Virus record (IMG/VR): IMGVR_UViG_3300045988_082950
Coordinates: 1 to 59,926 of that record
From: a virus
Reading direction: 5' to 3' (one strand)
Length of the DNA: 59,926 bases
The notes under the pieces are model-generated. The model was not told the origin of the DNA. It saw nothing but the letters and a program-made list of their open reading frames with translations, and did not search any database. Each line of letters opens with the position of its first letter. Position 1 is the first letter of the stretch. Of the stretch, positions 1 through 59,926 are shown in pieces. Made by a program: the position numbers and the translations under genes.

Positions 1-55
1 TCGGATATTCTTCTAGTAAATACAATACTGCATTTGTATTTACTAAAGTTCCATT
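1..55. repeat. terminal direct repeat, left copy (identical to 59872-59926); contig closes into a circle
   Basis: Bases 1-55 (tcggatattcttctagtaaatacaatactgcatttgtatttactaaagttccatt) are repeated exactly as the last 55 bases. An ORF reads through the join in frame. Confidence 0.95.
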
Positions 56-112
56 ACTTAAAGTAACCGATTTTAAATCTTTCTTTAGTGCATCTGCATC
101 AATCAGTTTCAT
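1..112 (-). CDS. hypothetical protein, 5' part of an ORF spanning the circular junction (continues 59871 down to 59732)
   Basis: ATG at 110-112 (minus) reads MKLIDADALKKDLKSVTLSNGTLVNTNAVLYLLEEYP. After the join it continues TTYDVDKVVEQLEELKRRCDIEEFG...GGGMNDGE with stop at 59732-59734, 83 codons in total. Confidence 0.55.
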   Translation of the reverse strand, partial: MKLIDADALKKDLKSVTLSNGTLVNTNAVLYLLEEYP

Positions 113-128
113 TGTTTTCCTCGCTTCC

Positions 129-941
129 TTATCTCCAATTAGTTCCAATAGTTCCATCTGGATGAATAATAATATTTGAATACCCATCTTTGTAATCATT
201 GTTTCTCTGCTGCCACATATCTCCTAATGTCAATCTTGCGTGTTTGCCATTATAGTTGAATGTGACGTACACAAAAAAGTCACCAATTCTAAAAGTTGAT
301 ATATCAATCTCTTTGTCGTTCTGTAAATCATTCCATATTTTTACAGGATAATCTTTCTTTTCGAGTCCACTTAAAAATCTAAATGAAAAATTATCAGCTT
401 CCTTTTTCATAAAACCCTTAATGTAATCTATATTCGGATTTTTGATAATAGTCTGTACTGTACAATTTGGAAAATCTTTAGGATTTTTATGTACATATTC
501 GTTATATGAAAGATTTATATGCGCTAATCCGTTAATATCCTTGGAATATCCAGAAGTATTGATTGAACAAAACACATTATTGCTGTGCTTTTTGTATGTA
601 TCAATAAGTTCTGAAACGTGGTTAGGATATAGCCCCGGCTCACCGCCTGTAATTGTAAGTCTCGCATTGGGATGTTCTGACAGTATCTTTTTTAATGACT
701 CAATCTGTGCCTTAAAATCATTGTCACCCTGCATAGGGTTCTTTCTCTCTAAGCAGAACGGACAGTTATAAGGACATTCCTGAGTTAATATCAACTGTAC
801 ATTTATTCGATAATATAAAGGTCTGCCAAGAGATGTTTTATCTGTTCTATTTTCAAGCCTGTACTGTAAATCTTTTTGCATTTCAGCTCTTATATCATCA
901 TAAGTGTTAAAATGTGGTATTTTGTGCAACTTATTGCTCAT
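129..941 (-). CDS. radical SAM domain protein (orphan, function unknown)
   Basis: CPYNCPFC (CxxxCxxC Fe-S/SAM cluster motif) is followed by the TITGGEP glycine-rich SAM motif. The track ORF is 129-971. Start taken at ATG 941, which overlaps the upstream stop. Confidence 0.8.
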   Translation of the reverse strand: MSNKLHKIPHFNTYDDIRAEMQKDLQYRLENRTDKTSLGRPLYYRINVQLILTQECPYNCPFCLERKNPMQGDNDFKAQIESLKKILSEHPNARLTITGGEPGLYPNHVSELIDTYKKHSNNVFCSINTSGYSKDINGLAHINLSYNEYVHKNPKDFPNCTVQTIIKNPNIDYIKGFMKKEADNFSFRFLSGLEKKDYPVKIWNDLQNDKEIDISTFRIGDFFVYVTFNYNGKHARLTLGDMWQQRNNDYKDGYSNIIIHPDGTIGTNWR

Positions 942-1227
942 TGTTCTCACTCGCTTTCTTATCATTAACAATCTTTATTTTTCTGCCACAAGCATTGCAG
1001 TAAATATCAATGCCTGTCGCACAACTAAGCCTTATTCTTCCACATCCTGTATTGTAAATAGGCATTCCATGTGGTGTATCAACAATCTTCCATTCACAGC
1101 ATTTATTTTCTTCTGTCTCTGCAATTTCAATGGCAAAATCAAGTATTTGTTCGTATTCCGCATAGTCATTTTCTTTGTATGCTTTCTGTAAATCTCTTAA
1201 TTTGTCTGCGATTACACCCATTAACAT
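931..1227 (-). CDS. hypothetical Cys-rich protein
   Basis: Track ORF 931-1233. ATG at 1227 overlaps the upstream TGA (TGATG). Cys pairs (CC..C.., CNAC) suggest a zinc ribbon. Confidence 0.6.
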   Translation of the reverse strand: MLMGVIADKLRDLQKAYKENDYAEYEQILDFAIEIAETEENKCCEWKIVDTPHGMPIYNTGCGRIRLSCATGIDIYCNACGRKIKIVNDKKASENNEQ

Positions 1228-1397
1228 CACCAACTTTCAATAAATCCATAAACACTAAGATTTGTTCGTCTCATGCTTTCCTCTCTTTCTGACCGCCCAT
1301 GCTGTACATTCGGTTGGCTCACAACCTCTGCATTTTCCGACCTTATACACGTAATCACATTTGTAGCTGTGCCAACAGGTAAATCATTCACATTCAT
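1227..1397 (-). CDS. hypothetical small protein (56 aa)
   Basis: Fills the gap in the co-directional chain. ATGA overlap with the upstream stop at 1394-1397. Reads MNVNDLPVGTATNVITCIRSENAEVV... Confidence 0.35.
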   Translation of the reverse strand: MNVNDLPVGTATNVITCIRSENAEVVSQPNVQHGRSEREESMRRTNLSVYGFIESW

Positions 1398-1885
1398 GTT
1401 ATTCCCAAGCCTTTCTCTATCTTGTCATAATCGTAATTGTTCTGTTCTTTACAATTAAAGCTGTTCCTATTATAAGAAGTCTTTTTCTCTTTCTTCTTGG
1501 AATCCTGTATGCACCTTGTAACCATTTTAGATTCATCGAACGTGTATGCCTTATTCTTTTTCAATCCCAACATGGATTTTTCCTCAACGTAATCAGTCGG
1601 CACGTATCGGTCAGATTGTATGTAATTATGCATCTTCCAGTGTTTTATCACGATTATTCCGCTGTCGAATGTCAACACAAATGACTTGGCAATCAACAGT
1701 CTAAAATCATCGTCAGAAGCACCGCACATCCGTTGAATCTTCTTCGGGTTGTTCACAAATCCGTCATCGTCCGCATTCATGCAAAAGTGAAAGTATAACA
1801 TCTGCGTACTGCTTGGCATTTCCAGAAACGCATCACTTTCTGTTATCTTCTTTGTGAACATTCTTCGTTCTGCCGTACTAATCAC
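1394..1885 (-). CDS. phage replisome organiser (DnaD-like N-terminal domain)
   Basis: The N-terminal ~95 aa (FTKKITESDAFLEMPSSTQMLYFHFCMNADDDGFV...IVIKHWKMHNYIQ) fit the phage replisome-organiser N-terminal domain pattern. Start is GTG 1885 or ATG 1861. Confidence 0.75.
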   Translation of the reverse strand: MISTAERRMFTKKITESDAFLEMPSSTQMLYFHFCMNADDDGFVNNPKKIQRMCGASDDDFRLLIAKSFVLTFDSGIIVIKHWKMHNYIQSDRYVPTDYVEEKSMLGLKKNKAYTFDESKMVTRCIQDSKKKEKKTSYNRNSFNCKEQNNYDYDKIEKGLGIT

Positions 1886-1936
1886 TTCCTTACTTCAAGT
1901 TCTTTGTCTTAATTATTGCAAAAGTTCGGCATTGCT

Positions 1937-2221
1937 CTAATACCTTGATATTTCTATCTTGCTATTCAATATGGTATTAAGTTCATTGCTAAGTAAATCA
2001 AACTCACGCTTCACTAATGATTGCGCTTCATTTATCGCAGCTATTACAGATGTACTGTTTAATTTTCTATCCACAATACCTAGTGTTTGACAATTCATGT
2101 ATAATGTTTCCCCGCAACCGCATAGTGTGTGAACACATATATATAATCTTTTGTTGTCACCTCTGTAGATAGTTCCTGTTTCAACTGGCTCTCCATATTT
2201 TGCATTGCTTATGTATTTCAT
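1937..2221 (-). CDS. hypothetical protein
   Basis: Track ORF 1937-2278. Start set at ATG 2221, preceded by AGGAGAAAAT. Confidence 0.6.
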   Translation of the reverse strand: MKYISNAKYGEPVETGTIYRGDNKRLYICVHTLCGCGETLYMNCQTLGIVDRKLNSTSVIAAINEAQSLVKREFDLLSNELNTILNSKIEISRY

Positions 2222-2229
2222 ATTTTCTC

Positions 2230-2613
2230 CTATTCTGCTTCTGATTGAAGCCATTTCTCTATTTCTGTTACCGAACACATTGCAATTCCGTTCCTAATAG
2301 TCTTAACGCTACCCTCTTCATAAGTTTCTATTGAACATATAAAATCAAGCAACTCTTCATCCGACATGTTCCTTATCCTGTCGGCATTTGTCTGCTTGCT
2401 ATCACATCTGCGACAAGGCTCATTATCTCTTAAATCGCTGTTGTGCTGGCAGTTACAAGTGTGGTTATCATCAATCCCACCTCTTAATTCAGCTAACTTG
2501 TTGTAAAAATGTCTGACATATTCATCCGTAAATTCGCCATACTGTTTTGCAGCTCTAACGAATGTATAAGTAGCGTTTATTTCTGCCAATTCTTTTACCT
2601 GCTCTTTATTCAT
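2230..2613 (-). CDS. hypothetical protein
   Basis: Track ORF 2230-2622. GAGGTG lies 6 nt before ATG 2613, with an ATGAATAA overlap onto the HNH gene stop. Confidence 0.6.
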   Translation of the reverse strand: MNKEQVKELAEINATYTFVRAAKQYGEFTDEYVRHFYNKLAELRGGIDDNHTCNCQHNSDLRDNEPCRRCDSKQTNADRIRNMSDEELLDFICSIETYEEGSVKTIRNGIAMCSVTEIEKWLQSEAE

Positions 2614-2968
2614 CTTCTCCACCTCTCAATTCTTCGAAATAGAATTTTACATCGTCAGACACATGCTTAACGATTCCAAACCGCTCCGCCACTTGATAAG
2701 GTATGCTGTCACGCATAAGCCTTTTATGTATTTCTGAAAGATACTTTCGAAATCCCTCGACATCTAAAGTGGCTTTGTAGTGATTGCAACTCCTACAAGC
2801 TGGCACGTAATTTGAAATGTCGTCTGCTCCACCTATCCTAAGCGGTGTTGCATGGTCTACCTGCATATCTTTGTAATCTATTTCTGTGCCACAATAAGCA
2901 CAATGTCCGTTATACATGAGATGTACAGATTGTCTCACTTTTTTAGGTATTGCTTTTCGTTTATTCAT
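2606..2968 (-). CDS. HNH endonuclease
   Basis: CAYCG...VDHATPLRIGGADDISNYVPACRSCNHYK is the classical HNH/Zn motif set. Confidence 0.85.
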   Translation of the reverse strand: MNKRKAIPKKVRQSVHLMYNGHCAYCGTEIDYKDMQVDHATPLRIGGADDISNYVPACRSCNHYKATLDVEGFRKYLSEIHKRLMRDSIPYQVAERFGIVKHVSDDVKFYFEELRGGEDE

Positions 2969-3377
2969 TTTTACCTCTCAATTCTTTCAGTTTTGCTTCA
3001 GCTTCGGATTTTGTGAAAAATACTGTTTTGCCAAGCATAGATTGTTTTAATTGCGAATTGATTCCAAATTCATCAACTTTTACATCAAAAACAATTTCTT
3101 TTTCAGTAATCAGTATTCTTAATACAACCGATTCATAAATAATTGGTTTATTATTATTAAATCCAATTGCATATACTGTATCTCCTACATTACAAGGCAA
3201 CTTGATAAGTCTGCCCTGTTCCTCTAAATTCTCATAATCAGCAAGTTTTTTAACCATATCTTCAACAATTCCGCAATTGCAACCGCTGGTAATGCATCCA
3301 ATGCAATACGTGCTATATGGAATTTTTACTCCTGCGCAAGAATTTTCTCCATATTTTCTGTTTGTTAATCTCTCCAT
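2961..3377 (-). CDS. hypothetical protein
   Basis: Track ORF 2961-3413. AAAGGAG precedes ATG 3377 (MERLTNRKYG...). Confidence 0.6.
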   Translation of the reverse strand: MERLTNRKYGENSCAGVKIPYSTYCIGCITSGCNCGIVEDMVKKLADYENLEEQGRLIKLPCNVGDTVYAIGFNNNKPIIYESVVLRILITEKEIVFDVKVDEFGINSQLKQSMLGKTVFFTKSEAEAKLKELRGKNE

Positions 3378-3396
3378 TACTGCTCCTTTCTGCCAT

Positions 3397-3987
3397 TTAA
3401 TCGTTCTCCTCATATGTATTTTCAGAAATCAAAGTCATAAACTTCTCATACTGCTTTTCAGAAACTTTGTTACCCTGTTTCTCCGGCTTTAAACGAATTT
3501 CAAGGTGCTTTTCTGCAATACTGGATAATTCCCTTGCAAGATTGATTTTCCCTTGTCTAATGCCGTCACGATAACCCTTAGTGGGTCTGTATTCATTAAT
3601 CTTGGCTTTTCCCTCTCCCTGGCTACCAGAAGTTTTGTTTCTAAGCTGATAACCATTGTCGGCGTACATTTTAATGTAATACTGCTCTTTCTCGTCCAAC
3701 TGGCTAACTGGAAAATGCATAAAACCAATCTTCCAACCGTAAGGATTTTCAATCGAATATAGATTATGTTTCTTCAAACTAAGGTCTATATGCTGATATC
3801 CTACAAGGTGTTGTGCAAGACGTTGCAAAATATGTACTGCCTGTCCGATATAAGCATATCGAAAGCCGTTTTCATCAGTTCTTGTCAAGAAATAGATACC
3901 GCTTTCATCCGTAAGGCTAGGGTTTACTTCCAGTAACCGTTTACGGTTCTTTGATTCTATTGCATATCTCTGTCTTGGATTCTGCAA
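3397..3987 (-). CDS. GIY-YIG domain nuclease (homing-endonuclease-like)
   Basis: GIYFLTRTDENGFRYAYIGQA...R...E...N matches the GIY-YIG layout. TTG start follows AAGGGAG. Confidence 0.75.
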   Translation of the reverse strand: MQNPRQRYAIESKNRKRLLEVNPSLTDESGIYFLTRTDENGFRYAYIGQAVHILQRLAQHLVGYQHIDLSLKKHNLYSIENPYGWKIGFMHFPVSQLDEKEQYYIKMYADNGYQLRNKTSGSQGEGKAKINEYRPTKGYRDGIRQGKINLARELSSIAEKHLEIRLKPEKQGNKVSEKQYEKFMTLISENTYEEND

Positions 3988-4005
3988 GATAAATCACGCT
4001 CCCTT

Positions 4006-4413
4006 TTAGTTAAATGGTAATTCTTCGTCAATTCCGTCTGGTATATTCATAAACCCGTCCCCACTTGGAACTGCACTTCCGTTTTCCTGTTCACTGCTGC
4101 TGCTCTTACTTTCTGCAAACTCGATTGACTCAACCATACAGTCGTTTGTATAAATGGTGTTACCATCCTTGTTCTTATAGCTTCCAGTCTGCCATCTGCC
4201 GTGAACCTCAAACTTTACGCCTTTTCTTCCGTACTTTTCCACAAATTCAGCCATTTTTCCAAATGCTGTACAGTTGATAAAATCTGCATTTGGCTGTCCG
4301 TCCTGTTTGAATCTTCGGTTTACTGCAAGGCAGAATTTTGCAAACGGCTTATCTGCCGCATACCTTACTTCTGGCTCTCTTGTCATTCTTCCTGATATAT
4401 CTACACTGTTCAA
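4006..4413 (-). CDS. ssb: single-stranded DNA-binding protein
   Basis: OB-fold pattern (ISGRMTREPEVRY...FINCTAFGKMAEFVEKYGRKGVKFEVHGRWQTGSY) plus an acidic tail ..GIDEELPFN. TTG start follows AGGAG. Confidence 0.9.
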   Translation of the reverse strand: MNSVDISGRMTREPEVRYAADKPFAKFCLAVNRRFKQDGQPNADFINCTAFGKMAEFVEKYGRKGVKFEVHGRWQTGSYKNKDGNTIYTNDCMVESIEFAESKSSSSEQENGSAVPSGDGFMNIPDGIDEELPFN

Positions 4414-4724
4414 TGTATTTCTCCTTTCTCTACTGCTTCTAACTGTTCTCTTAACTGTTTCACCTGTTTTTCTACATCAGATATTTTTTTATTAATTGTT
4501 TCAGTGAAAATACATATAGCAAGAAAATCATCTTTTTCAAGCAATATAACAGTGTTCCCAATTCGTTTACCAATATTTTCTTTACTTATTTGTCTGTAAT
4601 AAAAATCTCTAGGGTATACATGCAACCAATAAGTCTTAGGCTTTTCGTCAGCTTCACACTCTTCAAACTGAATAAATGGTTTACCATTATATGGTTCTTT
4701 CAGTATATAAAAATACAATTTCAT
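4410..4724 (-). CDS. hypothetical protein, paralog of 6847-7176
   Basis: MKLYFYILKEPYNGKPF..ECEADEKPKTY aligns with MKLYFYELDTEGYNEKPK..ECEVEEKPKTY in the other copy. Both have a coiled-coil C-terminus. Confidence 0.65.
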   Translation of the reverse strand: MKLYFYILKEPYNGKPFIQFEECEADEKPKTYWLHVYPRDFYYRQISKENIGKRIGNTVILLEKDDFLAICIFTETINKKISDVEKQVKQLREQLEAVEKGEIH

Positions 4725-4745
4725 TGATTTAATCCTCACTTTCTC

Positions 4746-5438
4746 CTAAAACGGACATTCATCCGCATTTCTAAGTTCCCATTCCATACCGTCCTGTGCA
4801 ACGCTCACATTTGCGCTAGGAACGATTTTCTTAATCTCTGCAATAATTCTATCCTTATCGCAAGTTTCTTTCGCTGTGTGGCATAATATGACGTTCTGCA
4901 ATGCATCTGACTTATTTGTTTCTACAATCCCCTTGCAAGTTTCCAGTTCGCAATGCCCCAGAATCTTATGTTCGTAATTTGGGATATCCCTGTCCACCAT
5001 ATCCGCTATGTAGTTGCACTCAATCAGCATGTGATCTACCGCCTGTTTCCTAAAACTGTAATGGCAATACTCCATGTCGGTCATGTATAATAGCTTCTGT
5101 CCGTCTGCCTTGATGTAAAATCCGTAATTGGTAGTTCCGTTATGTGGCAACTTGAAACACTGGATTGTGAAACTACCGTATTTCTGCATCTTCGGATTTT
5201 CTTCTTCATATGGTTTCCATACTGGGATTCCCATTTTCTCTATTGCGTCTGCGCTTTTGCTGTGGTCTTTATGGGTGTGTGAAACCGCACACCCGACCAC
5301 ATTTCTGATATTCCAGTCCAGTCCTCTCTTGATATCCATAATCGGCACACCACAATCAAGAATAAGGGATTTACCGTTGGAATCTGCTAGTATGTAGCAG
5401 TTGCCTTGTGAACCACTGGAAATACATTTAAGTTTCGT
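4746..5438 (-). CDS. metallo-beta-lactamase-fold hydrolase/nuclease (apparent ACG or other non-canonical start)
   Basis: HTHKDH (HxHxDH) motif. The conserved N-terminal strand region KLKCISSGSQGNCYILADSNGKSLILDCG is in frame upstream of the first ATG (5348). It has no ATG/GTG/TTG, and GAGGTG lies 8 nt before ACG 5436-5438. Confidence 0.75.
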   Translation of the reverse strand, partial: TKLKCISSGSQGNCYILADSNGKSLILDCGVPIMDIKRGLDWNIRNVVGCAVSHTHKDHSKSADAIEKMGIPVWKPYEEENPKMQKYGSFTIQCFKLPHNGTTNYGFYIKADGQKLLYMTDMEYCHYSFRKQAVDHMLIECNYIADMVDRDIPNYEHKILGHCELETCKGIVETNKSDALQNVILCHTAKETCDKDRIIAEIKKIVPSANVSVAQDGMEWELRNADECPF

Positions 5439-5443
5439 TTTAA

Positions 5444-5812
5444 CTACACCTCGATTTCATCATCCTGTGGGAACTGAAAAACAGCATTGTTGATAAAATC
5501 TACTTTTGACGGCTGATTATCTACTCGCACCATAACACCGAATTTCTTTAATCTTTCAAATTCCTTTGCCATATTTTCTGAAACATCAACATTCTGCATT
5601 ACGATAGGCATACCGATATATGTCTCTCTAAGCATCTCCATAGCTTTCTTTGCTTTTTCTTCGTTGGAATATTCAGCAATTTGCATGTCATCAGTAAGTG
5701 GCTCAACACCTGTTAAGTTTTTGTTCAGAAAATAAATTCTTGACTTGAATCTCTGAATAACTACCATTTCATAAGGAACATCCAATGTTCCATCCTGTGA
5801 AATTAATCTCAT
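5444..5812 (-). CDS. hypothetical protein
   Basis: Track ORF. GGGGGA lies 7 nt upstream of the ATG. No motif recognised. Confidence 0.65.
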   Translation of the reverse strand: MRLISQDGTLDVPYEMVVIQRFKSRIYFLNKNLTGVEPLTDDMQIAEYSNEEKAKKAMEMLRETYIGMPIVMQNVDVSENMAKEFERLKKFGVMVRVDNQPSKVDFINNAVFQFPQDDEIEV

Positions 5813-5815
5813 ACC

Positions 5816-6844
5816 CTATTCCCCCATAAAGCTAGGTGTTTCTTCCCCCTCTGTTGAATCTGTGTCAATTGCTTCTGTTTCTTCTTGGAAGTCTACTGTG
5901 TTGGCGTTCTCTGCGATATCTTCCTGTGCCAACTGATAAACTTTGTCCATTTCAATCTGCGCCTGTCTTGCCATAGGGTCATAATTCTTAGGATATTTAC
6001 GTGTTGCATTGTTACACATCTTCCTCTGAATCATGCTTTCTGGCGTATCAAGCCATGCACCGCTGATATACGGTCTGGCTACTTCACACTGCAACATATC
6101 ATCCACTGTCGCACACGCTCTTAAAGCATCTAAGATTTCATTTTTCTTAGCCTTGATTTCCTCTTTCTGCTTCGGAGTTGCCTTGTATCTATCCTCACAG
6201 ATACCAAACGTGGCATTAATCATGTTTTGCTTGACGTGTGCTAAAAGGTTGACCTTAACACTGTCTCTGTCTGCCATAAGGTATGTTACTGTTCCGTCTG
6301 TCAGTTTTACAGGATATACAACTCTTACAGCCTTACTTGACAATCCTTTTTCTTCCCATTTCGGGGGCGTAACTTCCAGACCTTTATGCTTGGGTGGTAT
6401 ATATTCGTCTCCTTCTTTTATGACCCAGAACGGATAAACCTTGTCAACGTCTTTTCCATAGTTGGAAAGTAATGAGTCATAGCCTGTTCCCTCAATACCC
6501 ATTTCAACGACCTTTACCCACTCATTTCCCTGCTTAACGCTTCGTAACTGGAAGTAACACTCTCTCGGATATGCGCTCGCATTCAGTTTAAGGCTTGCAC
6601 ACTGCTCTACAATCTGTCTAAGGTTGCTTGTATCAATGCTCCTCATGTCTGCCTTATCATCATTCTTAACAAGTGTATAAATGCTTGTCATAGCTTCCAT
6701 TGCGCATTTTTTTGCGTAATCATCAAATTTTACCCCGCACGCTTCATAATCTCTTGCAATAAGTCCTGTGATTTCATTCGACCACTGGCTTAATGATGTT
6801 GTAAATGCTTTTTTTTCTGCTAATGCCTGCTTTGTATCTGCCAT
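5816..6844 (-). CDS. single-strand annealing protein (RecT-like recombinase)
   Basis: 342 aa with an acidic C-terminal tail (EETEAIDTDSTEGEE). Sits between the SMC-like ATPase and the MBL nuclease/SSB as in phage recombination modules. The family call is by context and general resemblance only. Confidence 0.55.
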   Translation of the reverse strand: MADTKQALAEKKAFTTSLSQWSNEITGLIARDYEACGVKFDDYAKKCAMEAMTSIYTLVKNDDKADMRSIDTSNLRQIVEQCASLKLNASAYPRECYFQLRSVKQGNEWVKVVEMGIEGTGYDSLLSNYGKDVDKVYPFWVIKEGDEYIPPKHKGLEVTPPKWEEKGLSSKAVRVVYPVKLTDGTVTYLMADRDSVKVNLLAHVKQNMINATFGICEDRYKATPKQKEEIKAKKNEILDALRACATVDDMLQCEVARPYISGAWLDTPESMIQRKMCNNATRKYPKNYDPMARQAQIEMDKVYQLAQEDIAENANTVDFQEETEAIDTDSTEGEETPSFMGE

Positions 6845-6846
6845 AA

Positions 6847-7176
6847 TTATTCCTCACTTTCCTCAATGGCTTTTAATTCATTTTCCAGTTTATCTAATTT
6901 CCTTTTTGTATTTTCAATTCTATCCTTTTCTCTGTTCTTAAACATTTCTTTTGCATGCTCAAAACTAGGTTCTTTAAAAGCTACAACATTTGAGTTATAA
7001 CTGATAAAATGTCCTATATCATCTTTTTTTAATCTGCTTATGTAACCTGGAAATTTACTGCCATTAATGGGTACATAAGTTTTTGGCTTTTCTTCTACTT
7101 CACATTCTGTACACAATATTCCTTTAGGCTTTTCATTGTAGCCCTCAGTGTCTAATTCATAAAAATAAAGTTTCAT
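6847..7176 (-). CDS. hypothetical protein, paralog of 4410-4724
   Basis: See 4410-4724. GGAGGG lies 5 nt upstream of ATG 7176. Confidence 0.65.
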   Translation of the reverse strand: MKLYFYELDTEGYNEKPKGILCTECEVEEKPKTYVPINGSKFPGYISRLKKDDIGHFISYNSNVVAFKEPSFEHAKEMFKNREKDRIENTKRKLDKLENELKAIEESEE

Positions 7177-7177
7177 A

Positions 7178-15212: not shown

Positions 15213-15557
15213 GGTAAAAGCTTAAAAATAGTACATTTTGAAACAGGAGGAAGCGGTAATTATAAAACTGCAAACATCATTTTTGATGTTTCCAATTTTT
15301 CAACACTACATTTTGACGGAACTGGTGGAATAGGTAGTGGCGGTTTTGCTGTTTTGGGAGGAAGTGGTATTAATATACCATATGGCACTAGGCAATGTAG
15401 TCTTACTAATTCAGTTACATTGGAATCAATCGGTGATGGTGGATCTAGTAAAAAAGAATATGATATATCTAAGTATTCTTATATAAGACTATATATGAGA
15501 GGAACTCCTGAAGGATATGATTATATAAAATACTTTAGTAATATTTCATTTTCATAA
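15213..15557 (+). other. silent alternative C-terminal cassette for gene 15581-16189 (promoterless, start-less ORF)
   Basis: The frame opened by the left repeat (..ELNSNLS) continues GKSLKIVHFETGGSGNYKTANIIFDVSNF...YIKYFSNISFS to a stop at 15555-15557. There is no RBS or start of its own, and it points toward the expressed C-terminus. Confidence 0.65.
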
Positions 15558-15580
15558 TGTTTTTTAACATATCATGTTGC

Positions 15581-16189
15581 TTATTCAATTCCAAATATCA
15601 TAGTTGCACCATTGTTATGATATCTGCAAGATATATTTACACTATTCTTATCACCAACATTAATTATATATGCAGAACAAGCACCTGCGACGCTTGTTCT
15701 GCTACTTCTTTGTTGACCTAATTGTACTGTAGTACCTCTACTGGTAGAACATCCCCAATCTAGTGGATTATCATTATTGGAACCATAGCACATTACTAAT
15801 AGATATTGACTATATCCAGATACCGACACGTTGGTTATACCACTATCTTGTGCAGATGAATGTAGTTTTTTAAACGAAATTTGTTTACTTAAATTACTAT
15901 TTAATGCCTTAACTGCCAATGCCCCAGCAATATATCCAGACTGCGTATTTGCCTTGATTGTTTCTAAATTGTCAATAATCTTGCTTGCATCTGCCGCATT
16001 GTTCACAGCAGTATTTGTAGCATTTATCTGCGCCGCCCCGAATGTGCTACCAACCTGTGTATATTCTGTCACATCTTCAAAACTGACTGTACCATCACCG
16101 TTCTGAATCATGTTGAATCTACGCTTCCCGTTCATATTTTCTTTCAATATATCGTCCTTAAAATTGACAGGTAAATTTGCCTTTGCCAT
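15581..16189 (-). CDS. distal tail/fibre protein with exchangeable C-terminal domain (putative receptor-binding protein)
   Basis: AGGGAGGT lies 8 nt before the ATG. The N-terminal ~95 aa are paralogous to 20499-20798. The right repeat arm lies in codons ALNSNLS, after which the 101-aa C-terminal domain begins. Confidence 0.7.
   Translation of the reverse strand: MAKANLPVNFKDDILKENMNGKRRFNMIQNGDGTVSFEDVTEYTQVGSTFGAAQINATNTAVNNAADASKIIDNLETIKANTQSGYIAGALAVKALNSNLSKQISFKKLHSSAQDSGITNVSVSGYSQYLLVMCYGSNNDNPLDWGCSTSRGTTVQLGQQRSSRTSVAGACSAYIINVGDKNSVNISCRYHNNGATMIFGIE
15887..15905. repeat. inverted repeat, right arm
   Basis: acttaaattactatttaat is the reverse complement of 15194-15212 (19/19). Confidence 0.9.
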
Positions 16190-16344
16190 TATTTTATACC
16201 TCCCTTTTCTTCCCCTAATCTCATGGGCAATCTATACATTGTAGGTTCGGTCACTGTCTCCTTGACAGCAACCGATATTTTAAATGTTTCCTTTGTATTT
16301 ACTGGATTCTTGGAAATTGTAACATTTGTTATTACTACACCCAT
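16189..16344 (-). CDS. hypothetical small tail-module protein (51 aa)
   Basis: MGVVITNVTISKNPVNTKETFKISVAVKE...YRLPMRLGEEKGGIK. Echoes the C-termini of the two upstream genes (ISPNPVSTGEVFTVTVKA; LPFRLG). TAATG overlap with the next gene. Confidence 0.4.
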   Translation of the reverse strand: MGVVITNVTISKNPVNTKETFKISVAVKETVTEPTMYRLPMRLGEEKGGIK

Positions 16345-16353
16345 AAGCACCGC

Positions 16354-17265
16354 CTAATCCGTAGCCTTAACGGTTACTGTAAATACTTCTCCTGTGCTTA
16401 CTGGGTTCGGGCTGATTTCTACAGAATTGATAACTGGTGCCACTGTATCTAATGTCACAATTCTTGTAACGCTGGAAGAAAGACCACCGTTATCTGTGGC
16501 AGTGACAACAATTGTATTCGCTCCCTCTGCAAGAGTAATTGTTGTGTTGAAATTACCGCTTGAATCTACTGTGACATTAGCAGCCGTACCGCCATTTAAC
16601 TTAACTGTAACCGATTTAATTCCAGTTGTAACATCACTGGTCTTGCCTGTTACTACACAAGATTCGTTATTGGTAACAAGATTATTAGTCGGTGCAGATA
16701 CAGATAGTGTAGGTGGCGTTGCGTCCACCTTAAACGTTACTGTACGCTGTGTGGCGGAATTTCCGTCATTGTCCTTGGCATTTACCTTGATAGTGTGGTT
16801 TCCGTCTGTAAGAGCCGTAGGAATCGCATAAGAGCATGAATATCCATTTGTTATTGCGGTTTTTGTGATTCCACTTGTCACAGAACTACCGCTGTCAACT
16901 GTAATGCTGATACTGTCAGAATTAACACCGCTGTCTGCATCTGTAACAGTAAAATTAACTGTAGGCTTTGTGTTATTAGTTACTTGGCTTTCTGTAGGAG
17001 AGCTAATTACAATGGCTGGTGCAGTGGTTTCTTTTACTTTTAATTTTAGCTTGTTTCCAAGTGTTGCGTTAGTATCGTTGATTGTGGTACTGTTTCCTGC
17101 ACTGTCTGTAGCCTTAATCGTTACAGGGAAGTAATGACCGCTGTTATTATTGTATGAACTTGTACTTGGTGCTGTAACACTTGCTTCATACAATCCAGTA
17201 GAGCTATTCAGGGTCAGATTGTATGTAGTACCTTTGATTGTTGCTTGTACGCTTGATATAGCCAT
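16354..17265 (-). CDS. tail fibre/adhesin-like protein with tandem Ig-like domains
   Basis: Repeated beta-rich units (VTDADSGVNSDSISITVD; HTIKVNAKDNDGNSATQRTVTFKVDATPP; NTIVVTATDNGGLSSSVTRIVTLDTVAP) are typical of bacterial Ig-like domains. Confidence 0.7.
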   Translation of the reverse strand: MAISSVQATIKGTTYNLTLNSSTGLYEASVTAPSTSSYNNNSGHYFPVTIKATDSAGNSTTINDTNATLGNKLKLKVKETTAPAIVISSPTESQVTNNTKPTVNFTVTDADSGVNSDSISITVDSGSSVTSGITKTAITNGYSCSYAIPTALTDGNHTIKVNAKDNDGNSATQRTVTFKVDATPPTLSVSAPTNNLVTNNESCVVTGKTSDVTTGIKSVTVKLNGGTAANVTVDSSGNFNTTITLAEGANTIVVTATDNGGLSSSVTRIVTLDTVAPVINSVEISPNPVSTGEVFTVTVKATD

Positions 17266-17856
17266 TTATATTCTTACCTCCCTAAATGCTCCCAGTCTGA
17301 ATGGCAATTTCCTCAAAGTGGCTTTCTGTCTCTCCAAAAGGTCATTCATTTGCAACGTAGCCGACTCTATACGGTTCAATTCATCCCATTTGATAAATTG
17401 TCCGTTATCAAAGAATCTTTGCGATACGCCGTAGTCCTGTGTGAATATGTTCTTGTTAATTGTGTCTAAATTGGATTCAAAATTATTAAAAGCCGCCGCC
17501 GTAAACCATCCAGTATAATCTTCAATATCTGCGCCCATATCCAAGATTGAAAACTGCTTATATACTTCCTGTGCCAGTTCATACAGATAAGTCAGATTGT
17601 TCTTAATACGGTTATAGTCCACATAATTGAATCGGTCATTTTTAGTCCAATTAGTCTTAGGAGTATGCCATAAGCTTACTTCCGCTACAGTTGTTTTATC
17701 TACGGTTACATTTCCTGCATCATCATAGGCAGACACCGTAACAGGATAATCACCCGATTCTTTAGGTGCTGTAAGGCTTCCAGTATATGTTGAATTGCTA
17801 TGTTTTAAATCGGTTGTATCGTCAGCAACCGCCGCTGTTACTTTAGTTATTGCCAA
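17266..17856 (-). CDS. tail-module protein, N-terminal Ig-like domain paralogous to 16354-17265
   Basis: MAITKVTAAV...YTGSLTAPKESGDYPVTVSAYDDAGNVT aligns with MAISSVQATI...YEASVTAPSTSS..FPVTIKATDSAGNST. TTG start. Confidence 0.65.
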   Translation of the reverse strand: MAITKVTAAVADDTTDLKHSNSTYTGSLTAPKESGDYPVTVSAYDDAGNVTVDKTTVAEVSLWHTPKTNWTKNDRFNYVDYNRIKNNLTYLYELAQEVYKQFSILDMGADIEDYTGWFTAAAFNNFESNLDTINKNIFTQDYGVSQRFFDNGQFIKWDELNRIESATLQMNDLLERQKATLRKLPFRLGAFREVRI

Positions 17857-20106
17857 TTACAGCACCGCCTTTCTTGCTTTCATTGTTCCAGACCACGCAC
17901 CATTGAATGATATCTCATTTTGGTACGTCCTAATCATGGTTTCTCCACGGTCTTTTAATTCCAGATAATATAAGTCGTTAGCATCTGTCCTGGGGTCTCC
18001 ACGCCATTTTATCTGATAATCCACATCTCCTAAATAATAGCTTGCAAGCCATTCCTCTAGGTCTTTGGCTAATTCTGTAGTACTGATTAACGGATTTTTC
18101 CATGTCTTAATATCCCCGTTGTCATTATGTGTGACCGTGTAGCCGATTTCTTCGGTAACGTACTCATATCCTTTAATTACATACTTAACAATCGTTTCTT
18201 CCGTCATACCGCTAAACTGTAGAGTCGCATAATAACTGCTACTGTCTGTAATCTGTACCGATATAGTGCTTGGAATCGGATTTCCACCGTCATCTGTTCC
18301 TTTATCAATTACTGCTGTCAGTCCGTAACAGGGATTTTGGAAGTATACCGTATGCGCATTGTTAGCAGGACTAATGGTAATCTCTTCTGTAGAAATATCC
18401 TTATTCTCACTAGACGCACGATACTGTGTCTTTACTACGCTGATAGCCTTGATTTTATTCTGCCTTACTGCTGTAGGGCTTGCTGTCATGTCATTCCTTG
18501 TGATATGGTAGTCAGTGACATCCCCAACAGTGATATTATCTACTGTGATTCTGCTGTTCGGCTGTGCTTTTGTAAATTCTAATACCATCTTGTCAAACAG
18601 ATTGAATTGATCAAATGTAGTGTATTCCAGTTCCCCACCCTGTTCTACCGTGTAGCTGTCCACCTCTAAATCTTGGTAATACGTTGTTACCTTGAATTGC
18701 TTCGGTGCAACATTCCTAAACTCTATCTGTAATCCATACGCTACAAATGCCGCTTCAAGATTAATGGTAATCTTTGGATTCTCTGTAAAAGTTCCGCTTG
18801 CATCTGCTATCTGTGAACTGATATAACCAGTCTTTAAGTAATTGCTGTCAGCAGGCATAAAAAATACAGTTTCGTCCACTTTGGAAAAATCAGAACTGCA
18901 TATTGCATAAGAATCTTTGTCCTCTCCGTTCAGCACATCAGATACATGGCTGTATGATGTTTCTCCATTGGATTCTGCTGTCATGTCGGGTATAAATGAC
19001 GCTTGCATATGGATTTTACTGTTTCTATCCTCGAATAGTACGCAACGCCCTGCATTGGCAATAATCTGTAATGCTTCACTGTGCTTTACTGCTGGCATAG
19101 GATTCTGTACCTTGATATTCTTTAAATATGGGTCTATTGAGTATTCTCTTTCGTCCGTTATTCCTGCATCATTCAGCACATCAATAGCAAGGTCATATAG
19201 GCTTATTCCGTTTTCTCTGTAAAGCCCACGGTAGTACTTACCTGTCAGGTAATCGAACCTGTCTGTTGCAGTAAACTTGGCTTCCGTATCAGTTGCCGAC
19301 CATGTGTGAAGGTAGGTTGTTTCCTCTGGTAGCCATTCTATTTCGCCATTTCCAAAAACATCATATCCGAATTGAATCTTTACTTCCTGTCCGACTTCCA
19401 TGTAAGCAAGTGCGCTGTCTGGATTGTCTGGAGAATAGTATTGATTCTGATTATCAATCGTCAGTGATATATCGTTAGACGGTATTGTATCTGTTATGGA
19501 AGATACATACTGTTTACCGCTGTATTTCTTAACTTCCTTGTTGCTAAATGCATTGACGATACCGCAGTAAAACTGATATATCCTTAGTCTTCCCTGTCCG
19601 TTTACCATTTTGGTAGGCGTGATAATCAGATAGGAAGTGCCGTTGAATACATCTTCTGTCACCCAGTAGCTTTTATCATTACCGCTGTAAGAGCGTGTAA
19701 CGCTGTCATTTTGGACTGTAAAATCAACTGGGTAATATTCTCCCCAGTCTATTGTTAAGCCTTTTATATCAAGCCCTGTAACGCCAGAAAAGGATATATA
19801 GATAGTGCCCAATATGTTAGCTGTAACAATTCCATTATTGTAATAGTCGTTGTTCCGTGGCGGAAGAAAATACATTGTGCCGTCCACCTTGGAAAAATCC
19901 TGCTCCGCTGTGGCGTATACATTATCAACTGTATAATTGTTAAATGGCTTTCTCACGTCCGAAAAGTAAGTAACCGCCGTGCGGCTATCTACAGCAACAT
20001 TTTTCTGCGCCTTTGAATTAATTACACCGATTGTCGCTTTTATATATCCCCTGTTACGCCCTATGCCTTTCATGGACTGCTTATAGGCTTTTGATACGTT
20101 CTGCAT
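17857..20106 (-). CDS. large tail-tip/baseplate structural protein (Tal-like by position)
   Basis: 749 aa, immediately after a small tail protein in the tail-tip operon that begins downstream of the tape-measure region. ATG 20106 follows the upstream TAG by 2 nt. No enzymatic motif recognised. Confidence 0.6.
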   Translation of the reverse strand: MQNVSKAYKQSMKGIGRNRGYIKATIGVINSKAQKNVAVDSRTAVTYFSDVRKPFNNYTVDNVYATAEQDFSKVDGTMYFLPPRNNDYYNNGIVTANILGTIYISFSGVTGLDIKGLTIDWGEYYPVDFTVQNDSVTRSYSGNDKSYWVTEDVFNGTSYLIITPTKMVNGQGRLRIYQFYCGIVNAFSNKEVKKYSGKQYVSSITDTIPSNDISLTIDNQNQYYSPDNPDSALAYMEVGQEVKIQFGYDVFGNGEIEWLPEETTYLHTWSATDTEAKFTATDRFDYLTGKYYRGLYRENGISLYDLAIDVLNDAGITDEREYSIDPYLKNIKVQNPMPAVKHSEALQIIANAGRCVLFEDRNSKIHMQASFIPDMTAESNGETSYSHVSDVLNGEDKDSYAICSSDFSKVDETVFFMPADSNYLKTGYISSQIADASGTFTENPKITINLEAAFVAYGLQIEFRNVAPKQFKVTTYYQDLEVDSYTVEQGGELEYTTFDQFNLFDKMVLEFTKAQPNSRITVDNITVGDVTDYHITRNDMTASPTAVRQNKIKAISVVKTQYRASSENKDISTEEITISPANNAHTVYFQNPCYGLTAVIDKGTDDGGNPIPSTISVQITDSSSYYATLQFSGMTEETIVKYVIKGYEYVTEEIGYTVTHNDNGDIKTWKNPLISTTELAKDLEEWLASYYLGDVDYQIKWRGDPRTDANDLYYLELKDRGETMIRTYQNEISFNGAWSGTMKARKAVL

Positions 20107-20108
20107 AA

Positions 20109-20495
20109 CTACCACCCACAATCTATAAGGTTAAATGATAAAGTCTCGTCTTTGGTTATCATATGCGTAAGTCGGTCAACAAATAGTGGCACGCCTTTTC
20201 TGTCTCCGGGGTACATGGTAATTGTAATCGGATTGCCTGGATTCTTCATATCCTCAAATGTAACAGGAACATAGAACGGTTCTATTGCTTTTAACATCAT
20301 CTGTCTTTGCTCTACCGTAAGTCCTACCCATTTCAGATTATCCAGCTTGTATAAATCTCTTCCGACTCTCTGACCGATAACTGCATTGTTTGCGTTTCTT
20401 CCTGCATTCACTGTGGTAGATATCGTCCATGAAAAGCCGACAGCAGGGCAAGGAAAATCATACCCATTAACATTTAAGAATGAACTCATTGACAT
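20109..20495 (-). CDS. small tail structural protein (possible distal tail protein)
   Basis: Track ORF. The call rests on position only. Confidence 0.5.
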   Translation of the reverse strand: MSMSSFLNVNGYDFPCPAVGFSWTISTTVNAGRNANNAVIGQRVGRDLYKLDNLKWVGLTVEQRQMMLKAIEPFYVPVTFEDMKNPGNPITITMYPGDRKGVPLFVDRLTHMITKDETLSFNLIDCGW

Positions 20496-20498
20496 AGC

Positions 20499-20798
20499 TT
20501 ATCCCTCCAACATTGCCTTAACCACCAGACAATCTACCATGTAACCAGACTGTGTACAGGCTTTTACATCATCCAGTGTAGTCAGAATCTTATTCTTGTC
20601 AGCCGCCGCATTGATAGCTTTGTTCGTGTCATTTATGTTAGATGCTTTAAATTCTCCACCGACCTGTGTATATGTCGTTACATCTTCCAGTGTCACAGTT
20701 CCGTCTGAATTGGTAGTCATTCTGTATCTGCGACGACCACCCATTTTTTTATCCAATATATCGTCCTTAAAATTTGTTGGTTGCGTTGCTTTTGCCAT
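20499..20798 (-). CDS. 99-aa protein, N-terminal-module paralog of 15581-16189
   Basis: MAKATQPTNFKDDILDKKMGGRRRYRMTTNSDGTVTLEDVTTYTQVGGEFKA..INDTNKAINAAAD aligns residue for residue with MAKANLPVNFKDDILKENMNGKRRFNMIQNGDGTVSFEDVTEYTQVGSTFGA.. Confidence 0.7.
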   Translation of the reverse strand: MAKATQPTNFKDDILDKKMGGRRRYRMTTNSDGTVTLEDVTTYTQVGGEFKASNINDTNKAINAAADKNKILTTLDDVKACTQSGYMVDCLVVKAMLEG

Positions 20799-20924
20799 TA
20801 TATCAACCCCCTGTTTACTGTTGTTGCAAAGTATATTGTGAAATGTATTACATTTACATAACTATGAATTTATGTAAAAGAAAAACACCTACGTTATGTA
20901 GATGCTTTTGGTTTTAATTTTAAA

Positions 20925-20986
20925 TAGCGCTAAAAAATGAGCGCTACTTTTTATACATAAAAATAGGACGGTTACACGCCGCCCTA
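20925..20986 (-). terminator. tandem hairpins separating the tape-measure region from the tail-tip operon
   Basis: TAGGGCGG..CCGTCCTA followed by TTTTT on the minus strand (20959-20986), and TAGCGCT-N8-AGCGCTA (20925-20946). Confidence 0.55.
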
Positions 20987-21283
20987 CTTAATTTTCTTCT
21001 TTATTTCTTTTATTTCTGCTTCTATGCTATTCAGTTTGTCGATTACGTCTATGTACCTATCGTCTGCCACATGAGCATATTTTTGATTCTCTTTCATGAG
21101 AAAATCGTTTGATTTGTACTTGGATTCCAGTAATTTGCTGTTACTTTCCCTTGCCTGTATCACTTCTTGCGCCAGCTTCTGAAATTCTCCTGCGCTGTCC
21201 AACTGTTCAAACTCAATCTTTTTAATACGTTTTTCCAGCTCTGTAAGTTTATATTCAATCTCCATATTATCCATAGCAATCAC
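20984..21283 (-). CDS. hypothetical coiled-coil protein
   Basis: Track ORF with heptad-rich sequence. Confidence 0.6.
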   Translation of the reverse strand: MIAMDNMEIEYKLTELEKRIKKIEFEQLDSAGEFQKLAQEVIQARESNSKLLESKYKSNDFLMKENQKYAHVADDRYIDVIDKLNSIEAEIKEIKKKIK

Positions 21284-21514
21284 CTACCAATTTTTCATCA
21301 TTTCTCTTGCTCTTTGATTTGTTTCTTCTATTTCTTGGGTAAGCTGTTTTGCTTCTTTTTCCGACTGTTCAAACGTTTTACCGTACTTTTCAATCTGTTC
21401 CTGTTTCCATTCCTCTTGCTCTTTCGCTATTGCCCTGTTATCTAAATAATTAGCGCATACAATAATTAATATGGCTATCAGTGCAATACCTATACCTGTT
21501 TTTACTTTATTCAT
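21284..21514 (-). CDS. hypothetical membrane-anchored protein
   Basis: GAGAGGGGG precedes ATG 21514. N-terminal TM GIGIALIAILIIVCANYL followed by a charged tail. Confidence 0.6.
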   Translation of the reverse strand: MNKVKTGIGIALIAILIIVCANYLDNRAIAKEQEEWKQEQIEKYGKTFEQSEKEAKQLTQEIEETNQRAREMMKNW

Positions 21515-21586
21515 GTAAAAGCCCCCTCTCATTTTGGCTTATTATACCACTTATGAGAGGAGGATTTCTACAAAAGTTTACATAAC

Positions 21587-24500
21587 TTATGCAAAACTAA
21601 ATCCGTTTCTATTGCTTCTTTCTTCTACAGCGGAAACAAGGCTTCTTCCGTCAATAGAGATTTCTTTACCCTCTCTGACTGCATCTAATATTTCAGAAAG
21701 CAATGTAGCTTCTCTATTATTATCTTCATACGCACGTGAGAAACCTCTATATGCCGCTTCTTCAATTCCTGCCACAATCATTTCATTACTTGCAACCGCT
21801 GTCTTTCCGTTAGAAAACCGTCCTACAAGCTCGTTATGGTTAGCCATGAAAAGTCCGTCCTCTGGGAATCCACCTGTTTGGAATGTAGGTATGCGTGGGA
21901 ATGATACGTTAGGTATATCAATACTAAAGCTAACCCCTGGTATTTTGCTTGCCGCTTCTGCCAGCTTCTTCAATCCGTCTATAGCACGGTTTACAAGACT
22001 TTCTACACCATCAATTACACCGTTCAAGAATCCGATAGCACCATTAGCCGCCGCCTTGAAAGCGTCCTTAAATGCTACTGGTACTTTGCTTAGAACATCA
22101 TCCCATTTCTTCTTAGTAAACCATGGCGCAACATTAACAGTCCACCACTTAGTAAGATTGGCTACCCATTGAGTAGATGTCTCCGTCCACTTAGTATTGA
22201 ACGATTCCTTTACGTTATTGAGTACTTCCAGCCACTTTTCTAATGAGAACCATGGTACAACGCTTTCTTCCCACCATGTAACCAGTGCTGTTCCATTCCA
22301 CCATTCCACCATTTCATCCCATTTGGTCTGCGCCGCTACTAAGATATTCCCCAGCAGTTCAGTCCACTTTTCAACGGTAAACCATGGAAGAACATAGTTT
22401 TCCCAAAATTCGTTAATCTTCTCTGTAAACGTATCGAATAGAGAAGTAAATCCCTCAATGATTCCTAAGAAGATATTTTCGCCTAATGGTTTCATTTCTT
22501 CCGCAGGGGAATGAATACCGAATACATCTTTTATTTTCCCAACAAATTTATCAAAAAATCTGCTTACTACATCACCTATAGTCAATTCTGAGTTGCTATC
22601 TCCCATAGGCTCTGTAATGCCAGCAACTATGTTTTCACCCAGCTCTGAATAGTCTGTAGAATTTGATTCGTCTTTTGCACCTTGGGAATATTCCGAAACC
22701 ATATTCTTTCCACTATCGTATGCCGTATTATTAATAGACTCTAACTGCGTTGTGGCATTGTTTACCATAGCGTCTATCTCTTCTGTAGACATACTAGCAT
22801 TGTCAGAAATTCCGCTTGCGTATTCGCTTGCTACATTCTGCCCATTGGTTCTTGCTGTAGTTTTTGCTTCTTCTGCTCCAATGCTTATTGAGTTGTACAT
22901 TTCTTCATAAAAAGAAGATTGTTCAGAAATAAGGTCTAACTGTTGCTTATTTTCTTTAAGTACGTTGCTAAATTCTTCTACCGCCTGTGAAGCTTTAGAA
23001 ACTTCGTCTTGATACGGCGCAAGATTAGCATTTCCACCGGATTTTTCAAGTTCATCATTGCAGATTCCTGTCCAGTACGCTAAATCTTCTTGTGCTTTAG
23101 AAAGATTCTGTGCGTTTTCCTTGACTTGCATCTGCGCTTCTGCTTCTTGTTTTAATGTTTCTTTCCACTGCTCTGAAATAGCTTCAAGTCTTATTTGTTT
23201 TTCTTTTTGAGTAATTAATTCTTTCAGCTTATCGGTAGTGATTGTCAGTTTTTCATTTTCTGAATCATAGTACTCATTCAGTTCGGGCATTTTGCTAATA
23301 AGTTCTTGTGTGTACTGTGTAAGTAATTTTTGCTCGTCTGCTGTAAGATTTGTCTTACTGCTTAATGCTCCATATTTATCAGCAAGTGTTTCAAGAAAAA
23401 GAATATTTTCATCCTTTGTATTTATCTGTTCTCTAAATGCTTCATTTGTTTCCCTTATTCTGTCTGTAAGGTTTTTTGCTTTTTCTGCTATATTGTTAAA
23501 AGTATCTCCATACTTTTTAGACTGTTCCTCTCCAAATTTAGCAAGCTCTAAGTCTATAAAAGTGCTATCCAACTTATTAGCAAGTAATGTGATTGAAAGA
23601 GGAATTGCAATAGACCATGTAATGCCAGATTCTAATACAGATGCAATCGCAGTATTTATTACACCTTTTAGCTTTTCTGCTATAGACGCACCAAGACCAG
23701 TAAATTTCAGCAGTAATACAGATGTTGTAATTGCTGTTTCAATAGGTGCTGCGCTGAATATTCCTATATAGGTTTCAATTGCGGCATTGATAGCCTGCCA
23801 TATTACTTGACCTACCTTAGACAAAATTCCTTTAAAATCTATCTTCGATATAAAATCTCCTATTTTGTAACCAATATAAGACCATTTTACTTTTTTAAGG
23901 TACGTAATCATGGTATCTAACAAGCCGTTAGCCCATGTATTGATAGTATGTGCCAGTAACCCAAAATCAAAATTTCTAAAGAAAGAGTTTACTCCCTCGG
24001 CTAATGATTCTCCAAAGTTCCTCCAATCAAATGTAGTGCCAAATGAATCAAGGAAATGTAATGCTGAATTTAAGGAATTTGCTATTGTTTTTCCTACATT
24101 ACTAAATAATCTGGGAGATATAAGACCATTAAGGAAATTCGCAAGACCTTTTCCAAAATTATCAGCCTTTTTATATATTTTATTCCAGTCCACATTGTCC
24201 ATAGCCTTGTTAAGAGCCGCATTAATGGTCTTTCCTAATCCCTCTAAGCTCTTAATACCGCTCTCATATCCCTTGAAAATGGTATCTACCTGTACCAGAC
24301 CGCCCTGTGTCTTATCAACTTTGTTTGCTCCGCCGCCTGCACCGCTACCACTTTTATCATTATCTCCAGAGTTAATGTTTAATTCATCAAGAGCAAGTAC
24401 ATTATTTTTCAGTTTTTTAGCGTTCTTTGCCGCATCACCAGTAGCATCTGAAAAATCGTCCATGCCGTCTGCCCAGTCCTCGGCTACACCGCCAGCAGAT

Positions 24501-25858
24501 ACCTCATACTGCCATCCGAATATTGAGCCTAACGCATTTGTAACAGTCTCCGCAAATGCAATTACATATTGCATGACTTGATTTAAAGTGCGCACAAATG
24601 GCTTGAATGCATTAATCAAAGCACCGCCTATAATGGATGCAAGCTGTTGGAATGACTGCGTAAGAACCGTAATTTGGTTATGCCATGTGTCTGCTGTCCG
24701 TGCAAAATCTCCCTGTGCGGCGGCTGTATTCTGCATGACATACTGGTATCGCAACATAGCCTTTTGCGCCTGTGTCATAGATGTAATATCAGCATCTAAT
24801 CCCTGTTTCAACGCCCATTCTTTTAGCGTTGCTTGTGTTAAATCAAGACCATATTTCCTTAAAGGTTCGGTTTCCCCAGTAAAGATAGCTTGTAAATTCC
24901 TTGCAACATCCGTCTGTGACATATCATAGAATGATGCCATGTCTGCGGTCAGCTTCGTTAATTCCAATGACATATTCGCCATGTTCTTTTGTGAGAATCC
25001 CATGGCAACGCCCATAGCTTGGAATCGGCTTGCTACCTGTTTTGCCGTCAGCTCGGACATACCAAAATCCTGTATGGATGTCTTGGAAAAGTCCTGTATC
25101 ATCTTCTCATAATTACCAAACGTAGTCCTTACAACGTTTTCTACTTCCGTCAATGAGGACGATATGTCGATTGCTTCCCCCAGCTTATGGAACGCTCTAA
25201 ACAATAGCCAGTATGATGCATATATTTTTCCAAAGGCAGAAGCAAGGGAAAAGCTGTTTATCTTTGCACTTTTAGCAGACTTGCTAAAAACATTCAGACT
25301 GCTTGCAAGGGAATTAGCCGCACGACCACTGGATGAACCTGTTCTTGCAAGTTTAGCCAGTGCATTTGTCATGTCAATAAGGTTTCTGTTTACTGTCGGT
25401 GCTTTGGAAAGTGTTGTCATAAGCTCCTGCATGGCAGTAGCAAGTTTAGGGATATTCTCTATAGCCTTAGTTGACGATTTATAACCTAACTGTGAAATTC
25501 CTCTTGCTAGTTGGGATATCTGTACAGTAGCAGAACTACTAGCCTGAATATTTCCAAATGCTTTACTAAGCTGGTTCATAGAGGATGCCGCACGATTGAT
25601 TTTTGCTGTGTCTACTGTCGACATCTTCTCTATGCCCTTTGCAAGCCGTGTAAAGTCAGTAGTCTTTACATTATTCATGCTCTGCATTGCACTTGAAAGC
25701 CTATTCACACTATTCGCAAGACCATTCAAATTACTGGTATTAATGCTGTTCAATGAAGTAGACAGTTTATCAAGTTTTGTAATCAGCTTGTCAATCGCAT
25801 TATTCGCCTTTGTTGCCTGCGCTTTGATTTGAATTTCCAGTGAATCAATCTCTGCCAT
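21587..25858 (-). CDS. tail tape measure protein
   Basis: 1423 aa. Alpha-helical and repeat-rich, with a hydrophobic/Gly-rich central region and W-rich repeats (WF.xEKW). Lies in the tail region downstream of the chaperone frameshift pair, separated from it by two inserted genes. Confidence 0.9.
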   Translation of the reverse strand: MAEIDSLEIQIKAQATKANNAIDKLITKLDKLSTSLNSINTSNLNGLANSVNRLSSAMQSMNNVKTTDFTRLAKGIEKMSTVDTAKINRAASSMNQLSKAFGNIQASSSATVQISQLARGISQLGYKSSTKAIENIPKLATAMQELMTTLSKAPTVNRNLIDMTNALAKLARTGSSSGRAANSLASSLNVFSKSAKSAKINSFSLASAFGKIYASYWLLFRAFHKLGEAIDISSSLTEVENVVRTTFGNYEKMIQDFSKTSIQDFGMSELTAKQVASRFQAMGVAMGFSQKNMANMSLELTKLTADMASFYDMSQTDVARNLQAIFTGETEPLRKYGLDLTQATLKEWALKQGLDADITSMTQAQKAMLRYQYVMQNTAAAQGDFARTADTWHNQITVLTQSFQQLASIIGGALINAFKPFVRTLNQVMQYVIAFAETVTNALGSIFGWQYEVSAGGVAEDWADGMDDFSDATGDAAKNAKKLKNNVLALDELNINSGDNDKSGSGAGGGANKVDKTQGGLVQVDTIFKGYESGIKSLEGLGKTINAALNKAMDNVDWNKIYKKADNFGKGLANFLNGLISPRLFSNVGKTIANSLNSALHFLDSFGTTFDWRNFGESLAEGVNSFFRNFDFGLLAHTINTWANGLLDTMITYLKKVKWSYIGYKIGDFISKIDFKGILSKVGQVIWQAINAAIETYIGIFSAAPIETAITTSVLLLKFTGLGASIAEKLKGVINTAIASVLESGITWSIAIPLSITLLANKLDSTFIDLELAKFGEEQSKKYGDTFNNIAEKAKNLTDRIRETNEAFREQINTKDENILFLETLADKYGALSSKTNLTADEQKLLTQYTQELISKMPELNEYYDSENEKLTITTDKLKELITQKEKQIRLEAISEQWKETLKQEAEAQMQVKENAQNLSKAQEDLAYWTGICNDELEKSGGNANLAPYQDEVSKASQAVEEFSNVLKENKQQLDLISEQSSFYEEMYNSISIGAEEAKTTARTNGQNVASEYASGISDNASMSTEEIDAMVNNATTQLESINNTAYDSGKNMVSEYSQGAKDESNSTDYSELGENIVAGITEPMGDSNSELTIGDVVSRFFDKFVGKIKDVFGIHSPAEEMKPLGENIFLGIIEGFTSLFDTFTEKINEFWENYVLPWFTVEKWTELLGNILVAAQTKWDEMVEWWNGTALVTWWEESVVPWFSLEKWLEVLNNVKESFNTKWTETSTQWVANLTKWWTVNVAPWFTKKKWDDVLSKVPVAFKDAFKAAANGAIGFLNGVIDGVESLVNRAIDGLKKLAEAASKIPGVSFSIDIPNVSFPRIPTFQTGGFPEDGLFMANHNELVGRFSNGKTAVASNEMIVAGIEEAAYRGFSRAYEDNNREATLLSEILDAVREGKEISIDGRSLVSAVEERSNRNGFSFA

Positions 25859-25951
25859 ACTGCACCTACTTTCAATTGTTAAAGTGAGTGACTATCTCCA
25901 ACTGATAGCCAGTAAAAAGGGCAGTAGACTATGACCTCTACCGCCCCTGTG

Positions 25952-26200
25952 TTAATTTAATTCAATTTTTTCAAGATATGCCCTATTTTCCAATAATGTC
26001 ATATAGTTCATCATATAATCCATTTGTTCATTATAGATTTCTCTAGGGCATGTAGGTGTAAAACCTAGTTCCTCGCTATCCAACTTATCAAGCATAGCTT
26101 TTAAGCCATTCACTCTGATTTTCAGTTGATAATATTCAGCCTTGAATCTTTCCTTGTAATCTGTGCTGTTCATCATTTCTACTGTTTCTGATAATTTCAT
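25952..26200 (-). CDS. hypothetical protein
   Basis: Track ORF. Confidence 0.6.
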   Translation of the reverse strand: MKLSETVEMMNSTDYKERFKAEYYQLKIRVNGLKAMLDKLDSEELGFTPTCPREIYNEQMDYMMNYMTLLENRAYLEKIELN

Positions 26201-26207
26201 TTATATT

Positions 26208-27083
26208 TCACCTCCTTAAATATTCTCTTGTTACTTTTCCTGCCTTGCAATCTACCGTGATTCCTACACGTTTTTGGAAAACTCCAATTGCATTAGCTGT
26301 ATCATTTCCCAATATGCCGTCAATATTGCTCTTGCCTTTTGCATTTGTGGCAGGCAGGCACTTATGATAGATAAGTTCCGTCTGTAGCCATTTCACATCA
26401 TCCCCACGCATACACGGGAATGTCTTGTACAATGTGCGTGTAGGCTCTGCATATGGGTTATTGTGCGTTTCGTAGACGGTCTGTAATTCGTTTAATTCCC
26501 TGTACCATACATTCATATCAACGTTGCCATTAATGCCGTTTACAACGCCTTTAGACGTGTACTGCCAGCCTACTATATTTTCAATCTGTGGCTGGTACTT
26601 CAAGTCCATGTTTCCCTTATTCTTTCCATATGCCGCAATCCACATAGGATATTTCACACCGCCATACGGCTTGATGTAGGAATTATAGAAAGACTTTCCA
26701 GTATACACACCGAAAGTCAGTCCATAACTTCTGATAACATCACCGTAAGCGTTGATAATGTCAATCAGCTTGCTTCCCAGTCCTTTCTGGCAGTTGTCCT
26801 CAACGTCCAGCCATACCATTGTCTCACGACCATTAAGAATTTCTGCTACTTTCCTTGCATCATTTCTAGCCTTTGTAACTGTTGTCGCATAGCTGTAGTT
26901 GTAAACGCCCTGTACAGTTATTCCATTGGCTTTACAGCCTGTCCAGTTAGCTTCAAACTGCTTATCACGGTTTAAATCTTTACGGATGATTTTAAGGATA
27001 GCAAACTGGATGCCGCCTGCCTTGACTTTTGCCCAGTCAATAGTTCCCTGATATGCCGATACATCTATACCAATATAACTCAT
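26208..27083 (-). CDS. GH25 muramidase endolysin with C-terminal peptidoglycan-binding domain
   Basis: GIDVSAYQGTIDWAKVKAGGIQFAILKI is a GH25 signature. C-terminal IDGILGNDTANAIGVFQKRVGITVDCKAGKVT is PG_binding_1-like. Confidence 0.85.
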   Translation of the reverse strand: MSYIGIDVSAYQGTIDWAKVKAGGIQFAILKIIRKDLNRDKQFEANWTGCKANGITVQGVYNYSYATTVTKARNDARKVAEILNGRETMVWLDVEDNCQKGLGSKLIDIINAYGDVIRSYGLTFGVYTGKSFYNSYIKPYGGVKYPMWIAAYGKNKGNMDLKYQPQIENIVGWQYTSKGVVNGINGNVDMNVWYRELNELQTVYETHNNPYAEPTRTLYKTFPCMRGDDVKWLQTELIYHKCLPATNAKGKSNIDGILGNDTANAIGVFQKRVGITVDCKAGKVTREYLRR

Positions 27084-27089
27084 TTTTTA

Positions 27090-27898
27090 TCATTCCTTTT
27101 CAAATGGTTTTGGTAAATGACGCTGTTGTGCGTTTGCAATCCACATTTGCTCTGCCAGTAAAGCCTTACGAATTTTTGTATCGTAATCCTCCTCTTTTCT
27201 GTATCTATCAGCAGCATGTTTTATATACTCTGTCTTTGCTTTTTTACCATTCAAGCAATGTTCAATAGAATAAGTCATAGCAGAAATGAAGTAATCTCCG
27301 CACCAACGCCATATATCATTTTCACGTTTTTGGTCTTCCAACTCATAAGCTAACTCATATGGATGTAAGTCTGTCGGACAAGACCAGTCTATATCATGTA
27401 CCGTGAGTCCATACCCCTTAGTTACAGCAAGCCAATAAGGACGTATTTCCTCACAGTATAATTTCCATGTTAATTCCCGGCTTTCTCCTTGCTGTCCGAG
27501 TTCGCCTGTGCTTTCTCCACTTCCTTCTCGAACAATTTCTTTAAAAAACCATTAGCCGTTAATTCCTCCTGCAATTCTGTATAAAAGTCTGTGATATCTA
27601 CATCACCAGTATCTACATAATCGCCTACAAGAGAGAATGCCTTTTCCTTTGCTTCTTCGTAGCCATCGTTTGTGTCAAGATTGTAGCCAAACTCATCAGA
27701 ATGGAATTTCTGCAAACCAATCAAAACAACATCAGGAAGAAATAAAAGCATATCTTCAATCTGCTCTAAATTGTTTTCTGCCCCATTATTCATTCCTACA
27801 GCCATTTTTGCAAATCTCGAAAGAAGTCTTGATTTAACTGTTGGAATATAAACAAACTGTATTGTGTACTCTTTATCTTTAACCTTAATTTTCATCAT
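27090..27898 (-). CDS. tail assembly chaperone, -1 frameshift product (GT-like)
   Basis: A slip at T TTT TTA (27542-27548) enters a frame that is open, by my hand translation, through ...FFKEIVREGSGEST...ELTWKLYCEEIRPYW... into track ORF 27090-27341. Confidence 0.65.
27470..27898 (-). CDS. tail assembly chaperone (G-like, zero-frame product)
   Basis: Directly downstream of the major tail protein. Start at ATG 27898 (MMKIKVKDKEY). Confidence 0.7.
   Translation of the reverse strand: MMKIKVKDKEYTIQFVYIPTVKSRLLSRFAKMAVGMNNGAENNLEQIEDMLLFLPDVVLIGLQKFHSDEFGYNLDTNDGYEEAKEKAFSLVGDYVDTGDVDITDFYTELQEELTANGFLKKLFEKEVEKAQANSDSKEKAGN
27542..27548 (-). other. -1 programmed frameshift slippery heptamer U UUU UUA
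   Basis: GGT TTT TTA AAG in the zero frame has correct X XXY YYZ phasing. Confidence 0.65.
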
Positions 27899-27974
27899 AT
27901 TATTTCCCTTTCCCTTACTATTAGTAAGAAAGGGGGCAGTCCTAAGACCGCCCCTGTTTTTATACAATTTTAAT

Positions 27975-28457
27975 TTACGCTGCTGTTACAGTAAATGTAC
28001 CGTCTTTATTGTCTGTAACTGTGTAATCATCCGTACATTCAATTGCGGAAGTGTTTGGAATGACGGTAACTGTCATTTCCAAAATTTCATCTACACCGCC
28101 GACATCGTTAGGTGTAGCGGTTGCCTGACCTACATATGCGTACTTTGCAGTTCCGCCAATTCCATCAGTTCCATACAAATGAAAAATATCCAGCTTCTTT
28201 CCTGCTAATCCATTAATATCGTGTAAATACTTCTTTTCAAGATTTCCTGTTATTTCCCTTGAATCCGCTGTTTTAATACCCATTTCAAAAGTCTGTGTAT
28301 CATCTTCCAATGTTGTAGATTCTACAGTATTTGGAGTAGACGCAGGAGAAGGGATTGATTTTGCACGAACCAATAATTTATATGTTCCTGAAAAATCAGA
28401 AGATGCCGCTGTATGTTCCTTGTAGATTACTCTAGCAAGATAACTTGTATCTGCCAT
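27975..28457 (-). CDS. major tail protein
   Basis: 160 aa, immediately upstream of the chaperone pair. Beta-rich. The call is by position. Confidence 0.65.
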   Translation of the reverse strand: MADTSYLARVIYKEHTAASSDFSGTYKLLVRAKSIPSPASTPNTVESTTLEDDTQTFEMGIKTADSREITGNLEKKYLHDINGLAGKKLDIFHLYGTDGIGGTAKYAYVGQATATPNDVGGVDEILEMTVTVIPNTSAIECTDDYTVTDNKDGTFTVTAA

Positions 28458-28524
28458 ATATGCCGTCCTTTCTACCGCTAATTAATGCGGTCAGTGACAC
28501 ACTCTGTTGTGTGCCAGTTAATAG

Positions 28525-28947
28525 TTATTGTAATGGGTCAAGCGAACCGATTGTTCGTGTAGCCCTAAATGTAGCAGTCCTTATTTTATTCGTAATCGTA
28601 TAAACAGGATTGCTTATTTCAAACCGTTTCCACTTAAAAAAATTGATTGCAGTTGCGGTCATATTAACTAATGCTTCTCTATCAGACTGACTCTCGCCTT
28701 GATAGTTTATCGTTACCTGGAACGTGGGTCTTATAGCATTGATAGTATCTCCTGCAATGTCCTTCCCTGCTTCAACTGCGCCTATCTGACGCATAAGAAC
28801 TGTTGGAAACTTCGGCGTTCCTGTGATTGCTTCATCCTGCGTGATGTACAGATTTTTGTACTTACTGCCATATGCAAGTTTCATCTCATGCGAAAACATA
28901 TTGAAAATCTGGTCTTGCAATCGTAAAGCCCATGAATTATCAATCAA
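28525..28947 (-). CDS. neck/tail-completion protein (position-based)
   Basis: Track ORF between the gp10-like protein and the major tail protein. Confidence 0.5.
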   Translation of the reverse strand: MIDNSWALRLQDQIFNMFSHEMKLAYGSKYKNLYITQDEAITGTPKFPTVLMRQIGAVEAGKDIAGDTINAIRPTFQVTINYQGESQSDREALVNMTATAINFFKWKRFEISNPVYTITNKIRTATFRATRTIGSLDPLQ

Positions 28948-29473
28948 CGGTGAACACCTCCTTTGCAGTTTCCATTATCAAGTTTCTAAGTTCATTAGCC
29001 GTGTAGTACATGAACGGTCTGCTAGGCATACCCTCTGTAAACCACCATTGACCGTTATCGTCACGGTAAAACCAACCGTAACGACCGTCTGCTAACTGCC
29101 TTATAGTCTTACCGCTTGCATATTCCCATGTAACACCGTCTGGTAGTTCTCCCGGATATGGGGATTCCTGTCCTACAATTCCTGTTCCGAACTCAACGAA
29201 CAATGCTGATTCATCATCAGCTATAACCGAGTATACGCCACCGCCTTTTATATCTCTTACGTGCTCTGAATGAATACTTCTCATCAAATCACCAGTAAAT
29301 ACTGCATCAAGGTCTGTTACTTGCAATCTTGCAATCTCTACGCCCTTTTCAGCGAGTTTTTCAGCTAACATCCTACATTTATACTCCAATGAATATTGAT
29401 AGCTTCTCAGCTCCTTTATGACGTTCTGTACGGATTTCTGTGATAATGTCATGGAGATAACTTTCTTTGCCAT
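28940..29473 (-). CDS. HK97 gp10-like head-tail joining protein
   Basis: TGDLMRSI...ALFVEFGTG...GMPSRPFM resembles the gp10-family pattern. Confidence 0.6.
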   Translation of the reverse strand: MAKKVISMTLSQKSVQNVIKELRSYQYSLEYKCRMLAEKLAEKGVEIARLQVTDLDAVFTGDLMRSIHSEHVRDIKGGGVYSVIADDESALFVEFGTGIVGQESPYPGELPDGVTWEYASGKTIRQLADGRYGWFYRDDNGQWWFTEGMPSRPFMYYTANELRNLIMETAKEVFTVD

Positions 29474-29481
29474 ACGTCCAC

Positions 29482-29799
29482 CTATATTGCTTCAATCTCT
29501 TTGAATACTTGCAACATTTTAGGAAACTGAATTGCGATCCAGTTAACTAGTTCTTCATTAGATGAATAATCATCTAATCCAGACTCACTAAAAAAAGCAT
29601 GAATTACTTCATGCCTTAAAACTTCGTTAAATCTTTTTTTCTTTGTTTCCATGGAATCATCATCACACAGCATTGCTCCTACATTTCTAACTGTAATTTT
29701 TTTGTCGTATTCTTTACAAAGTCCATCACAATTAGTTTTTTCTAATGTATCGTCAATATCAATGCTATATTCAGTTCCCAAAATATTTACATTCTTCAT
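29482..29799 (-). CDS. small HExxH protein (putative Zn-metallopeptidase-like)
   Basis: LRHEVIHAFF contains HExxH. Same size and layout as 49336-49659. Confidence 0.55.
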   Translation of the reverse strand: MKNVNILGTEYSIDIDDTLEKTNCDGLCKEYDKKITVRNVGAMLCDDDSMETKKKRFNEVLRHEVIHAFFSESGLDDYSSNEELVNWIAIQFPKMLQVFKEIEAI

Positions 29800-29807
29800 G
29801 TTACCAC

Positions 29808-30266
29808 CTACTTAACAACTTTCTGTAACAGGAATAAATCTGCTGTCAGTCCCTCATCAGCTACGCCCTTTACAATGTAATCTGCGCTGTTCTCGTCTGG
29901 CAATCCATCATCATTCAGAATGACTTCTGATTTCTTCCATACGATATCACCATTGTTGATAGGCAGATATCCTTTATCTGTAACAATCTGTACATATGAT
30001 GTACTATCGTCTATGCCGAATTGCTTTACTAATACTTCTGACAGCTTATTACTGATATTTGCATAGAACGTAACTGGTTCAGAGAATCCGCTTACTTCCT
30101 TTGTCTTTGGAATCGGATTGCCCTGTGAATCAAGGTATGGTATGAAGTTCCCACTTGCGTCCGTATATCCCTCATACACTGGGTTTCCATATTCGTCAGT
30201 TTCCTCAACGGTCACGGTCTGACCCTGCAAGGCGTATTTCATTTTCTGCTTATTAATATCAAGCAT
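29808..30266 (-). CDS. hypothetical head-tail module protein
   Basis: Track ORF. Confidence 0.55.
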   Translation of the reverse strand: MLDINKQKMKYALQGQTVTVEETDEYGNPVYEGYTDASGNFIPYLDSQGNPIPKTKEVSGFSEPVTFYANISNKLSEVLVKQFGIDDSTSYVQIVTDKGYLPINNGDIVWKKSEVILNDDGLPDENSADYIVKGVADEGLTADLFLLQKVVK

Positions 30267-30525
30267 TTTTTACCTGTTTGTAAATCTGATTTACGCCTGT
30301 GCTTGCCAATCCCGATACAATGCCGACTGCAATAGCATTCAGCACGTCATTTGCTGGAAAATCAGCAATTACGTACATTCCGACTACTCCTAAGATGCCG
30401 CCTGCCACACCTACGATAATCGGGATGTAATTGTCCTTTACGTTCGGGATTGCTTTAGCTGCAAGACCAATCAAATAAGTAATCACTACGATTGACACAA
30501 CCGTAGATACCTGTGCAAAATCCAT
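30259..30525 (-). CDS. holin-like small membrane protein
   Basis: 88 aa with hydrophobic helices (VVSIVVITYLIGLAA; IPIIVGVAGGILGVVGMYVI; AIAVGIVSGLASTG) and a polar tail NQIYKQVKNA. Confidence 0.6.
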   Translation of the reverse strand: MDFAQVSTVVSIVVITYLIGLAAKAIPNVKDNYIPIIVGVAGGILGVVGMYVIADFPANDVLNAIAVGIVSGLASTGVNQIYKQVKNA

Positions 30526-30531
30526 AATCTA

Positions 30532-30849
30532 TCACTCCTTGTCCTCAAATCTTTTTACAAGCTCATCTATTCTGTGGTGCGCCTGTTTTGCGCTTTCCTC
30601 AACCTTTACAATTCTGTTATCATGAGAATTAAGTTCTTTTCTCATTTCTGTAATTTCATTTTTAATGTCTGTCGTATTGGTTGATATAGAATCAAGCTTC
30701 ATGTTTATTCGTGTGTTTTCCCTGACACGTTCCTCAATTTCTGAATTATCGGATTTCTTGTTTTTTTTCAAATTAAGAAACAAGCTTACCAATCCAAAAA
30801 AGACGGAAAAAGCAACTGATATGATGCTTATAATAACTGCTGTTGGCAT
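30532..30849 (-). CDS. membrane-anchored coiled-coil protein (XhlA-like holin accessory?)
   Basis: Start at MPTAVIISIISVAFSVFFGLVSLFL (TM), then coiled coil. Adjacent to the holin-like gene. Confidence 0.5.
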   Translation of the reverse strand: MPTAVIISIISVAFSVFFGLVSLFLNLKKNKKSDNSEIEERVRENTRINMKLDSISTNTTDIKNEITEMRKELNSHDNRIVKVEESAKQAHHRIDELVKRFEDKE

Positions 30850-30970
30850 TGATATACCGTCCTTTCTTTTTAATGGCGCACCGCCCTCCACCTCTTACTG
30901 TGCTCCGCCTACGACCATCTTACTGGTATCAGTAAAAAGGTCATGCACAATCTTCTTTTTTTCATACAAT

Positions 30971-31348
30971 TCAGAGAGCTTTAACATGCCAAGAAATATC
31001 ATAATAACATAATATGTCTTCTTTGCTATTCCATGTTCTTGTTATTCCATTTTCTGAATAGCTGGCACTGTAATCCGCTCCTAATTTGTTACGATCATAA
31101 AGCGCAAGCTCAACAATAGCTTCTTCTTTCTTTTTTAAGTATTCTTCTTTTTTTGCGCTTGATATTCCAGAAGCATTTATTACTAATTGCTCATTTTGAT
31201 ATAACAGTAACTCAATAAGTGGGTTATCTTCCTTACGATCGAATACAGTAACATCAGACACAATCCCTGTGTCGGGGTCTGTGACTTCCTCCATATGAAA
31301 TTGTCCTAATCTGATTTTTACTTGTTGTAAAATACTGTATTTTTCCAT
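30971..31348 (-). CDS. head-tail connector (gp6-like)
   Basis: ..SYSENGITRTWNSKEDIL.. resembles the gp6-like connector pattern. Lies after the capsid gene. Confidence 0.55.
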   Translation of the reverse strand: MEKYSILQQVKIRLGQFHMEEVTDPDTGIVSDVTVFDRKEDNPLIELLLYQNEQLVINASGISSAKKEEYLKKKEEAIVELALYDRNKLGADYSASYSENGITRTWNSKEDILCYYDISWHVKAL

Positions 31349-31357
31349 GGCAACCCC

Positions 31358-31597
31358 TTATAAGCTCATCAATTCAATAAGCATTTTCTTTAAATCCGCA
31401 CCGCTAAAGGAATCAGCATTCTCAATTCCTTTTTCTCCTGCTAACTTCTGTAAGTCAGCAGTACTCATGCGATTAATGTCGGTCTTTGTATATGGCTGAT
31501 TTTCTGTTTTAACTTCCTTATCAGCATTTCCGTCTGGCACTTCTGTTCCTGCTGGATACCAAACACCGTTTTTATTTACGATATACGGATACTTCAT
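31358..31597 (-). CDS. small protein with C-terminal HeH/SAP-like motif
   Basis: MSTADLQKLAGEKGIENADSFSGADLKKMLIELM resembles Rho-N/HeH helices. Confidence 0.55.
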   Translation of the reverse strand: MKYPYIVNKNGVWYPAGTEVPDGNADKEVKTENQPYTKTDINRMSTADLQKLAGEKGIENADSFSGADLKKMLIELMSL

Positions 31598-31612
31598 CCT
31601 AGATACCTCCTA

Positions 31613-32683
31613 CTAAGCAGAATGTACTTCTATTACAAATGTTGAATCCATATTCTCATAAGAAGGAAGCACGATTTCTGAAGCTGTAACAGATGTGATT
31701 GCAGGAGGACCGTATTCAACTTTCTTAGCAATTGCAATTCCCATACCATACATAGAAACATCTACATCAGCAACCTGTGAAGCTGTTCTTTCTTCTGGAG
31801 TAGTTCCAAACCAAGTATTGCCAAGAGAACCACTTGGTAGTAACGTAACCTTATTGTCAGGGTAGAAATACTGTTCGTTTCCCTCATCGTCAATGTACAT
31901 CTTGTCGTAAAGAACAATAGTAAGTTTTGTTCTTGATTTTGTGATAGAGACAACATTATCATCTGTAAGTTCAATGTTTGCCGTTAAGTTCTGCGCAAGA
32001 ATACCATTTTTGACCTGCGCATTTTCTAACAGATAATTAAATGTGTTAGAATTCATAAGCGCATAGGTAGCAATCTTTCCTAATTTTGCAAGTGCTTTTC
32101 TTGCATTATTAAGGTCAGTGAGTGGCTTAGAATTTGTAGTATCGCTCCACATAGCCGTGTCTTGCAATTTTAAGTAATGCTTCTTTGTGTATTCTCCGTT
32201 AGGGTCATAATCATACTCATACTTAACACCGTCAGATTCAATACCGATTGTAGGATGTCCATTTGTTGTTGAGAGAAGAGACATTCTCATTCTTTCTGGC
32301 ACGACTTCCGCTCCGCTCACAAGAGTATTAGTGTCATCATAAATACTCTGCAATACACCCTGCAAATACGGATCGTTTTCATCTTTGATTCTATCAATTT
32401 CCTGTGCATCCTCTTCTGTGACAATCATCTGTTCACGGAAAAATGCCATCTGTGTTTTTTCTGTCTTTAATCCGCCCCTTGCTCTGATTGTTGGCAGCGC
32501 ATCAAAATTAGACGGTTTCAGTGATACAGGGAGTCCCTTGTGTGTCTTAATCCACTTTAAATCAAGACCTGACTTTTTCTTCTCTGGAAACCACTGTAAA
32601 CCAAGATAAGGAATTGTATTGCTTGCGTTTTCTGTAGCCGCAAGTGCAATAGCCTTTGTATTTACTACTTCATTTACTAGCAT
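31613..32683 (-). CDS. major capsid protein (lambda gpE-like family)
   Basis: 356 aa. AGGAGGT lies 7 nt upstream. YLGLQWFPEKKKSGLDLKWIKT...AFFREQMIVTEEDAQEI resembles capsid-E-family N-termini. Follows scaffold and decoration genes. Confidence 0.8.
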   Translation of the reverse strand: MLVNEVVNTKAIALAATENASNTIPYLGLQWFPEKKKSGLDLKWIKTHKGLPVSLKPSNFDALPTIRARGGLKTEKTQMAFFREQMIVTEEDAQEIDRIKDENDPYLQGVLQSIYDDTNTLVSGAEVVPERMRMSLLSTTNGHPTIGIESDGVKYEYDYDPNGEYTKKHYLKLQDTAMWSDTTNSKPLTDLNNARKALAKLGKIATYALMNSNTFNYLLENAQVKNGILAQNLTANIELTDDNVVSITKSRTKLTIVLYDKMYIDDEGNEQYFYPDNKVTLLPSGSLGNTWFGTTPEERTASQVADVDVSMYGMGIAIAKKVEYGPPAITSVTASEIVLPSYENMDSTFVIEVHSA

Positions 32684-32702
32684 TATTTTTACCTCCTGTT
32701 AA

Positions 32703-33041
32703 TTATTCAAAAATAATCATTGGCAATGCCGCTTTTGCAACTTCCGCAATTTCAACACCTGAATGTGTCTGCGCAATTGTTTTGTCAATATATGCCTTTT
32801 TAAGCAACGTTCCCTGTGGTCTATCTTCTGTAACGTCATGTAATAAGATTCCCACTACTGTAGCCGTGTTATCTGCTACTCCTGTAGAACCGATAGGGGT
32901 TCCTGCTTTTACAACCTTTTTTCCGTTTGCCAGTTTTGTATCAACGCTTGTAAAATCAAGTGTCATAGGGATTCCTTCAAACGGCTTTCTTTTTAAGATT
33001 TCAACATCGCCAGCGTATGTTGTCTGCTCAAACTGCATCAT
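32703..33041 (-). CDS. putative head decoration protein
   Basis: 112 aa, between the scaffold and capsid genes. Confidence 0.5.
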   Translation of the reverse strand: MMQFEQTTYAGDVEILKRKPFEGIPMTLDFTSVDTKLANGKKVVKAGTPIGSTGVADNTATVVGILLHDVTEDRPQGTLLKKAYIDKTIAQTHSGVEIAEVAKAALPMIIFE

Positions 33042-33042
33042 C

Positions 33043-33618
33043 TTAGTTACCTCCTACATAGTGTGATAAAATATCATTGTTCTGTTTCTGACCGCCGTAT
33101 AACTTTTCAACAAGTTTTTCAGCAGTAGTCTTATTTTCATTTTCTTTGCCAGCAGTACCGCCGCCTGGATTAGTAGAATTGTTTGCAATCTCCTGTTCTT
33201 TTGCCTGTGCCGCCGCAGTTTCTTTGTCAGAAATAATTTTTCCAAGAGCATCATAATCCATAGTGCCGTCATCCTTAATAATCTGTGCCGCCTGTTCAGC
33301 ACTTACATTAAATTTGGTAGTGGCATTACTGCGCTGTGTTGCAATTGCCTGCGCCTTTTCAAGTTCTGCAATTCTTGCATTCGCTTTTTCAAGGTTTTTA
33401 TTTGCCTGCTCAACTTCTGAAAGATTTCCAGCTTCCAATTCATCCAGCTTTTTCTGCAATTCATCCACATTATCAGCCTTTGCCTTATACTGGTCTGCCT
33501 TATCTTTCTCCTTTTTGGTTTCGCCATTGACCTGATTTAGATAATTGCTTACCTGTTCGTCTGTAGGTTCTGCCACTCCGATAGCAATAAGATTCTGTTT
33601 TGCTTGTTCTCTTGTCAT
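33043..33618 (-). CDS. capsid scaffolding protein (GP20-like)
   Basis: Highly charged coiled coil (KKLDELEAGNLSEVEQANKNLEKANARIAELEKAQ), between portal and capsid. Confidence 0.7.
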   Translation of the reverse strand: MTREQAKQNLIAIGVAEPTDEQVSNYLNQVNGETKKEKDKADQYKAKADNVDELQKKLDELEAGNLSEVEQANKNLEKANARIAELEKAQAIATQRSNATTKFNVSAEQAAQIIKDDGTMDYDALGKIISDKETAAAQAKEQEIANNSTNPGGGTAGKENENKTTAEKLVEKLYGGQKQNNDILSHYVGGN

Positions 33619-33722
33619 AAATTACCTCCGATTCACTACGCTTTTTTACGTTGGTTGCTCAACTTGTGATTTCTCCTATTTACCGCATAGGTGCAATTTT
33701 ATAAAATAAAAACAACTACCGA

Positions 33723-35159
33723 TTATTCCTCGGTAGTTGCCTTATTCTGCTGATTGTTCAATTTTTCCATAACTTCCTGTGCTTTCTTTTCTTCTGCTTC
33801 GACATTATCAATGGTTTTCCATAATACATCAAAGTACGGTTTAGAAACTAAATAAGTTTTTTCCGCATCTCCCCAAAGTCCAACTGTTTTTACAGCAACA
33901 AGTGGGTGTATGCCTGCCTGTAATAACTGATATAAGGTCTGTGCCTTAGTGTACATGTTATCCTGTGGGCTATGGTTTATTTGCACTTCAAAATCCCTCA
34001 TAGAAAGACCTAAATCATGGTCTTTTATGCGGATAACGTTTAAAACCAGCTTTGCAAGGCGTTTTTCTGCCGATTTTACAAGAGGGTCTTTTAGCTTCGC
34101 TCTGGATTTTGAAAAATCCCATCCGTTTCTAAGTTGCACCGCCCCTTGTGTATCGCCGCCTGTATTGCTCTGTTTATTTGGAATTGCCAAAATAGATAAG
34201 GCATTATCAATCAAATCTTCTTTAGCAACTTGACATTGCGTCTGGTTCAATTCCTGCGTCATAACATCAACATCACTCTTGTTATCCTTGTTAATGGATT
34301 TTACTACAAGAGCGTGGTTTATTTTCATTTTTTTAAATTCTTCTTCGTCAATCTCACAATTTACGAATTTTATCCACGCCTGCACAAATTGCTCTATGCC
34401 GTCCATTCTGTTAGACTGCATATTGTTCACAGCGTCCATTATATCTATTACCAATTCGATATCTGATAATCTGGATGGGTTATTTGGGTATTCCACGATA
34501 GGAATACTTCCAAAAGCGTGTACTTTCCAGTCCTGCACATTGCTATTTACAATCTTGCATTCATAGGAATCTGTGTAGCATTGTTTATACCAGTTTCCCT
34601 CAATATCTTTCAATTCCTGCACTGCAAGAATCGGCTCTCTCGTTGAGCGGTTGTAAATAACAAAAGTATTCATAGGGCTAGGTGCTACAATTCTGAACGG
34701 TATATCTCCATTAGCAAACTGTACAGCTTTAAATGATGTTCCAGTTGCCGACTGCCACTCTCCAGCTTCTATATCTTTTTCCTGCTTATTAGCATCCACC
34801 AGATAATCATTTAATTCATCAACTGCATTGTTGATTCTGTCATCATCTTTACGGCTGATATACTGGACAGGCTCGCCATATGTCTGACCGACCTTAAACT
34901 GTACCCATTCATAAGCATGGTTCTCGCAAATTTTATTGATAATATCCTCGTTGGATATTTTTACACGGTATCTGATAGGCTGGTCACCTTTGTAATAATT
35001 CCAAAGGTACTCTATAGCCATTTTGTTAAAGTAAAAGGCTCCAATGCACTGACCAATGACTTTTACAATGTTGTCTTGTGTAATAGTCTCAACATCTGTA
35101 TATGCAATTTTTCGACCATAACATCCCTTGACCAGCTCTTGAAAAGTCCTGTTGTTCAT
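33723..35159 (-). CDS. portal protein
   Basis: 478 aa. AAGGAG lies 5 nt upstream. Lies downstream of the terminase large subunit. Confidence 0.8.
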   Translation of the reverse strand: MNNRTFQELVKGCYGRKIAYTDVETITQDNIVKVIGQCIGAFYFNKMAIEYLWNYYKGDQPIRYRVKISNEDIINKICENHAYEWVQFKVGQTYGEPVQYISRKDDDRINNAVDELNDYLVDANKQEKDIEAGEWQSATGTSFKAVQFANGDIPFRIVAPSPMNTFVIYNRSTREPILAVQELKDIEGNWYKQCYTDSYECKIVNSNVQDWKVHAFGSIPIVEYPNNPSRLSDIELVIDIMDAVNNMQSNRMDGIEQFVQAWIKFVNCEIDEEEFKKMKINHALVVKSINKDNKSDVDVMTQELNQTQCQVAKEDLIDNALSILAIPNKQSNTGGDTQGAVQLRNGWDFSKSRAKLKDPLVKSAEKRLAKLVLNVIRIKDHDLGLSMRDFEVQINHSPQDNMYTKAQTLYQLLQAGIHPLVAVKTVGLWGDAEKTYLVSKPYFDVLWKTIDNVEAEEKKAQEVMEKLNNQQNKATTEE

Positions 35160-35168
35160 TGCTTCTCC

Positions 35169-35363
35169 TTATACAAAACAAACGCCGCTAGAAGTGGCTC
35201 TTTGTGGTAATCTCTTTGTTTCTGTCTCTCCTGTGTCATAGTGGTATATGATTCTCTTTTCACATTTGCGGCACTTACAGATTGTATTTGTCTGTGACCG
35301 CATATCATGCCTGCCTACCGTTCTATGACATATAGGGCAGTATATTGTTTTTGATTCTGTCAA
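35169..35363 (-). CDS. small zinc-ribbon protein
   Basis: CPICH...CKCRKCEK. TTG start follows AAGGGGGA. Confidence 0.55.
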   Translation of the reverse strand: MTESKTIYCPICHRTVGRHDMRSQTNTICKCRKCEKRIIYHYDTGETETKRLPQRATSSGVCFV

Positions 35364-35385
35364 AATAAATCCCCCTTTTATGCAT

Positions 35386-35413
35386 TAAAAAAGCACCGTC
35401 ATAAAGACGATGC
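35386..35413 (-). terminator. rho-independent terminator
   Basis: On the minus strand: GCATCGTC-TTTAT-GACGGTGC followed by TTTTTT. Confidence 0.6.
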
Positions 35414-35500
35414 CTTTTGAGAGAGGTGTGAAAACTTATTGATTTGGTCTTTAACCATTTTAATAATACCACGCTGTATATAGGACATTCTAGGACAACA

Positions 35501-35935
35501 TCATAATCCAATATACTGTTCACCGTATTTTTTTTCAAATTCCTTTAATGCCATGCCGTGAAGCCTTGTAATATTGCGAAAAGAATAGTTCATTTCTGTT
35601 GCTATTACTTCAAAAGTCTTTTTTTCAATATATCTGGCAAACAGAATATTATATACATTTTCATCATCCATACTGTCAATTTGACTTATGATTACATTTT
35701 TCTTTTCAACGTAACCGTCTATCATTCTATCCAGTTCTTTTTCCATTTCATCTATTTTAGAAAATGTAACTCCCATTCTGTCTGGGTCGGGGGAAGTTTT
35801 TACACGTTCATCATTCTGTATAGCAGTAACATTGCACGCCATTTCCCTTAATTGCTGTATTTCCACCAGCTTATTATTAATCATCCTGTTAAGTCTGCTT
35901 ATTTGATTCAGATACTCTCTTGTCTGCATACTCAA
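35501..35935 (-). CDS. sigma-70 region-4-like HTH protein (DUF1492/ArpU-like regulator)
   Basis: C-terminal NILFARYIEKKTFEVIATEMNYSFRNITRLHGMALKEFEK is a region-4-type HTH. Confidence 0.55.
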   Translation of the reverse strand: MSMQTREYLNQISRLNRMINNKLVEIQQLREMACNVTAIQNDERVKTSPDPDRMGVTFSKIDEMEKELDRMIDGYVEKKNVIISQIDSMDDENVYNILFARYIEKKTFEVIATEMNYSFRNITRLHGMALKEFEKKYGEQYIGL

Positions 35936-37713
35936 TACCTCCTAAATGGGTTGTGGACTGCTTCGGCTTTTGCTGATACTCCTGTACGCATTTCATTTTC
36001 AAATAATGCTAAAGAGTCTGGTGCATCATCATGTTTTACTTTTCCGCTACGTGTCATAGTGGTAAGTTCTTTCATGAATTTGTAATACTGACTTTGCCTG
36101 TCCATTTTCTTAAAATCTCTGAAATAATAATCACGTATGATATTATCTCTAGCGTTTTCCATTCTGGTTATCTTGTTAGCACAGTTGAATTTATATCTTG
36201 CGCTGCATCTGCCACCCTGCTTATTTACAATCTCCATTACATCACGACCAAAGTATTCTCCTGCGCTGTTGCTCTCAAATGTAACTGTTTTGACATTGTG
36301 CTTAATCAGCATGTTTGCACATTCTGGCTTGGTAAACTGTGTTCCGGCATTATCAAACACTACATCTACGATATAAACCTCGTTGCCGTACACATAGCCA
36401 ATCGGCATTGAGCAGCTATCTTCTCCCTTATCTGCACTATCACAAGCCGCCATAATTGCATCTGGTTCTCGATCAACAGGAAGTTCCTCAAAATAATTAA
36501 GCTCATTCTCCGCAAACATTCGCCCTTTTGCTTCAAATGGTTCTTGTTGAAACTCTGCCGCCCAGGTTTCCTCTGACACAAGTTTTCGCTCTTTGCGATA
36601 GTAGTCAGTAGTAAAGATTTTTCGTAAACCTTTCTTGTCTTTTCTGTAAATCTCCCAATTACTCTCATCGGTTATCGGGTCTAATGCTGGAACTGCGACT
36701 TCTCTCCAACGCCAGCCCAGTTCATCAGCCTTATTTTGTAATGCTGTAATCGGGTCATACAGACTGTATTTTGTACCTTGGATAATAATAGGTGTACCCT
36801 CTAATCTACGTCCAAGAACATCATCCGTAACCTTTTCACAAAGGAACTCCAGGCGGTCACGATTCCTTGCTTCTTCGTGGTTTTTTACGCAGTCATCAAT
36901 GTATACAAGAACATTAGCTTCTGTACATCCTACAATGGCACCGTCTATAGGTCTACAAGTGAATGTCGGGAATATATTTTTCTTTTTAAGGTCAATTGAA
37001 AGATTTTCAGCACTCTTGTAATTTTCCCCTATCTTCGTCGCTTCTGGAAATACGCTTAAAAATCGTTGATAAGTACTTTCTGTCTCAAATCCCTGCAGCA
37101 AGCCACCATAGAATCTTTTAACAAGTCCTTCTCCTTTACCAACGCCAAATATACTGCCATCCGGGTCACGACCGCCCATCATCATAGCAAGTCTCAATCC
37201 GCCTGTAGTTTTTCCAGTACGTTTAGGCTGTGATACAGACAGAAAATCAAGTTTACCGTCATATATTTCTTGGTAAGCACCTACAACTGGCTGTAATACT
37301 TTCTTTCTCGGAAAATAAAATCTCTTGTATGGGTCTTTTTCGTCAATCTCAATATATCGGAAAAAGCTGTCTACCAGATATGCGGATTCCAGTCTTAATA
37401 CCTCATAGTAGTTATTTAAGACTAAAAATTCGGCGTTATTATCTCCGCAGTATATCTCTAAATCGTCAATATGACCGCCGCCTGTGCTTTCCGCAACTAT
37501 GCTGTCTATTAATTTCTTTGTTTTTTTTGAAATTTCCAGTGAGAATGGTATGTCTTTGTCATTATACATACCCCACTGTGCAGAATTGACATAGGCATTT
37601 ATTACTTCTTCGGATTCCCCATTTTTAACAATGTTATGGATTCCTTTTCGCTCTATGTAATTGTCATTACCTTTTAACTGGTTGATTAAATCCTTACTTG
37701 CCAAAAAAGACAC
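35932..37713 (-). CDS. terL: terminase large subunit
   Basis: 593 aa. P-loop SQPKRTGKTT, acidic nuclease-type C-terminal half, upstream of the portal. Start is GTG 37713 or TTG 37704. Confidence 0.85.
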   Translation of the reverse strand: MSFLASKDLINQLKGNDNYIERKGIHNIVKNGESEEVINAYVNSAQWGMYNDKDIPFSLEISKKTKKLIDSIVAESTGGGHIDDLEIYCGDNNAEFLVLNNYYEVLRLESAYLVDSFFRYIEIDEKDPYKRFYFPRKKVLQPVVGAYQEIYDGKLDFLSVSQPKRTGKTTGGLRLAMMMGGRDPDGSIFGVGKGEGLVKRFYGGLLQGFETESTYQRFLSVFPEATKIGENYKSAENLSIDLKKKNIFPTFTCRPIDGAIVGCTEANVLVYIDDCVKNHEEARNRDRLEFLCEKVTDDVLGRRLEGTPIIIQGTKYSLYDPITALQNKADELGWRWREVAVPALDPITDESNWEIYRKDKKGLRKIFTTDYYRKERKLVSEETWAAEFQQEPFEAKGRMFAENELNYFEELPVDREPDAIMAACDSADKGEDSCSMPIGYVYGNEVYIVDVVFDNAGTQFTKPECANMLIKHNVKTVTFESNSAGEYFGRDVMEIVNKQGGRCSARYKFNCANKITRMENARDNIIRDYYFRDFKKMDRQSQYYKFMKELTTMTRSGKVKHDDAPDSLALFENEMRTGVSAKAEAVHNPFRRY

Positions 37714-37793
37714 CTCCGCATAGCAGAAGTGCCTTGACCTCTGCCTATAATTTTTCTAGGTTGGCGCCATAAATCACTTATATGGCGGTTAAT

Positions 37794-38243
37794 TTAATTT
37801 TGTTCCCATTTTCTATTATGCTTCTTAACCACGTCTATAATCTCTCGAAACATTTGTTTGTATTCTTCTTTGTCTTGGAATTTTATCACAGCTGAAACCT
37901 TCCAGTATTCCGTAGAGTCTTTTTCATTACGCCTTGTCACTTTCGTCAGATTGTTCAGAGTAATTGCAATTAGCGTAATTACGCACTCATATGCTTTTCC
38001 TCTGTTATTAACTGTCCTTAATTCCGGCTTTCCTTCAAACAACTTTATTAACTCTGTTATTTCTTCTTTGAGAAAGCTCTCGGTTCTTTTAGCAGAAACA
38101 TCATCAATTATTTTCTTATACTGCTTTTGGCTAACTCCCAATTCTTTTAAGAATTGTTCAATTTGCTCATTGCTAAAGTTTTCAATCATATTTTGTTCTC
38201 CCATTTCAATCTTTAACTTTCTAAAATTAGCGACTAACTCCAT
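37794..38243 (-). CDS. hypothetical protein (possible small terminase by position only)
   Basis: 149 aa, immediately upstream of terL. Confidence 0.4.
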   Translation of the reverse strand: MELVANFRKLKIEMGEQNMIENFSNEQIEQFLKELGVSQKQYKKIIDDVSAKRTESFLKEEITELIKLFEGKPELRTVNNRGKAYECVITLIAITLNNLTKVTRRNEKDSTEYWKVSAVIKFQDKEEYKQMFREIIDVVKKHNRKWEQN

Positions 38244-38262
38244 TTGTTAGCCGGTAAAATTT

Positions 38263-38667
38263 TTATTTTCCAATTCTTACAGTTCCTAAGTATTCAACAT
38301 TATCTTTTGAAGTATAGACAATGACTTTATCGCCATGAACCATATTAGGTTTTTCTGTGACTTCGATTTTGTTCTCATTTTCTACAAAAATAAATTCAAC
38401 GCTTCCCTTGTAGGTTATCAGTCGTCCATTTATGCAAACTGTAATTATCTCATAGTTGTAAGCGGGGGTACATGAAGCTGTACTTTGATATCTAACATAA
38501 ATTTCACTTTGTATCTCTTCTATTTCACATTCGTATTTTTCGGTTTTATTAGCCCAATTTAAAAATAATATCAGTGCAACAATGCTAACAACAATAACAA
38601 TAATGGAAATAATGGTTTTAAAAATTTTTTTCATAAAATCTCTTTTCCGCTGATAATCAGCAATCAA
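38263..38667 (-). CDS. hypothetical membrane-anchored protein
   Basis: TM IFKTIISIIVIVVSIVALILFL. The start may be ATG 38634. Confidence 0.6.
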   Translation of the reverse strand: MIADYQRKRDFMKKIFKTIISIIVIVVSIVALILFLNWANKTEKYECEIEEIQSEIYVRYQSTASCTPAYNYEIITVCINGRLITYKGSVEFIFVENENKIEVTEKPNMVHGDKVIVYTSKDNVEYLGTVRIGK

Positions 38668-38855
38668 ACATTTACTAATTTATCTGCATACCTTACCATT
38701 TCAATTCGTGTTCCGTTTTCGTCTCTTGTACTAATACAAACATACTTGTCATCATGGCTTATCATATCTGTAAGTCTAATTTCTGTTTCATCATCTTTAA
38801 AATTGTAGCATTTTCGCATTTCTTCAATGCAATTGTTCATTTCTGATATTTTCAT
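38664..38855 (-). CDS. hypothetical protein
   Basis: Track ORF. Confidence 0.55.
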   Translation of the reverse strand: MKISEMNNCIEEMRKCYNFKDDETEIRLTDMISHDDKYVCISTRDENGTRIEMVRYADKLVNV

Positions 38856-38867
38856 AATCTCGCCCCC

Positions 38868-39332
38868 TCAACAATTTATTTTTATACCTTCTGTCAATAT
38901 AGCGGTTTTATCCTCATCCAGAATTGCATTTCCGTTTTCATCCGTTTTATTCCATCGTGCATCAACTTTAATCATTGGACTTTGGTTTGAATGACCGATA
39001 AAATGCAACTCCATGTCCATGCAGTTTACTTTTTTACCGTCAATAAACACTTGCGCAGTTTCGCCATTTGATTTTATCATAATTTTCTCTTCTGCCGACT
39101 CAAATGGTTCACATTTATACATAGATTTCCAAGAATCTTCATACCACCTATCCATCTCTCCAATAACGGAATTTGCATAATATGTAGGCTTGCTCATAGT
39201 TTTTGTTCGACTGCATAATACATCTTGATAATTTTCAATGATAAATTCACAATCATAGCCATTGTATCCATAATCTTTATAAAACCGATAAAACGATTTC
39301 AGGTTTTTAATAAATTTAATCAGTGTTTTCAT
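38868..39332 (-). CDS. hypothetical protein
   Basis: Track ORF. Confidence 0.6.
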   Translation of the reverse strand: MKTLIKFIKNLKSFYRFYKDYGYNGYDCEFIIENYQDVLCSRTKTMSKPTYYANSVIGEMDRWYEDSWKSMYKCEPFESAEEKIMIKSNGETAQVFIDGKKVNCMDMELHFIGHSNQSPMIKVDARWNKTDENGNAILDEDKTAILTEGIKINC

Positions 39333-39564
39333 TCCTCATAAACTCCTCAAAATCTTCCATACACTTAGGGCATAAATCATATGTTCTTTCAAGAAATTCG
39401 TATCTTCGAACATTCTTGATCTCCAGACATATCTCATTGCCTTCGAAAATAGGAACTATGTCTCCATAACTTCCGATTGGCTTAAATTTAACTTCTTTCC
39501 TAGATTTAGGTATTATCTCTTTCCCGCACCTGTCGCAAGTGCGCCATTCTTTTTGATGTTTCAT
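39316..39564 (-). CDS. hypothetical zinc-ribbon protein
   Basis: CDRCGKE...CPKC. Start at ATG 39564. Confidence 0.55.
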   Translation of the reverse strand: MKHQKEWRTCDRCGKEIIPKSRKEVKFKPIGSYGDIVPIFEGNEICLEIKNVRRYEFLERTYDLCPKCMEDFEEFMRNENTD

Positions 39565-39578
39565 TCTTCCACCGCCTT

Positions 39579-39926
39579 TTAAACTAATCCTAGCATACAT
39601 AAAATATCAAGTCCTGTTATTCTCTCTGCACCCTCTCTTGTGTGCATAAGAATATCTTTAAGTTTTTCATTTTCTGCATTGCTGTATTTATTTCTATCAT
39701 ACGCTCCCGAAAAACAATAATATTTGCAATATCCGTAGCCTACCCCAAGTCTGTTTCCGTGAATGCTCTTTCCTACAATATCATAATATTTTGGTACTTT
39801 TAAAATATCGTATTTTTCATCTAGGGTGCATTCCTTTTGTTCTGCTTTTAACTTTGATTGAAGATATTTTAAAAAACTAACAATATCTTTTTCTGATTTG
39901 GAAATGTATAAAATAGTTTCTTTCAT
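39579..39926 (-). CDS. hypothetical protein
   Basis: Track ORF 39579-39944. ATG 39926 follows GGGAGAG. Confidence 0.55.
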   Translation of the reverse strand: MKETILYISKSEKDIVSFLKYLQSKLKAEQKECTLDEKYDILKVPKYYDIVGKSIHGNRLGVGYGYCKYYCFSGAYDRNKYSNAENEKLKDILMHTREGAERITGLDILCMLGLV

Positions 39927-39930
39927 TCTC

Positions 39931-40161
39931 TCAATCTCTCCCAAACACTCTTTTCAAAATCCTGTTATCCTCTTTACTGTTCGCATGGATAACAGGCTCA
40001 TCACCTAATGTCGTGCAATCAATTATTTCTTCATTTCTGCCTATCGTAACCGTTCCTAGTTGATTAAGTTTTGAAACGTCAATGTTTTCTTTTGAGCCTT
40101 TTATTGGATCTATGTCAATACTTTGGACACAAAAAGTTGAACTTTTCTCCCAGCATAACAT
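39931..40161 (-). CDS. hypothetical protein; start codon abuts the IS end
   Basis: Track ORF. The IS terminus lies 1-2 nt upstream of the ATG and no SD is left. Confidence 0.45.
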   Translation of the reverse strand: MLCWEKSSTFCVQSIDIDPIKGSKENIDVSKLNQLGTVTIGRNEEIIDCTTLGDEPVIHANSKEDNRILKRVFGRD

Positions 40162-40180
40162 ATGCCGAGAGAATTATTTC

Positions 40181-41041
40181 TTAGGCTGCTAGAGCCTCAT
40201 CTTCAACCTGTTGTGGTGTCTTGTAATCAAGAGCACTATGGCGCCTTTTTCGGTTGTAGAATGACTCTATATATTCAAAGAGTGCTGATTTAGCCTCCTC
40301 AAATGTGTAATATGTAGTTGTGTATACTTCTTCCTTTTTTAATACAGAATGGAAGGATTCGATGCAGGCATTATCATAGGGGTTACCCTTCCTGCTGAAT
40401 GAATGTAACATTCCCTGATCCTGTAAGTATTTCTCGAATTCTTCACTGGTATACTGGCTTCCTAGATCACTATGAAGCACTATTCCCGTTGTATCAGGGA
40501 TACTAAGGCATGCATTCTTTACAGCCTGTGTGGCAAGCTCAGCTGTTATATTTTTACCATATGTCCATCCTATGATTTTGCGATCATATAAGTCCATTAC
40601 GGATGCAAGATAAGTCCATCCTTCATTTACTACATGGATATATGTGATATCAGTTACAAGCTTTTTAAATACTGTATCAGCACTAAAATCACGATTAAGG
40701 ATATTTTCTTTATCATCAGGAACTGTACCCTGATTCTTTTGGTATTGATACTTTTTAACAACAATGCTTTTAATTTCAAGCTTTTTCATATGACGTTGAA
40801 CACGTTTTACTGAGCAGGGGATATTTCTATCATTAAGTTCTCTATGGATCTTAATTGCCCCGTAACGTTTCTTAAATTCGTTATATATTGATAATACTTC
40901 ATCGCTGAATTCCTTATATTCCTGTTCTCTTTTTGAAGGAACATGATTTAATGCAGCATAGTAAGTGCTTCTAGGGAATTTAAGTGCAGAGCACATCTGT
41001 TTTACAGTATACTTGTCTAAGTTAGCTTGAATAAAGGACAC
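40181..41041 (-). CDS. IS3-family transposase OrfB (DDE/rve integrase core)
   Basis: ..WTYLASVMDLYDRKIIGW..HSDLGSQYTS..GNPYDNACIESFHSVLKKE.. is the classical IS3/IS150 DDE region. Confidence 0.9.
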   Translation of the reverse strand: MSFIQANLDKYTVKQMCSALKFPRSTYYAALNHVPSKREQEYKEFSDEVLSIYNEFKKRYGAIKIHRELNDRNIPCSVKRVQRHMKKLEIKSIVVKKYQYQKNQGTVPDDKENILNRDFSADTVFKKLVTDITYIHVVNEGWTYLASVMDLYDRKIIGWTYGKNITAELATQAVKNACLSIPDTTGIVLHSDLGSQYTSEEFEKYLQDQGMLHSFSRKGNPYDNACIESFHSVLKKEEVYTTTYYTFEEAKSALFEYIESFYNRKRRHSALDYKTPQQVEDEALAA

Positions 41042-41049
41042 GTATTCAG

Positions 41050-41328
41050 TTATTGATTTTTTGCGAATATGGCAGTAGCTTTTTTTAATATTTCATTCTC
41101 AATTTCAAGGTCTTTCATTTTTTTCTGAAGAGCCTTGTATTCCTTTAAAGAAATAGTCTCTTCCTCTGTAATAATTGCTGGAGCAAGATTTTTAATCCAT
41201 GTAGAGACTGTGCCTTTTGGTATGCCATATTCGTTGCTTAATTCAGTTACACCTTTACCAGCTTTACAATGCAGATCAACAATCTGCTGTTTAAACTCTG
41301 GGATGTATGATTTTTGATTTTTAGCCAT
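41050..41328 (-). CDS. IS3-family transposase OrfA (HTH)
   Basis: YIPEFKQQIVDLHCKAGKGVTELSNEYGIPKGTVSTWIKN with a leucine-zipper-like tail. Confidence 0.9.
   Translation of the reverse strand: MAKNQKSYIPEFKQQIVDLHCKAGKGVTELSNEYGIPKGTVSTWIKNLAPAIITEEETISLKEYKALQKKMKDLEIENEILKKATAIFAKNQ
41080..41086 (-). other. A AAA AAA -1 frameshift site producing the OrfAB transposase
   Basis: TTA AAA AAA GCT in the orfA frame. The -1 frame reads KKSYCHIRKKSITEYVSFIQANLDK, i.e. directly into orfB. Confidence 0.75.
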
Positions 41329-41464
41329 TGTGTTGAACTCCTTTTTCTATAAGTATAGCTTGTTCAACATTTCGTGTCTATGCTTATATTCTAGCACCAT
41401 TTCCATTTAACCATTATTCTTCCAACTTTCTACCGCAGATAGGGCAATTACTTGAATTACCGAT

Positions 41465-41534
41465 AGTGGCAAGGTGGAGTCGAACCACCGCATAGAAAAC
41501 CTCTGCCCTGCTCTGCCTTTTAAGCTATTGCCAC
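41465..41534 (-). tRNA. tRNA-like element / probable tRNA pseudogene (aberrant anticodon arm)
   Basis: Perfect 7-bp acceptor stem (GTGGCAA/TTGCCAC), D-arm GCTT..GAGC and T-arm GGTGG-TTCGACT-CCACC. Only 19 nt lie between the D and T arms, with no canonical anticodon stem-loop (best GCAGA-GGTTTTC-TATGC). Confidence 0.45.
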
Positions 41535-41747
41535 TAAGTAAAGGGGAATCCGACTGTAACGGTCATATCTGCGTAAGCTATGGTTCGGGTTTTCACCAAG
41601 CGGTCAAGTGTTGTGGGATTTCACTCGACCGATACCAGCCGGACGGTCTCTCACTGTCCTAACTGGTGTAGAGGAGATTACATACCTATCTCGGAAGAAA
41701 AGGTAAATGGTGTGTGCGTCCTGTCCAAAATGCTAAAAACAGGACAG

Positions 41748-41832
41748 CGGCAACGGTAGGTGTCGAACCTACTCAGCATTTCTGCCCTAACTGTTTAGCA
41801 AACAGCCCTCTTTACCGATTGAGTACGTTACC
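41748..41832 (-). tRNA. tRNA-Ser (anticodon GCT), class II with long variable arm
   Basis: Hand-folded: acceptor GGTAACG/CGTTGCC, anticodon arm GCTGT-TTGCTAA-ACAGT, 17-nt variable arm, T-arm GTAGG-TTCGACA-CCTAC. No encoded CCA. Confidence 0.8.
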
Positions 41833-42023
41833 TAACCTTGTTTTATAAAAAGTAGCCTTGCATGAATTATCAAGAAATGAAATTCTATTGAAAAATTCTT
41901 TTCTTTGTATACCATGTTATCTATAAAAATCCGAATTGTAGGTATAATCACTATTTCATTTTTGAAAATACAAAAATCTTTTCTTTCTAACCGATACATA
42001 ACAAGTCTACCTTTCTGCCAGTT

Positions 42024-42206
42024 CTATGTATTTCCCGAGATACCATCATTTTCTCTCTTATCCCTGTGTTCAAATTGGCATTCCAACATCTTTGATATGT
42101 TCTGTCGGTCACATTTAATGCCGTGCCCCTGTCGGAACAATTCGCATTCTAAGACTTGACCGCATCTGGAACACTCGTCTGTGATTTGCTTGCCGAATAT
42201 TAACAT
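42024..42206 (-). CDS. hypothetical small Cys-containing protein
   Basis: Track ORF. Weak support. Confidence 0.35.
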   Translation of the reverse strand: MLIFGKQITDECSRCGQVLECELFRQGHGIKCDRQNISKMLECQFEHRDKRENDGISGNT

Positions 42207-42343
42207 GGCTATGACTCCTTACCTGATTTGTAAATAATTGTTATTAAAATCCGATTTTATATCATAAAGTATTAAATATTTTATCTATTGGGTTGTTATT
42301 GTTTTTCACAAGCAAATATTCCTCTATTGGTAGTACAGTCCCG

Positions 42344-42934
42344 TTATTTTTCTTTTTTTGATTCCCATAAGTCATCATATTCTCCTACGTAATGCTTTTC
42401 TGTTAACCCATCTCTAAATACTATTTCAGATAGCGTTTCTCCCTTGTGATTTCTAATATCAGCTCTTTTCTGTGTTAACAAATCAACTTTATTTTTGTAA
42501 GTCTTTATGTTGTTTGACTTTAAAAATTCCTTAAAGAAAGCAGAGTCTGTCATTTTTGTTTTTTCACCTAGATTAAGTAAATTATGGCATTCTTTTCTTC
42601 CTATCTTTCCCTTTAGATAATCCCATAAAATTATCTCGTAGTTTTTTGGAAGTTCTTTTCTGTGCCTGCCCTTATTGTATGATTTTACTTGCCTTACAAG
42701 GCTTGCGTTATGTACGCATTTATGACAGCTTACGCAAAGAGGAACAATATTACTAATTTTATTTGTACCGCCAAATATGAGAGGCACAATATGATGATAT
42801 TCAATATATTGTTTACTCCCGCAATTACAACATTCGTTTCCAAGTTTTTCTTTGAGTTCTTTTTTAAATGTTTTTCTATTAAACTCCGTTTTTAATTTTT
42901 TGTAATTTTCTGGTCTCTCAATGTTTTCATTCAT
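42344..42934 (-). CDS. HNH endonuclease
   Basis: CCNCGSKQYIEYHHIVPLIFGGTNKISNIVPLCVSCHKCVH. Confidence 0.85.
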   Translation of the reverse strand: MNENIERPENYKKLKTEFNRKTFKKELKEKLGNECCNCGSKQYIEYHHIVPLIFGGTNKISNIVPLCVSCHKCVHNASLVRQVKSYNKGRHRKELPKNYEIILWDYLKGKIGRKECHNLLNLGEKTKMTDSAFFKEFLKSNNIKTYKNKVDLLTQKRADIRNHKGETLSEIVFRDGLTEKHYVGEYDDLWESKKEK

Positions 42935-43132
42935 TTTTTCAGTTCCTCTAACAGGCTTTTTTGTTTTTAAAAAAATTTTTCATACTTAGAGGCGGTCAGT
43001 CTGCTTGTTTTATAAACCCCCTCCCCCCAGTTTCAAAAATCATACAAAAAATCAACTATTCGCAAAACCACTGTTTTGTAAACAATTAACATATGTTCGA
43101 TAAAACCTTGAAGCCCTTATAAACACTGCATT

Positions 43133-43894
43133 CTAGCCGTTTTCCTTATCTTCCAGTACTGCATTGTTATCCTGTATCTGTCCAATAGTGCCATTAATTG
43201 CACCGAGTCGAGGTAGTTCTGCTGCTGTTTTTATTGCTCTTATAGTTTCCTGCTGTATCATACGGCGTGGCTCATACAGTTTGCCCAACTCATCCTCGTT
43301 GTTAGCTCTTAACGCATGACCCATTGTGTCATTGCTTAATCCGTTAGTATTTGAGTCCTGCATCTCTTCCTGTAATTTTTTCTTAACGTCAAAGCGCAGA
43401 CGACTTGATTCATCGTTTCGGTTTACATACCCATTACCATAGTACTTAGTACATAACCCATTATTATTAATTATATATATATTATTGCACTCCATATCTA
43501 TATCATTTTGAGGTAACATAAATATATAACCGTTAGTGCTATTAGCTTTATGCCATAGGTCTATAGTAAATCTATTAATACCTGTTAGATTGCTAAACTG
43601 GTTATATTTAATAACTCCACCATAGCGCTTATTAAGCTTTATAAATACATCTACTACAGACTCTACAGACTCTACATCCCATGTCTTTAGCTTGGATTTG
43701 CAGTTATTAAATGTCGTATCGTTTTTGCCAGGCTCAAATACATCTTTGTATATGTCTGACCAAATAGAATCTATAATATCGGCTTTTCTCTTTTCCGGTG
43801 CGTTTTCCACGTCCAGATCTATATACATATCTTTAAACGCAATCTCTGTTAACTCTGCTAGAGATAATACATCTATGCTCTTTCTGTCCATGTT
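43133..43894 (-). CDS. hypothetical protein
   Basis: AGGAGGTG lies 5 nt before ATG 43894. Possible HTH (NLTGINRFTIDLWHK). Confidence 0.65.
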   Translation of the reverse strand, partial: NMDRKSIDVLSLAELTEIAFKDMYIDLDVENAPEKRKADIIDSIWSDIYKDVFEPGKNDTTFNNCKSKLKTWDVESVESVVDVFIKLNKRYGGVIKYNQFSNLTGINRFTIDLWHKANSTNGYIFMLPQNDIDMECNNIYIINNNGLCTKYYGNGYVNRNDESSRLRFDVKKKLQEEMQDSNTNGLSNDTMGHALRANNEDELGKLYEPRRMIQQETIRAIKTAAELPRLGAINGTIGQIQDNNAVLEDKENG

Positions 43895-44264
43895 TACACC
43901 TCCTAGAAAAAACAAAAAGCCCTTTAAACCAAATAGAAATACAAACACTGCATGTTATAAATACAGCATAAGTAAAACATATTTGCCTTAAAAGGCTTTT
44001 CTTGCGTATAAAACAGCTATTATAAGCTGTCCTGTAAATCTTAATCGTGTATAGCTCTCTAATGAGCTTATAAATATAATAAAGCAGTTTACGTAAAAAT
44101 GCAATAGGTTTTTAAAAAAAAATATCCAGCAGATCAACGGTTAGATATATCCGCAAAATGGAAATTTAAACCGATAAGGAAAATCTGTCTTTAAATCCAA
44201 AATTTAAAAACTGTTTTGCTCTTAACAGGAAAATTTTTGTTGTCTCGCGCGTATACGCGATATA

Positions 44265-44296
44265 TAACCTATACTAACCTTACCTAACCTATACTA
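44265..44296. repeat. phased direct repeats: TAACCTATACTA x2 (20-bp period), TAACCT x3 (10-bp period)
   Basis: Copies at 44265, 44275 and 44285, read directly from the sequence. Confidence 0.7.
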
Positions 44297-44371
44297 TACT
44301 ACGGATACAAGCTGTATACATTCTGTATCCAAAACGGTTAAATCGGTTAAAATTTGGAAACATTTACAGGT

Positions 44372-44932
44372 TTAAAACGGTGGTTCATCTGGTAGTTGTA
44401 TGTCTCCTAGAGTTGGCTCTTGCTCTACATGCTTAATAATACATGTCTTCCTTGCGTTTATCTCTTCTTGTAGCTTCAATAGCCGCATACGGTTGTCTGT
44501 CTCTTCCTCTTCTGTCGCTATATGCTTCTTAAATGCCCTAGAATCAATTTTAATATCGTTGTCGATAATTTTATCGTCAAATTCATTTTCATTCGTCCTA
44601 GACGATTCTGTGACGTTTGGACGGTATTCTGTATTGTTTGCCAGTCTTCTGTTTATTTCCTCTTGCGTCATTTCTCTTATGTTGATTTCTTCTTGTTCCG
44701 TAGGTAAAGATATATTATTAATATCTATATGCGTATTATTCTCTACTTGCTTTAGCTTTTCTAGCACGCATGTATTAATAAATCCATTAACTGTAAAACC
44801 ACTTCTTGTTATTCTTTCTTTAGTTCCCTTCGGAAGCCTACAGGAAACATTATCCCATGTTTCTTTAGCACGTTCATTTTGATTTTTCGCTCTTTCTCTT
44901 GCTTTTTCCGCTATTTCTTTGCTTGTTTTCAT
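44372..44932 (-). CDS. ribbon-helix-helix domain protein with acidic C-terminus ending ..PDEPPF
   Basis: NVSCRLPKGTKERITRSGFTVNGFINTCVLEKL fits a beta-strand plus two helices (RHH). AGGAGGT upstream. Confidence 0.65.
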   Translation of the reverse strand: MKTSKEIAEKARERAKNQNERAKETWDNVSCRLPKGTKERITRSGFTVNGFINTCVLEKLKQVENNTHIDINNISLPTEQEEINIREMTQEEINRRLANNTEYRPNVTESSRTNENEFDDKIIDNDIKIDSRAFKKHIATEEEETDNRMRLLKLQEEINARKTCIIKHVEQEPTLGDIQLPDEPPF

Positions 44933-44958
44933 GTTTTTTACCTCCTGATTTTAAAATA

Positions 44959-45044
44959 ATTATACAATAGTTAATTGCAATAGTCAACTGCAATAATCAA
45001 TTAAATATAAATCATTAAGCGCACGCAATACATAATTGCAATAG
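44959..45044 (-). promoter_or_regulatory. promoter TTGACT-17-TATAAT embedded in five TATTGCA/G-type repeats
   Basis: On the minus strand: TTGACT (44982-87), a 17-nt spacer, TATAAT (44959-64). ATTGCAAT palindromes lie at 44974-81 and 45035-42, with related copies near 44965, 44990 and 45025. Confidence 0.6.
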
Positions 45045-45108
45045 ATAATTGCTTTAAATATGTATAATGCAAACAAAAAGCACCCTGTCGGATGCTCTTG
45101 CAAATCTT

Positions 45109-45906
45109 TTAAATATGTGGGTCGTATCTTGGAATCGTGTCCATGTCTATAATCTGTACTTGTCCTTTATCGTCCAACTTAAATGCAAACATTATACCGC
45201 CCGTGATCGTTACGTCTGGCATATCTCCATTTTTAACAGGTAATACGTTGTTATCCCAAAGATACAGCGTATTATATCCATGTCTATACATGCCCTTTAG
45301 GATGTCGTAAAAGATTTTAATTTGTACGCCTTGTTCCCGACTAACCAGATATATATTACGTTGGCTGGTCATGTAAGGTTTTTTAGGGTTTATGCTGTAC
45401 CCAATCGGCGCTCCAACGTCCTGCCCTTTGCTATATTTGGTTTTGCTTATGCTCTTATCGTACCAATTAGTAAGCCCAGCTGTTCGGTATTCCTCTGCTG
45501 TACCGGGAAAGAATATCTTTACAAGTCCTTTATGTTCTAGCCCGAATGCTTTTATATTCTCTCTTACAAAATCCCTGTACCACTCTTTATCCTCTGGTAG
45601 CTCTAATACATCGTAATAATTATAAGTGTCTTCCATAGTTAATTTTTGCGTGTTTTTGCAAAAGAATGTATAAATATTATTACTGGTAATTAACTTGCTT
45701 GCTACAGGTTTATTCATGGACACAAGACCGCTGTAGTAGTCCATACTGCGATACTTTCTGTTAAATTTCATTCTGCGCTCGTTTATTACAATATAGGTTT
45801 TATCCGGATTGACTATTACATAATTACCTACTATTGGCTTATGCCAAGATAACGCCAATTCTTCCAGTTTATCTGACCCGATCATGTCTATTGCTTGATG
45901 TATCAT
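45109..45906 (-). CDS. hypothetical protein
   Basis: 265 aa. GAGGAG lies 5 nt upstream. No motif recognised. Confidence 0.7.
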   Translation of the reverse strand: MIHQAIDMIGSDKLEELALSWHKPIVGNYVIVNPDKTYIVINERRMKFNRKYRSMDYYSGLVSMNKPVASKLITSNNIYTFFCKNTQKLTMEDTYNYYDVLELPEDKEWYRDFVRENIKAFGLEHKGLVKIFFPGTAEEYRTAGLTNWYDKSISKTKYSKGQDVGAPIGYSINPKKPYMTSQRNIYLVSREQGVQIKIFYDILKGMYRHGYNTLYLWDNNVLPVKNGDMPDVTITGGIMFAFKLDDKGQVQIIDMDTIPRYDPHI

Positions 45907-45966
45907 TTTTTCTCCTCACGCAAAGAAACCGCATACAATTACGGTTTCTTTGCTATATAGCTTGTT

Positions 45967-46311
45967 TTAAATCAAATAAATATCTGTTATCTCCACAACA
46001 GCATCTCTTAATGTTTCTGCGGCTTCGTCCAAATTTGTATATTCTTCGTATTTTCCGATTTTTGGTTCTACCTTTTCACAGCATTCTACGATTTTAAACA
46101 AGTAGTTAATGCCGTCCATTTCGTTTACCATGTAAGAGCTACTATACTCTTCTCCGACATGGTAATTATATGGGTCTATGCCTGTTTCACTTTCGCCATC
46201 CCAGACATCCCAAAGTCTTACAACATCCCCAACCTCTAAATCTGGGATAGTTGTATCTGTACGCTCGCTCTCCTCGATTAACTGCATTGCTCTCTTTACT
46301 GTTTCATTCAT
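45967..46311 (-). CDS. hypothetical acidic protein
   Basis: 114 aa, rich in D/E. AGGAGG upstream. Confidence 0.7.
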   Translation of the reverse strand: MNETVKRAMQLIEESERTDTTIPDLEVGDVVRLWDVWDGESETGIDPYNYHVGEEYSSSYMVNEMDGINYLFKIVECCEKVEPKIGKYEEYTNLDEAAETLRDAVVEITDIYLI

Positions 46312-46377
46312 AATCTTTTTCCTCCTAATTTTAAATTTTTATTGACTAATCAAACCAATTATAATACTATATATACA

Positions 46378-46494
46378 TAGCTTTGCTATTGCGTAGCATC
46401 CATGATGTGCTACACAGTCGTTTCCGTCAACGGGGAAACGTTGGATTGAAACAATATTTTTTAGAAATTGGTACAGACTAGTCTGTACCTTTTT
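46378..46494 (+). ncRNA. candidate small RNA carrying a solitary CRISPR repeat (promoter 46342-46370, terminator 46470-46494)
   Basis: TTGACT-17-TACTAT, a 5' hairpin GTAGCA/TGCTAC (46393-46413), the repeat, then GGTACAGAC-TA-GTCTGTACC followed by TTTTT. The 5' end is estimated. Confidence 0.5.
46417..46452 (+). CRISPR. solitary type I-C-like CRISPR repeat unit (single copy, no array)
   Basis: GTCGTTTCCGTCAACGGGGAAACGTTGGATTGAAAC has 5' GTCG, a GTTTCC/GGAAAC stem and a 3' GGATTGAAAC handle, as in I-C repeats (GTCGC..stem..GTGGATTGAAAC). Confidence 0.6.
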
Positions 46495-46800
46495 CTATTC
46501 CATGCAGCCATCTTTTAAAAACTTGAATCCGGCTGGATTTTCTTCTATTAGTCCTTCATCTTCGAGCGACTCTAAACATTTGCTGTAGAAATAATTTAAG
46601 TTTTCCTCCCATGTCCCTGTCATCCATTTGGAATGAGTAATTTTAAATTCAGCGAATACATTATATTCTGGATATTTTTTGTCAGAAAAGCTAATAGGCT
46701 CTGAATAAATGTTACCAGAACTTACAAAAGCATATATTTTTGTAGTTGTCTTGCTTTCTTTTTTGATATCCTTGTCTAAATCAATTACATATTTTCTCAT
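46495..46800 (-). CDS. hypothetical protein
   Basis: 101 aa. AGAGGAGA lies 8 nt upstream. Confidence 0.7.
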   Translation of the reverse strand: MRKYVIDLDKDIKKESKTTTKIYAFVSSGNIYSEPISFSDKKYPEYNVFAEFKITHSKWMTGTWEENLNYFYSKCLESLEDEGLIEENPAGFKFLKDGCME

Positions 46801-46840
46801 AGTTTCCGTCTCCTCTCTTTGTTTCCTGTTCCTTGACTAT

Positions 46841-46889
46841 AATATAGCATATTAGTGCTTAATTGTCAATACTTAATTAGTGCTTAATT
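46841..46889 (-). promoter_or_regulatory. promoter TTGACA-17-TATATT with two TTAGTGCTTAA operators
   Basis: -35 at 46864-69 and -10 at 46841-46 (minus strand). 11-mers at 46852-62 (in the spacer) and 46877-87. Confidence 0.65.
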
Positions 46890-46893
46890 CAAA

Positions 46894-47091
46894 TTATTTT
46901 TTCATTTTGTCCATTCTTGCCAGTTCTTCTAATATTAACTGTCTCGCAAATGCGCTTGTTTTTAATCCATATGCATTTATTCTGTCTACTGTGCCTTGCG
47001 GTAATATTATGTTTATTCTGTCTCTGCTTTCCATACATTTTTTTACTGCTTGCCTGTTTTTTAGTGCTTTTTCATTTTCCGTTACTGACAT
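46894..47091 (-). CDS. ribbon-helix-helix (CopG/Arc-like) transcriptional regulator
   Basis: 65 aa. INIILPQGTVDRINAYGLKTSAFARQLILEEL fits an RHH. AAAGGAGG upstream. Confidence 0.75.
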   Translation of the reverse strand: MSVTENEKALKNRQAVKKCMESRDRINIILPQGTVDRINAYGLKTSAFARQLILEELARMDKMKK

Positions 47092-47123
47092 GATTCAAAC
47101 CTCCTTTGCATTGTTATAACTAC

Positions 47124-47255
47124 ATTATATATATTAGTGCTTAAATAGTCAATAACTTTTTAGTGCTTAATAATGATGCACAATTTCTGATATAATATTA
47201 GTGCTTAATTTTGTGTGTTTTGTCAATATACATTAGTGCTTAATTTATGTATAAT
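47124..47255. promoter_or_regulatory. divergent promoters, each with TTAGTGCTTAA in the spacer plus an upstream copy
   Basis: Minus strand: TTGACT (47147-52), 17 nt, TATAAT (47124-29). Plus strand: TATACA (47227-32), 17 nt, TATAAT (47250-55). 11-mers at 47134, 47159, 47198 and 47233. Confidence 0.65.
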
Positions 47256-47294
47256 ACAAGTATCAAATGAAACACAGAAAGAGAGGACGACAAC

Positions 47295-47684
47295 ATGAGA
47301 ATAGTAAAAATTGAAAACAACAAAATTTATAGCACTTCTACACTTTGTGAAAAAACTGATATTTTTGAAATCGTGGAAAAAATTCCTGTCGGCTTTTTCG
47401 TATGGAATATCGGTGAAAACATGGGAACACATGAATATATTCCAGTTTGCGAAGATTTACACCCAGAAGACAAAGACAATTACGAGATCAACACGGCAAC
47501 ACTTAAAGCCGTAAAAGTTGCACCGGATGAATGGGAAAAATTCAACAAAGCGGCATCTTGGGGAGTTGGAAACCTCAAGCAAGCAGAAAAAGCCTTAAAG
47601 AGCAAACGCCACAGCTACACGTCCGAAAGAAAAAGAGCTGCCGCAGAACTCACAATTGAAATTTTCCGCAGAATTTGCGAATAG
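47295..47684 (+). CDS. hypothetical protein
   Basis: 129 aa. AGAGAGGA lies 7 nt upstream. Confidence 0.7.
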   Translation: MRIVKIENNKIYSTSTLCEKTDIFEIVEKIPVGFFVWNIGENMGTHEYIPVCEDLHPEDKDNYEINTATLKAVKVAPDEWEKFNKAASWGVGNLKQAEKALKSKRHSYTSERKRAAAELTIEIFRRICE

Positions 47685-47774
47685 CCGAAACGCTCCGATT
47701 TTGGAGCGTCAGCCGTGGGATGGTCTCCCGGCTCTGATGATGGCAGACCAGAAAACGAAAGAGAGGTTTTGAAC

Positions 47775-48014
47775 ATGGAAAAATTAAAGAGATTGCAGAA
47801 AAAGTTATCTGGATGTGGATATGATGCAGAATTAATTACTGTTTACAACCGCAACGGATCCGGTGAAAACGTTCCAGCATTGCGTATAAGCACAGACTAC
47901 GAAGGACAGTACCCAACTAAGGAGACGCACACGAAGATAAACGAGATTAGAAAATTGTGTAAAAATCACGTTACAGAATGTCGTGGATTTTATACCGCTG
48001 TATTTATTTACTAA
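47775..48014 (+). CDS. hypothetical protein
   Basis: ATG 47775 follows AGAGAGG. The track ORF extends to 47715. Confidence 0.6.
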   Translation: MEKLKRLQKKLSGCGYDAELITVYNRNGSGENVPALRISTDYEGQYPTKETHTKINEIRKLCKNHVTECRGFYTAVFIY

Positions 48015-48210
48015 ATGCGAATAGTCGAAACTAATAAACCCAAGTGTTATACAGGAATTAGAAAACAGCGGATATTCTGTATATTATTCGGATGCCTGCG
48101 AACTAGGCACAAAATACGACTATAGCAGTCGTAAAGAATACAAGATAAATATTTAGAACGATTTTATAAATTACTGGGGTAAGAAAAAGAATATTTAAGG
48201 AGGATAAAAA

Positions 48211-48570
48211 ATGGGCGTATTATTAGCAAATGAAGAAAAGGAAGTTTACAGCGCATACGGCATGACAGTATATTGCGTGGAAAATGAAAACATATGGTTG
48301 AAAAACCATGATACAGTGTATACTGCTATCAGAATTGAAAAAGCGGGAGAAGATATAGTTGATATTGGTCTGGATATTAACTATATAGATAAGCGCAATT
48401 TTGAAAAATCAATAGATAATTTCCTTTGGTGGATTAATGAGGATAATCCTGGGAAAAGCTATACAGAAAGTGCCGTGTATGCGTGGCTCGCAGAATGTAA
48501 TACTTTCCTGAACTATCGCATAGAATCACGTAAGAAATACGGTAACAAGTCAATCTACAGCCCCATGTAA
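48211..48570 (+). CDS. hypothetical protein
   Basis: 119 aa. AAGGAGG upstream. Confidence 0.7.
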   Translation: MGVLLANEEKEVYSAYGMTVYCVENENIWLKNHDTVYTAIRIEKAGEDIVDIGLDINYIDKRNFEKSIDNFLWWINEDNPGKSYTESAVYAWLAECNTFLNYRIESRKKYGNKSIYSPM

Positions 48571-48604
48571 TAGTGGGGCTTTTGCCATATAAGGAGGTGG
48601 GCGA

Positions 48605-48772
48605 ATGACAGCAAAAGACTTTTATTTGTACCATAAATCACTTTTTGATAACTGGATTTATGGGGATATCGTGCAAGTATGGGATGATGCAGGGGGCAAC
48701 ACTTGCATCAAATACCAGTCTGGAAACTGGTTTCACTACAAAGTCGCAAATGATCATATAGTGTTTTGGTAA
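48605..48772 (+). CDS. hypothetical small protein (55 aa)
   Basis: AAGGAGGTG precedes ATG 48605. Reads MTAKDFYLYHKSLFDNWIYGDIVQVWDDAGGNTCIKYQSGNWFHYKVANDHIVFW. A hairpin plus T-run follows. Confidence 0.5.
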   Translation: MTAKDFYLYHKSLFDNWIYGDIVQVWDDAGGNTCIKYQSGNWFHYKVANDHIVFW

Positions 48773-49335
48773 AGGGTGGGAAATTTCCATCCTTTTTCCA
48801 GTTCCATGTTACCGTACAGGGCTATGTGTGCGTTATACGTCCATGTAACCGTATGCAGTAACCGTACCTTGACAAGAACATAAAACAGGCGTAGAGTGTT
48901 TATAACTATATCCGTGCTATAAGTGTGCCATGTAAGTTTTAAACTTCCTTACAGTGGCTTACAATGCGTTATATTGGTATATCTGTTATGTGACTATGAT
49001 TTACAGCAAACAGATACACGCACTTTAGCATTATAAAGTTTTGCATCAATTTTTGGTCGAAATCTTCCAAAGATTGCACATAAAGTTGGTCACGTTTCTG
49101 ATCTGGTTTTTCCAGTCCAAAAACACCATAGGGGGGCATCAAAATTTTTCCGAATGTTGCGGAAAATCAGAACAAAATTTTGCTTCAAAACCGTTCTGAA
49201 AATCCCAGTAAGAAAAGTACCCCAGGGGCGGTCAAATTTGTTTCAGAATATTTTTTTCTCATAGAGATTTTTAGGTACACATCTTTTTTCAACATTTTTC
49301 TGTGGAAATTTGAAATTTCTTTGCAAAAATCAATC

Positions 49336-49659
49336 TCAAATTGCATTAGTACGCAACTTTGCCAGCAAATCATCTAACAGATATATTATCTCTTTCCCAT
49401 AATCAGCCATGAAATTACACAACCGTTCTTCCAAATCTATAGGTATAGACACATCATGCGAAAAGCACATGACATGAGTTAGTTCATGGCAGATTACACG
49501 TTCTGTCATGTATGCAGACATACCGCTTGCGATTGATACTGTCTTAGTGTTGTTGTCTGTAACGCCAAATGTGTACGCTCCGTCACTACGCTGTAAGTCT
49601 TGGCTATTGGCAGGAACAAAAGCTAATTTCCATGTCTGACCGTTTACCGTAAAATACAT
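49336..49659 (-). CDS. small HExxH protein (putative Zn-metallopeptidase-like)
   Basis: ICHELTHVMCF. Same size and layout as 29482-29799. TAGGAG upstream. Confidence 0.6.
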   Translation of the reverse strand: MYFTVNGQTWKLAFVPANSQDLQRSDGAYTFGVTDNNTKTVSIASGMSAYMTERVICHELTHVMCFSHDVSIPIDLEERLCNFMADYGKEIIYLLDDLLAKLRTNAI

Positions 49660-49719
49660 AAAATCAACTCCTATCCAAAAACCGCCAGCTTTTTACGGTT
49701 GGCGGTTTCTTTTACACTA

Positions 49720-50412
49720 TTATAATTTTCCACTTTCCTTTAAGGATTTTTCGGCACATTCCAAATATTTGTCTGCGCACTCTGATAATTCAGGGAAGTA
49801 ACTAATCATGTCCATGGAATATCTTGGTGGATATCCCTTTTCCTGTTCATAGATAGCGGCGGCTTCATCAAGGTCGTATTCTTCTCCAACAAACAACAGG
49901 ATTCTATGATACAACTGTGATTTTTTACCGTGTATTGCCTGGACTATCCTTTCAATCCTGCGCTGATTCCTTGCATACCATGTAGGTGTCTTTGGCACAG
50001 GTGTCATGCTGACATGATAGTTGCAATCCTCTATCTTTGGTTCTGCTGTTTCCATCTGATTCTTGACCGCAAAGTAAGAGTTTACCAGTTGCCGCTGTAC
50101 TTCCCATGCTAAATCATCCGTAAAAACTTTTACTATCATGAGATATCCGCTTTCTGTAAAGAGATATGTTTTCATATTGGGATTTCCGACTATTTTTTCG
50201 TTGGGGGAATATCGTTCCCCTAACTCTTTTCTTGTAATTTCAAAGTAATCCGTTCCAAGTATAAAATGACTCTTATGCTTTTGAAATGACTTCTTTGCCG
50301 TATCGGATTTTTTATGATGAACCCTGTCAATATCTTTCATAGTGACAACTCTCATACCGTTATATTCTTTGATTGCCATTTCTGTATTTTCAATCTTTAC
50401 AAGTTCTGCCAT
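49720..50412 (-). CDS. ORF6N-domain antirepressor-like protein (second copy)
   Basis: IKEYNGMRVVTMKDIDRVHHKKSDTAKKSFQKHKSHFILGTDYF...GYLMIVKVFTDDLAWEVQRQLVNSYF. Confidence 0.75.
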   Translation of the reverse strand: MAELVKIENTEMAIKEYNGMRVVTMKDIDRVHHKKSDTAKKSFQKHKSHFILGTDYFEITRKELGERYSPNEKIVGNPNMKTYLFTESGYLMIVKVFTDDLAWEVQRQLVNSYFAVKNQMETAEPKIEDCNYHVSMTPVPKTPTWYARNQRRIERIVQAIHGKKSQLYHRILLFVGEEYDLDEAAAIYEQEKGYPPRYSMDMISYFPELSECADKYLECAEKSLKESGKL

Positions 50413-50423
50413 ATTAGTTCCCC

Positions 50424-50639
50424 CTATTCAAACATTCCTCCATGAAACCAAATGAAAAATTCAACCGGCTCCATTTGGTGCTCGTCTAAAATTTCTATAT
50501 ATCCCTTAATGTGTTTCCCTTTTTCTGTTCTCCCCTCTAATTTTCTTAAAAGGTTTTTATGTTGCATTCCCATCATATCTGCAATATCTAAAGTAGATAT
50601 TGTGTATTCTTCGTTGCTAACTGTGATTTCTTTATTCAT
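50424..50639 (-). CDS. Rha-like regulatory protein N-terminal fragment-sized ORF
   Basis: ISTLDIADMMGMQHKNLLRKLEG resembles the Rha family N-terminus. Only 71 aa. Confidence 0.5.
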   Translation of the reverse strand: MNKEITVSNEEYTISTLDIADMMGMQHKNLLRKLEGRTEKGKHIKGYIEILDEHQMEPVEFFIWFHGGMFE

Positions 50640-50652
50640 AAATGCGCCCCCA

Positions 50653-50895
50653 TTAAACAAATGGAATATAAGTTCCGTCCATTATGCCAATAGCCAGTTT
50701 CATACCTTCAACCGCATAAAATCTGTTAGAATCAACAGCATTGTCAATAAACTCTTGCTCTATTGTCTCGTAAAGTTCATGGCTTAAAATTCCTTTTAGC
50801 TTATCAAGAGTAGGCTTAAAAAATTCCATATACTTGTCTGTCATTTTTCTTTCTTCAAACTGTCCTTCATAAACGATTTCTAAAAATTTGTCCAT
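50653..50895 (-). CDS. hypothetical protein
   Basis: Track ORF. GTGAGGT upstream. Confidence 0.6.
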   Translation of the reverse strand: MDKFLEIVYEGQFEERKMTDKYMEFFKPTLDKLKGILSHELYETIEQEFIDNAVDSNRFYAVEGMKLAIGIMDGTYIPFV

Positions 50896-51016
50896 TATTA
50901 AAACCTCACTTTCAAAATAATACTTGTGTGAGATTCCCTTATGTGATAGAATATTTCACATGAGAGATATCTCACTTGGATAGAACGTTGTACAGATTTC
51001 CAGTCGTGCCAACGTT

Positions 51017-51196
51017 CTATTTTTTTAATTCATTGTAGACCTTATCAATTCCTTTTCTGACAATTTCTGTTTTGCTTTCCCCTGTTTTATCAACACAGAA
51101 ATTCAATTTTTCCATGTCAGAATTAGACAATCTAAAACTTTCTCTGTTAGTTTTAGGGCTATCTGTCGGTCTACCTTTCTTTTTATTCACTTGCAT
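51017..51196 (-). CDS. ribbon-helix-helix (CopG-like) regulator
   Basis: FRLSNSDMEKLNFCVDKTGESKTEIVRKGIDKVY. Confidence 0.65.
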   Translation of the reverse strand: MQVNKKKGRPTDSPKTNRESFRLSNSDMEKLNFCVDKTGESKTEIVRKGIDKVYNELKK

Positions 51197-51207
51197 CACC
51201 TACCTTT

Positions 51208-51249
51208 ATGTCATGACATAATAATATAACTTGTCATAACAAAAGTCAA
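51208..51249 (-). promoter_or_regulatory. promoter TTGACT-17-TATTAT followed by 12-bp palindrome ATGTCATGACAT
   Basis: -35 at 51244-49, -10 at 51221-26 (minus strand), palindrome at 51208-51219 ahead of the RBS. Confidence 0.6.
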
Positions 51250-51299
51250 GTACTATTTCAAAAGTTTTTAGCCATTATTTTATTTTCAAGGTTCTAATC

Positions 51300-51328
51300 A
51301 AAAAGGCTAGAGTTATTCGCCCTAGCCT
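51300..51328 (-). terminator. hairpin AGGCTAG-N11-CTAGCCT + TTTT
   Basis: Read directly from the sequence, downstream of 51335-52006. Confidence 0.5.
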
Positions 51329-51334
51329 ATTTCC

Positions 51335-52006
51335 TTACATCTTAGCCGCAAGTGTAGTAATCTTTGTCTTTGCCATTTGACGCTCTTCTGGTGTCATTTC
51401 AGACAAAAGACCAGTTAAATCCTCTGACAGTTCTTTCAGATATTCTTCCAGACTGTGCATATTGGCTTCCTTGTCCTGTGGTGTACTGCCCTTGTGCATT
51501 TCCTTTGTCTCCATGTAGCCTTTACGCATCATGCCAGCCCTGCCCTCTCTGCTGTCTCTCATACCACCGTCTTTTCGCATGGGTTCTGTCTCAGTATAGT
51601 ACATACGTCCCCTCGATGCCCTGTCAAGGTCACGCATACGCTCACGTTCAGACATGGAATCCCAGTCCTGCAAATCTTCCCTGTTCATCATGTGCATATA
51701 TGGCGGTTCTTCATAACCACGTCTGCCAACGTAACTTCCTCTTCCTTTAGGTGCATATCTGCCAGTAGTCTTATAACGGTAATCGTCATAAAATCTGCGG
51801 TCAAGCATTCCCAGTGCATCTTCTACGTCAGATTCTTCCATGATGTTTGTCAATGTACGGTAATACATGGCTTCCGCAAGGTCTTTAAGCATATCTGTTA
51901 CTTTTCCCATTTCATCCGTATTCACACTCTCAATGCCTTTGTCAAATTCGGACTTTGCACATTCAGACAGTTTTTCGATCATATCATGCATTCTTTTGAT
52001 ATCCAT
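51335..52006 (-). CDS. low-complexity M/R/Y/E/D-rich protein
   Basis: AAGGGGG precedes ATG 52006. Reads ..RRGYEEPPYMHMMNREDLQDWDSMSERERMRDLDRASRGRMYY.. Confidence 0.65.
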   Translation of the reverse strand: MDIKRMHDMIEKLSECAKSEFDKGIESVNTDEMGKVTDMLKDLAEAMYYRTLTNIMEESDVEDALGMLDRRFYDDYRYKTTGRYAPKGRGSYVGRRGYEEPPYMHMMNREDLQDWDSMSERERMRDLDRASRGRMYYTETEPMRKDGGMRDSREGRAGMMRKGYMETKEMHKGSTPQDKEANMHSLEEYLKELSEDLTGLLSEMTPEERQMAKTKITTLAAKM

Positions 52007-52019
52007 AATATACGCCCCC

Positions 52020-52439
52020 TTATGCTTCCCTTGTTGCAATTAAGTTGCTGTTCTGCACCTGTATTGTCTGTGCAGACGTATTTTCAACAGATACTGTGAT
52101 ACAGCATCCCCTTGGAACATCAATGTATGCCTGTGCGCTGACGTTGAAAAGGTTCTCGACAGCCGCAGGGGTAACTATCATTCTTGTTGACTGCAATGGT
52201 TCTCCGTCTACAGAAATAGCAAGTGATATGGCATCCACTGTACCGCCTGTCGGTATCTGTATATTGCCCGAATATCCCACAAGATATCTTGCCCTGCACT
52301 GGTTTGTGATTCCCCTTAATTTAATGATTCCACTGCCCTGTCTATGGACAATGCAATTTGTACCGTTTACCGCTGTTTCTGTGAAAGCTACATCCTGTCC
52401 AGCTTCTACCGTTTGTAATGCGATTGCTGTAATTTCCAT
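52020..52439 (-). CDS. beta-rich protein resembling BclA C-terminal / C1q-like domains
   Basis: The pattern ..GIIKLRGITNQCRARYLVGYSGNIQIP..ISLAISVDGEPLQSTRMIV..ITVSVENTSAQTIQVQNSNLIATR resembles exosporium BclA-CTD-type jelly rolls. Recognition by eye only. Confidence 0.45.
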   Translation of the reverse strand: MEITAIALQTVEAGQDVAFTETAVNGTNCIVHRQGSGIIKLRGITNQCRARYLVGYSGNIQIPTGGTVDAISLAISVDGEPLQSTRMIVTPAAVENLFNVSAQAYIDVPRGCCITVSVENTSAQTIQVQNSNLIATREA

Positions 52440-52507
52440 TATTTTTACCTCTCTTTCATAAAATAAAAAACCACCAACTGAATATTAGTTGATGGTTTGA
52501 AAATCCA

Positions 52508-52825
52508 TTATTTATTTTTGTAGTCTGTCGCACACATTCCTATACATTGTGGAGTTCCGTATTTTTCAATATAATCTTCATCTCCGTATCGTTTAACACA
52601 AACATACATTGTATCGTGCCAATTCGTTCTCACATCTTCTGTTTTTGAAGTATGGTCAATTACAATGTCTGATATTTCAAATGGTGCATTTGCTACTCCT
52701 ATCTTTTGGCAAAAATCTTTGTGAATTTGATATATGTATTTTTTCATATCATCAAAGTTTTCAAATTCCCTTGCTGTTTCTAGGGATTCAGCTAATCCAC
52801 CTCTATGTTGTCTGAAAATAACCAT
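52508..52825 (-). CDS. hypothetical protein
   Basis: 105 aa. AAAGGAG upstream. Confidence 0.65.
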   Translation of the reverse strand: MVIFRQHRGGLAESLETAREFENFDDMKKYIYQIHKDFCQKIGVANAPFEISDIVIDHTSKTEDVRTNWHDTMYVCVKRYGDEDYIEKYGTPQCIGMCATDYKNK

Positions 52826-53005
52826 TTGGCGCTCCTTTCCTTTTTGAAAATTGTACCACGACTTTAAAAATCCATCAACTTAATATTCTGTTTTCAATGT
52901 GCAAAAGGGCAAACATTACAGTCTGCCCTTTGATTCAAAAGTAATACTGCTTAGCAGACATAATCGAGTTAACCCCAATTAATATACTCAATTATTCAGT
53001 TTTGC

Positions 53006-53800
53006 TTAACATCCACATCCTGTATTGCATCCACAGCCGTTGTATGCATAACCGTAGAGGTTAGATGCAGGGAATGCTGGTACAGGTGTCGGTCTTACAG
53101 CATCAATAATCTGGTTTGTCTGTGCGCTCATGGCTGTAGTCAGAAGAGCATTCTGTCTATCCTGTGAAGCAGCTCTTCTCAAATCGTTATTCTCTGCCTG
53201 TAAGGTTGCAATCTTGTCATTTGTCAGGAAGTCAAGAATTGCTCTTGTTCCTGCCTGCTGGCTGTCGATAATGTCTCTTGTATTGCTGTTCATGGTGTTC
53301 TGTAAAGCACAGGTGTTAGTTGCTAAATTGTAATTAATTCCCTGGATAGCTTCACGGGTTTCACAGCAACAGTTAGCAAGCTGTGCCTGCAAAGCATTTG
53401 TATTCTGCATATTAGCAACCGTATCAGCGTTGATCGCCTGCTGGATGCCGAATCCAGTCTGCAAAATGTTTGTGTTGATGCCATTCATGCCGTTTTGCAC
53501 TGCATAAAATCCGTCACAAATTCCGTTTGTAATGCCATCAAGTTTTGATACAACCGCCTGATTATCAAATCCTCTCTGTAAGTCAGCCTGTGTAACTGCA
53601 CTTGTTGAGTATGGTGTCGCTCCACCATTATTGCCATTTCCCCAGCCACCGAAGCCACCGCCCCAGCCACCGAAAATTGCAAAAATTACAACTATAAACC
53701 AAAGCCATCCACCGTCAGCCCAGTTACCGTTGCCATTTCCGTTTCCGTCAATGTTCGCTACTAATGGAACTGATGCTGTGTTGCAATTCGAACCAAACAT
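53006..53800 (-). CDS. Gly/Trp-rich membrane protein with Q/N-rich coiled region and Cys-rich C-terminus
   Basis: GGAGGT lies 7 nt before ATG 53800. Features: NGNGNGN, GGWLWFIVVIFAIFGGWGGGFGGWGNGNNGG, CCCETR, and C-terminal NGCGCNTGCGC. Confidence 0.65.
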   Translation of the reverse strand: MFGSNCNTASVPLVANIDGNGNGNGNWADGGWLWFIVVIFAIFGGWGGGFGGWGNGNNGGATPYSTSAVTQADLQRGFDNQAVVSKLDGITNGICDGFYAVQNGMNGINTNILQTGFGIQQAINADTVANMQNTNALQAQLANCCCETREAIQGINYNLATNTCALQNTMNSNTRDIIDSQQAGTRAILDFLTNDKIATLQAENNDLRRAASQDRQNALLTTAMSAQTNQIIDAVRPTPVPAFPASNLYGYAYNGCGCNTGCGC

Positions 53801-53985
53801 AATTTTTACCTCCATAATTCATTTTTATATACATAATCTTGCAAGAATTAGTATCAAAGTTGATTAAAAAGTGTTATAATATATTTGTACGGATAGGGTA
53901 GCTCCCGATAAGCTGTTTGTCCTAACAGCTTCCGTACATTATCTGGTATAGGACATCTCACACTGAAAGGACAGGTGTTATTTTT

Positions 53986-54867
53986 ATGGGTAAATCTATT
54001 GATTTAGCAAGCCAAAAATTTGGCAAGTTACAAGTCTTATGCGTTGACACAAATCCATCAAATAAAACTAAAAGATGGCTATGTCGATGTGATTGTGGAA
54101 ACATTACCACGGCAAAAACAAACGAATTAACATCAGGGCATAAAACCTCTTGTGGTTGCAAAAAACAAAACTATTTTAGAAAAGTTCACGGTCAATCAGG
54201 AACCCGATTACATCACATTTGGAAATCAATAAACAGGAGATGTAATAACCCCAATGAACCTAGCTATCAACATTATGGCAAAAGAGGAATAACTGTTTGC
54301 GAGGAATGGAAAAACAATTTTTCAACTTTTTATAATTGGGCTATTAAAAACGGCTACTCCGACACGCTAACCATCGACCGGATAGATGTAAATGGAAATT
54401 ATGAACCTAGTAATTGTAGATGGACTACGATTGCCGAGCAATCTATTAATAAAACAAACACTGTTTATATTGAATTAAATGGCATCTTAAAGCCTATGAA
54501 AGAATGGTGTAATATATACAATGTGCCATACTACCTTGTGCAACAAAGATATAAGAAGATTACAAAAAACAACATTCCTTGCGATGATTTATCTATTTTA
54601 TTTTCCAAAGAAGCATTGCATCTTAATAAAAATATAAAACCATATGCCAAAAACCATTTTTTCGATTATAGAGAAAGACCAATAATTCAATATGATGCAA
54701 ACAATATTCTTATCAAAGAATGGTCTGGTATTAAAGAAATAAAGCAAACCGGATTGTTTAATAAAAATGCCGTATTAAATTGTTGCTATGGTTTTGCAAA
54801 AACTCACAAAGGGTTTATGTGGCGATATAAAGATGATGATTATCCACAATATAAAAGTAGAAAATAA
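53986..54867 (+). CDS. homing-endonuclease-like DNA-binding protein (C-terminal NUMOD/IENR-type motif)
   Basis: RLHHIWKSINRRCNNPNEPSYQHYGKRGITVCEEW..F..W..GY...LTIDRIDVNGNYEPSNCRW and IKEWSGIKEIKQTGLFNKNAVLNCCYGFAKTHKGFMWRY. Opposite strand to its neighbours. Confidence 0.6.
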   Translation: MGKSIDLASQKFGKLQVLCVDTNPSNKTKRWLCRCDCGNITTAKTNELTSGHKTSCGCKKQNYFRKVHGQSGTRLHHIWKSINRRCNNPNEPSYQHYGKRGITVCEEWKNNFSTFYNWAIKNGYSDTLTIDRIDVNGNYEPSNCRWTTIAEQSINKTNTVYIELNGILKPMKEWCNIYNVPYYLVQQRYKKITKNNIPCDDLSILFSKEALHLNKNIKPYAKNHFFDYRERPIIQYDANNILIKEWSGIKEIKQTGLFNKNAVLNCCYGFAKTHKGFMWRYKDDDYPQYKSRK

Positions 54868-54901
54868 TTTTTATCGGGTGGGCAATCCGCCCGATATGCT
54901 A

Positions 54902-55138
54902 TTAATTACCAAATCTACTTTTTATCTGATTAAATACATTATCTGCATTCAATCCCTTTTCTTTGCACAAATTCCTAGCCATCTGCTCAATGCTCTTGGT
55001 GTCTCCGTTCTGTGCCATCTGCATAGCATTCTTGGCTATTGGATTCTGCATTAACTGACTATTACCCATAAGCTGTTGTACAATCTGCTGTGGGTTTCCA
55101 CTTTGCATCATTTGCATTAACTGCATTGAATTGAACAT
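54902..55138 (-). CDS. Q/M-rich small protein
   Basis: MFNSMQLMQMMQSGNPQQIVQQLMGNSQLMQNP... Confidence 0.6.
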   Translation of the reverse strand: MFNSMQLMQMMQSGNPQQIVQQLMGNSQLMQNPIAKNAMQMAQNGDTKSIEQMARNLCKEKGLNADNVFNQIKSRFGN

Positions 55139-55140
55139 AC

Positions 55141-55626
55141 TTACTCATCCTTTCTCTGCGACTGCGAAGTTTTTCTTTGGGATTGCAAAGATTTTTCTAA
55201 CTGCCCTAGCCTGTCAGATATTTCATCAAACTTGTTCATAATATTCTGTGCGGATTCTTCCGATAGGTCACACTTAATTTTTTCTGGTCCGGGTGCTGTC
55301 TTAGGCTCATTATCCAAAACAGGCTTATAAGTAACTGTGCGGATTGTACCGTCTGCATTCCAGCTCTTGGCGTACACCTCTGACAAGTCTTGCTTTGGGA
55401 AAAACGCAACACTACCGTCCATAGGTACATCATTTGCTGTTATCTGACTCATCTCCGAAATTATTTTCCCGTTAATTCCCTGTACAATCTGATTCTGCTG
55501 GTAATTGTTTGGTATATTCTGCTGATAATCTATTGCTCTGTTTTGCACCTGTGCCAGTGGGTTATAATACTGCGGATATCCCTGCTGGTTCTGCTGTAGG
55601 TAATATGGATTCACATACGGTTGCAT
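55141..55626 (-). CDS. protein with Q/N/Y/P-rich N-terminus
   Basis: MQPYVNPYYLQQNQQGYPQYYNPLAQVQN... AAAGGAG upstream. Confidence 0.65.
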   Translation of the reverse strand: MQPYVNPYYLQQNQQGYPQYYNPLAQVQNRAIDYQQNIPNNYQQNQIVQGINGKIISEMSQITANDVPMDGSVAFFPKQDLSEVYAKSWNADGTIRTVTYKPVLDNEPKTAPGPEKIKCDLSEESAQNIMNKFDEISDRLGQLEKSLQSQRKTSQSQRKDE

Positions 55627-55691
55627 ATTGGTTCTCCTTTTTCAACTTTTCAGTCTCATATAATATGTTTGTATCATCATAAGATAGGTAT

Positions 55692-55847
55692 TTAGTAATC
55701 TGTTCCTGTTGATTGCATATTCTCATTAACATCTTTTAATACTTCCTGTATCGCATGGGTCATGGCTACTTGATAGATTGTCGGTATCGCCTGTACATCT
55801 TCCCTAGCACATAACTTTTCTATGATTTCGTCCGTTTCAATATTCAT
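55692..55847 (-). CDS. hypothetical small protein (51 aa)
   Basis: AAGGGAGGA precedes ATG 55847. Confidence 0.4.
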   Translation of the reverse strand: MNIETDEIIEKLCAREDVQAIPTIYQVAMTHAIQEVLKDVNENMQSTGTDY

Positions 55848-55971
55848 GGGTTATTCCTCCCTTTGTAATTATCATAAAACAAAAAGAGCCATTAATAGCG
55901 ACTAATAATTGCCACTATAATGACTCAAAAGTGTAGTAAATATGCGCATTAGCACTAACCCCATGCCGTAG

Positions 55972-56032
55972 GTATGGTACTATTTTACTGCTAAATTAAT
56001 ATACCTATATTAGCAGTAAATATATACCATAG
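55972..56032. other. candidate attP for the adjacent serine recombinase
   Basis: Imperfect 23-bp inverted arms (18/23; the inner 11 bp TTTACTGCTAA/TTAGCAGTAAA are perfect) flank a 15-bp AT-rich core, 20 bp from the recombinase stop. Confidence 0.5.
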
Positions 56033-56050
56033 GATAGCATTATAGTAGTG

Positions 56051-57412
56051 CTAAAAATCTTTCAATTTTATCTCAATATTTCCATTGCTAATTACTATTT
56101 TTTCAATTATACTCTTTAGTAAGGTGTTTTTCTGCTTCTTGTCGATATCTTCCCAAATGTCGGCAAGATTTTTTATGTTCTTAAATACATTTTGTCTAGT
56201 TTTATTTGTTTCTATTGCGGATTCTTCTTTAATCTGCTTACGGATATCTTCTATTACTTTCTCAATTTCTTTAATCATGCTGATAACATCATCATTGCCC
56301 TCTGCATACAGGTTATATAACCTTTTACGCTTAGTCTGCTCTTTTTCTAATTGTCCTTGCAATATTTCCAATTTAGATTCTTTTACTCTTGGCTTATATT
56401 CTGATATATTAGCAGATATTAAAAGTATTTCGTCCTCTACAGCTTTTTCAATATCCGAAGCCCATTCCAAGGTGTTATTACAGTTTGGATTGTGGTTAGG
56501 AAGATAATGCAAGTCCTTGTTCCTGGAACAACAGTAAATCTTATGCTTTCCATGCGTCCACTTCTGATACCTCATAGCGCATCCACAGATTCCACAATAG
56601 CACAAACCTGTCAATAAGTTAGTTTGGATGTTATGGCAACTTGCCCTTTTGTTTTTCCTTATTGCTCTGAATTGTTGGGCTTTTTCAAACACTTCATTAT
56701 TAAATATAGGTTTATGCAATCCCTGATAGATATTCCCCTTATACGGTATCATTCCAATGTTTACAGGGCTTGTGAGTACTTGCTTCACAACAAATTCGCT
56801 TTTAAATCCTAACATATCACGGATTTTTACGTCTGAATATCCTTGCAAGAATAAATCCATTGCTTTGTTTGCCTGTTCCTTGCGTTCTGGAATTGGTATA
56901 AGTGTTCCTGTATCTTTGCTGTATGTATAGCAGTATGGAAGATTACCACCGCCCATCCAGTAGCCTTGCTTGACACGCTCCAACATTCCACCACGCATGC
57001 GCAATAACATTGTATTCTTGTCCAGTTGTGCAAATACCGCCATCATCTGTGTATAAGCCTGCTCCATAGGATTATCATAGCTGATACTGTCATGTACACA
57101 CTTAAATTCTACATTGTTCTTTAAAAACACACGCTCAATCAGATAAATACCGTCCACCATGCTACGTGATATTCTATCCAGTTTGAAAGCAACAACATAG
57201 CCTACACGCTTACGATCACAGTCTGATACAAGCCGTTGCAATTCTGGTCTGTCCATATTTGCGCCTGTGTACCCATCATCAATGTACCAATCTGTAATTA
57301 CCAGTTCATTTTTTCTGCAATAGTTTTCAATATCTCTCCTTTGGCTGTCTAATCCGTTTCCCTCTTCTGCCTGTTTCTCTGTAGAAACACGCATATATGC
57401 GACACATTCCAT
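56051..57412 (-). CDS. int: large serine recombinase (integrase)
   Basis: N-terminal resolvase domain (AYMRVSTEKQ...GLDSQR...RISR), recombinase domain, Cys-rich zinc ribbon (CYCGICGCAM...CC) and a C-terminal coiled coil. GGAGGA precedes ATG 57412. Confidence 0.9.
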   Translation of the reverse strand: MECVAYMRVSTEKQAEEGNGLDSQRRDIENYCRKNELVITDWYIDDGYTGANMDRPELQRLVSDCDRKRVGYVVAFKLDRISRSMVDGIYLIERVFLKNNVEFKCVHDSISYDNPMEQAYTQMMAVFAQLDKNTMLLRMRGGMLERVKQGYWMGGGNLPYCYTYSKDTGTLIPIPERKEQANKAMDLFLQGYSDVKIRDMLGFKSEFVVKQVLTSPVNIGMIPYKGNIYQGLHKPIFNNEVFEKAQQFRAIRKNKRASCHNIQTNLLTGLCYCGICGCAMRYQKWTHGKHKIYCCSRNKDLHYLPNHNPNCNNTLEWASDIEKAVEDEILLISANISEYKPRVKESKLEILQGQLEKEQTKRKRLYNLYAEGNDDVISMIKEIEKVIEDIRKQIKEESAIETNKTRQNVFKNIKNLADIWEDIDKKQKNTLLKSIIEKIVISNGNIEIKLKDF

Positions 57413-57488
57413 TCTCATTCCTCCATCAGATATAAAAGAATGCGCCATATTCACTACTGACGCATTCTACACTATTATCAATTTTTCG

Positions 57489-57587
57489 TCAATTAATCAG
57501 TTCCGCAATCAGTTTCAAAACCTCTGACGGCAAAACTACATCTTCTGGATTAATTTCTTTCCCATTCTGTGTAAGCACAACTGTCAT
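57489..57587 (-). CDS. hypothetical 32-aa ORF
   Basis: ATGA overlap with the upstream stop. Weak support. Confidence 0.25.
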   Translation of the reverse strand: MTVVLTQNGKEINPEDVVLPSEVLKLIAELIN

Positions 57588-57796
57588 ATAGTCAAACCTC
57601 CGATTCTATTTATTTTTGATTTTATTTTTTCAATTCTTCGGCTAACTGTGCGATTACACGCATTTGTCTTTTGTGCTATTTCTGTAATAGTCTTTCCTTT
57701 TGTCAACATTTTAAACACTATTAATTCTTCTTCTGTAAAATTTGCGCTTTCAATGATGCTTTCAAGTTCTGGTCTTGTAAGCTCTGAAAAACGCAC
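57584..57796 (-). CDS. small sigma-70 region-4/LuxR-type HTH protein
   Basis: FTEEELIVFKMLTKGKTITEIAQKTNACNRTVSRRIEKIKSKI. GTG start follows GGAGAGGAGTGA. Confidence 0.6.
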   Translation of the reverse strand: MRFSELTRPELESIIESANFTEEELIVFKMLTKGKTITEIAQKTNACNRTVSRRIEKIKSKINRIGGLTI

Positions 57797-57815
57797 TTAT
57801 TAGTTCACTCCTCTC

Positions 57816-57986
57816 CTATTTACTTTTTGCACATTCATTACAGTAAAATGCATCCTCATTTCCATAATAAACGCCATTTTGATAACTGCCTTTAATGCAA
57901 CGTATTTTTCCGTCCTGACCTCTCTGCTCTGTCAGAATGTATTTACCACACTTCTTACAATTAATATCCTGTTTTTCTGATTCCAT
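57816..57986 (-). CDS. hypothetical zinc-ribbon protein (56 aa)
   Basis: MESEKQDINCKKCGKY...FYCNECAKSK. Confidence 0.4.
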   Translation of the reverse strand: MESEKQDINCKKCGKYILTEQRGQDGKIRCIKGSYQNGVYYGNEDAFYCNECAKSK

Positions 57987-58009
57987 AAAATTATCTCCTA
58001 AATCTCAGT

Positions 58010-58195
58010 TTAATTTACTTTAAGAGAAAATTCCGCTCTTAAGAAACTGTTTGCATCAGCAACAAAAATACCCTCGTTCTTTTCATCGTCATTGTAGACT
58101 TCTTTTAAGTATTCCATTGCTTCACCGCCATCTTTGGCTTCAATTTCAATCTCATATTCATATATTTCTCTGACAACGCCTTTATACTTTGCCAT
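58010..58195 (-). CDS. hypothetical protein
   Basis: Track ORF. Confidence 0.5.
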   Translation of the reverse strand: MAKYKGVVREIYEYEIEIEAKDGGEAMEYLKEVYNDDEKNEGIFVADANSFLRAEFSLKVN

Positions 58196-58224
58196 ATGCG
58201 CTCACTCCTTCACTAAATCTCAGT

Positions 58225-58407
58225 TTAGATGTTCATAACACCAGATTTCCATCCTGCTTTTTTAGCCTCTTCTGAAAGAATCTCATTTTCTTCAGCTATA
58301 GCCATACTTTTTTTAGGTTTACATCTTCTTTTCTCTGTACATTCTTTATTTAGCCTTACACACCATCCACATGGTGTTTCATATTGGCAAAACATTGTTC
58401 CAAACAT
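58225..58407 (-). CDS. hypothetical Cys-containing protein
   Basis: Track ORF. Confidence 0.5.
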   Translation of the reverse strand: MFGTMFCQYETPCGWCVRLNKECTEKRRCKPKKSMAIAEENEILSEEAKKAGWKSGVMNI

Positions 58408-58429
58408 ATTACATTCCTCCGCTAAATCC

Positions 58430-58708
58430 TTAGTTTAGTTCATCGAGACTTTCCTGCAATTCTTTGTAGTAATTGATTTGATCAATGCAATGATTATCTA
58501 ATGTATCAATCATTTCTCTCTTGGCATCTTCTAGTGTTTCTGCTTCCATTGACTCCATATGACCATCAATTACTGACTGCCATCCTATCTCTTTACCACA
58601 GTAAACAATACTGCCTATTGTAATGCTGCCATAAAAAGCGACTATATCAAATTGCCTTTCCCAGTTATCCTGTTCTGGATTAACTTCTTTCCATTCCATT
58701 GTACACAT
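58430..58708 (-). CDS. hypothetical protein
   Basis: Track ORF. GAGGTGA upstream. Confidence 0.6.
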   Translation of the reverse strand: MCTMEWKEVNPEQDNWERQFDIVAFYGSITIGSIVYCGKEIGWQSVIDGHMESMEAETLEDAKREMIDTLDNHCIDQINYYKELQESLDELN

Positions 58709-58725
58709 ACTTTCACCTCAAATTC

Positions 58726-58866
58726 TTACCAAAGTGGTACTCCTATATTGGATGTAATATCTTCGCAATCATCACAATTATCGCATTCACCGTCACAGCC
58801 TACATTGTCAATATCTTCCTCGTCCATATCGGAGCACCACATATTCATTACTTTGCACCATTTCAT
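58726..58866 (-). CDS. hypothetical acidic Cys-rich peptide (46 aa)
   Basis: MKWCKVMNMWCSDMDEEDIDNVGCDGECDNCDDCEDITSNIGVPLW. Confidence 0.35.
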   Translation of the reverse strand: MKWCKVMNMWCSDMDEEDIDNVGCDGECDNCDDCEDITSNIGVPLW

Positions 58867-58892
58867 AGTTGTCTTACTCCTTGTCTAAATCC

Positions 58893-59153
58893 TTATTCCT
58901 GTGTTTTTAACACATTCAAGATACCAACTACTGCTTTATCCCAGAATACATTTACAAAATCCTCAACAGTGCAAATCGTGTCTCCGTCCCAATCTACGAT
59001 AGTGGCATCATCTACTTGGCATAATTCACACCCAGATTCTTTCAACACTTCGTTTGCACATTCTGTCACAACCGTCTGCGTATCGGCATAGTCACAGCCT
59101 CTGTTTAAAATATCCTCAAGTTCTTCTATTGTTTTCTTTGATATTTTCGCCAT
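58893..59153 (-). CDS. hypothetical protein
   Basis: Track ORF. Confidence 0.6.
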   Translation of the reverse strand: MAKISKKTIEELEDILNRGCDYADTQTVVTECANEVLKESGCELCQVDDATIVDWDGDTICTVEDFVNVFWDKAVVGILNVLKTQE

Positions 59154-59183
59154 TCTTCTACCTCCGCTAAATCCTTATTTAGT

Positions 59184-59270
59184 CTAATACTCACTATCGC
59201 ATCTGCTTTCAATCACCATACCAACAATCAGAACAATCACCGTCAGTACAGCTTTCCATGCATCACTCAT
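59184..59270 (-). CDS. hypothetical 28-aa hydrophobic peptide
   Basis: ATGAGTGA overlap with the upstream stop. Reads MSDAWKAVLTVIVLIVGMVIESRCDSEY. Confidence 0.3.
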   Translation of the reverse strand: MSDAWKAVLTVIVLIVGMVIESRCDSEY

Positions 59271-59745
59271 TTTTAATTCCCTCCCAGTCGATTCTCTGAC
59301 CGCAATTTTCACAATACTTCTTTTTCCTCTGGTCATGAATCCTGCCATGTACAATAATTCTTTCTCCAACAACCGATTTGCATTTAGGACAACGCCAGAA
59401 ATTACTTTCAGTCTGTTTTATTTCTCCATGCCCATCTGAATAATCAATAGCCATACAACCTTTTTCATACATACTTAAAATTGGCTTCTTTCTGCTCTGC
59501 TTCTCTCTTGCTTCCAACAGGGATTTAAAAGTAAATCCCTGTTCCACACATTCGTCCTCAAATTCCATGTATTCTCTGATATGGTCGATTGTCAGCTTGC
59601 GTTTAGATAGTTCAGATTCAAGGTCTTTGTATTTCTGTACTGTTTCAAGTGCCTGTATTGCCATATCTAATGCTTCGTTCAAAATATAATAACCGCTTGT
59701 AGGCTTGTTATCTTTTATTGCCTTGATTGCTTCATTCTCCGTCAT
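59263..59745 (-). CDS. hypothetical protein with C-terminal zinc ribbon
   Basis: CPKCKS...CENCGQ. Track ORF. Confidence 0.65.
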   Translation of the reverse strand: MTENEAIKAIKDNKPTSGYYILNEALDMAIQALETVQKYKDLESELSKRKLTIDHIREYMEFEDECVEQGFTFKSLLEAREKQSRKKPILSMYEKGCMAIDYSDGHGEIKQTESNFWRCPKCKSVVGERIIVHGRIHDQRKKKYCENCGQRIDWEGIKNE

Positions 59746-59926
59746 TCATTCCACCGCCTTTCACAATCTCGATTGCTTTGCAAATAACTCCTCTAATCCC
59801 AAATTCCTCGATATCACATCTTCTTTTTAGTTCTTCCAACTGTTCCACAACCTTGTCCACATCATAAGTCGTCGGATATTCTTCTAGTAAATACAATACT
59901 GCATTTGTATTTACTAAAGTTCCATT
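59732..59926 (-). CDS. 3' part of the junction-spanning ORF (see 1-112)
   Basis: ..LEEYPTTYDVDKVVEQLEELKRRCDIEEFGIRGVICKAIEIVKGGGMNDGE with stop at 59732-59734. The last 55 nt duplicate 1-55. Confidence 0.55.
   Translation of the reverse strand, partial: NGTLVNTNAVLYLLEEYPTTYDVDKVVEQLEELKRRCDIEEFGIRGVICKAIEIVKGGGMNDGE
59872..59926. repeat. terminal direct repeat, right copy (identical to 1-55)
   Basis: Exact 55/55 identity with the window start. Confidence 0.95.

Follow-up and report, generated by a model that had tools for sequence, protein, structure and literature searches.

The window analysed here is the whole of a viral record of 59,926 nucleotides (IMG/VR IMGVR_UViG_3300045988_082950). 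On its plus strand, in a 183-bp gap between two minus-strand open reading frames, lies a stand-alone small-RNA gene (46342-46497) made up of a predicted promoter, a leader of two hairpins, a 36-nt repeat resembling those of type I-C CRISPR systems (GTCGTTTCCGTCAACGGGGAAACGTTGGATTGAAAC), a 17-nt segment and a terminator (Table 1). The first-pass annotation had described a solitary I-C-like repeat with its own promoter and terminator, and the positions it gave for the repeat, promoter, hairpin, terminator and gap all proved correct; the description itself holds on the plus strand, with 12 covarying variants and a predicted RNA of ~120 nt. It had also counted one repeat and no cas genes. Because the 36-mer is present in a single copy in the window, searched at up to three mismatches, and because the window ORFs examined yielded no Cas domain, the unit is a solitary repeat unit and not a CRISPR array.

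Table 1. Positions of the small-RNA gene's parts, of the flanking genes and of a protospacer-like site in the window
Feature	Position	Strand	Description
Promoter-side flanking gene	45967..46311	-	114 aa, acidic (pI 4.06)
Promoter	46342..46370	+	Predicted; -35 TTGACT 46342-46347, 17-nt spacer, -10 TACTAT 46365-46370; score 9/12
Predicted transcription start	~46377	+	
Leader hairpin A	46377..46389	+	AUAGC-UUU-GCUAU (fold); helix 1, 5 pairs, one U-A changed to C-G in L141
Leader hairpin B	46391..46415	+	GCGUAGCA / UGCUACAC; helix 2, 8 pairs, 5 changed on both sides; contains the GTAGCA/TGCTAC hairpin at 46393-46413
I-C-like pseudo-repeat	46417..46452	+	2-nt 5' overhang GU; stem 46419-46425 / 46434-46440; 12-nt tail 46441-46452
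Spacer-like segment (psi-spacer)	46453..46469	+	AAUAUUUUUUAGAAAUU, 17 nt, A/U-rich
Terminator hairpin	46470..46497	+	GGTACAGAC-TA-GTCTGTACC and TTTTT at 46470-46494; as RNA GGUACAGA-CUAG-UCUGUACC, then a U run
Convergent flanking gene	46495..46800	-	101 aa, pI 5.08; stop codon abuts the terminator
Protospacer-like site	53351..53387	+	TTC PAM 53351-53353, then 34 nt matching an L188 I-C spacer at 27/34

Searches of the neighbouring proteins against Pfam, PHROGs, NCBIfam and the PDB by sequence, together with AlphaFold models, gave nothing usable. The 114-aa protein has no family, PDB or NCBIfam match and its structure model is unusable (pLDDT 50). In its place other phages have unrelated genes (105, 135 or 75 aa), so it is not an obligate partner, and in some phages an unrelated 110-aa gene replaces the convergent 101-aa gene. 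The unit lies in a variable accessory region of the phage. The first-pass annotation had pictured the neighbourhood as an anti-defence locus of small acidic proteins with a ribbon-helix-helix autoregulator. Of the two flanking proteins, that of 114 aa is acidic and that of 101 aa has a pI of 5.08. No relation of the neighbours to known anti-CRISPR proteins could be detected, and the supposed autoregulator, a 65-aa protein, was not confirmed as ribbon-helix-helix. The lineage to which the phage belongs is a very common, temperate one of human-gut Lachnospiraceae, and in the assembly collection 122 blocks are indexed for its integrase alone.

The predicted RNA folds into four hairpins (z = -5.0). 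The pseudo-repeat has a UCAA tetraloop closed by a G-C pair and a GG bulge, ends in the 12-nt tail UUGGAUUGAAAC and carries a predicted Cas5c cleavage site. The loop of leader hairpin B bears the motif CCAUGAUG, which is CCAUGACG in some variants. The terminator hairpin, a candidate 3' cap for a crRNA-like product, is the sole terminator-like site in the surrounding 2-kb region and is read on the plus strand; on the minus strand no T run follows this hairpin. An alternative minimum-free-energy fold, in which GUUUC pairs with the GAAAC of the tail, was rejected, being impossible in variants whose stem is CCGCA/UGUGG. A coding reading of a 32-codon ORF across the unit was likewise rejected, as variants carry stop codons. 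Taken singly, the signals are not statistically striking: the 2-kb region contains 13 promoter-like sites where 9.1 +/- 2.6 are expected and 1 terminator-like site where 1.0 is expected, and the 10-mer GGATTGAAAC occurs 7 times at up to one mismatch against 5.7 expected. It is the comparative evidence that establishes the feature.

That evidence comes from 12 distinct variants, and one more with a degenerate tail, recovered from related gut phage contigs. All four hairpins are kept, with compensatory changes at 12 of the 29 base pairs and 97.7% of cells paired; none of 500 shuffles reached this level of pairing, and controls with slid pairing partners were paired at 19-55%. The four hairpins are under selection. 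In the repeat, helix 3 is 100% paired with 5 of its 8 pairs compensatory, and its stem has been exchanged wholesale into seven versions, UUUCC/GGAAA, UUACC/GGUAA and CCGCA/UGUGG among them. The terminator helix (helix 4) is also 100% paired; it occurs in six versions, and its top pair changes from A-U to U-A or U-G. Every G-U wobble cell in the repeat and terminator helices fits the plus strand. The promoter is identical in -35, -10 and spacing in 11 variants. The promoter and leader of the variant L141 are unrelated in sequence, yet it retains TTGACT-17-TATGCT and the same hairpin plan; the whole stem of its hairpin B is replaced (CACAUAA/UUAUGUG) while the loop motif is retained.

Two stretches stand apart from this turnover. 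In the 12 variants the tail varies at its last base only (C/U), the exception outside them being the copy in L189, whose tail is degenerate (UUGGAUUUAAAA-like). The first 12 nt of the psi-spacer (AAUAUUUUUUAG) are invariant in every copy, including all 13 IMG/VR contigs matched by a leader-only pattern; variation begins at position 13 and recurs at positions 16-17, and the L002 version is 24 nt long. Leader, stem, 3' end of the guide and terminator loop are variable or recombining among copies. Given this variability elsewhere in the unit, we estimate the chance of such 12-nt invariance among closely related phages at ~0.1, and regard it as modest evidence.

The case for an affiliation with type I-C draws on geometry and on repeat identity. 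In the canonical I-C repeat a 7-bp stem with a pentaloop is flanked by a 5' overhang of 2 nt and a 3' overhang of 11 nt ending (U)GGAUUGAAA[C/U]; Cas5c reads the cut site and the handle downstream of it, and does not depend on the loop or on the 5' overhang (PMC8524198). The viral unit shares with canonical repeats, such as that of Roseburia hominis, the GU overhang, a 7-bp stem starting at C3, here covarying, and a tail of the form ...GGAUUGAAAC/U, and pairwise alignments give 27-31 identical positions. It differs in its length (36-38 nt vs 32-33 nt), its tetraloop, its 12-nt tail and its stem, which is extended by the GG bulge and a further pair and is a perfect 10 bp in L141, as well as in being solitary, without cas genes or an array. 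The longer tail is not without parallel: a Cas3-Cas5d-Csd1-Cas7 locus (L056) has arrays in which the stem is followed by TTGGATTGAAAC, with the same 12-nt tail geometry. The gut I-C repeats of L149, L157, L155 and L187 have the 11-nt tail GTGGATTGAAAT, to which the unit adds one U, and recognition by gut Cas5c is unproven because of this extra U. By analogy with the recognition described above, the conservation pattern (free stem sequence, fixed stem base and 3' tail) matches what Cas5c would read. Two viral contigs (L185, L184) hold related I-C-type mini-arrays of two spacers, with the same tail (G, then TTGGATTGAAAY) and A/T-rich spacers.

The first-pass annotation had expected a host I-C array with a near-identical repeat. 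No such array was found, the best repeats ranging from 28/36 to 31/38 identical. When 185,579 species genomes were scanned for exact matches to GGAAACGTTGGATTGAAAY, a pattern that covers the last 19 nt of the repeat in one stem variant only, no array emerged, and the four matches obtained were chance ones inside genes. No match was returned by blastn of the 36-mer against plasmid and phage collections or of the 1-kb region against phages. A metagenome tandem scan for arrays ending in TTGGATTGAAAY recovered many I-B and I-C arrays, none with the unit's stem among the matches listed. Rfam returned a spurious CRISPR-DR7 match (E = 9.8), which is uninformative since its repeat models also miss a genuine I-C array used as a control. 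Among the loci compared, the nearest gut I-C array repeat comes from L155, which belongs to the same IMG dataset; it agrees with the window unit at 28/36 positions and with the L141 variant at 31/38. An exact match to the L155 Cas7 (P0423) lies on a contig of 3.5 kb. One apparent natural I-C repeat with a TTGG tail (L035) was dropped, as its array proved ordinary, with point mutations in two terminal repeats.

The identity of the host was approached from the phage as well. A relative of the phage is integrated in a Clostridia genome, and one of its protein clusters is labelled Roseburia sp., a label taken from one cluster member. R. hominis has a I-C system with the repeat GTCGCTCCCTGTGAGGGGAGCGTGGATTGAAAT (PMC4645204). 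A tblastn search of Cas5c against plasmids found no Lachnospiraceae, following Cas5c and Cas7 homologues towards the host locus returned no protein named Roseburia, and the protein clusters of Cas5c carried no taxonomy. We consider a Roseburia-like host lineage plausible. The protospacer-like site in Table 1 is a separate observation that bears on host assignment and on I-C pressure on the phage lineage: the spacer comes from a gut Lachnospiraceae I-C array (L188, of the L149/L188 species), three relatives of the phage (L001, L146 and L168) match it better, at 28/34, and every relative keeps the TTC PAM. It was the only spacer to match, as the 222 distinct spacers of our first I-C array set gave only 15-nt chance matches to the phages.

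In the window, the related phages, the prophage flank and the fetched I-C loci, no convincing target for the 17-nt segment was found. The best site, TTA followed by AGTATATTTTAACATTT, overlaps the extended -10 box of cas3 in L149, L188, L190 and L191. Of 15 pairing positions it matches 12; position 2, in the seed, is mismatched, and its PAM is TTA instead of TTC. An equally good site arises in 3.8% of composition-matched shuffles of the region, or ~0.1 counting both candidate promoter regions. In the other I-C loci that were fetched, no site for the viral guide was found.

These loci do contain units of the same layout. In three gut Lachnospiraceae I-C lineages (L149/L188/L190, L157-L166 and L187), a solitary pseudo-repeat, an A/T-rich guide of 23-32 nt and a terminator hairpin occupy the interval from cas3 to cas5c. 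For every such unit a partial target flanked by TTC lies in the same intergenic (cas promoter) region, mismatched only at positions 6 and 12 in L149 and 6, 11 and 12 in L157, with no mismatch over the first 15 nt in L187. A DUF3990 gene pair adjoins the unit in two of the three lineages examined. The layout and mechanism of such host I-C units have been described, and their crRNA-like RNAs carry a handle of 11 nt and terminate within the 3' hairpin (bioRxiv 10.1101/2024.12.27.630466). The phage unit resembles these host solitary units (CreR / CRISIS) in its degenerate-stem pseudo-repeat, conserved tail, short A/T-rich guide and non-repeat 3' hairpin. The host units, however, sit in cas operons and target their own locus, and the phage unit differs from them in its shorter guide (17 nt), the extra U of its tail and a long structured leader that they lack.

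Two published classes of RNA bracket the unit. The Racrs are solitary repeat units that act as RNA anti-CRISPRs and are borne by phages and plasmids (Camara-Wilpert et al., Nature 2023, PMC10651486). The validated RacrIC1, from a Bifidobacterium pseudocatenulatum prophage, lies 11 nt behind acrIC5, with which it is co-transcribed, and matches the repeat of its target system at 29/34 positions (PMC10651486). Like the Racrs, our unit mimics a single repeat, lies between genes of a virus and has a predicted promoter of its own; its surroundings, a variable accessory region, hold no second repeat, whole or partial, in the window or in any related phage contig, and the predicted promoter is 47 nt upstream of the repeat, well inside the 250 bp that the Racr survey allowed, with an equivalent in L141. 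Its repeat, GU(C) followed by a hairpin and a GGAUUGAAAC-type tail, falls in the 78-85% range of identity to real repeats. Unlike RacrIC1, it stands alone, antisense to its neighbours and with no known acr gene adjoining, it has a structured leader of ~40 nt and a terminator of its own, and the 12 nt that follow its repeat are invariant. It is absent from the compared part of the published list of solitary repeat units (SRUs).

Cracrs are viral crRNA-like regulatory anti-CRISPR RNAs, described in the preprint of Liu et al. (bioRxiv 10.1101/2024.10.29.618823). According to that preprint, CracrVA1 consists of one repeat-like sequence, a short spacer-like sequence and a rho-independent terminator; I-C candidates exist, including two-spacer arrays; shortened type I-F guides yield complexes with fewer backbone subunits; and the defining feature is a match of at least 9 PAM-proximal bases to a host CreA/CreR guide or to a PAM-flanked cas or toxin promoter (10.1101/2024.10.29.618823). 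Our unit has the three parts of CracrVA1 in the same order, and the viral arrays L185 and L184 resemble the two-spacer I-C form. For the defining match, the best candidate in the fetched loci is the cas3-promoter site above, which does not demonstrate it, and the single-repeat form with a terminator as 3' cap is described in the preprint for type V-A Cracrs, not for type I.

We propose that the unit is a phage gene for a I-C crRNA-like RNA that hijacks host Cas proteins, and we tentatively favour, at somewhat less than an even chance, its being a regulatory guide of the Cracr kind. Transcription, processing by Cas5c, loading into Cascade, the target and the effect on immunity are all inferred here. 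Hypothetically, the unit's own promoter would yield a primary RNA of ~120 nt, in which host Cas5c would recognise the pseudo-repeat hairpin and its tail; the tail would then serve as the 5' handle, to which Cas5c remains bound. Cas7 and Cas8c would assemble along the 17-nt A/U-rich segment as far as the terminator hairpin, which would substitute for the missing second repeat. The product would be a Cascade cut down from seven Cas7 subunits to about three, and Cas subunits would thereby be diverted from crRNAs that target the phage. In the version we favour, the short guide would bring this Cascade to an A/T-rich host promoter beside a TTC or TTA PAM, probably a cas promoter or one under CRISPR supervision, where pairing over at most 17 bp would repress transcription without recruiting Cas3. 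We lean to a guide because guide positions 1-12 are invariant, host I-C units share the layout, the hairpins are under selection and the host lineage is plausible. Counting against it are the lack of a target with a clean seed, a guide shorter than those of the host units, the extra U of the tail and the degenerate tail of the L189 copy.

The two functions put forward by the first-pass annotation, an RNA decoy and a phage-chosen guide with the terminator hairpin acting as the 3' hairpin, are the two leading explanations, and the three host I-C units lend support to the second. As a pure decoy, or Racr, the repeat would be bound and perhaps cut by Cas5c and would soak up Cas5c, Cas7 and Cas8c into aberrant subcomplexes, the 17-nt segment being a targetless platform or linker. 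We regard this as a real possibility, if one that we would not expect to prevail. The unit has the published operational hallmarks of a Racr candidate, being solitary, intergenic, viral, repeat-like in sequence and structure and within 250 bp of a predicted promoter; RacrIC1 was validated with only 29 of 34 positions identical; any highly expressed non-targeting crRNA-like RNA lowered interference (PMC10651486); and SRUs are about ten times commoner than Cracr candidates in published surveys (2,103 vs 219). The failure to find a target for the 17-nt segment points the same way. A decoy, however, leaves unexplained why 12 nt after the tail are invariant despite diverging stem, leader and terminator loop, and why the layout of host regulatory units is copied so closely; no near-identical host repeat was found in the genomes, plasmids, phages and metagenome arrays searched, and the compared part of the SRU list lacks the unit.

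If the RNA does carry a guide, that guide could instead support interference, the unit being a one-spacer mini-array through which host Cascade-Cas3 would cleave a competitor phage, a plasmid or the chromosome, leading to superinfection exclusion or host takeover. Virus-borne mini-arrays against related viruses are known, and handle, guide and 3' hairpin are all present. Yet the guide is 17 nt (24 nt in L002) against the 33-37 nt of I-C spacers in the arrays examined, it is A/T-rich and of low complexity, resembling promoter DNA rather than a sampled protospacer, and no match to it was found in the window, the related phages or the fetched loci; we consider this explanation very improbable. 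Unlikely, though less so, is a small RNA or cis element unconnected with CRISPR, such as an antisense regulator, an attenuator or a protein-binding site, whose likeness to a repeat would be coincidental or vestigial. The unit does lie antisense between two genes, and the 5' part of the 114-aa gene overlaps its promoter. Folding of the minus strand is just as good (z = -6.9), five C-A cells in leader helix 2 become G-U pairs on that strand, a weak minus-strand promoter-like site lies inside the repeat, and the L189 tail is mutated. Against this, the unit and its own promoter persist when the flanking genes on both sides are swapped for unrelated ones, and the T run is found on the plus strand only. 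The exact 12-nt I-C tail directly follows a covarying hairpin that starts with GUC, an arrangement whose chance occurrence we estimate at ~1e-8 per 60 kb, and that tail is conserved across the stem swaps.

A more specific form of the regulatory-guide proposal can be imagined, which we hold to be unlikely as a whole. Here a miniature capped I-C Cascade with about three Cas7 subunits would sit on the extended -10 of the host cas3 promoter, or on another CRISPR-supervised promoter, and silence the nuclease arm, possibly escaping the phage's own protein anti-CRISPRs. The stem swaps, which occur among phages that are otherwise nearly identical, would reflect an arms race over recognition by Cas5c variants or by a discrimination mechanism of the host, and the CCAUGAUG motif would be a second protein-binding module.

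No new principle is needed to accommodate the unit, as RNA anti-CRISPRs (2023) and viral crRNA-like regulators (preprints of 2024 to 2026) cover both leading readings. Its natural series of stem-swapped variants sets the parts that host Cas5c must read (stem base and tail) apart from the stem sequence, which is free to vary, and makes experiments to distinguish decoy from guide straightforward. If its function were confirmed, a I-C crRNA mimic would be present in a very common temperate phage lineage of gut Lachnospiraceae. The finding also draws attention to the regulatory repeat units inside gut I-C loci, which the phage RNA may imitate; if that imitation is real, the self-regulation of CRISPR would be among the points attacked in the gut microbiome.

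The unit is a candidate small-RNA gene composed of a promoter, two leader hairpins, a type I-C-like pseudo-repeat, a 17-nt guide and a terminator. Re-reading the window sequence confirmed every element that the first-pass annotation had described, including the solitary state of the 36-mer, which is single-copy in the window when up to 3 mismatches are allowed. Taken singly, these signals are weak: promoter-like sites are not enriched in the region holding the 9/12 promoter, the single terminator-like site seen near the unit equals the chance expectation, and the 10-nt tail, with at most 1 mismatch, is not enriched over expectation. The case for the unit therefore rests on comparison.

Locations of the unit, of other window features and of compared loci
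Feature	Location	Strand	Detail
Promoter-like site	window 46342-46370	+	TTGACT-17-TACTAT; score 9/12
Leader hairpin	window 46393-46413	+	GTAGCA/TGCTAC
Leader hairpin B	window 46391-46415	+	loop motif CCAUGAUG
Pseudo-repeat (36-mer)	window 46417-46452	+	sequence GTCGTTTCCGTCAACGGGGAAACGTTGGATTGAAAC
Guide	window 46453-46469	+	A/U-rich
Terminator hairpin	window 46470-46494	+	GGTACAGAC..GTCTGTACC, then TTTTT
Gap housing the unit			183 bp, between ORFs 45967-46311 (-) and 46495-46800 (-)
Type II hammerhead ribozyme	window 47683-47752	+	Rfam RF02276; 63.6 bits vs gathering score 37; E = 7e-11
Protospacer-like site	window 53351-53387	+	TTC PAM (53351-53353) + 34 nt; inside ORF 53006-53815 (-)
Metallo-beta-lactamase-fold gene	window 4746-5348	-	also L134 398-1090 and L138 715-888
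Transposase-like ORF	window 40181-41041	-	phrog_157; E = 2e-98
tRNA-Ser(GCU) gene	window 41747-41832	-
Integrase and sigma fragment	L147 10001-11932
Disrupted I-C locus (possible)	L155 4482-6405
Unit copy, degenerate tail	L189 2390-2420	-	TTGGATTTAAAA in place of TTGGATTGAAAT
Host unit (L149, L150, L188, L190, L191)	L149 8830-9081		pseudo-repeat GTCTTTTGATTTTATATCAAATGTGGATTGAAAT; guide AATTTTATTTAAGGTCATC...; target TTC then AATTTAATTTATGGT, mismatches at positions 6 and 12 only
Host unit (L157-L166)	L157 6400-6701		pseudo-repeat GTCTGGTATTCCAGTGGATTGAAAT; guide AATGGTATTTTTAATGAAAAAG..; target TTC then AATGGAATTTAAAATGAA
Host unit (L187)	L187 6640-7000		pseudo-repeat ...CGGCATATCCGCCGATTGTGGGTTGAAAT; guide ATCTTATACTATTTTCG..; target TTC then ATCTTATACTATTTT, 15/15
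Small I-C-type arrays	L185 9030-9215; L184 7440-7600	-

Look-ups of the neighbouring protein and the integrase, together with three pattern scans of IMG/VR, recovered 12 distinct versions of the unit and one more with a mutated tail. A four-hairpin structure was drawn by hand and scored on an alignment of nine variants. Standard pairs fill 97.7% of 261 cells, and both sides have changed in 12 of the 29 pairs; none of 500 shuffles equals the observed pairing and covariation values, and pairing falls to 19-55% once pairing partners are slid. The repeat hairpin is 100% paired yet is the most variable part of the unit (stem versions CGUUUCC/GGAAACG, CGUUACC/GGUAACG, CGCCGCA/UGUGGCG and CGCCACA/UGUGGCG), and a short ORF across the unit is interrupted in the variants. 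We read the unit as a conserved gene for a structured RNA. It folds well on the plus and minus strands alike, and one leader pair would point to the minus strand. Judged from sequence, the plus strand is favoured as the transcribed one because it bears the promoter, because only there does a T run follow the terminator, because the repeat is oriented as such repeats are transcribed, and because the G-U pairs of the repeat helix and the terminator helix are compatible with this strand alone.

In the version on contig L141 the promoter and leader sequence is unrelated, but TTGACT-17-TATGCT and both leader hairpins are kept, and the repeat stem is a perfect 10-bp form (CGUUACCCCA/UGGGGUAACG). The loop motif of leader hairpin B, which reads CCAUGACG in some variants, is retained even here, where its entire stem and the remaining leader are replaced; neither a decoy nor a guide function accounts for it. 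Among the phages the flanking genes on both sides are swapped for unrelated ones and the unit is absent from some relatives, which marks it as an accessory module complete in itself. The neighbours had been described as small acidic proteins and a ribbon-helix-helix autoregulator in a layout typical of anti-defence loci. Acidity holds for the 114-aa protein (pI 4.06), which has no detectable relatives and an unusable structure model; for the 65-aa protein a ribbon-helix-helix identity could not be confirmed, and the neighbour genes could not be linked to anti-defence. A copy in L189 has a degenerate tail with the remainder intact, the 12-nt guide start included, and may be an inactivated version or an escape variant.

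The canonical I-C repeat has a 2-nt GU overhang, a 7-bp stem, a pentaloop and an 11-nt tail, of which Cas5c recognizes the cut site and downstream handle and does not read the loop or 5' overhang (PMC8524198). The unit shares the GU and the 7-bp stem from C3, but its tail UUGGAUUGAAAC is one U longer, its stem is extended and its loop is a tetraloop. Across variants the stem base and tail are fixed and the stem sequence is free, which matches the prediction from Cas5c recognition. Equal stem-plus-UUGGAUUGAAAC geometry occurs in a cyanobacterial locus (L056) encoding Cas3, Cas5d, Csd1 (Cas8c) and Cas7, and NCBI names the Cas5 protein of its relatives I-C Cas5c. The ending TTGGATTGAAAC is found in a type I-B array (L037) too, there without an adjacent stem; by itself the tail is thus not diagnostic, and we take tail plus adjacent stem to be diagnostic for I-C.

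The near-identical host array that the first-pass annotation had expected was not found in genome, plasmid, phage or metagenome searches. Scanning species genomes with the 19-nt 3' part of the repeat gave chance matches inside genes only, plasmid and phage collections searched with the repeat gave no match, and a metagenome tandem-tail scan returned many arrays, none with the unit's stem among the matches listed. Rfam holds no informative match to the unit, a negative that carries no weight here, and the unit is not among the entries compared from the published table of solitary repeat units. The highest pairwise identity is to a gut I-C array repeat (GTCGTTCCCCACGAGGGAACGTGGATTGAAAT) of L155, from an IMG dataset shared with phage relatives; the window unit matches it at 28/36 and the L141 version at 31/38, and identity of the unit to the R. 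hominis repeat is 27/37. For scale, the validated RacrIC1 inhibits a system whose repeat it matches at 29/34. The contig bearing the I-C locus of L155 is an IMG/VR 'viral' one; cas5c there, preceded by a 473-aa ORF, is truncated to 132 codons, and the locus is possibly insertion-disrupted.

Human-gut Lachnospiraceae I-C loci, obtained through Cas5c and Cas7 in search of the host system, carry a unit of their own. In all three lineages the interval from cas3 to cas5c holds, on the opposite strand, a solitary pseudo-repeat with an A/T-rich guide and then a terminator hairpin behind it, and each unit has a partial, TTC-flanked target in its own intergenic region. Such a unit is the crRNA-like regulator already known from type I-C (bioRxiv 10.1101/2024.12.27.630466): an RNA with an 11-nt handle that pairs partially next to a TTC or TTA PAM and whose 3' end falls within a hairpin other than a repeat. 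Copies of these regulators on phages are called Cracrs, the type V-A prototype consisting of one repeat-like sequence, a short spacer-like sequence and a rho-independent terminator (bioRxiv 10.1101/2024.10.29.618823). The window unit is laid out like both, its guide being shorter at 17 nt. Two of the three lineages have an insertion of a DUF3990 gene and a 146/147-aa gene ahead of cas5c; none of the papers searched connects DUF3990 with CRISPR, and the two genes may form a CRISPR-supervised pair not described before. Two unrelated IMG/VR contigs (L185, L184) bear small I-C-type arrays with a strong promoter, A/T-rich spacers, differing stems and a tail equal to the unit's (G followed by TTGGATTGAAAY). 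L185 has two near-identical spacers and then a truncated third repeat. These arrays look like multi-guide forms of the unit's idea.

The guide start AATATTTTTTAG, the first 12 nt after the tail, is invariant in every copy, among them 13/13 IMG/VR contigs found by a leader-only pattern, which carries no bias for the guide. Neither the window nor the prophage flank nor the I-C loci examined yielded a clean target for the guide. A spacer of the L188 I-C array matches the protospacer-like site of the window at 27/34 and that of relatives L001, L146 and L168 at 28/34, and the TTC PAM is exact and conserved in all relatives; by a binomial estimate, about 1e-2 such matches are expected by chance if the PAM is ignored and about 2e-4 if it is required. 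Match and PAM together imply that this Lachnospiraceae species has met relatives of the phage; the site is a diverged protospacer and points to the species as a host of related phages. In that species TTA followed by AGTATATTTTAACATTT is the only TTN-flanked site with at least 12 of 15 guide pairing positions matched. It lies in the extended -10 (TGTTAAAAT), 25-43 nt upstream of the cas3 start codon, with a seed mismatch at position 2, and 3.8% of composition-matched shuffles of that promoter region contain an equally good site. As a candidate guide target the site is suggestive, not evidence.

The phage is temperate, siphovirus-like, about 60 kb and 37% G+C, with genes for major head protein, portal, large terminase, endolysin, RecT, SSB, anti-repressors and a serine integrase. 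The exact integrase occurs in 122 blocks of the assembly collection, nearly always on 56-62 kb contigs, and the lineage is common. In an integrated relative, the 129-kb contig L147, the serine integrase directly adjoins a 162-aa fragment annotated as a sporulation-specific sigma factor, beyond which lie SCIFF, its maturase, SecDF and other Clostridia genes; in the protein cluster of one flank protein, a member is labelled Roseburia sp. Integration here appears to have interrupted a sporulation sigma gene, a case similar to the skin element of Bacillus. The hammerhead ribozyme lies 1.2 kb from the unit within one shared variable region, between ORFs 47295-47684 (+) and 47715-48014 (+) and overlapping the ends of both. 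The transposase-like ORF, within the phage genome, adjoins the tRNA gene. A metallo-beta-lactamase-fold gene adjoins SSB and RecT; in relatives it has weak matches to the anti-Pycsar Apyc1 family PF23023, and it may be a second anti-defence gene of the lineage.

We consider it highly probable that the phage encodes, in this unit, a mimic of a type I-C crRNA that acts on host Cas proteins, a statement that covers both leading readings jointly. A regulatory RNA unrelated to CRISPR is unlikely, given that an exact I-C tail stands directly behind a covarying hairpin and that the module moves among differing gene contexts. An interference mini-array is most improbable, its guide being too short and without a match found. 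Within the mimic reading, we tentatively and slightly favour a regulatory guide of the Cracr type over a decoy because the guide start is invariant, the layout of the host units is copied and the cas3 promoter offers a lead. Against such a guide, its target is not demonstrated, it is short, the extra U of the tail is unseen in the gut arrays sampled, and Cracr candidates are far fewer than solitary repeat units in published surveys; a Racr-type RNA acting only as a decoy is a possible, if somewhat doubtful, alternative.

Both candidate mechanisms, guide and decoy, have already been described. Particular to this unit are its organization as a stand-alone gene rather than the tail of an acr operon, its structured leader with a conserved loop motif, its terminator-capped 17-nt guide, and the wholesale swapping of stems between near-identical phages.
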